Shown here one piece after another: positions 1 to 64,000 of a stretch of DNA of 64,000 bases. The position numbers and the translations under genes were made by a program. Numbering within the stretch: position 1 is the first letter of the stretch; the number at the start of each line of letters is the position of its first letter. The stretch spans positions 1,623,797 through 1,687,796 of the forward strand of contig NC_090597.1 of NCBI RefSeq assembly GCF_000497125.1, given 5' to 3'. Source of the stretch: Spironucleus salmonicida. Its lineage: Eukaryota. The notes beneath the pieces were generated by a model. That model ran no database searches. It worked only from the letters and a program-made list of their open reading frames with translations, and was not told the DNA's origin.

Positions 1-516
1 TGTTTTTTCGCTACTCAAAGACGAAAATGATGGTGGTAAAAAATTTAATATATCAATAGTTCTAGGATTAAATTAAGTAAGCGGTAAACTTCTCATCTTA
101 GCTGTTGTGGCTAATTTTTAATGTAAAGTTTTTTATGGGTGATGTTTTGGCTAATATTCATCTAAAACTAATACACCTAAAGATTATAATCGTGAACACA
201 TTTTCTATGGTTAAAATCCAGCCTCAATATGAGTTAATGTTAGATCCGTATTCTAACCTAATGTTATAGTAGAGGCTCCATTTTACATTTTGCCTTACCA
301 TGTTTAATCGAATTAATTTGCATTTTCAGAGTGCAAAATCACTGGAATAGATTACTTCATATCATATGTTCGTGTTCCTCTATTTGGAGATCTTACTGGA
401 GCAGCATTTGGGCACCATGAATTTTTAGTTTCTAACACAAATTTTCTTGAAGGAGAGGCGGCTTGCTATTAGATTATAAGTTGCTTAGCTTCAGATATTT
501 TTATTGATTTTCGCAT
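1..516 (-). CDS. Hypothetical protein (3' end outside the window)
   Basis: ATG at 516 (MRKSIKISEAKQLIIQQQAASPSRKF...). The code-6 frame stays open toward the window edge. Divergent from the B55 gene. Confidence 0.65.
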
Positions 517-626
517 TTTGATAAAATATTTAATTTTAATATAATATAGTATTATAATTGGAAAATTGATAAATAACAAAAATAATGTAAATATGTTATA
601 TTGTATTATATTATATAATTGGATAT

Positions 627-1871
627 ATGCCATTTCAGTAGATGATAGATTTATAGTTTTGCTAATCTTTTGGATAAGAAAAAGATTAAACAGATTAAGA
701 ATAAATTTCTTCATTAAAATTTTCAGATTAATATTTAGCTGTAGGTGATTAAGGCGGTAGAGTAATATTGTTCACATATAAAACTTAACATTAATCTCCC
801 ATTTTAAAAAATGATATTTATTGTCCATCCGCATCCATGGTACCTAAATTTGAATTTTAAGCTCATAATAAAGAATTCGATCCTATAAGATCATGTGAAA
901 TCCGTAGTAAGGTAATTGAAATGGAGTTCGTTCGTGATAATATATTACTCACAGCTAATGAAAAAGAAGTAAAAATGTGGAAATTAGGTCAAAAGTAAGT
1001 ATGGTCTAAGGGAGATAGTGAATTTCCAATAAAATCAGGGGTAAAAGTAACATCAACTTTAAAGAAAACATTTAATAGTATTCAGAATTATCATATTAAT
1101 AGTATTCATGCATAGAACGATATTTTTCTTATCGCTGATGATTTTAGTATAAAGTAATACTCCATTGAGAACATACATGAATCACTCCTCATATGCAATA
1201 TAATTCCTACGAATATGGAATCTATTTTAGAAACGATAAAAGTGGCTTAATTTAATGATTAATCAGATAATATAATTAATTACGGAACTGATTTAGGTAA
1301 TATTCATATTTTGGATAAAAGATAAACATAACAGGGGTCTTCAACTAGTTTTGGAGTGGACAGTTCAGTTTTTGACCTCAAATCTCACAACGATAATCTG
1401 TATATAAGAACACTAAATGATATGTATATATATGATGTGAGAAATACATCATAACCTCTACTAGAACTTCCACTTTTCAGAGCTATTTATACAGGAAAGC
1501 CATAGACAAACTTTAAAATTGCACTCAAAGACGACGTTTTTGCTACTGGATTTTATGGTTAGTGTGTCACTATAGGAAATGCAAATGATGCTTATCAGTT
1601 TAAAGCCACACGTTAACTGAAGCGCAGTAAATCTGACTTCTGTAGTTGTGTAGGAGGGTTTTAGATTCTTAAAGATGGTATTTCTACCACTGATTAAACA
1701 TATAATAATGATTTTATTGGTGTAGCAAGTTGTTTCGATTTCTCAGATGAACTGCTTAGTGTAAGTATTGGTGGAAATCTGTACTTGTATGGTTGGGCTG
1801 ATTAAAAGGATAGTTATACGAGAGATCAAACTGGCAGTAATGAAGAAGGTGTGAAATATATTTCTGAGTGA
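627..1871 (+). CDS. PPP2R2: Protein phosphatase 2A regulatory subunit B55 (WD40), 414 aa
   Basis: ISSLKFSDQYLAVGDQGGRVILF, EFQAHNKEFDPIRSCEI and LLTANEKEVKMWKL match B55/Cdc55 motifs. Ends GAG TGA. Confidence 0.9.
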
Positions 1872-1879
1872 CGAAACCT

Positions 1880-2911
1880 TCACTTTAAATAAAGGTCCAC
1901 AACCTGCTCGTAGCTAATTTTTTCAAAATGCGCAGCGAGTTTTCCACTTTTGATTAGCTATTCTGCGTACATTTATGCTTCATCGATTGTTAGTTTTGGC
2001 TTCTCGCCAACATCTGTAACTATAGCCTTCCTGAGTTTTTAAATATTGTATTCACCAAAATAAGCCTCAATTATCTCCTTTTTACCTTCTTTTTAAAACA
2101 TTTCTAGCCAATCGCAACTAAAAACAGCACAAGCAGCTCCATGACTAAGCCCCTTAAACGTTGTAATGGCATAACTAAGTCCATGGGGGACAGATGTCCC
2201 TGCCTTTGCAATGCTTATTCCAGCATAAATAGCAGCAAGTGCCTTCGAATATAAATCATTTATTTTTAATAATTCTAGAGCCTTCATAGACGTTGCTCGT
2301 ACTTCAGGAGTTGTTTTAATATTCAGTGCTGCTTCAGTAGCATGACAAAATATATCCCAGTGTGTAGATTTGAGTTGGTTTTCTGGAAGAGATGCCTAAA
2401 GAGAAAATGGGACCACACATACGTCAAAGAATGCAAAATTAGGAATAGAAGACTTAATATTATGTTATGTTAAAATTGAATACTATGTAACTTCAGATCC
2501 TGTGCCAGATGCTAGACAGATGCCAGCAAGCTTTATGGGTGCAATTTAAGTCTTTTGACCAAGATTATCAACACCATTTACTGCAAATGCGAGTGCTTTT
2601 GCTGCGTCGAGAACAGATCCACCACCGATTCCAATAATGAAATCAGGCTTAAACGGTGAAGCTTTGGCTGCTGTATGTATTTATTCATGTGTTGGATTTG
2701 GTGTGATAATATCAGAATGATAGAATTCTATATTAAGTTCTTTTAATAGTTTTAATGTTGGCTATAGAGTGTTGGTTTTGACATGAGATGTTTTTCCTGT
2801 CAATACAATACATTTTTATCCTAAAGATGGTAGATGAAGTTTAAGAGGTGTAAGATAGTCATTTTACAGGTATAATAAAGTTGGTATATTGTATTCAGTT
2901 AACGGGATCAT
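1880..2911 (-). CDS. Iron-containing alcohol dehydrogenase (Fe-ADH family), 343 aa
   Basis: PNPT, IIGIGGGSVLDAAKA, ASGTGSEVT, WDIFCHATEA, GTSVPHGLSY and LSHGAACA are Fe-ADH NAD- and metal-binding motifs. Ends AAG TGA. Confidence 0.93.
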
Positions 2912-3095
2912 TTTATAGAAATGGGAAAATATACAAATATAAAATATCAGTGTTTTAATGTATAATTGATATAAAAATATTTTTGTGAATTTGAATAAGG
3001 TTAAAAATATAAATTCATTATATAATAATTAATAATAATTCAAAATAAATACATTTATTAATCATTAATTATTAAAATAGCTTGAACACAATAAA

Positions 3096-3686
3096 TCAAA
3101 AATCAATATCAAAATTAACATCTTATACTTTGATTTTCTTATTTTTTCCTTCTTTAAGTAATTTTTGAAACTCGAAACTGGTGCTTTAACTAATATTCTT
3201 AAGTCCATCCACCGTCTAACTTGAATTAATAGGTTTCTAATTTGCTAGAATTTTTTTCAGTCTTGAAAGCTAAAGCTTTTATAGTTCTGAAGTTTTATGC
3301 TGATAGTGCTTCTAAATAGCTTCATCAAGGTCTAGTTATTATATATTTTGTTGTGTACACAAAATTTCATTATCTAAAGATGATATTTTCTATCTCAGAA
3401 TTTAATTTTATAGAACTGTACTTTATATCTCTTAATTCAGAATTTAAGATGATTTTTGAAATATAATAGGTCTGGATAACAAAGATTCTAACTACTTAAT
3501 TTTTTATTGCAATAGATTAACGTGTTTTGCAATTTGATCTGAAAATAATTATTGCGGAATCTATTAAATTATGGTATGATAAACCTTGCAGCATTAACAT
3601 TAAATAGTAGGTGTGTAAGTCATATCAGTTTGATATTATGTATATAGATTTTCTAAAGTTGATTTTAGTTAAACAAATGATTCCAT
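3096..3686 (-). CDS. Hypothetical coiled-coil protein (~196 aa; start uncertain)
   Basis: Open code-6 frame MESFVQLKSTLENL...NFDIDF*, rich in Q/K/L heptads. The frame is open up to 3833 without another ATG. Confidence 0.6.
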
Positions 3687-3857
3687 AAATTCTTAAACAC
3701 TATTTGATATATAGTATAGTTAGTTTTTTATAAAATTAGAGCACGAGGTTAGATTAACTTTATATTATAATACTACATATTTTTGAAATTAATGCTCAAT
3801 CAATCCAAAATTAAAATATTACTTGATACGACTTCATAAAATCTCAAATAGTATAAT

Positions 3858-6800
3858 ATGGATAAGTAAAGATCATTATAGTTATAATAAGTTTTAAAAA
3901 AGTAATATATTTTAATTTACAAATTTGTATAAGCGTCAGATTTCACTGACGACATAATATACTAATAGGTTGAAGATTATAGAAAAAATTATGAAATTAT
4001 TAAAGTAAATTTAAAAGAAGAGGAACCAATGTAGTCTACATTTATGGATGTGTGTTATTTTCCTATTCCATATGATTATTACATATATTTGATGTTAAAT
4101 AAGTATAGTTATTAGCTTAAGAACGATATTCAAATAAAGTTCTGTTTAGAATAATTATTTGATTACCGAATTAACCACACTATTCGTATACTATTGTTGA
4201 CTCTCATCACAGATACATACAACTAAAATTTTTAATAGTGTATCTTTAGGCTTACATAAAAAGTAGTTGATGGCTTAGAATCTAAATATTTTGATAAGTA
4301 TCAAAGAGAAGTAATACCTTTTATAGATGTTTTCCCTTATCTTTTTGGGTCAGAGACAAATCAAACAGATAATATACTAAGATTAATAGATAATAAATTT
4401 GACGTTATAGACCGCCATGTGTTGAAAAATTCATTTTGTGTATGCTTAGCGTTTGCATTATAAAGAAACTAGCATGATTTAAAGATTTCTAACTTTATAC
4501 AAAAAAAGATAGATAAAATTCACAATTGGTTAGGAAATAAAAAGCATTTCCATACTACATTTATTTTATTAGTTGAACACACAGTTAGATCAAGAGACTA
4601 TATTTGTAACCCAAATTTTTAAAAACTGTTAAATATAATGAAATAAAACCCAATATAAGCAATGCCATATTATGTACGAATATGTCTTTTTTATTGTTTT
4701 AAGGTAGATATTCTTGATTCATCAACATGTTAGTTACCATTATAAGAAAATAAGGATATACTTAATGAATAATGGCTGAATTAGCTTCCTGATATGTTTA
4801 ATCTATTAACAAAAGGAAAAGAACTAATATAGAATATCAGTTCAGCATTATACTAAATTTGTTAATACGAATATAACTTATACTCAGATTAAGATTAAAG
4901 AAATCAAGATTTTCTTAAAAAAGTATATTTTTAAATTTACCCACTTATTGGTTTGTTACCTAGTAAATAGTAAGCTTTATATTTAGAATTTATTAGTTAT
5001 CTTAGGCTATTATTTGAATAAAATATTCCATTTTTTGTTTCGATATTCAGCAGTTTATCCATTAAACCAGATTCGAGGTTTCTATTCGATACAATCTTGT
5101 TCACATTGCCTTAGAACAATAATAAAGCTATTTATTTTTTAGAAGAATTATATATTCTCAATCCTTAACTTTATGCGGCTTCTGTATTTTAAAAATAGTA
5201 TACTGATTACTATGCAGAAATATTTTTATTAAAAAAGTAAGGATAGTATATTATTTCTTTTGATGATCTTGATAATTTTATTTTAGAAAAGGCATTTTCT
5301 TGGATTTCTTCTAAAGACTCACTATCAGAGTTATCGCTAAGATTTTATTCAAAGATGTTAATTGATTTACGTAGGTCTCAGAATTAGTCTAAATTGTTAA
5401 ATTGTGTTGCCTCCTTGCTGAATATGGTAACAAAGAATAAATTTTATCGACATAATTTTGAGTTTGAATATACTCTTATTTTGCTTTATGTTACTGAATT
5501 TACATAAGTAACAGGAAATATATAATTAATGATTTATTAGGTTTGGTAGGGTTATATTGAAAACTGTATAAACTATAATGGATTATTTACCAAACTAGAA
5601 TTCAAAGAGTTTTTTTAATCATCATTAAATGCATCAATTTGTATTTAGAAAACATAGGATAAGCTCTTATTATTATTTTTATAATAATAATTATTAATTG
5701 ATATACAATAGTAAGATTCTATTGAGTTTAATAACATGATTCTTATATTTTCTTATATGAGATAGTTTGTAGATATGCATAGTATAACTGAAATTAGTTA
5801 AAAGACTTATGACATTATGTACTAGTATTATAAATAAATATTCAGTAGCTCAACGTCTCTATAAGGTACTAAAGTATTTATTAACAAATTATCCCCTACA
5901 CTTGATATTCCAAAATAAATGTGTATAGACATTTAATAAGGTATTAAGTTTAAGAAAGAAATGAAAATTCATGTTGAGAAAATTGGATAAATGTAGTTAT
6001 TTTATGAATCAGATATATTTTCAACAATATTACTAGATATTGCGAAGAATTCTAATGTAATTTAATTAACAGATAAAATTTTTATTAGATTATTAGTATT
6101 TTAAATTCTTAGGCAAATTAACATTTTTGATTTATAAGAATAGTTTGTGTCGGCCATAAATGGGGATTTTCAATAAGATTATACACTATTTATCTAAAAA
6201 TTATTAGGATAGTAAAATATTATATTGCTTTTTATTGGATTGTCATTAATTGTTTAAAAAATATCATCTCCAGATTTTACTGAAATATTTTCTATTCTAA
6301 GTCTTCCATTCTTAATCATCTTAACATATATACCAGACTTTTAAAATAAAATTAAAAATCTTTATTAACCTGTTGATTTATCTAAGGTCGATCTAAATTA
6401 GGTATTCTAAAATCTTTTGTATAAAAAATAATTAATCAAAGACTCAAACGTTTGTTAACTAATAATAACATTTATCTGCTAGTAAAGATTTATAGATATG
6501 ATTATGATACAAAAGCAAAAATTAGATAAATCTGATATAATTTCATGCAATTGTTACGTTCTGTCATCTATATTTGCAAATAATACATCAATTTTTGATT
6601 ATATTTCAGACTTAACGCCAGGGGAAATTAAAGGCTATATGGAATGTTAATAAATTGATAATTTTGATCCAGTCTATGTTAAGCATAGACTAATGAAACT
6701 TAATTATGTATTTACCAATAGCTTTTTCCAACAATTTAACCTTCCGTATATTATAGAAAGTTTTTAGCATAATAATTTACTAAATTTTTAGCAAGAATAA

Positions 6801-9800
6801 TTTGAATAATACATTTATCTGATGATTAATTCTATTTAGAGTGTTTAATAGTTTGTAGATATTTTAAAAACAACATCGGCATGTACCTTTAGCTTAGTCA
6901 AGTTAAATCATATTAAACTTTCTTAAAAATAAATCAAGTAAGAAGATTTATAATTTGATATCATATGTAACAGTTTTTAAAAAGAAATGGATAATTAGTA
7001 TTTATAATTAGAAAATTTTATTTATTAAGATAATTAACAAGTTTAAGATGTGTATAGTATTATATTCGATATAATTTTGTATCATATGCAAAATTAAAAA
7101 TTAGAGTTTTTAACATTAAATGATTATGATATATAACTCGATCTAACATAATTATTTTATTATTATGAAATTACTTCACCTTAAATTCTTAAATTTAGCT
7201 ATTAGCAAGTATCATTATTACTAGATTATCTTAATAAAAAGGAGCTGATAGATTTTTATTATCTAGAATAAGTTATGCAAAAGTCTTCATATGCACATAG
7301 AGCAGAATAGTTGTTTTATACTACCTTAAATAAATAATAAATAACATCCTATTTCTCATTATCTGCATTTTTATCATTTATCTTTTTGATATCTTAGAAA
7401 GAGAATTATTCAGTTATTGCTGCGAGTTTGCTTTATGAAATATTTAAAGGTCATTATTTCTAGATGTGGAGATAATATTTAATCACTGCTACGAATATGA
7501 ACCGTGAATCTAGTATTATAAGTTGGATTTAATCTTTTTCTTCCAATATACCAATTCTAGTTCCAGGTATAACTTATTCTATGAATTAGATTATTGGATA
7601 TTCTAACAATAATAGTAATAATAATTACTATCTTTTACCAAATTAAGAAAGAATTTTCATAAATCTTAATGACTCATTTTTTAAATCATTTTATTCATTA
7701 GAATCTAGAGGATCATTTCAAACTATGCCACATAATTATTCAGATAATAGTAAGACATGTTCAGATCATTATGATGCAGGTGCAAAAGATGATAGTCTTA
7801 TAAACTAAGATGCAAATGTAGACAGTTTACGTAATATTTCTCTTTCTGAATTATTTTTAGCTTAACTTTTGGAATTATTAGGTACAACTAACTCAATATA
7901 AATATTCTCCCATTATATTAATTTTGTTGTCAAAGATTCTTTGAACATAGAGAATACTTTAGACAAGCTTATTGAAATTTATTGTAACAACCGCACATTT
8001 TTAGCTTAATATTAGATATAAAATGAGTAATAGCAACTTACGAAATCTGTTAAACGAACAAATGTTAATACTTAGTAAAAGAAAAAATAAGTAGCAAAAT
8101 CATAGTCTTTCTTTGCTAAATCTGAAGAATAATCAGATACGTCATAATCAAAACGACCAATAACTATTAATGTTTAATACTAAAATGAGCTTATTAACAC
8201 ATATTTCGACTATTAGCTTATTGACTAGATAATTATATCATTATCATTTGTGTTAGCAGAACCTATACTTCTTACTTTATTAAAATTTACTTACCATAGA
8301 GATTAAAAACAAACAAAAACGATATTATAAGATATTATTGTATTAAAAGAATAGAAAAGTGAATATTTATATGGTTTTGCTTCTAGAATGTTTATGTCAA
8401 ATGTTATAAAACAATTAATTGATTAGAATAAAATTAAAATAGTTCATGATTCTGTTATATTCACAACATTTGCTGTGCTGTTAACAAAAGGGAGTTACAC
8501 TGAAATTAAGGGGAAAATATTAATTTAAGATGAAGATGACACCACTAACACAAACTCATCTCTGCTTTCATAGTCTTCTCATGCTATATCTTCACATAAA
8601 TCCTCTAACAATACTTCAAAAATAACAACTAACTTAACTAGTTAAAAAGAAAGTAATTCAATAGTACAGTAGGTTAGTGATACAGATGGTGCACAAATTT
8701 AAATATCATTACCATAGTTTCATTTCTTAAGCTTATGTTTCGGCTTACATATCACCTCTTAATCAGAGTTAGCAGAATCACTTTTATCAATCTATGGTAA
8801 GTCTATCCTTCCAGAAATTGCCTTATAGTTTGTTAGGTAAACTGTTTATTTTAGTATTGAATAACAATTTCATGTACCTTGGGTTAACCCGGACAAGTTT
8901 GTTGAAATTTTAGGCAGTGAGTATTCTAAGGCTTATATACTTTATTAGCTTCCCCAAATATTTGCTGCTTAAAGTATAATATCCCTGGAAAATAGGTATT
9001 GTTTGCTTGAAAATATATATGCTATTATTAAACTTATTCCATCTAGGCCAACAGAACTTTAACTTGGATAACTAACAACAGAAATATTGTTCATATATAT
9101 GAATTAAATTTTAATTAACGAATTATCATCTATAGAAATAATACTTAAATCAAATACAATGTTAGATTAGATTATTTTTTCAATTGCACTAATAGCAACT
9201 AGTTGCGAACATACACGCACAATATAGAACCTAATTATTTTATTTAAATTACTAATGCTTTCTGATCACACTTTGAATACTGCCTATTATTTATATGATA
9301 TTTTCTAATAATTTATTAATATTGAACGCTCTAAACCAGTTTGGCTCCAAATATTATAAATTATCTAATCCTAAAATTCATCAACAATTATAAAATTTTG
9401 GAATCACCAATTAAAGCCATTGAAAGCTTATATTAATGCTAGGTAAGATTTTATGTTTGTTACAGCACCTTAATCATTCTAATCTGTATTTGCGAGCTAA
9501 ATGGATACAGTTAAATAATGGGAAGCAAATTTACGTATTAGAAATCGTGAGACAGATAGTTCTCTTTCGTAGCTTAAACCAAACGAAAGGCCTTTACCAA
9601 GTAAAATATATACGGTTTATTTAGAAGAATGTATTAAATCGTCATTAGAAGATATCCGAAAGTATTTAGGAGACAAGTTTGAAACTAGCGCAATGATAAA
9701 ACGTATTTCATAGTGTGGAGAGTCATATAAATAAGGATTTTTACCAATTATAAAGCTTAAATTTAAATTTTCTCAGGCTCAATTGAAGACAATGATAGTA

Positions 9801-10334
9801 GTGCATTTGGTCTCAATGATGGTTTATAGGGTTTAACATAAAACATCATATCTATCATCCGTCTTGCACTCTCTAATTCTCCTCTTTCGAATCTCAGTGT
9901 AGAATAAAACTATTTAACCAGACGATAAATTACATGATGTTCAACGAATTATCAATCTTTTTACATGTTAAGAAGAGCGCGAGGAGCTCTGCCTAGACAA
10001 AAAATATGATTGTAAAACTTTGCTTTCTGATCTGGGAGTGGTACTTAATAAGGAATTTTTTCAGTCACTTATAGATTTAATGGTATTTGAACCATACTAG
10101 ACTGCTGCAGTTTTACTTTTAGTCACATCTGTTAGATCTCTCGGGCCTTAGTTTTAATAGTTTAATTATCTTTTGGCTAATTGCTAGAAGCTCGTTACTC
10201 TGCCACACTGTAAGCAAATTATGAAGAATTTATGTGCTAAATTGTTTATTTCTGGCGATGAGCAAATCATTCAGTTTAGCCGTGGCCCGGCGAAGCAGTT
10301 GGAATAGTTCAAAAATGACTTTTTTGGCGAGTGA
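3858..10334 (+). CDS. Large hypothetical protein (~2158 aa), probably alpha-helical solenoid-like
   Basis: ATG at 3858 and GAG TGA at 10332-10334 are in the same frame (spot-checked internally). Rich in Leu/Ile/Phe/Gln, with no recognised catalytic motif. Confidence 0.7.
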
Positions 10335-10348
10335 AGTTGGACGATTTA

Positions 10349-11542
10349 TCACTTGTCAAGTAAACTGCTAAGCTGGTATTGTAGATCCTAGCAGTGCTGG
10401 AAAACTTCCCCTATTTTCTCGATCCTGGTTCCTGCTTCACTTTTTTAAACACTAATTTTATCTTAAATCAAATCGTATTTCTACTTAATCTAGTCCAGAA
10501 CTTCACCAAGCTTTTCAATAGGTACCGCCCTGATCTGCTGCAAATTTCCAGCGAATTTGAGTTGTATCACATCGCAAATGGAAGCAAGTTTGTCTGTCAA
10601 ATAGGAAAGTGGTAGGGTGTCAATTTTGTGGTGCACCTCGGAAATTCCTTCCTATAGCTAATTAACGATAGGTAGCTAGGTCTGAATCACCTACTTTTGA
10701 GCTTGAATCTGATGATTCATGGAAATTTTCTACAAAATTTGCTCCTTTACAGCGTGTATAATTGCCGGGGCAGTATTTTAACGCTGCAAACGCTCTTTCC
10801 TAATTAGCAAAATGATATGTTCCGCCTGATAAATTTCAGCAAATTTGGCTTCTACCTGATTGAAGTTTTACACGGTAAAATTTGAGGATTACCGGCTACT
10901 TGTTGATTGTAGCTTAATAGAATTTGTTTGAAATTTCTATAGGTTATGAGGTGCAGGTATCGATGCTGAAGCATTGAGTGAATTGATACTTTTCGGCGTT
11001 CCCTAAACCGATAGATCTGGAGTAGTTGGGTGAGATGGTATCGCTAATTTAAGGGTTTTTTAACCTATTGGTGATTTTTTGCGCTTCACCGATGATTTTT
11101 AGGGAGAGGTTTCAACCTGCATAGTTCTGATTGGCAACTTTGGATCATCATAAATACCATACACCTTCTTACGAATTAGTTAATCAATTTCATGCACGGG
11201 CGAGTAAATAGATTCACCATAAAATCCTTATCTTGGCTCGTGTAGGACATTATTATCTGGGGAAATTGTGGTATCTGTAAATCTAGATAAATAATTAAGA
11301 TCCTACTCAGGAAAATCGCTATTTTATGGCACATATGGCTGTGGTGGTGGAGGTTCTGTTCTTAAAAAATCAATACTAATATCTTCTAAAGGAAGGCATT
11401 ATGGAGAAGACTGGATTTACTGCTATCCTTTTGATTGGGGCTTTAGAATAAATTTTTAATTTGTTTCTAGCGGTTACTAGAATGAAGGTCTAGAATTATT
11501 TACTCTTAATGATTTTTAATTAGATGATAATGCAAAAGACAT
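10349..11542 (-). CDS. Hypothetical protein, Pro/Ser-rich N-half and coiled-coil C-half, 397 aa
   Basis: Continuous code-6 ORF MSFALSSNQK...LSSLLDK*. Ends AAG TGA. Confidence 0.8.
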
Positions 11543-11636
11543 TTTATAAAAATTTATAATATTTTATATATTAAAATAAATAAAATACTTATTCTAATAA
11601 TAAAAAGGTAATAAGAATATGAAATTAAAGTACAGG

Positions 11637-11984
11637 TCATTATAGTTCAGCTACTTATTTGCAATCTATTTATATTTGCTACTTAAGTTCATCAATATTA
11701 GAGAATTATTAATTATCTCTCAATTTTTTAACTATGACCAATTTAAGTTCTTCTCCATAGAAATCACCATCAAATTTATGAAGAATATGGGCCTCTACAG
11801 TTTTATGCTCACGTTAGAAGGTTTTCGAAATTCCAGAAAAGATAACTGCATTATAAACTACACCACGTAATATAGCAGTTCCTGCATAAACTCCATCATC
11901 TAAAGCACCTAGTACATTTGCTGTAGGATATCCTATCTGACGCCCAACTTTGAAACCATGTTATACTAAAGATGAAAACTCCAT
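11637..11984 (-). CDS. RFK: Riboflavin kinase (monofunctional flavokinase), ~115 aa
   Basis: HGFKVGRQIGYPTAN, GVYAG, VEAHILHKFDGDFYGEEL and FSNIDELKQQIQIDC. Alternative in-frame ATGs lie at 11996 and 12044. Confidence 0.92.
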
Positions 11985-12395
11985 TTTATCATACATAGAT
12001 ATTATTTATTAATATTAATATAGAATTTGTAATGTTGAATTCATGATTACACAAACATATTATATTTAATTGATATTATAATATATAAATTACGCCTTAC
12101 TGTAAATCGTATATTTTATAACAATAGTAGAATTTAAATAATAAATAATAAGCGAAATAGGCGTCAACAAATTTTCTACATTATGATATGATATGTAAAG
12201 AGATAATTACATAAATATATAAGATAAATTAAAATATAAGTATTTAATCACTTCATGTATTGGTCAATATAAATTAAACTAATAGAGAAAAGTCAAAATG
12301 TTCCAGATATTAAGCGCATCATTAATAAACTTAGGTCTGAGTGAATATAAGTGAATTATTACTGAATACAAAAATTTAAATATAATCAGATTAAA

Positions 12396-15008
12396 TCATA
12401 ATATATCAATAATACTTTGCATTAATTCATGAGAACTACAGTTCTCATTTATAACATTCCGTAACTCTTGTTTTCTTTCTAACAGTGCTTCCCTAAGCTT
12501 ATCATCTTAATACACTTCAGGCTTAAACTTACCAAATAAATAAGTAACACCTAAAACACTTTCTGTATCTGAATTTTTAACAATTTTTAATGCTTCTTCT
12601 CCTTCAATAAACAAAACATCTTCCTCTCTAAGAAAATCAACTGCTTCTCCTTAAACAGGCTAAAATGCTTTAGATTTTTTAGTCATTTTTATCTGAGTAT
12701 TAACATTCCCTTAAAGATATTCAAGCATTTTTCTACCATTTGCTTTCTACGTAAAAGTTTACCTACTTAACTATATTTCCTCTCCAAATCTTTTAGCAGG
12801 CGAATTACAATCTTCTATATAAAAGAAAACTCCCTGTATTTGTTCGAACCCAATTATGTAAAATCCTTAGCTCATATCAAAACTTATTATATTATGATCA
12901 AATTCATATATTTGATAAAAAGCTGCGGTTACAATGTCAAAATATATAAGTTTACGTCCAGAACAGAAATATACATTATTTAAACTAATTTTAACTTATC
13001 TTATGGTGATAGGGCAATTTTCTGGTAATTGCTCAGTTCTTTATACTCTAAATATTATCCGATTAGGGGAAATCTCATATGTAATAATACTAAGTTTCTG
13101 ATAACTAAATACAATTAATCTATCTCCATCTACATAGTATTCCTCTCCTTCTTCAATGGTTTCTTTTATAAATCCTCTAAACTCACTTTCAATAATTAAA
13201 GTACCATTAAGAGCATCAAATATAGTGAATTTAGATTTATCAAAACATAAAATACCACGTTCGTATATTTTTTCAGGTATATCTTAAATCATTTCATATT
13301 AATCTTCAGCTATATTTATTTTTAGCTTTTCTGATTATGTAAAGAATTAGCAAAACTCAGGTGAATAGTCTAGCTTTGTTGAAAATATTTCATTGTTATT
13401 AAAATATTTAACAGCTATCTGATTATTACCACATAGACATAGTAAGTTATATTTAACTGAAAATGAGCTTATTTTATCTGGAATTTATAAATCTACTTAA
13501 AATTTTTATAATCTTTCATTACTTGCTAACTCATTTTCTAATATATTTTATCTAGTTATACCATCATGTTTTTCTGTAATACTCTTAGAACTTTTATTTA
13601 ATATTTCAGTGAAAATATGTCTTCCTCCAGGCAATGAATAGCGTGTAAACTTTCCAGAGCTGAAATCATGTTAAAATACATATTCGTCATTACTAGATAC
13701 CAAGACTCCAAATAAAAATTTATTATAAAATTAAAAGTTTCGAATAGAATCAATTGAAAATTTTTAATCTTCGATTTTATGCATAGAAAGTGGATTTTTC
13801 AAATCATTGGTAAATGTAAAAATACGTTTAGACTATAGATTAATGTTTATATATCGAAGATCTCTATCATAGTTTTTAGTAGTATTACTATCCACAAAAA
13901 GTAATTAAGTAACATATCCTGGTAGAACTCTATCTAGTTTCAGTTTGTTACTGCTATATACTTAAATCTAATTAGTAAATATTGCCAAAACATTAAGTTC
14001 ATTCTCTAGTCCTTTCGGAGATACTAAAACAATACCTTATAGTAATTTATCTGTTAAATGTCTTTTAGAAAACGTAAATTTATTAATCATAATCTTGCTT
14101 TTTAGATCAAATTCTTGATAGAAGTCATCATAGAAAATAATAAATTGGTTTTTCATTAAAACTATTGATTTCGGGTTTTCTACCTCAAAATTAGCCTTTA
14201 AGATTGTAAGTTTATTACTTGTTGATGAAAGGTTTAAAAAGTGAGTGAAATTAGAAAATTAAACGGCGTAAATTGAACTTTATACCACAGATTTAGTCAA
14301 TAAAAGAATTAAACATGAATTTTTAGGAGAAAATTCTTCAATATCTTACTATATAAATTCAGTATCATTATAAGTGTAAGTCTAATAAATTTCTCTGCTA
14401 AAACAATCATATATAATGAATGAATTTCCGTATGTAATAATATGGTATTAGTTATTCATTTTTATGCTCATGACGTTATCAAATTCAATATCTAGTTCTT
14501 TCTCTGTTAAATCTATTATTTTGTAATCCTCTTATTGAAGCATAAAATTTCCTAAATTTTCATCTAAAGTTAGCTATATTTGATTAATTTACATAGTATT
14601 GCTAAAAATAAAGATATTTTATTTTTAAATTTATTTTACTTTAATAAATGTGTCATTTTCTTCGCTTTCTTCGTTTTCTATTATCTCTACTTTTTCTGAA
14701 ACTTCCTCGTGAATTTCGAGAATCATTTAGTATGGACAGAAGTTCAACGGAATATCAGCGATAAGTGTAAAATTTTAATAAACAAAAAGTGAACTATATG
14801 ATGCTAAAAATATTAAATTCTTAAAGGTTTAAATCAAATAAACGGATTGTGGTGGCTTAATTGTAAATATTTATTTAAAATATGCTACCTCAAATATTTC
14901 TATATTGTTAGATATATTTTTGATTATCAGCTATGGTTACTTTACAGAATAATTGATTATGGGCCTAAGACTTGGCGAAAATGCTTCTTATGATGAAATT
15001 AACTGCAT
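12396..15008 (-). CDS. Divergent WD40/beta-propeller protein, possibly UTP12/WDR3 (SSU processome), 870 aa
   Basis: Long code-6 ORF rich in beta-strand pattern. Segments SLPGGRHIF and RVQRTEQLPE...YFDIVTAAFYQIYEFDHNNISFDMS...FYIEDCNS, plus the helical C-terminus, loosely parallel WDR3/Dip2. The CDS is solid but the identity is tentative. Confidence 0.5.
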
Positions 15009-15058
15009 TTGTGAAGTGAAAAAAGAAAGGATTCACTATTCTTATTATATAATATATA

Positions 15059-16498
15059 TCATTGAATAAAATGAAAGTCCCTCTCCCAATTACCAATATT
15101 CGGATAATGAGGATTTGTAAACCAACAGTCTAAAATCTATTATTTAAGGATACCAAATAATTTTTTATCGACAATATTGTAACGTTTAGCTATCTCTTTT
15201 AAATTATGAATGCTTGGTCTTGATCTCAATATTTCAATACCCACATGGAAATTCAAAAAAATATTATCCATTTTATTATAAAATAGGCTTCCTTCTATTT
15301 TATTAAGTGCATACGCTGCAATTAATACTTCGGGTTCCATTTAATATAAATTTTCTATCCTGAAGTTATTAAAAATCAAAGTCTAGAGTTATGTAACGCA
15401 AAGACAAATTTTCACCCCCTAAACCGCCGAAATAAGTGGAATAATATACCCTGCACTATGATTTAATTATTTTTTGCATTACTTATTAGCATTTTATAAG
15501 TGTTCAATTTTTACACAGTCAATGGTCATCTAGAACTGCATATCTACTACTATTGATAAGTATCCTAGAATAATTTTGATTGTTTGAATAGATATATTTT
15601 AGTTTGAAGATATGATATTAGAAAGTTTTTCAAATGAGATAATAATTGAATTGTTAATAATTTAGTCTGAAACGAAAAATTTATTAGCAAATTCTAATGT
15701 TTTATCTAACCAATCATTTAATGATGGTAGTAGATAAAATTATTATGATGAATCTCTAAAAATATCAATAAAAATATGTTTAAAAAGATGCGTGTGATTT
15801 ATAAGAATTTAGATTCCAGTTAACAAGTTGGTATCAAAACACTTTACAAGCTCCTATTAATATCTAGATCTTGATACAATTTTTAATCTATTGATTAAAG
15901 GTAATTGTTGTAATGCATCACCTACACGTTGAGAAAATGTAAATTATAACCTAGCTGAAAATCTCAATGCACGAAGCATGCGAAGAGGATCTTAAGAGAA
16001 TGTTACTATTGGATCAAGTGGGGTATCTAATATCCTATTTAATATGTCTGATATACCTCTTCCGGTAAAATCTTCAACAATATTATCTTAAATATTATAA
16101 AAAAGAGCATTAACGCAAAAATCTCTACGAAATGCGTCTTCTTCTGGTGATCCAGGTGTAACTTATGGTATTCTTGACGATTATTCGTAAGTTTCACATC
16201 GTAAATCTACGAAATCAATCTAATACTCAAAAATCTTCGTAGTTGCTGTTTCTAAATGCTTAGATTTATTCGGATTAGATTAAATAACTCCTATAGAATG
16301 CGGATTCGTCAAATTTTGGCTTGCTATAGTTGCCAACTCTAAACCAGAGCAACCCTAAACCGCAATATCAATATCATGAGGTTCTAAATTTAAAAGCTTG
16401 TCCCGTACCCATCCTCCAACGGCTCTAATTGGTAAGTTTGTAATTTATTTTAAGTAGTCAAAAACTTCCTTTTCTGAGTAAGTAAGTTTTAACTCCAT
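15059..16498 (-). CDS. CCA1: CCA tRNA nucleotidyltransferase (class II), 479 aa
   Basis: AVGGWVRDKLL...DIDIA, NPNKSKHLETAT, DFVDLRCETY, EDAFRRDFCVNALFYN and DPLRMLRALRFSARL. Confidence 0.93.
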
Positions 16499-16550
16499 TT
16501 TAATAAGGAGTGTATCTTTATTATACTATATATAATATTTAAAACCTAAA
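16499..16550. promoter_or_regulatory. Putative 52-bp bidirectional AT-rich promoter
   Basis: Only 52 nt separate the divergent ATGs of CCA1 (16498) and the ankyrin gene (16551). The function is inferred from position only. Confidence 0.5.
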
Positions 16551-18503
16551 ATGTCAAAGAAAACGTAACCTACAACAGAAGATTTAGAGATTTATTTTGC
16601 CGCCGCATAAAGGGGAGATAAAGTTAGACTTACAAAATAATCAACTTTATGTCGTAAATATTTCTCACCTGAAGATAAAACAGCACTTATGTATTGTTGC
16701 GAAAATAACCATGTTAATGTAGCACGCATTGTCGTTGAAAAGGAAAAGAATATACGAAATAAATGCAACTATTCTGCACTTATGGCAGCAACGCGAGCAG
16801 GTTGCATGCAGCTTGTTCAAGGGTTGCTAGTGGAAGCAGATTTGCCACTTCTCGGAAATTTTGATCACCTTTTTAAGGGCGAATACGCATCCCAAATAGC
16901 TATTAGGTTCAATAATTTGGATATCGCCGATCTCCTAATCCAAAAAGAGCCCTCATCAGCCTTGACGCGATTATTCATCCAAGCGTTTGAGCAAAAGGCA
17001 GTAGTCGCTAAACAGCTTGCTTTCGACTCCTTGAACAGAACTCCCCTCATGTACGCAGTCATGAACGTTACGAACCCGAACCTTCAAAAAGCAGTCTCCT
17101 GCTACTCAAATTACGCGCAAATTCAAGACGAAAATGGATTCACAGCGCTAATGCATGCCGTGTGGTGTAACAATATCGAAGCGGTAAAGTTGTTTTGCGT
17201 TAAAAAGTTCGAGCTCAAAATCTAGAGCAAATACAGCTTTGCTCAGCTGCATCAGGGCTTTACCAGTTTGATGCTGGCTGCATTTTTGGACCGCGTAGAG
17301 TGCGTTCAGCTGCTCAGTCAATACGAGTTGGGAATCGTGAATATCGACCTGGAACTAGCAGTGGATTACGCCAAAAGTGACGTTGTGTCCAAGGAACTAG
17401 CGGCTGAACGCGAAATTTCACGGATTAAGACATTCAGCTTTCAAGAAATAACATAGCTCGCATATGATATCAAAAATTCGCTTGTTTTAGGAAAAAGAGT
17501 TAATTAGACCCAAAATACACAGAATATGAGCCTGCTGAGCTCAAACAGTGTTTGTACAGCTGTCAGCAAGGTCTTTTAGATCGATGATGAGCGAATACCT
17601 AATATAGTTGTTTAGGACATTCTAAAATTAACGGAATCGAATAATGTTTCAGAACTGGTTGAAGGCATTAAAAATAGAGAAAACCTGATTAAATAGATTA
17701 AAAAATATAAAGAAGGGGTAGATTTGGAGAATAAAAAGGATTTTGATACTATTGATAAATGCAAATAGAATAAGTTGGATTTGGACGAAAGTCATAAATT
17801 TATAAAGCTAGGTATTGAGAAATTAAAAGCTTAGCAAAAATTATTGTGTCCACCGTCAGAAATTGATTAAGAATTACAATATACTGTGGATGTAGTAAAT
17901 TTTGAGCAAGAGGCGTGCAATATAATAGATACAGAATCTGCTGATTTCTCATCTAATACTATCTTCCCATCTAAGAATAAAGAAATTATGACTGAATTGC
18001 ACACATATTAAATTGATTAGTTTTCTAAGGCGATTCTTGAGATATAACCACAGATTTTAGTTAAGAATTAAATTGTATAGGAAGCACTTATAAGTATTAA
18101 CACTGAAAGATAGAGAATTATTAAAACTATTAATAAACTATTAAAAAGAACTGGTAAAATTAGTATTCTAGATATTAAAAAATAAATAGATCTACTGAAA
18201 TCTGTAATTGGTGGAAGTGTGATTGACTAATAAGATACAGCTCCTAAATTTAAAACTTTAATAAATTAAGAAGATATAGATATAATTATTTCTTAAAAAG
18301 GTAATATTGATAAGTAAATTTTACAAGCTACTGAACAGGTAGGAAGTTTATCAGATGATGTACAAAACCTAAAGCTGGAATTGGAATAAAAACTATCAAA
18401 AATATAAAATATTATGGCAAAGAAAGAATATTATGTCGAAGAAGTTTGTGTAAATCAAAGTGATTTACTGAGCAATATTTATGAAAAAACAGACGGTGAA
18501 TGA
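16551..18503 (+). CDS. Ankyrin-repeat plus coiled-coil protein (diplomonad Protein 21.1 type), 650 aa
   Basis: Repeats KTALMYCCENNH, YSALMAATRAG, RTPLMYAV, GFTALMHAVWCNNIEAVKL and TSLMLAAFLDRVECVQLL, followed by a long coiled coil. Confidence 0.88.
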
Positions 18504-18684
18504 TTTGAAATTAATTATATTCAAAAATTTAATTTGTGATTTAAGTCTTAAGAAGATTTATTCCAATATAATATATAGGATAAATTTCTGATTCACAAAT
18601 AGCTATATTTGTGTTACGCGTGTTTATTGTTTTAAACTTGTTTAATAATATGATATTGTGAAGTTAAGATTTACCACTTCACAA

Positions 18685-21249
18685 ATGCGGACTATTCACA
18701 AATCTTACCCTATTTTATCGGAAAACGCAAGGTGTGACCTTAATCTAGTGATGCACAATATTTCTGGACCAGATCATGTGGCTGCTAGAGTCTATTTACA
18801 ACTTGTACGGATTTTAGCGTCACCTACTTTACGTGTTCATTTACGTACTCCTAAAACATGGCAACATATTCTAGGATTATCTGCTGCGTGTAGAATTTTT
18901 AGTATACCGTTAGAGATACATATTGATTCGTCTTAACAGTTAAACGTATTTAACTTTTATGCTATTTGGGGATCTCTTTAAATGGGTGCTAAAGTTTCTA
19001 GAGCTCCATTTACAGGTTAGTTTACAAGAGATATTACATCCAAGCAGGAGGAAGAAGCTATGAACATTTCAGTTGATGAACTTCTTAAAGAAATTAAGGA
19101 CGATATTCTTGTTATTCCTTTAGAAACATCTTGCTTTTCAAGACATGACTTTACTTAAGCTGTTAGAGCTAAAAGACCATGCTGTCATGTAGTAGGTCTT
19201 CCTTTAGAAAATGAAAACGATTATACCTGCTGGATCTAAACTGCCAATTTAAATATTAATTATGGTTATTTCTTTTATTATATCTCACAAGGAGAATAAT
19301 TTAATAAATAGTAATTAATTAAAAATTATGATTTTTTACCAGAAAAACTTATTCCTGATATCTCATTTGATAATTTTGATATTTTTGAGAATGAACTACA
19401 CGAACTCCTTAATGAAAGATTTTATACTAACTTGCCTTAAATTGACAATGTATTAGAAGTTACAGAAGCTGAAATGTTAGAAGCCTTCAGATAATTCATT
19501 AACTAATCTCACTCTTTAGCCACCGGATCATTCTTAACACCATTAGCCGGTGTTTTGAGTAAAAAGTTCTCCTTTACTGACAAAAGTTAAATCACAGTTT
19601 GGATTACTGGAGCTATTTAATCTACTCTACATTAACAAGATTTCTTAACATATACTTAGTATTACATTAAGAAGGCTCTTGAAAAATCATATGAGCTTAT
19701 TAGTATGAAAGTGGAGATAGATGTAGATGATATGCAGCAAGTTATTGAACTTATGGATATTCTTGATAAAAATGTACTTATTATTTAGAGCTGGAAATTT
19801 GAAAAAGAATTTGTAGCTCTTGAATGTATGAGTCCAGGATATGATCCTTTAATGACCACAATTGCCGAACTTAAATTAAGGTTTGGTAAGAAATCAGTTA
19901 TATGTAATGATATTCCTAAACGTGCTCCTCCTCTTTAGAAAGCTACTAATCAAGATTATTCAGCGGAACATGGTGACAATACTGTTTATACATCCAATTT
20001 GAATTCTTTATAAGATATTACTCCAGAATCGGTTAAGTTAGCTTATGAAAGATTAGTATCACGCCAATGTACTGATAAGACAGGGGTCTTACTTTCTTAA
20101 CACTATACTTAGATACTGGGACACAAAGTCTACTTTGTAATGGAAAATTTATAACAGACTGGTTCATTTAAGATACGTGGTGCTACTAATATGCTTTTAA
20201 AGGCAATTGAATAAAATCCTTCGCTTTAGGGTGTTGTTGCTTGTTCTGCTGGTAATCATGCTTAAGGTGTGGCGAAAACATCTAAGGCTTTAGGAATTAA
20301 GTGTACTATTGTCTGCCCTGAATCCGCGCCAGCGACAAAATTATATGCTACTCAGAGATATGGTGCTGAGGTCATTAAACATGGTCCCGTTTTCGATGCT
20401 GCTTAGTCATATGCCTTGAATTTAGCCAAGTAGAGAAATTGGTTATTTGTTCCACCTTTTAATTCATTTGATGTAGTTGAAGGATAAGCTACAATTGCTT
20501 ATGAAATGTATCAAAAGATAAAGCCTGACACTGTTATTGTTAACGTAGGTGGAGGTGGTATGATCGCTGGTATCACCACTTATATGAAAAAAGTGGCGCC
20601 AAATACTAAAATTGTAGCTATTTAAGCTGAAAAAGTATTCCCTCTTGAAGGTTATGAAAATACACATAAATTTGTTGATGTTGATAAAACTGCAGCTACA
20701 ATAGCTGACGGTTGTAATGTTAAAATACCTGGTGGTGTTCATTCTCCAGTTTTTGATGAGATTAGTTAATATGTTGGTGTTTCAGAAAATGAAATTGCTG
20801 CCACTATTATTAATTTCTTACTAACAACTAAAACTGTCACTGAAGGTGCTGGATGTATGGGATTGGCGGCTTTGTTGTATAAAAAGTATATCCCTGCTGA
20901 AAATGAGAGCATTGCTGTAGTAATTTGTGGTGGAAATATTGATTTGAGTAGAATTGCATAAATATTCTAGACTGGAACCATTTCAATGGGAAAATATATG
21001 TAAATGAAAATGCTTATTGGAAATGGGCCTGGCTAGCTTCTAAAAGTTATGAAGACCATTTAAAAGTTTGGAGGTGTTTGTGATAAGATAAGACATACTA
21101 GAAATGATCAAAAATGTGACTGGGATAGAGCCTGGATGACCATTGGTTGCAGAGTTCCATGCATGGAAGCATGTGATAAATTAAAGAGGGCTCTGAAGGA
21201 CCATTACAATAATATTATTTACCCTGGTGAAGATATAATACCAAAGTGA
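18685..21249 (+). CDS. Threonine dehydratase/ammonia-lyase with a duplicated degenerate N-terminal dehydratase+ACT module, 854 aa
   Basis: The C-half has ENLQQTGSFKIRGA, CSAGNHAQGV, VGGGGMIAG, TIADG, EGAG and ICGGNID plus an ACT-like tail. The N-half shows the same layout in degenerate form. Ends AAG TGA. Confidence 0.92.
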
Positions 21250-21757
21250 TGGATTTTATAGTGGCGTAAGTGTTATTATCGATAAGTATCAGATGTTTAT
21301 AAAATCACTCTATAGTAAAATATAATGCAGGACATTAACCCAATTTTTAAAATAGTCTATAATATATTAATAATTTGTGTCATTATTCATTAGTTTTTAC
21401 TCTCTGCTGTAAAATTAGAATTTACTAGCCTTATTGTCAAAATGTTTAAATAGTAATAAATTTGATATGGCATAATTCAACTAGTGTACGCTCATAAGAC
21501 TTAGATAAAATACTTTTAAAGTATATTTAGTGATTTTAAATAAAATTTTAGGAAATTTACAACTTTAGTGATTTACATTTAAATTTATTTAGACCTTAGT
21601 TTCTAACAAACATATTTTTTAATTTCTATGATAGAGATATTTATCAAAATAGTATGATATATATAAAATTTTAACCTATCTAGAATTATTATTATTATCT
21701 TTGCTTTATTTACACATTCAAATAATATATTAGTATAAATTTCGTATATTTAAACCA

Positions 21758-24700
21758 TCACTCAAACGATATGACTCCGCTCGCAGGCGGCTTCAAACAC
21801 TTTCCTACAACTGGAACAAGCCATATTCCGCTACCTTTTGAGTAAATGATACAATTCGCTGCAAATGCCCCCATAGCATTTGGCGTGAATTTTAACGGTA
21901 TTGAAAATGCAGATTTTGCTTGTCCAACTACTTCACTATTAACTGTACTGACACAATTTTTGGCTGAAAAGAAGTTCTTATTGTCGATCATTCCACTGTC
22001 TTTTCCCTTTCCAGAGCCAGCTGGAACTTTTTCAAGTAGCTAAAATATTTCGTTGATATCTGAAAGTTCGGTTATCAAAATACTGAAATTCGCGGGTTTA
22101 GGAGATTTATTTAAAAGATTTACTGCAAATTCCAATGTTTTACCCAAATCTGCCTGTACTTTAAGAGGTGAACTTGGCCTAGGAGCATTTGCTATTCCTT
22201 TTATAGTAATAAGCAAATTGGCCAAGCATACTTCTCCTTTGTCGGTTTAGGCCTTAATCTCAAGCTTCACATCAAATTCGTCCATTGTTGTAGGAACCTA
22301 TGGTTCATATGAGATTTTGAGTGGCAATGTCGCCTATTTTGGATTGAAACTGAACTATTGAGGCATAACTGTTATATAAGAAGGAAGATTCGTTGCATTC
22401 ATACTAAGCTGTGGGAATTAGGATATCTGGAGTGGATTTGGTATCTAAACTTGCTTTGTTATGATATCTCTGCAAGTAGTTTAAATTGGGATAATTAATG
22501 ATGGTTCAGCTTGTAAACTGAAAAGCTTATATTGAAACTTTAAAAATTCTCCAGATTTTTCGTTCTTAAAGATAATATTTCCGTTAAATTCTTAGTTGCT
22601 AAGGAACGAAATGAAGATAAGCTCAGCAATTCTGTCAGTTCCTGCAGGAGGAACGTCGATAAACTCTGGATGAACTAGTTACATACCATTATCTATATCA
22701 GTATCATGAGTAATATTGAATCGTTGCATATGCTTTTCCCAATTATTAAGTGGTATTTAAATTTTAACAGATTTATATGCAAAGATTTCAGATAAATTAA
22801 TAGTATTCGCACATTAAGGTGCAAGTGGCTTCTCTGCTTGGACAGGTTCTTTACTTTTACCTTTAGTAGGTTATTTATCTTGCGGTTTTGCTTAGTCGGC
22901 TTTAACATTAGTAATATATCCATCCAATTTCGGAGGTTATGCAATACCCTACAAGTTGAATACAACTGCTCCACCTTCTGAACCAGCTATTATGAGTTTT
23001 GCCTTATGATCACCTTAAGTAAGAGGAGAAAAAACGACATTAAATTCACAACCACCTGGTGGTATGATCAATCTATCTGGAACTTAGAAATGTCTGTCTC
23101 CATCCCCTTGTAAAACTGTTTTAACTTCAAATGGTCTATCAGTTGAATTATCTATTTTTTAAATTTTAGAGGCTTATTCCCTAGTAGGACAGTCAAACGT
23201 AACATCGTGTTCTAACGTTGAATAAAAATTCTCTTTATTTTCACAAATGGCAAGAACATTAAATGTACCGATCTAATAAGTTTTACTTTAGAACTAATAC
23301 TCTACAGGAATATTTTATAACAAATATTTACCTGCTGGATAATCATTGGTTGGCTAAAATCGAACAGTAACTGATAGCGCCTATCCTGGTAAAACGTGAC
23401 CTGTTAATGGTCTAATTTACACTAAATTCTAAGTGAACATATCAATTAAATTCTTCTTGATAATAGTTTTTGGTGGTATTGGTATGTTGAATTCAACAGG
23501 AATGTCGCCAGTATTTTCAATTTAAAACTCATTCTATACAAATGAATTTTATAGACAAGGAGGTAAATCTACGGATGTTGAAAGCAGTCTAACAGATGCT
23601 CCAATTGCACTTCCACTCACAGAAGAAAATCCTTCAATAGTGATACATTTTTCAATAGTCAAATCAATACTAGCCTAAAATTGAGTCTAACGTGAAACTG
23701 GCGCATAAAATATTAAAATATCAATTGATGAATTGGGCTATATAATAATATCTTTTAATAAGTTATCTAAATAGGCCTTTTTATTTTATCTTTAATTCCA
23801 ACCTGTTAGTTAATCTAGAGATTTGGAAATTATTTCTGCTGATCTTTCCTATTATTGCAGAGATATAAATAACCCTTATATTTGTTCTACCTCTTATTTA
23901 AATTAAACTCCGAAATTTATCGTCGCTGCTGATTTGTTTTTAATCGGAATAATGCGGTATAATGGGCTAGAATTAGTTAATATTCCACCTAATTAAATAT
24001 TTTTTTAATCAATGATTAAATTGTGGGTAACAGCATTCCCAATAAGAGGATATTTTAATTTATAAAGTCCATTTACTGTAACAAGTAAATTACTCTTAAA
24101 CTATTGAGCGAATAAAGGTTAAAATCTAATTTTTAGTTTTAATGATTAGCCAGGTAGTAATGGCTTTTATTCAGGTGGTGTAACTATGAAGAAATCTGTT
24201 GATTACGATATAAACTCTAGTGTTAATGGTTATATATCATGATTAATAAAAGTAATAATCTGTTCTGAACATCTTTCGTGTGATAAGTCAGCTAATACTG
24301 TTCCAAAGTCTACAAATTGTAAAGATGATTTAAGTCCAGGTTTAACACCCTTTCCGAATATTCTAAGTTTTTAAAGACCAATATTCTCCACATTAATGTT
24401 GACAAAAAGTCCAAACTCTTTATTAATCTAAATATCTTCTTTTGGCGCAAAAGCTAGTTCAATGAAGCATGCTTAGCCTGGTGGTAATTAATAAAGGTGT
24501 GTTCCATTATTCTCAATCCCAATAACAGCAATTTTATAATTATTATTGCACTTTTTCAATTCCACTTAATTTCTACGAGTAGTTGAAATGGTTCTTTGTA
24601 AATCTAAGTATGAAGAAAATTATAAATTATGAAGACCAATATTTGTTAGTTTTAACCGTCTTGTTTTTTAATCAGCTATAAATACAGTTTCGTAATCTAA

Positions 24701-27700
24701 GTCATAGATATTCGAAATAGTCTATGGAACACCAACTTATTCGTTCTCAGGCAACAGCTCTAATAGATGCTTTGCTTTGAAACATTCATATTTAATATTA
24801 ACAGATAATGGTAATGATTTTCTAGCTATATCAATATATACAACCTTACTAATCTTGCACTCCATAGATGGTTTGCATTATATAACAATCGTTGTTGAAC
24901 CTTTTGGTGGCACAATACCCTGATTAGGTGTAACTTTAACTTCGAAAATATCTGTTTTTTCGAATTTTCTTATCCTATAATTATATGGTTGCGCTTCATT
25001 ATTGGTAATAGTTACTTCTAACTATTTTTAATTTCCAAATTATATAGCTCCAAAACTCAATTTCGTTGTGCTCAGACAAACATCTGGTTCTTAAGGCTTT
25101 CCTACCACTAATAATGGTACTTGTATATTGAACTAGGGTATTTTAATAATATAAAATGACTCATCCGAATTTTACTTCAAACTAGCTTTGTCTGGCATAT
25201 AATCGAATCTAACACTAATATTTTCTCCACTCATCAATGTGTAATTACTAGTTTATGTAACAATTTTGTTACTGCTTTCTTATAAACGTATAATTTAAAT
25301 ATCATAATTTTGGGCAATAGTATTCATAATGTTGAGAATAGAACATGTTCTTACACCAATACCTACACCAGAAATCTCTAAAACTTTAACTGATTTAGTA
25401 TTTTATGCAATCAAATTTGCAAAAATATATGGAGTTGGATATGACGATGGTCTTTCTTTTTACAAATACTATGATGGAGGGCATTCAATATGACAAATTG
25501 GTAATGTTGCTTATCCAGATAAATTTAGGCAATACTATCCTTTGTGTGATTCGAAAAATTCATTAAATGATCCTGGAATCTTTGGTTCGAAAGATAATTC
25601 CAATACACTAGAATAAGGACTAGTACCTGGCTATGCATACTTCTAAGCGAGTGTTTGGGCAAAATTCTTGTCTACAGATTTGGGATTAATACCTAATTTT
25701 ATAATTATCTACGAAGATAATTGAGAATCACTAATTTAAGGTAACGTCTCTTTCACAGCTGCAGAATATAAGTCTGGCCTAGGTAGGAAAAATTCATTCT
25801 ACTTTATTATAAACGGAGTGAAATCGTTTTACTAATTAAAATTCATTGGAGGGGCTGCCAAGCCTTCATTAATAGCATGTAGTTTTATACCAGCTTTCTA
25901 AAGGATAGCAATTGATTAAAATGGTAATTCTAAAATAGTTAGCTTTTCCTTTACTTAAGGTTAAACTACTATAAATGTAGAATCCTCTTACTAAATATAA
26001 TATTTCAATTATACATTTGCCATTGATCCAAATAAATTTAATTCTAAAAACTATGCCTCTAAATATTATGCCATCTATTTTTTAGTAGAGTCTGGTGCAA
26101 ATAATTTTTAGAAAACTTGCATCTTTTATGTTTATTATGGATTAAATTTAACTTTTTTAGTTTATTATAATAATAAATCGTCATATTCTGCTTTAAGTTA
26201 AGCAATAATATCATCATCTAAAACAATTTCACAATCTGGTTCAGGTAGCTAGCTATCATTATTCCATTGTTGAATATGTCTTGATGACTTATAAGAAATT
26301 TTAATAATTCTTATTAATAGTGGGTTGCCAAAAAGAATGGTTCTAGAAACAGTAGGTTTCTTAGCTTTAGGATCGGTATTTTCCAATGAAGGTTAAATAA
26401 ATTAAATTTAAAATTCTTGTGTCTAGCCTGCCTGTAAATGTCCGTATGCTGGTGTTATTAAAATACCGGTCTTTTTCATAATTGTCTAATCAATATCATA
26501 AATATAATGTTAATTAGATTAGTTAACCAATTTAAAATAAGAGTAATCCACGTCTTCACCTACTACACCATCTGTGATAAATACCGTGGTCTATCCTAAT
26601 ATACTTTCTTATACCGTTCCATATTATTATAATTAACTTATTCTATTATTTTTATGGGTAGAGCAATCAATTACGGAGCCAAATAACTAATGCAAAGATT
26701 ACTTTAATGTAGAATTTTATGGTATATTAAATAATAGTTGTGTGACATCTTCATAAAATTATCTTCTGTGTGTACCAAACATTTATGCTGCAATAGCACA
26801 TACATTCTATTGCAAAACTTCAAAAGAAACAGGTATAATAACCTCTTAAAACTCATCATCAGAAGTCATTATTTTTATAGAAACATCAGCATGAATAATC
26901 TTTACATCTGAACTTAATTAATATAATGAAGGTAAAAATGCTGCAATATAAAAAATAGAGGTTTATTCTGGTTAAACCTCTTTGAGACCTGAAAATAATC
27001 TATTATCAGTCTCACCCATTAACTAAAAGCAATCCTGATGACAACGTTATTATGCTTATATATTGATAGAATAATTTGCTAACACACGCCCTGTATTTTT
27101 AATGCAGATTTCTCTTTTTTCAATATCCCCAACATTAACCAAAACTCTACCCAAGTCTATAATCTATGGACTAATAAGTAACTCTGGTAAAACGCCTACT
27201 CCTAAAACTTCAAAACTGATTTAACTATTCTTTAAGTCAGCTTCTTTCATTGTACTTTATAAATCACCCATGATTTTTTTATCAAGTCCAGCAGCTGATT
27301 TTGCATCAAGCCCTTACATGAGTTCCTAAATTCTTAGCCAATTATCTATAGATAATCCAATAAATCTAGCCTTACTAGTAACCTACTAAGTTGGTTTATA
27401 ATTAACAGTGACATATATAGCTTCGTTTGGCATTATCCGAGCAGTATGTACATCAAGGAACCATGCTGAGTCGTCATTTGTAACAATATTATCATTTTGT
27501 TTACCTTTAACTTTAGGATCAGGTTTTGATTTCCCACCTGCTCTTGATGATTCTGGCTTTCCATATGCTAATACAGATTATATTGTCTCACCTAATGCCT
27601 CTTTAATTATTTACTCAACAGAGTCTGTTTTAGTAGTTAAAATAAATATAAAATTAGACTCAACAGAGAATGGATTGTAAAATCGTATTCTTTCCTTTCT

Positions 27701-30700
27701 GACAGAGTTAAGTTGGGAATTTCCTACAGTTAGCTAGTTAGCCAATGTAGAATATATACCTTCAGTGACAGCTGCCGGATCTGCTGGTGCTTGATTTTAA
27801 ACTTATTACTCCTCAAATAAGTCATTAACATTGGAAGATATACCAGGTATTTATGAATTCGCTTATATTGCATATTTAAGTAATGGTAATGTTGACATTA
27901 AATCTATTATTTTCCTATTATACGGATAATTTTATTATACTTCTGGTTATTTAGTATACTCATCTAACATTTCTTTTTCGATTTTATCTTAATTCTATTC
28001 TGTAATGACTAGCATATTATTCAATGAGGGTATTCTATTTGCCCAATCAACAACCAAAAATTCCTTAAAATTACTGGTACCTTTAGCCGTATATTTCACA
28101 GATATTACTTATTTATCGCCAGGGGCTAAAAGACATGATTATGGTGAAATAGCAAACTAATCCACATGTAAGAAACTCGATGAGACTGGTTTAACATCTT
28201 TGCCAGGCTTTTTAGCGTCCTTTACTGATTCCTTTGATGATTAAAGTAAAATTTATAAATTTTCTGTAGATATTCCAAAATTCTACAATTTTGATGGATC
28301 AATCTTCAAATTCTTCATTTCTTGGAAATATTTTTCATCAAATTAGCTGTGAACACCTAGTATACTTTATCTTAACAAAACCTAACTGAATCTTTCAATA
28401 ACAAATATGGTTGGAAAGTTACCTGTGTTTTCAACAGTAATATTCCTGGTGATTTCTTTACCGTTAGATAAATCACCAAAAAGTAATAATCTATCAGGTT
28501 AGATGGAAATTTCTGAATAATTAATCTTCGCTGAAATAGTAACTACACTTTTAGATAATAATTTTTTGGTTATTGGATCTGAAAATACTATATTTATAGC
28601 AGGTGTAGTTTATAATTCTTACTAATAATCAGAAAAGAAGTCAAGATATAAAGTGGTTTGGCTAAGCATTGGCTATGCATTTTTATCCTTAGTTTTAGCT
28701 TTTTCATCAACTTTAGGTTATGTTGGCAATATCATATCTACAACCTTATCAAAGTTTTCCTATTATACAACTTATGGTTTACCTTTAGCGGGCTTAGATC
28801 CACTTGCTGAAGGTGGAGATGCGCCTGAAACAAAGTTTAACTATGCGTCCAATGCTTTGGCAAAAGAAGCCTTGAAAGAAACATCATATGGGCCTTAATT
28901 AACTATAGTTATCTCTGATCTAAAGTGGCTAAGCGCCTTGCAAATTCCAAACTGAATATTCTAAATTTGTGATTCTAATGAATACACTGGTTAGTTTTTA
29001 GTTATTTTATTCTCAGATTCTGAAATATTAGTAACTGCAACAATAACATCTACATGATGAGCCTCGCTAACTACAGTTAATGGTTAGTCAATAATAGGAG
29101 ATAAATAGTGCTTTGAAAAATCTTTTAGGGATTCTATTTAGCACTCTGGTCCATTTTTCTTTGCATTATATTGCTGAATGAGTAACCTCCCTGGGAAAAC
29201 GTGTTGAATAATTTTACTAGACTTAAAACTAAATTAAATATTTTATGTTTCGTTCGGTTTAAGCATAAAATTTACGTTCTTTGTATATAAATTTCCCGAT
29301 TAAATTGAAAATACTCGTGGAGGCTACGGTAGTTTTTTATTGAAAACCTTAGGTTATTATTCTTCAATATGACTAGGCGTGGGTGTCTCGAAAAGATTGA
29401 TAAATTATTAAGTGGCATCAGTAGTTTATTGTTCATAGTGTACCTTTAATGGTAATTTATTTGTATTTGTAATAGGAACATCTACTGTAATAGTTTAATT
29501 TAATGATACTCTTGGTAACATCAAAATATTATTGTTCTATACTTTGTCTGACTATTTGTTCTTATCTCCACCTTTTGATGGGGTCTTTGTCTATTTTGCC
29601 TTAGGATCGACAATGATACCACTTTAAGCTTATATTAAATTCGTAATATCTTATTACCATGGTAAACAAGACTACAATCCATCTTAGCAATCTGGTATTG
29701 TATACTAGGCGGTAGGTATAATTCCTGTACAAGAAAGATTGGTAGATAAATTGGTTGGATTATGCTCTATACACAGATATAATTCTGTATCAAAATCCTT
29801 TTCAAAGTCAGGAAAAGCCGATAATATTACATTTATAACCTCTCCTGGTTATAAAATAACCTTATTTGGGAAAACATTGAATACAAAATTTTCATCAATC
29901 TTAGTTTACTACCCTTTCTTAGGATCAGTTTTTTTAGCTTTAGGATCATCAACTATTAAAGATTCATCAGATTTCCATATTTTTTACATATAATCCTCCA
30001 TGGAAGATTCGCCGATATGTTACTTAGTAAATATGGCAATATTTGTTGGAAACTCGGATATATTTTTCAAATTTAGCGCTTAAAAATGGTTTGTAATAAA
30101 AACAGAACCCTGTTCGGATAATTTGTTATTCATTTCTAAAAAAGTCATATTGTTATTGATTTCGTCCGTATCTAATAACTTTTTAGTAAATAAATCTGGT
30201 ACGGGAACATTGCATCTTAATGTACCAAACTTATATGTTTATTAGTCTAGTTTAAATCCACGATTTTAGATATTAGATTACGTAAATATTTAAGTAAAAT
30301 CATCAATAATATGTGGCCAATCACATGAGCATTCAAACGTAATTGGTAGTTTAAACTCTGAAGAACGAACAGATAAATTAATTTCGATGTTTTCTTTTCT
30401 TATTTAATTACTATAAAATCTGAAAGATAGTTTTTATACAGAATTTGCTGGAACAATCCAACGGGCAAATCCGATCTCCTACTATAAGTTTTATCCTGTA
30501 AATAAATCCTGAACCTATTATAATTATGATAATCGCTATTTTTTCTACTATAATTCCGCTTGTTGTGTTTTATTTAATGCTTTTACTTAAACTGGTGTAA
30601 GGTCCGTAACTTGTATTAATGTTGATATTTCCGTCTTTCTATTTTCTTCAAAATCAATAAGATTATGATTAATAGGCAAAATAGTAAATATCTCTTCGCC

Positions 30701-33700
30701 TTTTTCTTTTACATCTGAATAAATTTTTTCAAGTAATTAGGTTGGTGAATAAATATCATTTAATATCTAATAAATTACGTCATCCACCTTAGGTAAATCC
30801 TCTATATTAATAATGCTGATAAGCTGTTATATTTTTGTTTACGCATTTTACTAGATATTTCTAACCAATAACTCCTCTATTGTTGACAATCTTTCGTTTT
30901 TAGTTATAACTGCTTAGTTCTATTCCATATTTATCAAAACTTGTTTATATCTGTTAATAGCTAAAATAAACCTCGATACAATATTATCATATTATTCATC
31001 AAATATATTTTCATTTAATATTTGATAATCGCTTATTAAATAATACTTAGATGAAAAAATATTCTCTTTAGGAATACTATTTACAGGGTGATCTGGGAGA
31101 GTTTAAATTTTTTCTTCTTTGAGCTTTCGAAGATCATCTAATTTTTACTAAGCTACTTTATTGTTCTTCTTAGCAATTAACTCAGCTTAAACTTAATCAA
31201 TTTATATTTAAATATCATCTATTTCTTATTATAATTCACTTTTATCGGAATTACTGTCAATAAAATGAGTATGAAGTTAAACTAACTACGAATGAATATA
31301 CTCTATTCCTTCTTAAATTTACTCTCTATTATTCATAAAAGCTAGATGTCTAGTCCCTAAATCATCAGTAGAAATATTAACTTTATCATAGTTTTATTAA
31401 ACTTTCTCGGAACTGGTGACTAATTCTACTGAAGAATTCGAATAATACTCATGTTCACTATCATAATTTTATTTAGAACCTGTTAATGCCAGCTTAGCTA
31501 ATGAAATTCTTTGTTCGCACTCTTCAGACGATTTGGACTCAGGTGAATTCTTATCTTCTTCTATAGCCTAATTATATTCATTCATAATAATCTGCATTGC
31601 TTACTTTCTAGTTGCCTCTGGATTTTAATCCAAAATTGTAATATTAGTAAATAATCTAGAAGTATATACTTATTTATCATATAATGTTGGCTTAACTAAT
31701 TCTTTAATAATATGATAAATAAGTTTATATTAATCTTTCTTATTTTCGATAAATTAAGAATCAATTCCATCAAAAACGCAACCTAGATTAAGATCTGAAG
31801 ATGTTTCAAAATAGTTTTAAATAATTTACGCATATTCCTATGCTAATTCCAAAATATATGTATCCTAAAGTCTAAAATCAACAGGTGCTACAATGTCTGC
31901 TGGCTTTTTGCCTTTTATTGGGATAGATTATTACTGTTATTATTCTTCTTTATATCGATTACAAACCTATGATTCTTACATTAAGGCATCGATATTAAAT
32001 ATTGGAATGTTTAATCCTTGTTTGTTAGTAAAGCATGATTATATTTTTCTAGCAAAAGTAGTTTTCCCAGATAAAGGTGCACCATCTACAATATATACTA
32101 AAAATGGAAGATTTGATAAACTGCTATCTGTTTCCGAAATTCTAAAGGATTTACCATTTATGACAGACAAAGATTGTTTTCCATATCGCATCGAGGTTTC
32201 CTCCAATATAGTTAATGGATAAGAAAAGTCTTATTAGTCTACATCAATATTATACTCCGCCAATCTTTACTGTTTCTAAATTTCATAACTAACCGTTATT
32301 GAAGACTTCGCAGATTCAACCCTAGTTTTTTGTGTGTCTTCTTAGAGGGAATCTACTTCCCCAGATTTATTATTTACCCTAGAATCTTGTTAAGATTTAG
32401 GTGGAGATAATGGAGTTAAAGTTTTAATATCTTCCTAGCTTACTAAACTCTCGTAAGAAGTATCTAAAAAATCAACTAGTTTATCTAATTAAAGTTCACG
32501 CATATGATCTAAAATTTCTGGACTAAATAGTTATCCTGCTCGAGGGAAATCTGGAAGATAAGCTGACAAGAATTTTTCTATAGTTTTTTACTATTTTTTG
32601 GTGAAAACGTTACCTAGTTCTTCAGTCAGTACATCTAGAATCTAATTTTCTATTTAATGTATGTTGTCAAACTCTTCAATAAAAACTTCCACTGATTCTT
32701 ATGAATTATTAATTAATTCAATTTAACCAATATTTTAAGAAATTTATTATGGGAACACAGGATTCATTTTGACTATATTTTATGAAATTTTAATCAATGG
32801 ATGGTATCCAACTGCAATTACTTTAACAATAATTTTAGAATTAGCTTCTGCGCCATTTTTTATATTAAACTTTAAATCACCAATAAATAAATTTCCATAT
32901 CCATACTCTCTAAGTTTATACCAGTCTATCGGCTTAAACGTAATAGATACAATCCCCTCTTAGTATGATGAAATAGCACCATGCGATGTGCTAAGTTAGA
33001 AGCAATCTTCTAAGCGTTAACTAACTTTTTCATTAAGCGAAATAGGCTCTTTAGAATCTATTCTATACTATCTGCCTATACCCCCTGAAGCATCACATGT
33101 AAAAGTTGCATTTAATGTTGTTGGATTGACTAAACGTATAGCAAATCTATTAGCTCTGCCATATAAACATTATCCCAAATGTAGTACTTGATTTTAATTA
33201 TCAGCTATATCAATCGGAATATTAACAAAATTATCAGCTAACTGCATTAAATTAGTCAGCTTTAGTGTAGGAGAAGTGACATTACAAATACAAGAAACAT
33301 AACCAATAGCTGAAGATCTAAATAGCAAAGGGATGAGGAACTTATGTTCTCCTAATTACGCTTCTAAAGAAGGTGTATAAGAAATATTTAGGACAACTAT
33401 ATCCCCAGAAGTAATTCTAGGTATTTTCTCTGGATCAACAGTAATATTATATGCAGCTAAAAATTTTCGTTCAATTTAAAAATTAATTGGATTTTATCCA
33501 CTATTTTTAATTTCAATTGATGCTTAACATGCTACTCCACGTTGTCCTGGAGGTAGGGTACATCTATATGTAAATAATAATGGGTTTTTTGGTACATCTT
33601 AAGCTAATTTTAACTAAGTTATAGCATTATCATTAACAAATTACATATTCTATCTATGACCTGATTTTGGAGCTCTAGATGGCATCCTAACAGCAGGAGA

Positions 33701-36700
33701 TGTGCCATTTTCATATTTATGTCTTTCAATGTGGATTAATACAAATTCAGTTATAGTTTGATAACATTACTAATCGATAACTTATAGTTTTAACGGCTCG
33801 ACAGTCTATCCATAACACTAAATGGTACCATCTTCAGAGACTTCCTTCTCAAGTGTACTAAATAAATTATATTTTAAAGGAAAAGCCCTATGGAATGATT
33901 GCGCAGCTAATGCAAATGACGAATAGCAAGGCATTTAATATTATGACAGCCATGGTATAATTTATTTTTCTCGGTCTAATTATTTTCCATGATAACTTAA
34001 TTATACACATTCAACTAAAGCTTAGCCCATAATAGGAACAACAACTTCCTCTAAGTGTCCCGCTTTAATACTAACTGGTATATTAAATTAACCTGGAATT
34101 CTAGGGATTAAGACGAGTTTAAGATCCAATTTTTAACCACCAGCTAATTTAAAATTCCAAATAGGATCCATTTCTTTTTCTATTATAATATCACCAATTT
34201 TCTTGATAAATGGTAAACATTCTTTAGGGACTTTTACTAATATTTGACTACAAACTTAACTAATATTAATTATACTTAAAACAGTAGTTTATTCGCTAAC
34301 AAAACTAATATCACCAAAATTAATGTGGCTGGGCTATACATCAACGGCTAAGTTACTTGCTTCTGCAGTTAAAGCATATTCAAAAGCTGGCCCGCCTACA
34401 ATTTCGCAAATGGCTTGGCTATCTGTCACCTTTAGACCATTCTTATCAGCTGCCTTACACTAAAATGCAATATCAAAGACACCGATTTAATTTGGTTATA
34501 AAGAAGAATCACCTGCTATTTAAGCTGGAGTTATATCAAAGTTGTAATAAGAAGTTACAATATTTTACAATGACCAATTTAACTAAATTGGAAATTCTGA
34601 GCTATTCTTAGCTAAAATATATCTTTTAACTGTAGTTCCGGGTACAATTGAACCGAAATCAATACTTTCTGATGATTGCAAATTATCAAACAAAGTATCA
34701 TAATTTTCAGAGAATTTAATCATTTACTAATGTGAACAGGAACGGAACTCTGCTAGTGGGAAATAGACATTAAGTTTTATCGGTACTTTGATTAATGGTG
34801 CATTAGTAGAGGACTGTTATGAAGGTAATAATTTAAAAATAACTAGTGAATCAAATTATTTGGTTATCCTATCTGAAACGCAATACTCTTCGTCAATAGT
34901 AACATATATGTCCGTTGGGATACCAGGTTCTAAAGATAATGCTCTAAATTATACTGGCTCTTCTTCAGAAATCTAAATAGAAAATGGAGAATGAACGGCA
35001 ATCTATACTCTACTAAACAGCGTAGAAGTATTCAAAATTTATATTTTTCGAATAATTTATTTGTTAATAAAATGTAATGAGTCTCCTATTTCTTTTATGT
35101 ATTCTTCACTATCTTAGAGTTTTTCTCCGAAAAATTCCTCTTGTGAGGAATGAATAGGGAAACATTTATAAGATAAATCTATACGCTTAAGATCTTCGTT
35201 ATTTTACATAATTTTAATCTAGTTTTCAATATACTTATACGTAAAGTTTGCAATAAAAGCAGTATCGGTTTACTTTCCAGGAACTGATGACTTTACTTAC
35301 CAAGTTTCTGCTCCATCACACAAATGACTTTCTAAACCTGTTAAAATAAATGTTCCAGATTCTCCAGGATTTAATATAATTTTGGTCTGCTCAAATTTTA
35401 AGATGGATGTTTTACTTGGATACCAAGTAACATGTTGCACTTCAGGTCCATGGTTTTCAATAATTATTTACTTATTAATTTATTCTCCAATGAAATACGT
35501 TCCACAAAAAATTGGTTTGGAAAAATCAATATTAGGACTATATAAAGAAGTTCCTTTAGTAGTTCCCTTTAATTTAATTCTCTTCATATTTGATATTTAT
35601 TTTAATACATCTTCAGAAACATCGCAAGCAGGATTCAGAAGCTCTTAGTACACAATCAGATCGTCCTAGTGATTACCTTAGATATTAGCTGAAAGATTTA
35701 TCATAATTTCTTTAGACTATCCAGATAATAATTCGAACTACTAAAATTCTTTGTCAACTGTGAAGAAAGATCCAGCTTTACTAGCTGATATTCTTACAAA
35801 TGAATCGCTTAGACCAGTATTTGATATTGTAAGTGGCTTTCTAGTTATATCTAATACTTCAATTTACGGAAATTTGATCTATTCAGAACTTACATCAATT
35901 TATGGGCCTATGGCAGAATACTATACCATACACTACATTTCTTATCTGTCATCTGTCATAAAATTAATCGGCACCACTAAACTTCCTCTATTGCTTGGGA
36001 TTAAACTAACAGTAATACGTTATTCTGAATTAGCATCTAACACCCCAGTTAATTAGGAACATTTAACCACCCAAGCATCCTATTATTCTTCATTTGGAAA
36101 TACCCATCTACCGACTACATTTGATGTATTTTTAATATTTAATTCAATCTTATGTTCAAATCCTACATACGCTTATTATATTTCAAAAACTGAAGGTGAT
36201 ATAATAAATTTTGCACTAGTTACTTATGCACATACTGGAACATCACAAATACTTCCTTCAACACCTTTAACAAAAATATTTAATTAAAAACCTTCATATA
36301 CTCCTCTTCCTTATTTTGGTAATAACACTACACTTAATGGCAGTGATGAATTTGCAGGTATTTCTAACTACGAAGGCTAGACACTAAAATCTGCACAATT
36401 TAGTAAAGTAACATTATTTCTTATAACAGGATCAATTCTACACTCGATTTTTTAGTTGACTGCACTTTCATTAAAAACATGAATTTCTTTTCTTGACCCA
36501 AATCCGAAAGGAACTATTTTGAAATCAAGAATATTGAAATTTTCATCTGGATCATCTAAATCAACCTTAAGGGTGAGAGTTGGAGCCCTACAATTTACGT
36601 TAATTTCTAACGCAATAAGTCTATCGCTTCCTAGAATTTCAAATATTAACTTTTCATTAAATTATTATATTTATTGCGGTTAAACACTAAAATAAATTGG

Positions 36701-37501
36701 AAGTGCAGAACAAGGTGGAATAACACCTTCATTTATACTTATTTTAAGGCCCAGATCTTTTATTTACTTTTCAATAAACTTAAATTAGATCTATATATCA
36801 CTTGCATTAGTTAATATACCCTCTGCTGTTTATAGCTAGTTTAAGACAATGTCATCAAAATCAATTTAATCACAGTCAAAATCAACCTCTGGTGGAAGAC
36901 CAATACCTTCTAACTCAATTCTATATCTATTCTAAATTCCATCTACCTATATATAACAAAATTCTTTATAAGATTATGCTGATATTGGCTTAAATTTGCA
37001 AAGAATATTTGAGTAAGATGTTGGATAAATTATACCAGTTAATGGTTAGATTTAAAATATATTCGAACTAAAGTAAGAATCATTAAATGGTGAATCATGT
37101 AACGAAAAATTTAATGGTTGTTCCGAAACATTCTTAATAGAAGTTTAATCTTAAGTTGTTTATTCTATAAGCGTTGGTTTAAATCTATTAAGGTGTTTTT
37201 CTAATTTTATCTCAGACTCAATTGTAGTCCAAATAATATTTACTAGTTACACTTAAGTTTAATTAACTATAAATTAAATAACATCTTTAACATACTCTAT
37301 TTCATTGGGAATGCATTAAATAGACACATTAATAGAACTACCTGGTTCCAAAGAAAACTGCTATGGGGAAACAGTAACACAAGATGGAGAAACAATAAGA
37401 ATATTAAATACTTATTTCGAACTATTAGAAAGAAATAACGACTACTCTGCTAACATGTTGAAATATGTATTACCAAAATCAATTTAGTCAGGAAGATCCA
37501 T
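21758..37501 (-). CDS. HYDIN: Hydin, axonemal central-pair protein (~5247 aa, single exon)
   Basis: Many ASH/Ig-like repeats (xDFG...xNxG...F...PxxGxIxP) and a central adenylate-kinase-like P-loop VDGAPLSGKTT near 32060-32090. Start and GAG TGA stop are in one frame (spot-checked). Confidence 0.88.
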
Positions 37502-38884
37502 TTTTGCGGAATGTGAAATTTTAATCCAAAATTAATATTATTATGTGAATTATAGAAAAATACCTCACCTTTTTAAATATACTATGTAAGGATATTTAAT
37601 ACTAATAAAAATTATCAAATTTAATTTTGTACTAGAATAGTAGTCTTGATAACGTAAAAACGCAATAATTTATTTAAAAATTAATATTTTAATATATTTA
37701 TTTGACAATTGATTAAAATATTGTCTTAATTATATGATAACATTTATCTTATCTGCAAGTATCATTTTTTATTATTTATTCTTGTTAAATATAAAATATA
37801 TTTAAAATATTACTATCACTATATGGAACGCACTTAATAAGTTAAAATAAGTGTATTAACTTATTTAAAAACTTAACTTTTTATCTAGTAATATGTTCTG
37901 AAAATTTTAATCTTAAATCTGCTTACTTTCTGATAAACAGTAATATATCATTTTAATTTTTCTTACAATTTATGTAATATAGTTTACTTATAATTAGTAT
38001 TTGATACCGAAAATTTAACCCCTTTTGATAAAAGTTATAGTATTCACATCATTAGCGATACAAAATATATATATAATTTTTATATTCAGTGATCTTGAAA
38101 GGTTGAAATAAAATACTAATTAATATGCTAATCATATCAAGTTTCGTTATTAAATGCAATTGTTATTATATAATTCTGATTATCATAAAATAATATGATA
38201 TATGTTATCATTTACCAAAATTGTATTTAAATATTATTTTATTATTTCTATCTTCATTGTCTTTAACTTTAAATTAAGATTAAGTATATATACGGACTTG
38301 ATATTTATAAAATTAACCTCTTTATATACTTAATTCTAAATATATAGTATATTTAAGCTAGTCAAAGTTATTTATCTAGAATAAGTTTAAAGTTCTAATA
38401 AAATAGAAAACATAGACTCTAAAGACCATACTTTGTGACATAAAAATGAAAATATAATTTTAATCAATGTTATACTAAATTTATTTAGTATAAATACTAT
38501 TTACAATAATATTTTAAATACGGTAAAGTTATGGTAATATAAAAATACACTATTTGTAGCAAAGAAACAAATATTAGTATGAAAGCCGAGATATCATTTA
38601 AAGCGAAATTATTTTATAATAATTTAATTGAAGTATTATATAAATTAAAATACAATGAAAACCATAAGAAAATTTCAATAGTATGTAAATCATTAAGATT
38701 TTTCATGAACTGCTTTATTTATGCAATTTTTTAAATAGGTGGCTTATTTAGATTGTCTACATTTTTATGTAAGTGGCACCTATTATATACTATCACATAA
38801 CTATTTCATGTTAGGAAGATTGTCATTAAAGTTTTAATACATTTTAAAAAAATTATTATATATAATAATTAGTTAAAATATAAA

Positions 38885-39706
38885 ATGAAATGTTCAAATT
38901 GCTAATTATTGTTTACAAAGGATGAGTATTTTATACACATTAAGACAAATTTTCATAAATTAAATGTATAGAGAAATATTACAACAAGGCCTCTTACATA
39001 TGATGAATACTATGATATTATTTCGGAAACTAAAGCAGCGAAGTAAGCGAACTTGATTTTAAATCAAAGCACTGAATTGAATATTCATGATATTAAATTA
39101 GAAAATGTATGCTTATTTTGTTCTTTTAAAGATACACCACTAAGCATATTATATCATATGAAAATAATACATTCCTATTAATTTATTCATCTAGAGTGTT
39201 TGTTATTTGAAGAAGAATTTTTATAATTTCTTTTACTGAATTAGTACGTCTATAAATAATGCCTTTTTTGTAATCAATAGTTCTAATAATCTAAGCATCT
39301 TATAAACCATTAAAAAAGAAACTCCCACGAGAAATATGTTCTTAACTAATCAATATCATATTTTTTTGATTTTACACACACATGGCCAATGGAATTATAA
39401 AATGAATTATGTGCAAAACTATATCCATTTTAACTATGGGATCGTGAAAGTGTATTAAGGTTTTAGTAGAAAGGGTTACTGGGTGATAAAAAGGTTTTAA
39501 CGATCAAAAAATTAAAAATTATAGATATAAAGTCACATATTCCTACTTTGATGGGAAAAGTTACTAATCCAAAATTAAAACGTCATTAAAATGAAAACTT
39601 TATTATTGTTCCCAGTAATCCATACTGCTACATATATTTAATACTGTTTGTAATTTTTTTATTAATATTTTGTTTGATATTGTCCAAATTTAGTAATCGT
39701 ATTTGA
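38885..39706 (+). CDS. REI1: REI1/ZNF622-like C2H2 zinc-finger pre-60S factor, ~273 aa
   Basis: MKCSNCQLLF...HIKTNFHKLNVQR, CLFCSF...HMKIIHS and CLFCNQQF...HQKRNSH reproduce the three Rei1-type zinc fingers. The true C-terminus is uncertain. Confidence 0.8.
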
Positions 39707-39731
39707 TATTATTATTTATTATACTATAGAA

Positions 39732-42700
39732 ATGATTAAACTGAAAAATTAATATTTTCAGATTGAATAGTGTGTTTTTTATCACAAGAGATGCAAAGTT
39801 CATTATATATAGCAGAATGATGGTGTTATATGTTCATAATTTATAGAGTTAAAAGATATTACATAATATTATTTTCTCTAGTATTATAATTAATACGATT
39901 TTATAAAGTATTATAATACAGAGATATCATAGTCTTCGTTGACCGCAAATAAATCTAATACAAGTAATTAAGTAATTTTTCCGAAGCTTTTATATAAATT
40001 ATTAACATCAATACATTTCATTCCATCCTACCACTCAGAATTCTTAATGCCATGCTATCTGCCATAGCCTAATATTTTTAATTTTAAATAAATTGAGCTT
40101 TCAATCTAAAATTTTGATTCATTTAAAAATCATATTTCGAGCATTCACTAAACAGCATCGTAAATATCCTTTTCATTGGTTAGTTCCTCCATCTAATGGT
40201 AAATAGTATCTGAAATAGTATCTAGAGATATGAAGAGTAGTATTTCTCCAGTACTTAGAGCTACGATTCATCAAAACGATATTTCAACGATATTCTTATA
40301 AGTTCAGATATTTTCAAATTAATATTTACTAGAAAATATAAAGATAAAAGTTGTCAGTTTTAATTAAAAATTTACAGGTATTTTAGAATTTAAAGTAGTA
40401 ACAATAAAGTAGATCCAAAATGTCTTTCCTAACGGAAAAATCATGTTTCCTAGAGCAAATATTAATTTATTAGCTAGCTAAAAAATTAAATTTCCCAACA
40501 AGATACTAGTATAGGTAAATGAAAAAGTGTTAGGCGAATTTTAAATAAATTATACTAATATAGATTTAGGAATTTTGTTTGAATTTTTATTTGACTAAAA
40601 CGATAGTTTAAATGTACGATTTCTCTCTGATAAATTAGAGGAAATAAGCTAATTTGCTACAAGTTTAGTTCCTAAAATATTTTAAAATGAAGCTAAAAAT
40701 GAGTCTTAGAGTTAATTAAAGAAGTATTATTGCTTTGCTAATTTTAATATAACTAATTTTTTTGAAGGTATATAGGTAATTTGTCTTAATGGAGGGCTTA
40801 CATAGTAATAGATAGATGCGAAAATCGTTATTTAAATAGAAAAATCAGCATAAGAGATAACTTGTGATATTGATAATAATTTAAATATATAATATTTAAC
40901 TCATGTAGGGAGATATTTTCTAGAAGAATAAATTTTTGATAGAGTTTAGAATTCTTGTAATTATTAGTTATTAGAATAATTAATATAACTCTACAAAAAG
41001 TTATTAAAATCATAACTTTATTATATAGATGATTATAAATGCTAAAAATTGAACATCATTAATAATGCAAATCAAATTAATATCTAAATTAGTTAGTTTA
41101 TGTATTATTAGAGAAAGATTTTAGAAAAAATTCGTAATTCTCCTCCTTTAAAAAGGTTCATAGGAGTTATAAGTCAAGATTTTATTCTATGTGTAAAATA
41201 ATATTATTAAGATAATTAATTAATTTTTTAAAATAGTTTATAGTTATTATATGAAAATTATTCGTTCTATTCCATCTAATTGGTAAGAGTTATGCATTTT
41301 AGTTCTAACTGTAGTAATATTTAACAAAAAATAAAGGTTAAATCTTAAATTTCAGACTTAATGAATTCATCTATCGACTAATATTCTAGCATATTAGCTG
41401 AACATTCAGTGCTCCTTAGATTTATCATTTCTATTCTAGATTAAAATAGTAATTTCAAGAATTTTTAAGATTTATTATTTTAAGCATTATAGAAAGATTT
41501 ATAAGAATGCTTAAATTCTTATTTTTAAATTTTATCTATTTGCGAATTATCTTAAGATCAAATATATGAAGTTATAAATATTATATAACATTCGTTTTCT
41601 GCACTTAAATTAACAAAATATAGCTTCTGTGAATATGTTTCTAAATTATAAAAGGAGTTAACTGAAAATAAATCATACTAAGAAATTATGAAAAAATATT
41701 ATTTAAGATATTTAGAAAATAATTCTGATTCTTTAGAAGTTTTTTCTATTCTTACAGACATATAAAATTTTAATTCATTTCAATATGAAGCAAGTATTAG
41801 TTACTATTTTAAAAATTTAACCGAAGAAATAATTGAAAATAAGTTTATATCCTCTAGAAGTATTCTGATTCTTAATAATATTTAAAATATATCATGTTTA
41901 GATATGAGTATATTGTCTCTGTTTTTGGCTAGTTTTTCATATCTAATGCAAACGGATAAAGAAATTTAGGTATTTTTATCTTTAACGAAATAATGGTTAA
42001 TATAAATTAATTTAGATCCATTTAATTGTTATGTATAACAAATTTCACCTTATGTATTAGTCAATATTATTAAATTTTCTTTATATTAAAAATACGAAAC
42101 TCACTTTAGAACAGTAGTTATAAATTTACTGTCCTCATAATATAAATAGTAGATAATTAATAATCTTATAAAAATAGCTATATACTCTGATTTATAAATT
42201 TAAGTGTAAATTAATAATATAATTTTTCCTAATATATCAGTAGATGATATTTACAAGGCAAACTCAATGTAAATATAAGTTGATTATTAAATATTTACTG
42301 CATAGTAAAAATTCAACCAGTTTTTGATACAAGCATAGGAATATTCATTAAAATTGTTATTGACAAATCGATAAATGCTGTTTGGATTGAATCATAAATC
42401 AATTGATGAATAATATTTATAATCACTACTTAATTTGTTTGCATAAAATAATGATATCAGATAGCACTTTATTTTAGATTGCTTAATGATTTTTTACGAT
42501 AAATGTAATAATATTTCTGCATTTCATAATATTGTTCAACAAAAATTAGATCTACTTAGTGTTACTATTGATCCGTATTTTATCCTGTTCTTGCTATATA
42601 ATTACTATAAAAATCTAGTTTTAGACAAAAATAATTGCTCTCAATAGCGCAATCTATTTATTAATACACCTAACAGTTAAAAATTATATAATTTTTTATT

Positions 42701-43154
42701 GATTGACGATGTTTGTTTAATAAAGTAATATTTGTGTATTTTTGAAGATGAATCAGATACAACTTTTATAAATTTACTATTTAAATCTCTTCCTCAATAG
42801 CTGTTAAGTTTTAGATCTGGATAAGAATCTATTTTATAAATTTAGGATTATATTTCTACTGTAACTTATTTACAAAGAGATTCAAATATTAACTTACAAT
42901 ATTTTACAACTTCATCAGACATAGTTGGAGATTCATCATTTTGGATTAAATTTTAACCAAGAATTTGTCTACCAAGATTGGAAATTAATGACTTCAAATT
43001 AAAAAAATCAGGTTGCCTTAAATTGTAATATCTAATTTTAGAATAATTATTACCTCCAAATTTTTCAAATATTAATAACTTTAAAGCCCAAACTGATTTT
43101 GCATAAATTGTTGGTATAATGATTTTACCATGGCCAAAAATATAAATAAAATGA
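39732..43154 (+). CDS. Hypothetical protein (~1140 aa)
   Basis: Long code-6 ORF with ATG at 39732 and AAA TGA at 43152-43154 in frame. No recognised motif. Confidence 0.7.
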
Positions 43155-43157
43155 ATT

Positions 43158-43709
43158 TCACTATTATAGCTCATAATCATCTATTTCATCATTATATTTC
43201 ATAATTTTCTTTCTAATAGAACTATCATTTCTCCAAGTAATGAAATCTTCCATTCCCTTTGCGACGTGAAAATTTACATCTGTGATGATGGTTGGGCCAA
43301 CTCTAACATGACCATGATCTATATATTATCCACCAATTTCAGTAGTATCTGCCATTTTTAACTAATATAAAAGCGATGGAAGTCTACGCTTCATAATTTA
43401 CTCTCCACTAAATTTTGATAATTCCTCCAAAGTTGCAATTGGATTTTAGGAAACCCCTAATTCAAAAAGCAACTTAGCTAATCTTTATGTCATGTCTCGC
43501 CTTACTTCATCATTTTTAGGCAACTCAGTCAATTTTTCAGCAACAGATTTTACCTTTTTAGCTGTTTATAAATACTTAAGAGCTTACTGATCTGAACGAA
43601 TACAATATTTACCCATAAGATTATAAATATTCATATTTCTATCTGTATCCCAAGAAAATGGATCCGAATGCTTTAACAGTTTCTTTTCATGATACTTTAG
43701 CTTTCTCAT
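43158..43709 (-). CDS. IMP3: U3 snoRNP protein IMP3 (S4 domain), 183 aa
   Basis: MRKLKYHEKKLLK...KRRLP...GHVRVGP...MEDFITW...KKIMKYNDEIDDYEL. Confidence 0.95.
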
Positions 43710-43847
43710 TTTAATTAAAGTGAAAAATATATATTCAATTTATTTTACCATATAAATATAGTAATTTAGAATTAGCAATATAGTACTATTATATAATTAT
43801 ATTTAATTAAGTTAAATATAAAGATAGGTTATCATATTTTTAGCAAA

Positions 43848-44483
43848 ATGAAACAATCTGAATCGTAAATTCGTCAGCTATATTATACATACAGTCTAGA
43901 TCTTTGGAAGAAAGCATAGCTTATAGAGTAATAAGATAAATAATATGCATATTTATAGTATAAACGATCTTTAGAAGCTATGAAAATTTATATTTCATAA
44001 ACATAATTTAAGGTGTAATCATAAGCGCTGTATGATCAAATGTTTATTTAATTCAATATATTTACTGATTAGAATGGATATTCCTCTCAGAGTGCTACCC
44101 CTATTCATTCGTAATCTTTCTAATAAGATATAACTAATTCTTTAATAAAACTGAATAGTCCTATTTAGTAAGCAAAGACTTTATTAGATAATAAAAATTT
44201 TATTGATGCTGCTAAAATATTGCAATAACAAGAATAGACAGAAGAAGTTTAATTATTATTGGATGAAGCTAAGAAAAATATTTCTATAGTATAAGAATTA
44301 AAAAATTAAATATAAGAAGAATAAAAGCAAATATAGAGCACAAATGATTAATTTACGAAAGTTTCTCACTTAAGGTAGATCATAAATTTACTAAATCAAA
44401 TAGGCAATTAAAAGTCACTTGATTTAATACCTGAAGTTGAGAAATAAATTTCAATTGAGTCTAAAGGGGTGCCCTTAATATGA
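43848..44483 (+). CDS. Hypothetical helical protein with a possible N-terminal MIT-like domain, 211 aa
   Basis: Open ORF. The N-terminal SLDLWKKAQLIEQQDKQYAYLQYKRSLEAMKIYI resembles an MIT three-helix bundle. Confidence 0.65.
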
Positions 44484-44496
44484 ATGAGAATTTTCA

Positions 44497-44679
44497 TCAC
44501 TTGGGTGAAAGGATTGGGTGAGATCCTGGGTTCTTTTTATATGTTTCAATACGTTGAGCAGAACTAACATCATGGGGGGAAAATTTAGCAGGATGTGCAG
44601 TCATTGTATCTGATTTACAATCTTTGCAAAATTCAGCTAGAGTGTATTACTAACACCCTGGGCACTTTTATAAATGCAT
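44497..44679 (-). CDS. NOP10: H/ACA snoRNP subunit NOP10, 60 aa
   Basis: MHLQKCPGCQQYTLAEFCKDCKSDTMTAHPAKFSPHDVSSAQRI contains the YTL and AHPAxFSPxD signature. Ends AAG TGA. Confidence 0.93.
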
Positions 44680-44858
44680 TATGAGAAGTGAAAATTGAAG
44701 TGATAATATAATTTATTATATATAATTATATATTAATATTATTTAGTATTATGATATATTATTACTATAATTATATTTCTAAAGAGACTTTGAAAATTAG
44801 ATTAATATCAATAAAATATATTATAATTAATAATTATCATTATAAAGATTCAATTATA

Positions 44859-46109
<1,251 letters not shown>

Positions 46110-46158
46110 TTATTATTTATTTAGTATGGTATATAAGTATTTTTATTTTCCACTTTAT

Positions 46159-47487
46159 ATGCCTCCAATTATTAAGGCCCTCTTACGTTCTGAAGAAAAA
46201 TTTGTTAGAACAGATTATAGTCAAAAACCAAGAGTGTTCAAGGAAGAAAAACACTTTTTCCAACAAGAAACTGAGCTTTAACGAGCGGTTTAAGCATCCA
46301 AAATGGAGCGTTTGTTCTCAAAGCCATTAATCAAACAACTAGATGGTCATCCAGACTCTATAGTATCTATTTCATAGTATAGAGGTAATCTTTTATCATC
46401 TGGAATGGATGGTTCTGTCAAACTTTGGGACGCCTAAGGAGGCTTAATTAATTCAATCTAAGCACATAATATGTGTGTTGGAAGCGTTAATCTTGGCCAA
46501 GTAATGTTATCTGTTGGGAGGGATGGCAAACTTTTCTGGTTGGATCAAAGTCTTAATTTGACTCAATAAGTTTAAGTAAATGTAGACCCTAAATGGATTT
46601 GTGCCAGTTCTGGTGGTCAATTTGCTATTTCTAGCTATAAATCTTAACTTTATGATATAACGAGAGGAGAACCAATATCATCGTTTTAATAATCAAATTT
46701 CTCAATTTTTTCATAATAAGACCCAAATTTATTACTACTTTTAGATGGAATTTCTGTAATTATTAAAGACGTTAGAATGAATGCGGACGCTTTTAGTTTC
46801 AAAACAGCAGGACGAAGTAATTAAGCATGCTTTAACCCTATGTTCCCTGGAATGATAGTTTTAGCACAGGATGATGGTTGTGGATACTCATTCGACTTGA
46901 AGAACCCAAAACAGGCATTGGACAAATATGGTGGATAAACATTTCCAATGGTTTCTGTTGATATATCTCCCTCTGGACGAGACATTGTTTTGGGTAATAA
47001 TTAGGGCCAAATGATGCTTTATAAAACACGTACAGTTTAGCGAAATTAAGTAGCCACTGATACTATTTTAAAAGCAGTGAATTAGGAGATGGAGACTGCA
47101 AGATCATAGCCGTTTAATTAATATTTAAAATATAGAGATCTATATCATGCTAGAAGAATGCATTAAGTTAATGTTGTTAAATTTTCGGAAGATGGGAGGT
47201 ACATTTTTTCTGGATCAAGTGAGGGTGCGATTCGTTAATGGAAAACATTCGCTGAGTAGAATGAGAGGACGAAAACTTACTCGTAAGATCAAAATATTTC
47301 TGTAAATAAATAACTTAGTTAAAAATTTTAAAATGTAGGTATAATTCGTGACGTTAGAAACAGTCATAAAGTACCTAGAAAAATACATGCTGCATAAGTA
47401 GCTGCTTCTGCCCATCATTAAGCTGAGATGAGGAAGCTGCATAAAGGTAAAAATAGTGCACTGGATGTTGTTAGAAAAGAATAATGA
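46159..47487 (+). CDS. SOF1: SOF1/DCAF13 WD40 U3 snoRNP protein, 442 aa
   Basis: ASKMERLFSKPLIKQLDGHPDS, CFNPM and DLYHARRMHQVNVVKFSEDGRYIFSGSSEGAIRQWK match Sof1. Confidence 0.9.
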
Positions 47488-47597
47488 ATTGAAAATTAAC
47501 TTTATTTAATTGAATTGATTTAATATAAATTTTCTTTATCTTATAAAAATACTCCAAATTTTATATATATATTATATTATTAATAACTAAATGTGAA

Positions 47598-50330
47598 ATG
47601 GCAAAAGAGTTGCTGGATGATTATGATTTTAATCCAGACTTTAAAGATATAAAGAATAATTTAATTCAAGCTTATTATGCAAATGATGATTAAGAATTAG
47701 CTAATTTATTTAATTAGTTGGGGAAATCATTCGAAACTTACGATCATTTTAAAGATGCCTCATTATGTCATTATTTTGACGCTTAAATATGTAAATAAAT
47801 ATAAAATAATAAAGGTTTGGCAGTAGCTTTAGCAAACATAAGTATATGTTTATCAATGCTATATGAAGACTATCCTGATCATAATGAGTAAGCCGATAAT
47901 AAAGATTTTATTGCAAGCTATGACTTTGGCTTTTTAATATATTTTGAATAATCTGTAAATCTAGTATATAACAATGAAGAGTTATTTGAATTAGTATTTC
48001 GAAAATTTGTAATAGCTGGTTATAATTGTTTCAGGGTTATGTAAATTTTTGACATAAATATAATTAATCCGATTATTAGTTTTATTTAAAAATATATGAC
48101 TTTATCATTGAATTATAGATCTAAAGAAATTTATTGGGAAGTAATATTAAGTATACTACACATTTATATCAAAGTAGGATTAATAAATTAAGCTAAATTG
48201 TTGGTTTTATTTTTGTAAGACAATATATCCAGTTTTAATTAAAACTTTGAATTATATAAATCATTTTTAATCTATTATTTTGAATTATCATTTATCAGTG
48301 ATACTCCGCTAGATGAAAATATATTATAGCTGTGTGAAAATATGCTAAAAACTTTTTAATCAAGTTAATAGGTTTCTAAATATTGTAATGAGTTGGCAGA
48401 TCTCTTTATACAATGTGGCTAGGTAAAATATTTTGGGTGGATTAATAACTTATTTAAATTTTTTGCGACATCAGAGATGAAGAATTATTACTAATAGAAA
48501 TTTAATTAAGTTAAATTAGAATTGGAACTACTGTAGAAATAAAATCTTAACGATATGTATATTTAAGCTATAATAAAATATTCTTTATTTAATCATAATT
48601 CTTTAATTACATCTAATTCACTACTTTAGAATATTTACGAATTTTTATTATTATAGAATAAAGGGGATTTTATGATCAATAGTAAAAAAATATCATACTA
48701 GTCTATTCTTAAAAATCTTTACTTATTTGATGAAAAAGAAATTATGGTTTCTCCTATTTAGATATTAAATATAATGATACGGGAAATTTATATATTTTAT
48801 AAATTTGAAATTGTTTATTCTTTATAAAATTCAGTTATAGTTTTATACTAATTTATTTAATCTAGTATTTAGCAGGATTCAAAATTCATAGCTTCCTTGG
48901 ATTTTGAGGATTTTATCGAGCAAATTTTATTGTCATATTTTAGAAATAAAATTTAAAATAATCAAACTGAGTCATCGGAGTTTTAAGAACTTTGGTAGTT
49001 AAGAATTTAACATAAACACTAATATTGTGTTGATTATTTATTAGATTATATAGGATTTTGCTACTCTGAAGATAGTTATATCTAAAATCTCAATGAAAAA
49101 ATTTCAGTAGATCAAATAATGATTAATTAAAAATTAGTAAATAAAAAACGTTAAAGTAAGATTATTGCGTTACTTACTAATCCAACTAAATAAATAGCTC
49201 CAATACATAAAAAGAAAATAGTTAAAAAAGTTTATACATCATAATCATCACTGAACCCAATAAAAACAAAAAATATTGATATGTTTATTCTTAAAACTTA
49301 GTTAGAAAGTACTTCATATACTTAGTCGCTAACAGAAGATGAAGTTTAGCCTACTCCAAAACCTAAATTACTTTCTAAATCTACAATTCTACCATAAAAC
49401 GAATCTAATTTTTAATTTTAAGATTTAACTTTTTAAGACTTACTTGAGCCTACCTAGTCACCTATAGCAAATAATGTAAATGATGTACTTGACTTTGTAA
49501 AATATTAATAATTCCTAATTGATTACAATTATACCTAACTTGATATGAAATAAAGAATGGAAAAGTATCAAGAGTATTTATTATTCTAAAAAACGTTTAA
49601 AGATGACAACTAAATGCTATTAGTGTAAAATCAATCTCTGTAATAAACAAATCTTACCGGAGATTTAGAAGTTACAGGTCCAACTAAATTATCAAGCACT
49701 ATGATAGAGACGATACACAATAAGCATAACGAAGATAAGTAACTATTCTGTTTTGATACTAATAAATTTAGTGTTATTTAATTATAAAACAGTTCATTTA
49801 TTGCAAAAAGTTTATCCAGTATGTATAGTTATTCGCTTGTTAAGGTAAATCTTGAAAACATAGTATTCACAACGGACATTTTGGCATCATTATTGTAACT
49901 TAAAAATATTTAATATTTAATGATTAGAAATATAGAAACATCTAATGACGATGTTTAAAACACAATAAACGATTAATTGATATAGATATCATAAATTCCT
50001 ACATTAAAATCAATTTAGCTGAGTAAAATTGATTATATAACATTTTCAACTGCTTTATAAATAATATTGTCATGTCCGGCTGATACTTTTGTATTCGAAA
50101 ATTTATTAGGATTGAATATTTTCCCATCTAAATAATAAATATAACCAATCAGCAGAACAATAAAATCCATCAAATTTTATTTCTGTAATTTTTTATCTAT
50201 CTAACCACCGGATGTTATAGCCTGTTATTTAGATATATAGGAACTTTGCTTTTATGATTGCTTGAATTAATGCCTGTTTTCTGAAATTTTGCAATAGTTT
50301 ATAGAATTAAATATCGATTAAATAAAGTGA
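47598..50330 (+). CDS. TPR (N-terminal) plus LRR-like (C-terminal) protein, Tonsoku-like, 910 aa
   Basis: The N-terminal ELANLFNQLGKSFETYDHFKDASLCHYFDAQIC...KGLAVALANISICL resembles the first Tonsoku TPRs. There is a low-complexity linker and LxxLxL-type repeats at the C-terminus. The CDS is solid and the identity tentative. Confidence 0.55.
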
Positions 50331-50345
50331 ATATACTTAAGATTG

Positions 50346-51857
50346 TCACTTTTTCTTCCCATACATCTCAGTTCTTTTCTTTAGATCATCCCAATCCGCA
50401 ATCCAATCGCTCCGATCCTAAAATAGTCTATGCACTAATTAGATACCTTCAACAACTTTTTTCATTACTATTGGGTAAAATTAAGCTTCAATTGTAAAAT
50501 CAGCACCCTATGTTGTATTTTAAATGAATTATTCCAAGTTTGGAAAATCTAAATTTAAAGTATCTTCTGTACGGCCTATTCTAATAAGAGAGGTTTACCC
50601 TTTCCCCATAACTAATGATTTTATGTTTTCTTAATGAATTTTGCTATATGTTGAATTATACCCCAATTCTAATATAACTGTCTTTAGCCCAGTATTAATT
50701 TTACCCTGCGTGCCTTTAGGATTAGGCGTAAAATTATTATGTCTTTTCGTCATAATTTCTGACATTTCTTTGGGTAATATCTTAGACATATCTTTACATA
50801 AATTAACATACCACGTTTTATAAGCCTAAGCTATGACAGCAGTTGTTAATATATTGAATCTTAATCTTCCTTAACATCGTGGGCAATATGGATGAGTACA
50901 ACCTGGTTAAATCTCAGTTTATTTAGCTGATTCAATTTTATTATTCAATACATGGACATTCTAGTCAAACGTTTCAAAATTTTATGCCCAAACTTTAGTA
51001 TAGGTTTCAGGTGCTAAAATTATTTTCTTTGTTTTCTTTGTTTTCTTATCATCTTTTTTCACTGGTGCTGGTTTTTTAGTTACCACTTTTCTAACTTTTG
51101 GAGGATTAGCAATATTTTATGAATATTAATTCAAAATTTTTTCCATAAAAGTATCCACCTTTGGTATTCCTTCTTCAGGATCTAACCCTTATCTAAGAAT
51201 TACTTTCTCAACCTCATTATTCTATTTAACTGGAAATCTAAATCCTTAATCGAATTCATAAGGTACTTTTGAACAATTTTTAGAGCAAACAAATTTTTTA
51301 ACTGATCCTTAAAGTTCAGATACCGATCTTTATTTGTCGATCATAAATCTAGCACAAATACCATCTGTTTATGTTGTCATTAATTATACATTGTTATTAG
51401 ACTATATTTTTGCTTCTTTTTCTAATTTTTCATTTGCTGGCTTTAAATCATCAAAATTGTCACAGACTTGTTCAATAAAATCTTCAATCTATGAATAAAA
51501 CTCACCAGGTTTTGCATCAGATGTAGCATTATAAAGTGTGCCCCAAAGCCCATAATACAATTCTGGATATAGAACTATTGCTGGTTGAGCTGGCTTTTAA
51601 GCAGATTTTTCCTACTCAGTCGCAAATTCATCTATAGCATTTTTTTAAGATGTAAAATGCGCGAACTATAATCTTTTCTCCATAAAATTAGGATTACGAA
51701 TAATATTAAATGGTGATGGTAGACCAGATTCTGAAGAAAGTTACTCGTCAAAATAAACTATTATAATATGTGCATCATATATTGTTGATGCTGCATATTT
51801 TGAGAAGAATTCATTGCGTAAATCAGGATCAGCTGGGATATCCATCTTTTTAGACAT
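50346..51857 (-). CDS. Degenerate Sir2-family (sirtuin-fold) protein, 503 aa
   Basis: Ordered Sir2-like motifs: IIVYFDEQLSSESGLP, PELYYGLWG, MTTQTDG, ELQGSVKKFVCSKNC, PYCPRCQGRLRFNI, VILELG and LIRIG. Ends AAG TGA. Confidence 0.72.
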
Positions 51858-51932
51858 TTGTAATTTTATAATATCATAATAAATAAATATAATAATAATA
51901 TTAACATTAAATTAAAAATAATAAATATTTAC

Positions 51933-52316
51933 TCATTACGTTGTTTCCTAACTGATAGTTTAATATATTTTAATCTTGTCTTAGATTCGGCTTTCTGTAT
52001 CGATTAACTCAGTACTCCATATTGCTAATATTGATATAATTGATTATATTTTTTATTGAACTTCAGTCTCATACTAAATCTAATTTTAATCTCCATTTAT
52101 CTTAAAAATTCGAGGTTATGGTTTTTTATCATACTATTAAACGAACTATTATTTAAATTAATTTTCTAATAATAAATTATTTACTAAATTGGCTAATTAA
52201 AGTTAACTAATTGATCTATTACGTTTAACTAATTCATTAATTTTTAGTTATAGGTCCTTATTTTTCTATAAAAGTTCTTCTAAGACTGCTTTACAAGAAT
52301 TAACAGAATCTGTCAT
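51933..52316 (-). CDS. Small hypothetical coiled-coil protein, 127 aa
   Basis: MTDSVNSCKAVLEELLQKNKDLQLKINEL...; ends TAA TGA. Confidence 0.7.
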
Positions 52317-52388
52317 TTATAGAAAATGAAAGGAAATAATTTATATTAATATTATAATAATTATATATTTTCTTTTCTTTTCAATACA

Positions 52389-53666
52389 ATGTCTACCAAG
52401 ATTACACCGATATCGAACCTTTTAGATTTTGGATAGTTTACTTTTTAAGGTATTATAACCTAAAGACGTCCAATAGCATTTACAAAAGCTAACAAACCTT
52501 GGTTTTCGTTTACTATTGATGATGGTGATTGTGATATCAAAGTATCTGTGTTTAATAATGCTGAGTAGTTTGATAGTCTTATATTAGAAGGTAGTTAGGT
52601 AAAAATTTCTAACTCTATTATTCGCTTAAAAACAGAAATGTCGAAAAAATATGATAGAAGTAAATCTGATTATGAAGTAAGTTTCAAGGATGCAACATAA
52701 GTAGAGACACTAGGTTAAGGGAATATAATGTATACTGCATAAAGTATTCGTGATGTTAAGGAATCAATTGAATAAAAAATATAATAAAATCCAGACGCAA
52801 CTGATTCAGTAAAGCTTCTTGTTAAAGTTATTTCTGTCAATCACAATTCAGGAGCATCTTGGGAGAATCTTAATCTTACAATAGCCGACTAGGACGATTC
52901 TAGTAAGCTCACTATCTGGCTAAGAGATAATGCAAACTTTGGTTTAAGTGCTGAAAGTGTAACAACTTTAAAAGATCAATGTATTGGGCTTGTTAATATA
53001 ATAGTCAAAAATTCCAAATATGGTATTTAATTTTCAACAACACAGTAATCGTAAATTATATTAGAAAAAGATCTTTAGTCTAAATTTACAAATTCATCTG
53101 AATTTGTAGCTTAAAAAGATTAAATTATTTCTTTAAATATGTCCTAAAATACAGGTCCTTAATCTCCAGGAAGACAATTAGCTTCTTCAGAATATTAACC
53201 TTTATCTGAACTATCTCTTAATTTTCAAAAATCACTTATTTCATTGACTTTTATGAATGATGTTGAAAGAGCATTGTATAAAGGCTGCTCGAAATGTAAG
53301 AAAAAAGCAGAGCAGTAACTACTATGTGGATGTGAAGATGCTGAAATAAAATATTATTATAAACTTAGTGGTGTAGCATCTGATTATTCAGGTACAGCTA
53401 GAGTTACATTATTTGATCCATACGCTTCAAATTTATTATAGATGACAGCCGATGAATTTGTAGAGTTACCAGTTGAGAATAGAGAGAAACTATTATTATA
53501 AGCATTTGAAGCGTCTTGCCTTATGAAATAAGTAACTAGTAATGTTGAAAACCGCGAAAAGGTTATTATATCTGGTGTAGATTAGAAAATTGATTATTGG
53601 GGAATATTAGGAGGAGCCTGTAAGAGCCTTGTATTATAAGACGGAGAAGGAGTAACTTTATAGTGA
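52389..53666 (+). CDS. RPA1: Replication protein A large subunit (OB folds plus Zn finger; no RPA70N domain), 425 aa
   Basis: ITPISNL...FSFTIDDGDCDIKVSVFN, LTIADQD...LTIW and YKGCSKCKKK...CGC...YYYKLSGVASDYSGTARVTLFD...LLQMTADE. Confidence 0.85.
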
Positions 53667-53723
53667 CCTTTAATTTGCTTAATCTTTTAGTTATTTTCAA
53701 AAAAAATAATTTTATAGAAAATT

Positions 53724-54110
53724 TCAAATGAAAATGTCACTATAATGATTTGGCTATTATTCTTTAATTATCTAAGATATGGTTTATTCATACTGTTTTC
53801 GTATAAGATCAATCTCTTTTTTATGCTTTTGATGTAGGTTATCTTGAATTTCATCAGCTATATCATATTTAGCTAAATCATAAACATTTTATAAATCTTA
53901 AAGGTCAAATATTTTGGATTTATTAGAATCTCTTAGCACTTTTCTTCGTAGTTCATATGGTAAATAGCGGAAAACGGCATAATTTAAATAATTATTTATA
54001 TTAAATGTGTCTTATAGAGATGATGATTTAATAATTATTTACTCATTGGCCTTTTCAACCTATAATGGAGATACTTCCCTGATTTTTTTGATACTTTAAA
54101 GTTTGTGCAT
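53724..54110 (-). CDS. Small hypothetical protein (~128 aa)
   Basis: MHKLQSIKKIREVSPLQVEK...HYSDIFI*. Upstream in-frame ATGs lie at 54137 and 54146. Confidence 0.6.
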
Positions 54111-54238
54111 TTCTAAAAGAAAGGGAATTATACTCATATACACCATATAATATTAAATATGATAGAATAATAACAAGTGAACAAATCAAACAATGTAGTA
54201 TAACAATTTAAATATAATTTAATAATAATATCAGTATA

Positions 54239-57200
54239 TCACAAATTTTAGTCTAAAAACTTTAAAAATTAATCTTCACCTAATCTCATCTAACCAAATT
54301 AGTATGCATTGTCTAAATGATATTTTTAAATATTAGGAATATTCAAAGGTTATGCAAATATATTTATATCAAGAGCATTAATTATTTTAATCTTTTTATT
54401 AGGGATATTGCTAGCCATAAATTAATAATTATAATATTCTGAATTGGGATAATTGAACAGAAATTTATTCTGCTTATCTACAAGTAACTGCAACTATTAT
54501 ACATTTAGTTATGTAAGTTTTATTAATTTTTAGTTCTTATATAAAAAGTAATCCCCTGCGAAAATTATTTATGAACCTGTATTACTATCTGTTAGAATAT
54601 TTCCAGAAAACGTAATTAAGAAAAGCTAAAACAAAGTGCTTTCTAACTTTCTAAGTCGTAATTCTTCAGCTGCTTTAACCTACATTTCATACTCATTTAA
54701 TGTTAACTAAATTTCTAAGTTAAGTTAAGCAATCTTTTACTAGTTTCTAGGGCAAATGTTTAATTTTTTTAGTTGATTTTTTTAATTACTAATTAAAGTA
54801 TCATAATCTTCCTGTCGTTTTTATATAAGTTCTTTCTTGTTAAAATATGTAACTTAATTTCTCAATTGCTTAACTTCTTACAGTAGTGATAAATATTAAA
54901 TTTCTGCATCATGTTGAATTTAAATTAGTTTATCGCTTTAAAGAACTTATGTTATTAACCATGTAAAAAATTTTACTTTAATATGTACTGGCAAATATGA
55001 AAATGTTAATATTGGATGATTTTTTATTTTTTCGAAAATTTGGTCCTAGCGAGCACTTCTATCAATTTTTTTGGAAATTTTTTAACTAAATAATTCAGCC
55101 TCATCCTATGTAATCTATAAAACTGTAAATTCAGAATCATAATTAGTTTTATAAAATTCTTAGTAAGTAATAAAAGAATTGAGAGGATAATCAAAAGAAG
55201 GTGCCCAAAACTTTTTTGTAAGAGAATTTTCGAATTAATAAAGAAGAGAATACCGCTTCATCATAACATTCACTACCTACGATGATAATTTGTACATGGA
55301 ATAATTTTCTGATTTAGAGTATATTTTATGAAAGATGTCATCAAATTAATTAGTAAGATGATTCAACAAAACACAAATAAACTAAATCGCAATAATATCT
55401 TTATCTCTAAGAGAAACTTGTACAATATAATAAAGCAGCTATTCAATCCATACTTCATCACAAGAACCAAGCTTTTCCTTATTTTACAATGGAACAATCG
55501 AAATAACATCTTTTTATATTTATTTAATTGACGATATTTGGTTATCTTCATCTTCTTCGTCCAATTCTTAATCTTATTAATACTTAAGACTTTTTTTAAT
55601 TGAAAGTTGTGGTACATCTCCTTAAATTTTTTAAATTTTAGTCTTCAATTTGTTTTATTTTTCTTTTTAAATAGATTTCTTAGACACTCTAGTTTATTTT
55701 TATTCAACTATATTATAATCACTTTCATTTGAAATACTATCATTGGTATATTCATCATTACTGCTTTAACTTCCAGTTAAACTATTTTCAATGAATTCAT
55801 TAAGACTACTAGAGTCATACGAATAATCCCCTGGTTCATTTGATTCTGTTAAGGAAGAATCAACAACTTATTTATATTCCTTATGAGTCTGCAGTTAATC
55901 TTCTATTTTAAATGTAGAATTAATATTTACAGTTGATTTTATTGATGATAATGTCCATTTACTTTATTATATATCATCTTCATCTTAATTTTTGCTAGCC
56001 TATAAGAATCCTATATTAACAGGTTCTTATTAAAACAGCAATTGAATTAACTAACAAATGAATTAATAAATAAAAGGTTAAACTTTATTATTATATAAAG
56101 GAGAAAATGCATTAAAATACTATTAGCTACCATCAAATAAAAAGCACTCTACAAACTCATCGATTGTGATCAATGGCATTTTGAGTAACGATGAATAGTG
56201 GTAGAAAAATTAATATAGCTGAAATAATTAAGGATCTATTATTGTATTAGCCTAGTTGAAAATTAAATTTATAAGATCTTCTAAACCAGGTTATTCAATT
56301 TCAATATTCTATACTACTAGGGTTGACTTAAGATCAAATAAAAGTTCTTATTAATTTGCATTCAATAGAAACTAAATAAATATTTACTAGTCTTCTTCTA
56401 AATCATTTTCATTTACGTCAGTATGTTTTAACAATTTTTCATTAAATATGTTACCATTCTGTTATATAAATAATTAATATGATTACAACTATAATAGCTT
56501 TTACTCATATTATGGAGTCATAACCAAAACATATTTAGCATTATCCGCATTTAACTAAAGCATTAGATTTTTTTGCTATGAACTAAATAAATCAAACTAT
56601 CTTATATTATCGAAAAATTTTTATACAATATCATTCATTAATAGAAACATGCTGTATAAGCAGTCAAATACTTAATCATAATTTTCAAAATTACACTAAA
56701 TAAATTACTCTAACTCGTTGAGTTAAAATATCTCTTTAAAATCTATCATATCTTTAATTTCATTAAATTTTTTCCTTTACGTAAAAACAGGAGTTAATTC
56801 ATTGAATAAAGCTAATTTTCCAGCCAAAATTCCTTATTTTGCTATGAAAGAGATAGGCAAAGATGTCACACATCTCTTTGCTATTACTTATTCGCTTTAC
56901 ACTCCAACAATTAAATATGTTTATTCTGAAAATTCGATAATATCCCCAGGAAATATTAACTCGCCTCTTTTTGGTTAACTCAGTTCCAGTTTATGATGAA
57001 CCAACGCCTATAACACGTATGATCTGGGAGATTCAAGTAATAGTCGTGCTGTATTAATATCCATATCTAATATCTGTATAAAAGATAATTATTTTGATGA
57101 AAAGAATGAGTCATAATATTTAAATTTAAGCGAAAATAGATATTCGTGGTAAATCTATAAATCATCAAAGACTTCATCAGTAATGGGAGATTTATAAACT

Positions 57201-57253
57201 AAGTGTGAACCAGGAAAAGTATTTGAGAAATTCAATAAATCAAGGTATGACAT
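54239..57253 (-). CDS. Hypothetical protein (~1004 aa), possibly a degenerate Upf1/Sen1-like SF1 helicase fold
   Basis: Long code-6 ORF with an acidic central insert. Weak remnants of AAA_12-like motif order in the C-terminus. Confidence 0.6.
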
Positions 57254-57345
57254 TTACGGAATGGTTAGCTTGAGCCTAATTGGAAAGTGAATGGTCTCTC
57301 AATATTAATACTATATATAATAATAAACTAATATTAACAAATCAA

Positions 57346-60300
57346 ATGGATAAAGTAGGTTAATTTCCACTAGTTGAATATGCTTAATTATTAAATCATA
57401 TGGACATATATAACTCAAAAATATGTAAATTATTATGTAATTCAAATCATTCTGATGGATTATAATTAACTTTTGGTTTTCCAACTATTATTATTCATGA
57501 TATTGAATCTGCTAGTTTTATTTTAAATAAAGCTATATTTGCCAATACATTCTTTAATATTGATGGATAATTTACATAAATATTTGCAGAAAACTGGATA
57601 CGTGTATAGTTTATTGAAGTTAAATAGTATTATATTTAAGTTAAGATAATTTTATATCAATAATCATAATGTGCAATTAATTTAGCAATAAATGCTATTA
57701 TTTCGATATTTTATAAAAGCTTTACATATCAAAATCTTTCTAATCAGTAACTTTAAATATTATATAAAAGCAATATTGATTTTGAATAATAATAGAAACG
57801 CTACTCAAAATTTTTATAGTTATCATAGTTAAAAGGGGAAGATTTATAGCAGGAGAGTAAAAAGTTATGCTAATAAATTTTTACATCAATAAAATCCTAG
57901 CGATTTACGTTAATTGCTACATCTTCAAATGAAAATATTATTAATTTTATAAAGGAAACTATATTAACGTCAACTATTACAATATAAAGTAATATATAAG
58001 ATAATTCTTATTTATATTTCCAACGTCTTGAGAATCCTAAACTATATCAGTAACTCATTATAAACGAAAATTAAGATCAAAGTAATACAGATTTTGAAAT
58101 TTGTACAGTTGAAAGTATTATGTATCTAACAGATATTTTTTCCAATCATTGTGTAAATGAATCATTTATTTATATCGCTTAGTGGCTTTAACATAAATCA
58201 GGACCTCTTGTTACATATATGAAGAACTAGCTTATACCAGAATAGATAGCAAATTAATCTGTCGTTCGATTATAAACTTATGAGAAATATATATTTTTGT
58301 AAGTTGAGATTTATAATGTGCCTGAAATATATTCTGAATAACTCTTATCAATAATGTAAGATATATTATAACATCCAGTGTAATAACTAATTTGTCGATC
58401 GAGATAGTTCTTGGATTAAATTATTGAAGAGAATATATAAAGTTTACATCTTAAAACATCATTTCACGACCTTATTGTGAATGACATAATGTATAACTCA
58501 TTCGATTAGGTGAACGTACATGCATAGTAATGCAATAGCATTCATAATTGGCTAGGTCCATAGTAATATTTTTAAGGGATATAAAATATAGTTATTCATG
58601 ATATTTGGTCTTCAATACTTGATGATAATAATTAGATTACTAAACAGTATTAAAAATAATCTTTTAAAAATCAAAATATAAGTATTTACTAATATCTTTA
58701 AATTAAACCTAAGTAAAAAACTCAAAATATGAAGAATATTTTTACAGATAAGATTAAGTTCTAAGAAAACAACTCTAATTTAGATATATTTATTTAAAAT
58801 ACATACAAAAAACAATATTTTGGTATTTTAAGTTCAATAAATAGAACATAAAGAATATTAAAACTATTACAGGATCAACCTGATATTCTCTAGTTTATAC
58901 AGCAACTATTTTTATAAATTACATAAGCACAGGCAATCTTATTTTAAGTAATAGCTGGTATATATTTTTCACCATATTAAACTATAATTAATATCATTAA
59001 ACCTAATAGAAGATCAAAATCTTCTTTAGACGATGAGGCATTAGAAATATTCAACCAATGTAATTTTAATCTTTCGCCATTTTAAGAATTATATTAACTT
59101 TATAAAAACATCATTAAAAATGGTTAATCAGACAAAATTATTGATTCAAGAGGTTTACCGAAGCTTATAATTTCAAAGAGTAAAGAATTTTATACTAATA
59201 CCAATGATCGTAATCCAAATTTTAATTAGCATTTAACATTAGATATTGGTCAATTGACTATTAATCAATCTAGCTAGTTAACATAATTTAATATACTTTG
59301 TTAAATTTAATAATAAGCTTATTAATATTATAACGTTACAGATTTGTAAACTCTATTCTAGAATAAAATTCTATTTAAAAATATAAATGTTATTAGATAT
59401 TAAGCAGTTTATAATATTCTTATTGATTAATTATCACAAATCCCATGTTTTAAAATCTAACTCATATATTCCTTTGAAACTTCGCATATACAGTAAGATT
59501 TATAATATTTAGTTTAGATTTTAGTATATATGTATAATTTACGATCACCTAATACTATTAAGTTTACTTTTTTATAGAATAAAATTAATGTTGAGGTAAA
59601 TTCACATACTGCTGCTGATTTTTAATTTAAATTAGAATAATTTTTCTTAATAATATCATAAAAATTTACAGTAGATGATTTTGCTACTATAATCAAGATT
59701 GAAGCACTAACTGGCTTATTAATGTTATTGTAATAAATTATTTTTATGAATATATAATAAAACAGCAGTATATTTATAGAACAATTTAGTTCTTTTTAGA
59801 ATGATATAAATTTTAATCTTAAAGCGATTCAAAATTTGAAAAGTTATATTCATAATATTCTAGAACATTTATAAAATTTTAAGAAACGTTTATTACCAAC
59901 ATATTAATCAGTTATTGCTAGATAAGAGAACCAATATTCAATAGTATTATAGGAAAATATAAATTTACCGTCTTGTATTATATAAATTCATCTTAATAAT
60001 AAGAATATTCTTTAAAATGCAATTATTCGTGAAATTTTATAGATTATTTTATTAAAGGAATCACAACTAGGTAATTTTTAAATATTGCTTGATTCATCTT
60101 TGTCATATATATAGATTTACTTATAAGCAGAAAATAGATACATCTTAAATTTTCTGCATGTTTTGAAATAATAAAATTTTAAGAGTATGATGCAACAAAA
60201 ATATAAATTTTACATATTGAACTAATTAATAACAAATACAAGGCTATCAAATTTGATATAGTTTTTTGATAATGAATTTAACACTTTAGTATTTTAACCT

Positions 60301-61395
60301 TTTGTAATTACTAGTATCTTTTGTTCCTAAAAATAAGATTAAGATTATGATAAGCTGTTATATTTTGTCAATAACTCATAAATAAATTGTTTATCATTTA
60401 ATATGCCGCCCAAAATTGAAATGACTATTATTAATCATTCTAAAGTAAGTTTAAGAATTCTGCCCCCTAATATAACAAAACTTGTTTCATAGATATAAAA
60501 CTAAATATTTAATGGGATATAGTTAAAATCTGCAGATTCCATAAAATACCTTAAAGATAAATTTTTAAAGCTAAAAACATTATAAGAGCAAACAAATAAA
60601 CTCAGTGAGGAAATACGTGTTTCTTCTAACAAAATATTGTTAATATAAGATGATATATAACACCATAATCATATTTCAATTAAGTCATAAAGTAGTTATG
60701 TAAATCACATATTAAATAATAGCATTGTCTATAATATAATTTAATTAGAAGATAATGAATAGTAACTACCTGTATTTCCACACGACTGCTTTAACTCGAA
60801 TCGTTTTATGATACCCCGTGTTATGAAAATGTTTAATATATGCTAAGCAGAAGGAAAATCTTAAACAAGAGATAATTTATGGAGTTTTGGTGAAATTCCT
60901 ATTAAAGATGGATTTAAATTTAATGACTTGCAATAGGAATAAATCACAACCTCGTTTTCATCAGGTTATCAAGACCTAATATCCAAAAAACATTTATTAA
61001 TTCATGAAACTGTATAATACAGATATCTTTTGATTTAATCTTTACTATCAAACATTTTAAATATCAAGCAAACTTTTAGTTTTATTCAATAAGGATAATT
61101 TTCTTATATAAGTTTTGCACTACCAAGCACATAGCAACCAGTTTTTATACCAATTTTAAATTCAATTAATAACTTTCAAGGAATTAGAGGGATCAGGTCA
61201 AAATCAATCTTGCCATTAAAAAATAAAATAAATGATTATATATATTTAGAAGGAGATGCTCTCGATCCGGACCAATACTAACAATTAATCGATTAAATAA
61301 TAATTGATAACTTTAATAGTATTTTTAATATTCTAAAAGTCGACCATTAAGGTAAAATTTTAGAATCATTGTTTAAAATCTAAAATACTCAGTGA
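57346..61395 (+). CDS. Hypothetical Gln/Ile-rich protein (~1349 aa)
   Basis: ATG at 57346 and CAG TGA at 61393-61395 in frame. No recognised motif. Confidence 0.7.
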
Positions 61396-61542
61396 TCAAG
61401 TTTCTAAAATAAAAATTAACCATCTATAAAGTCTCATAAATATCATTACAACTAAAATCAATAAGTAATTCTATTTAAATATTCTATATATTATTATATA
61501 ATTATTTCGAATTTAATTTATTTATTTAAAATTTTATCAAAA

Positions 61543-61986
61543 ATGCTAACAAAACTTCAATTAAAACGCGCCAAAAACGAACACAAGCGTGAATTAATTT
61601 TTGAGTAATATAACCTCAAGAATATTCAAATCGCAAAAAAGCTAAAACCCTTTTATCAATAAACATACGAAATTACTCCATTAATTCTATCTTAAACAGT
61701 AGAATTGCCATTGAATTTTTAGGAAAAATGCTTAATTTCGTAACAGTAAAAGACTAAGACCTTTGCTAAAACATTCTACCGTGACTACTATGCGACACTC
61801 CGGACTGAAATATCAAAAATGTTAGTTGTTAAAGCACTCTAAAATTAAAAATTGGATCAAACTGTAAATGCAGAGATACGTTAGAAGCTAGAGGAAAATA
61901 TGTTGTAGAGTGGACATATTATCACATAGCTTCAATCAGAGCGATTTGAGATAGAAAAAAAATTGTAGCTTTTGGACTTATAATGA
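61543..61986 (+). CDS. Small hypothetical coiled-coil protein, 147 aa
   Basis: MLTKLQLKRAKNEHKRELIFEQY...LQLLDLQ*, read through in full. Confidence 0.75.
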
Positions 61987-62015
61987 TATAATATTTTGCA
62001 TATTTATATTAATAA

Positions 62016-62948
62016 ATGTTTCTTATTGACGTTGATGGTGTGTTGAAATTAGGCCATACTCCATTCAATTTTTCTAAGTAAGTACTTACCTAGCTATATG
62101 ATAATAAGATACCACATGTATTGCTTTCTAATGCTTGCGGTGCTGAAGAATAGTTTTCGGAGAGATTATCAAAAATTTTAGATTTTTAAATAGATCCAGA
62201 AAAAGTTGTTCTATCATCTTCCCCATTATCTAATTATTTGATATAGAATCCTCTAGATAAAATACTCGTTTTAGGCTCGAATACCCTAGCAGATCGTTTT
62301 TTTAGTAAATTTTCAAATCCATATATTTATCCGGAAGATATCATTAGCAGGTATCCAGAAATTGCTCCACAATACAGGCATATTAATCAAAATGTTTAAT
62401 CAATAAGAGAACTCTGTTTTGACGAAATAGATACTATCATATTTTTCGCTGACTCTATCAACTGGTATGCAGATATCCAAGTAGTTTTAGACGTGGTATT
62501 AAACAAATCATCTATTAATCCTCATAAATAAGGTTCTAAAACTCCTAAAATTTTTGTATCTAATCCAGATATCACTTATGCTGATGATTCTGTATAGCCT
62601 AAGCTTACAGTCGGCGCTGAAGTAGAATGCTTTAAATCACTTTATAAAAGTATTACATCCCAAGATGTCCATATAACATACTTTGGGAAACCATACACAC
62701 CAGTTTATGAGTTATCTATTAAAAAACTGAAAAGTATGGATAATTATTCACCAGATAAGGAGATTTATATGATAGGAGACTCTTTATAAAGTGATATTAA
62801 GGGCGCCAATTTAAATGGTATTACAAGTTGTTTAGTATTGACTGGAAAAGTTAAGAATGAATCTGAATTAGTTGACGTTCCATAAGATTTATATCCAAAA
62901 AAGATATTTAAAAATATACAAAAAGCCTTATAAGAACTACTCAAGTGA
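62016..62948 (+). CDS. HAD-superfamily IIA hydrolase, CECR5/HDHD5-like, 310 aa
   Basis: FLIDVDGVL (motif I), LLSN, NWYADIQVVLD, SNPDITY, FGKP and YMIGDSLQSDIKGAN...LVLTG. Ends AAG TGA. Confidence 0.9.
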
Positions 62949-62959
62949 AATTATTTGGA

Positions 62960-64000
62960 TCATTAAGTAAGCCATTATTCCAACCAGGATAAATCGTATT
63001 TAATAAATACTTATACTCTTTCAAATATAAATTTAAACTCATCTTTCGTAAAAAGCTCTTTCTAAATACATAATTAAATAGCTGAAGTCGCTTTTCCTTT
63101 TGATTCCGATTAGCAGCAATTGATAATTTTATTCACATAAAATTTTGTTGGTAAAATTAGGTCAATACTCTATAAATATGAAATAACGTCAATAAAATAA
63201 TCATCTTTATTTTATAAAAATTAAATAAAAGATTTTTCAAAACATATTTCTATAAACTTAGGTTAATTATAATATGATTTAAAACTAAATGCGTCTATAA
63301 CCTACTGTGCAAATGGGCATTTTAATTATATAAATAAGTCTGTAACTTTTTGAGATGAAGTTAAATTACCTGGTACCAGTTATAACATAGATTTTACTAT
63401 ATCTTTAAATGCCTCAGCTGATGAAGGTATTTTTTAGAAAAATATTGTATGTAATAAATTTATCAAATCAAGTTCAAATTTATTTAGAAGAATAGTTGAT
63501 AAATTCTCTTTTGAGAGATTAAAATATGAAAAATTATCATCTTTTAAACATTATTAATAAGGTACATAATCATTGATTAAATTAAATTATTCTTATTCTA
63601 TTAAATTTAAAATATAATTTTATTATTCCTCAGTTAATTGTTCATTTTCATTATATTCCATGAGAGTAGACTAATACGAATATTAAATAACCTATTTCAA
63701 AACTTAAAGTAAGATATTATAATTAGACTAATCTTTTAATATAGATAAAAATGAGGTAAAGCTAAGTTATTTTTAAATTAATAAATCTGATACAAATTTT
63801 ATTAAGAATTAATAATTATCTTTATCCCAGCTATATAATGTGTCAAATGCCCAATCTACAATAGAAGTGAAAAATTGTTAATTATCAACTTTTCTCAATT
63901 GCTTTTAGGACTAAAATAAAAACTATTAAATTTTTTACGGGGTTAAATTAATATCTTTATATTTCTTTAAAATATTTAGTAAGTTTTCACTTAATTTATT
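62960..64000 (-). CDS. Hypothetical helical protein, C-terminal part (5' end outside the window)
   Basis: Minus-strand frame ending ...YDLSWLEQWLTQ* (TAA TGA), convergent with the HAD gene. Confidence 0.65.

Follow-up and report, generated by a model that had tools for sequence, protein, structure and literature searches.

The gene at positions 18685-21249 on the forward strand of the window, the 64,000-nucleotide stretch of a Spironucleus salmonicida contig (NC_090597.1) analysed herein, encodes a threonine dehydratase fused to a catalytically dead copy of itself, and the pseudoenzyme-enzyme tandem described in the initial annotation was thus confirmed. We propose, with a probability of roughly 0.55, that this protein would act as a one-chain pseudo-dimer having a single active site and a single site for nucleotide. 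In Spironucleus, Giardia, slime moulds, and other protists, the dead half is probably an integral regulatory partner of the live one.

The 854-aa protein is read in a single frame with TAA and TAG translated as Gln (NCBI table 6), and this frame is open only under that code. The 34 such codons would be stops in the standard code, and one could therefore suspect a pair of genes or a faulty assembly that the non-standard code merely reads through. This explanation, to which we attach practically no weight, was ruled out: a paralog in the same genome shares the layout with no TAA or TAG codon (L002:1501-4143, GC3 0.98, against 0.23 for the window gene), the standard-code Giardia and Dictyostelium have the same tandem, and a single contig spans the gene. 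Indeed, in all four public runs (one study; none is recorded as RNA, and their probable RNA status is a guess), one unbroken contig extended from 18690/18710 to 21249/21254, while positions 21364-21685 were without cover; these contigs speak to continuity rather than to expression level or strand. The claim of one gene, and not two with separate transcripts, was thereby borne out. The database model P0002 (832 aa) begins at the second ATG (18751) and omits 22 residues (18685-18750), including the conserved Y8 and L11; we preferred the 854-aa start because the contigs in all four runs begin 5' of 18751 and residues 6-19 are kept in the relatives. All motifs quoted in the initial annotation were found at their places, with AAG (K496) at 20170, GCT (A33) at 18781, SAGNH at 20245, and GGGG at 20548. 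The features are summarized in Table 1.

Table 1. Features of the tandem dehydratase gene and its neighbours in the window.
Feature	Residues	Positions	Strand	Evidence
Whole ORF: dead dehydratase+ACT, linker, live dehydratase+ACT	1-854	18685..21249	+	Frame; unbroken contig in 4/4 runs
Dead fold-type II (PALP) domain, predicted	1-334	18685..19686	+	hhalign 99.8; model vs TdcB 2gn0 Z 15.9, rmsd 5.1, 236 aligned
Segment with conserved Y8 and L11, candidate equivalent of partner-monomer T31-T34 in the S. pombe serine racemase cleft	7-11	18703..18717	+	Y in 31/34 covered rows
A33 at PLP-lysine position	33	18781..18783	+	Lys in 0/36 covered N-halves
Decayed SAGNH loop	57-63	18853..18873	+	Alignment
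Lost glycine phosphate loop	152-155	19138..19149	+	Alignment
Insertion, predicted helix-loop-helix pair at the relatives' EF-hand position; calcium ligands lost	183-250	19231..19434	+	Model; relatives
Motif (Y/H)-T-H-T, candidate equivalent of partner-monomer R275-M276-K277 of the cleft	274-277	19504..19515	+	H in 34/39, T275 in 34/39
First ACT domain, predicted	337-411	19693..19917	+	ACT structures Z 8.6-9.8, rmsd 1.8-3.5
Linker	412-441	19918..20007	+	Almost no regular secondary structure in model; block pLDDT 74-89
Intact dehydratase domain	442-762	20008..20970	+	Pfam PALP E 3.6e-70; model vs TdcB Z 38.9, rmsd 2.3
Live-domain landmarks: K496 (20170), SAGNH (20245), GGGG (20548), C748; relay T492, N524, Q527, E720, N751		within 20008..20970	+	
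Second ACT domain, predicted	~770-841	20992..21207	+	Model strand-helix pattern; TIGR01127 match 470-840; 1tdj aligned 436-851
Riboflavin kinase		11637-12212	-	
PolyA-polymerase-family nucleotidyltransferase		15059-16807	-	
Ankyrin-repeat protein		16551-18503	+	
Hydin-like protein, 5247 aa		21758-37501	-	

Judged from its profile matches, motifs, and structural model, the C-terminal part (residues 442-841) is an intact single-ACT threonine dehydratase. The Pfam PALP match covers residues 466-749 (E 3.6e-70), and the class motifs are all present, namely K496 in SFKIRG, S521-H525, G622-G625, and C748-N751. The PLP lysine, SAGNH, glycine loop, and ACT domain described for this module were hence all found, and the catalytic residues (K, S, N, H, four G, D, and E) were invariant in all 39 C-halves aligned. 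The best NCBIfam model for the live half was that of the single-ACT threonine ammonia-lyase, TIGR01127 (ilvA_1Cterm), at 338.1 bits, which falls short of the equivalog cut-off of 378.75 bits; among the relatives, 13 of 33 lie above it, in part through score contributed by the dead half. TdcB was the best solved relative, and the full-length AlphaFold model (pLDDT 91.5, pTM 0.91) superposed on it with a Z of 38.9 and an rmsd of 2.3 over residues 442-762. Profile match and model agreed on the domain order, fold-type II and then a single ACT domain. The intact motifs suggest that the C-half deaminates threonine to 2-oxobutyrate. The pTM of 0.91 fits a fixed arrangement of the two halves, saying only that the arrangement is confident.

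In the pairwise comparison, the resemblance of the N-half to the C-half was weak (BLASTP E 0.011 over 102 aa). The N-half alone gave no Pfam PALP match, contrary to the expectation of two such matches in this protein, and TIGR01127 matched it only over residues 252-375 (E 1.7e-4); weak Pfam matches to BglII and COMMD1_N were put down to chance. The family profiles gave a far clearer signal. An hhalign comparison of 39 N-halves with 39 C-halves returned a probability of 99.8 (E 4.9e-30, 362 columns, 12% identity), and that with only the nine diplomonad-clade N-halves a probability of 97.3 (E 1.7e-11). An HMM built from the 30 non-diplomonad N-halves scored the window N-half at 38.6 bits, against a best of 4.6 among 200 shuffles, and one built from the 39 C-halves found 34 of the 39 N-halves at E < 0.01 (best 4e-45, window 6.8e-4). 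In the AlphaFold model of the N-half (pLDDT 91.8), fold-type II PLP enzymes matched over residues 1-335 and ACT domains over 337-411, the match to IlvA/TdcB having a Foldseek E of 1e-13 and a Z of 16.2 (rmsd 5.0, 310 aligned); since it was built from the family alignment, the model is not independent of the profile evidence. The PALP fold claimed for this half was thus recovered by structure search together with an ACT fold.

The profile alignment also paired A33 with K496 and H61 with H525, just as had been proposed. A Lys occupied the catalytic-lysine column in none of the 36 covered N-halves versus all 39 C-halves, and the patterns FK.RG, SAGNH, and GGGG had zero matches across the 39 N-halves; the replacement of the catalytic motifs noted for the window protein is hence a dead state shared family-wide. 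As read from these alignments and the model, residues 1-411 are a second dehydratase+ACT module whose PLP lysine, SAGNH, and glycine loop are gone. A new PLP-independent catalytic or binding activity of the N-half could be argued from the conservation of N25, R35, P145, W183, H276, and G309, but it appears very improbable, as the old active-site positions vary like background (mean conservation 0.38 vs 0.40) and no new conserved constellation was seen there.

A search with residues 440-854 as query yielded 568 matches, and among the best 120 examined, the top 42 were mostly long proteins of 849-1344 aa, these rows also including two fragments and the window's own P0002. The sources of tandem-type proteins were Hexamita, Giardia, Dysnectes, Chilomastix, dictyostelids, Planoprotostelium, Protostelium, Diphylleia, and Barthelona. 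The alignment of 39 proteins, from which P0002 and the shorter or partial P0032, P0038, P0040, and P0132 were left out and to which P0136 was added, exhibited the dead+live layout in every member, covering diplomonads, other metamonads, Amoebozoa, and Diphylleia; two intact lysine motifs in one chain were found in none of the proteins fetched. The comparison with Giardia and Hexamita orthologues that the initial annotation had recommended therefore revealed the same layout, and its reach far beyond the diplomonads had not been foreseen there. A 579-aa Giardia record, P0273, is without the dead PALP domain. In Amoebozoa, Diphylleia, and Metamonada, the dead half retains its full length and an open frame; it shows 59-66% identity among three pairs of dictyostelid proteins and is retained in all three gene copies of the S. 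salmonicida genome; from the sequences, it is evidently kept under selection after losing catalysis.

In the trees, the N-halves formed one clade (100/100) and the C-halves another (100/98), and the two clades were sisters among single-ACT enzymes, with a support of 95 in the quick tree, which included 19 of the 39 pairs, and of 93/78 in the careful one, which comprised 10 of them and was built after removal of the insert columns; this placement is to be read with the long branches, the outgroups drawn from a C-half-biased search, and the unstarred sister relation of the careful tree in mind. One tandem duplication with an early loss of catalysis would be the simplest reading of the trees: an ancestral single-ACT dehydratase (ilvA_1Cterm/TdcB-like) would have been duplicated once, and the first copy would have lost the PLP chemistry. 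The duplicated gene would then be either very old in eukaryotes or passed between eukaryotes. The threonine dehydratase gene was reportedly among those covered in an early diplomonad gene-transfer paper, and a single duplication across Amoebozoa, Diphylleia, and Metamonada would alter how the Giardia gene, labelled a "lateral transfer candidate", is to be interpreted. Threonine dehydratase also appears in the lateral-transfer table in the available part of PMC7641422. When prokaryote genomes were scanned for patterns drawn from the diplomonad N-half alignment, which is a weak test, none of the 154 pattern matches was confirmed.

According to the available text of PMC5998037, TdcB is activated by AMP/CMP, and in both serine racemase and TdcB the link between PLP and the nucleotide site is made by five residues; in that of PMC6333871, the nucleotide sits between two subunits, and the contributing residues of each are listed. 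The equivalents of all five relay residues (T492, N524, Q527, E720, and N751) are present in the window live half, and T492, N524, E720, and N751 occur in 39/39 C-halves and Q527 in 29/39. The residues of the cleft were mapped via motif anchors and the hhalign pairing, using the site list from PMC6333871. At the own-subunit positions, the mean conservation was 0.78 in the live half vs 0.36 in the dead half (background 0.40), and at the partner-subunit positions it was 0.61 in the dead half vs 0.50 in the live half; the random-segment p for the dead half, 0.013, is post hoc, the motifs having been spotted first and mapped later. The conservation peaks of the N-half lie at residues 1-40, 271-290, and 301-310, and the first ACT domain scores at background or lower, with 0.32-0.43 in each 10-residue block. 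Such complementary conservation fits a single working cleft composed of the live half and the dead half. That the conserved surface of the dead half maps to the partner side of this cleft also went unremarked in the initial annotation.

In the proposed mechanism, the C-half would be a catabolic L-threonine/L-serine dehydratase that yields 2-oxobutyrate from threonine, and the dead N-half would fill the position held by the second subunit in the family's dimer and complete an AMP-type nucleotide cleft, thereby activating the live half; each chain would therefore have a single active site and a single functional allosteric site. The Giardia enzyme supplies 2-oxobutyrate to PFOR according to the available text of PMC5355454, and control by energy charge would therefore suit it. 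An allosteric or scaffolding role of the dead half is what we infer, and the regulation by nucleotide and calcium as well as the half-half interface are predictions from sequence.

Several observations weigh against the nucleotide cleft. T717 is invariant in the live halves as well; THT is already present in the nearest single-module relative P0144, and of 63 single-module proteins, five have H at that position. In place of the adenine-stacking Arg, the window protein has Gln and 26/39 proteins have Y or H, and the position of the relay Gln is S or G in 10/39 live halves. Furthermore, the dead half diverges fast, the identity between the window protein and its GC-rich paralog, both with a dead N-half, being 31% for the N-halves as against 53% for the C-halves. 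The partner-subunit segments are at the dimer interface and could have been retained for packing alone, and the halves might contact each other through ACT-ACT pairing instead of the nucleotide-cleft side. A dead half that is purely structural, burying the dimer surface and stabilising the live half with no ligand sensing, would account for conservation peaks that take in subunit-interface segments, for the loss of the calcium ligands from the window insert, and for the relay Gln missing from those 10 live halves; we nonetheless consider it rather unlikely, as the window live half retains all five relay residues, and the canonical EF-hand loops described below, unneeded for plain scaffolding, persist in about five separate lineages.

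The one-chain pseudo-dimer appears to have acquired a further element in its dead half, an apparently EF-hand-derived insertion that was overlooked in the initial annotation. Following the conserved W183, most members possess an insertion of ~70-110 residues, at the place that the TIADG region occupies in the live half. Pfam EF-hand models matched this site in 15 of 30 relatives, all below the Pfam cut-off (best E 1.4e-4), and a PROSITE-like pattern for a canonical 12-residue acidic loop matched there in 15/39 N-halves and in 0/39 C-halves; nine of the 15 proteins belong to one tight clade, leaving about five lineages. The insert of P0016 retrieved the EF-hands of KChIP, CDPK, and centrin (best E 1.5e-4), and the second loop of the relatives' insert looks incomplete.

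In the window protein, the model placed helices at residues 193-201, 208-214, and 231-247 with bridge residues 206 and 228, which we take to be the arrangement expected of an EF-hand pair. Its loop is two residues shorter than that of Hexamita, and the pattern scan found no canonical loop in it or in the eight other diplomonad-clade proteins. When the window insert alone was scored against the family insert HMM, 121 of 300 shuffles scored as high, and of the nine diplomonad-clade inserts only the two from Hexamita exceeded chance (1 and 0 of 300 shuffles); the profile-profile match was modest (probability 59.5, E 9e-5), and the 50 matches listed for the N-half model included no EF-hand structure. 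We accordingly read the window insertion as a relic, predicted not to bind calcium, of an EF-hand pair which the dead half would have gained and which may provide a calcium input in some lineages.

A dead half acting chiefly as a sensor of amino acids or Ca2+ through its own ACT domain or EF-hand, with nucleotide control being minor, appears unlikely. The separately retained ACT fold, the sub-threshold EF-hand matches concentrated at one site in half of the 30 relatives, and the resemblance of the P0016 insert to KChIP and CDPK EF-hands at E 1.5e-4 speak for such a sensor, but the first ACT domain is conserved at or below background, the canonical loop is absent from the window protein and the rest of the diplomonad clade, and every EF-hand match stays below the Pfam cut-off. 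With the pseudo-dimer as the preferred reading, a broader scheme can be put forward only tentatively: in a widespread and so far unrecognised protist family, the dead copy would be a two-input regulatory subunit coupling an AMP cleft and EF-hand Ca2+ binding to threonine/serine catabolism, and the diplomonads, including the window gene, would have kept the nucleotide arm while the calcium arm decayed. An EF-hand within a PLP pseudoenzyme, if true, would tie calcium signalling to amino-acid catabolism. Separately, the clade of P0029-P0031, P0033-P0037, and P0039 has canonical EF-hand loops together with a Ser in place of the relay Gln in the live half; in this clade, calcium control may have taken over from nucleotide control.

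Fused enzyme-pseudoenzyme tandems in which one duplicate regulates the other are represented by mammalian hexokinase I, eukaryotic phosphofructokinase, and the JAK kinases, all of which have folds other than that of the dehydratase tandem, and in the trypanosomatid AdoMetDC prozyme a duplicated copy has reportedly turned regulator as a separate polypeptide. Threonine deaminase itself is a founding example of allostery. With TIGR01127 and TdcB, the live half shares the fold and the motifs, and the AMP relay residues are kept; the single C-terminal ACT domain is common to the live half and TIGR01127, TdcB itself being without one. Unlike either, the module is doubled in one chain, and its first copy is dead and bears the insertion of 70-110 residues. 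The predicted two-part nucleotide cleft tied to PLP by five residues resembles that of the serine racemase dimer as presented in the available parts of PMC6333871 and PMC5998037; that enzyme, however, is homodimeric and has two sites of each kind, whereas one active and one nucleotide site are predicted here within a single chain. The eudicot TSB-like pseudoenzyme is likewise a dead fold-type II paralog, whose role is allosteric there and putative here, but in the available text of PMC12727527 it is encoded by a gene of its own, activates another enzyme (TSA), and is unfused to a live self-copy. Fold-type II enzymes are treated as allosteric oligomers in the available part of PMC9081730, where no such tandem is described. 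In the literature searched, we found no description of a dehydratase-pseudoenzyme tandem, although the supplements of genome papers and InterPro records might already show the domains. A separate dead fold-type II regulator and fused pairs in other folds are already known; for dehydratases, the searches turned up no fused case.

A one-chain asymmetric enzyme, if true, would split the catalytic from the partner-subunit role, and each could therefore be altered on its own. The tractable Dictyostelium and Giardia are affected as well, the proteins being annotated as plain threonine dehydratase though nearly half of the chain is a dead copy. According to the available text of PMC5355454, the Giardia enzyme is substituted in all three metronidazole-resistant lines; by number, positions 12 and 348 fall in the dead half, the numbering being not an exact match to the Giardia protein P0012.

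The genes around the tandem in the window (ankyrin-repeat protein, Hydin-like protein, nucleotidyltransferase, and riboflavin kinase; Table 1) suggested no functional link to the dehydratase. The two further gene copies lie on contig C3 of the assembly and differ from each other at 4 of 4260 bases, and the protein of one is identical to P0004, named by NCBI as the Spironucleus salmonicida threonine dehydratase. The GC-rich paralog is located in an inverted duplication (L002 and L003, G000:C3:1035560-1051010; L009) with arms of at least 5 kb and a unique spacer of ~5 kb, and an IF-2B-family gene is present in the portion examined. Two other fold-type II genes, L007:1186-2301 and L008:1177-2130 (both on the reverse strand), look by their motifs like ordinary single-module cysteine synthases.
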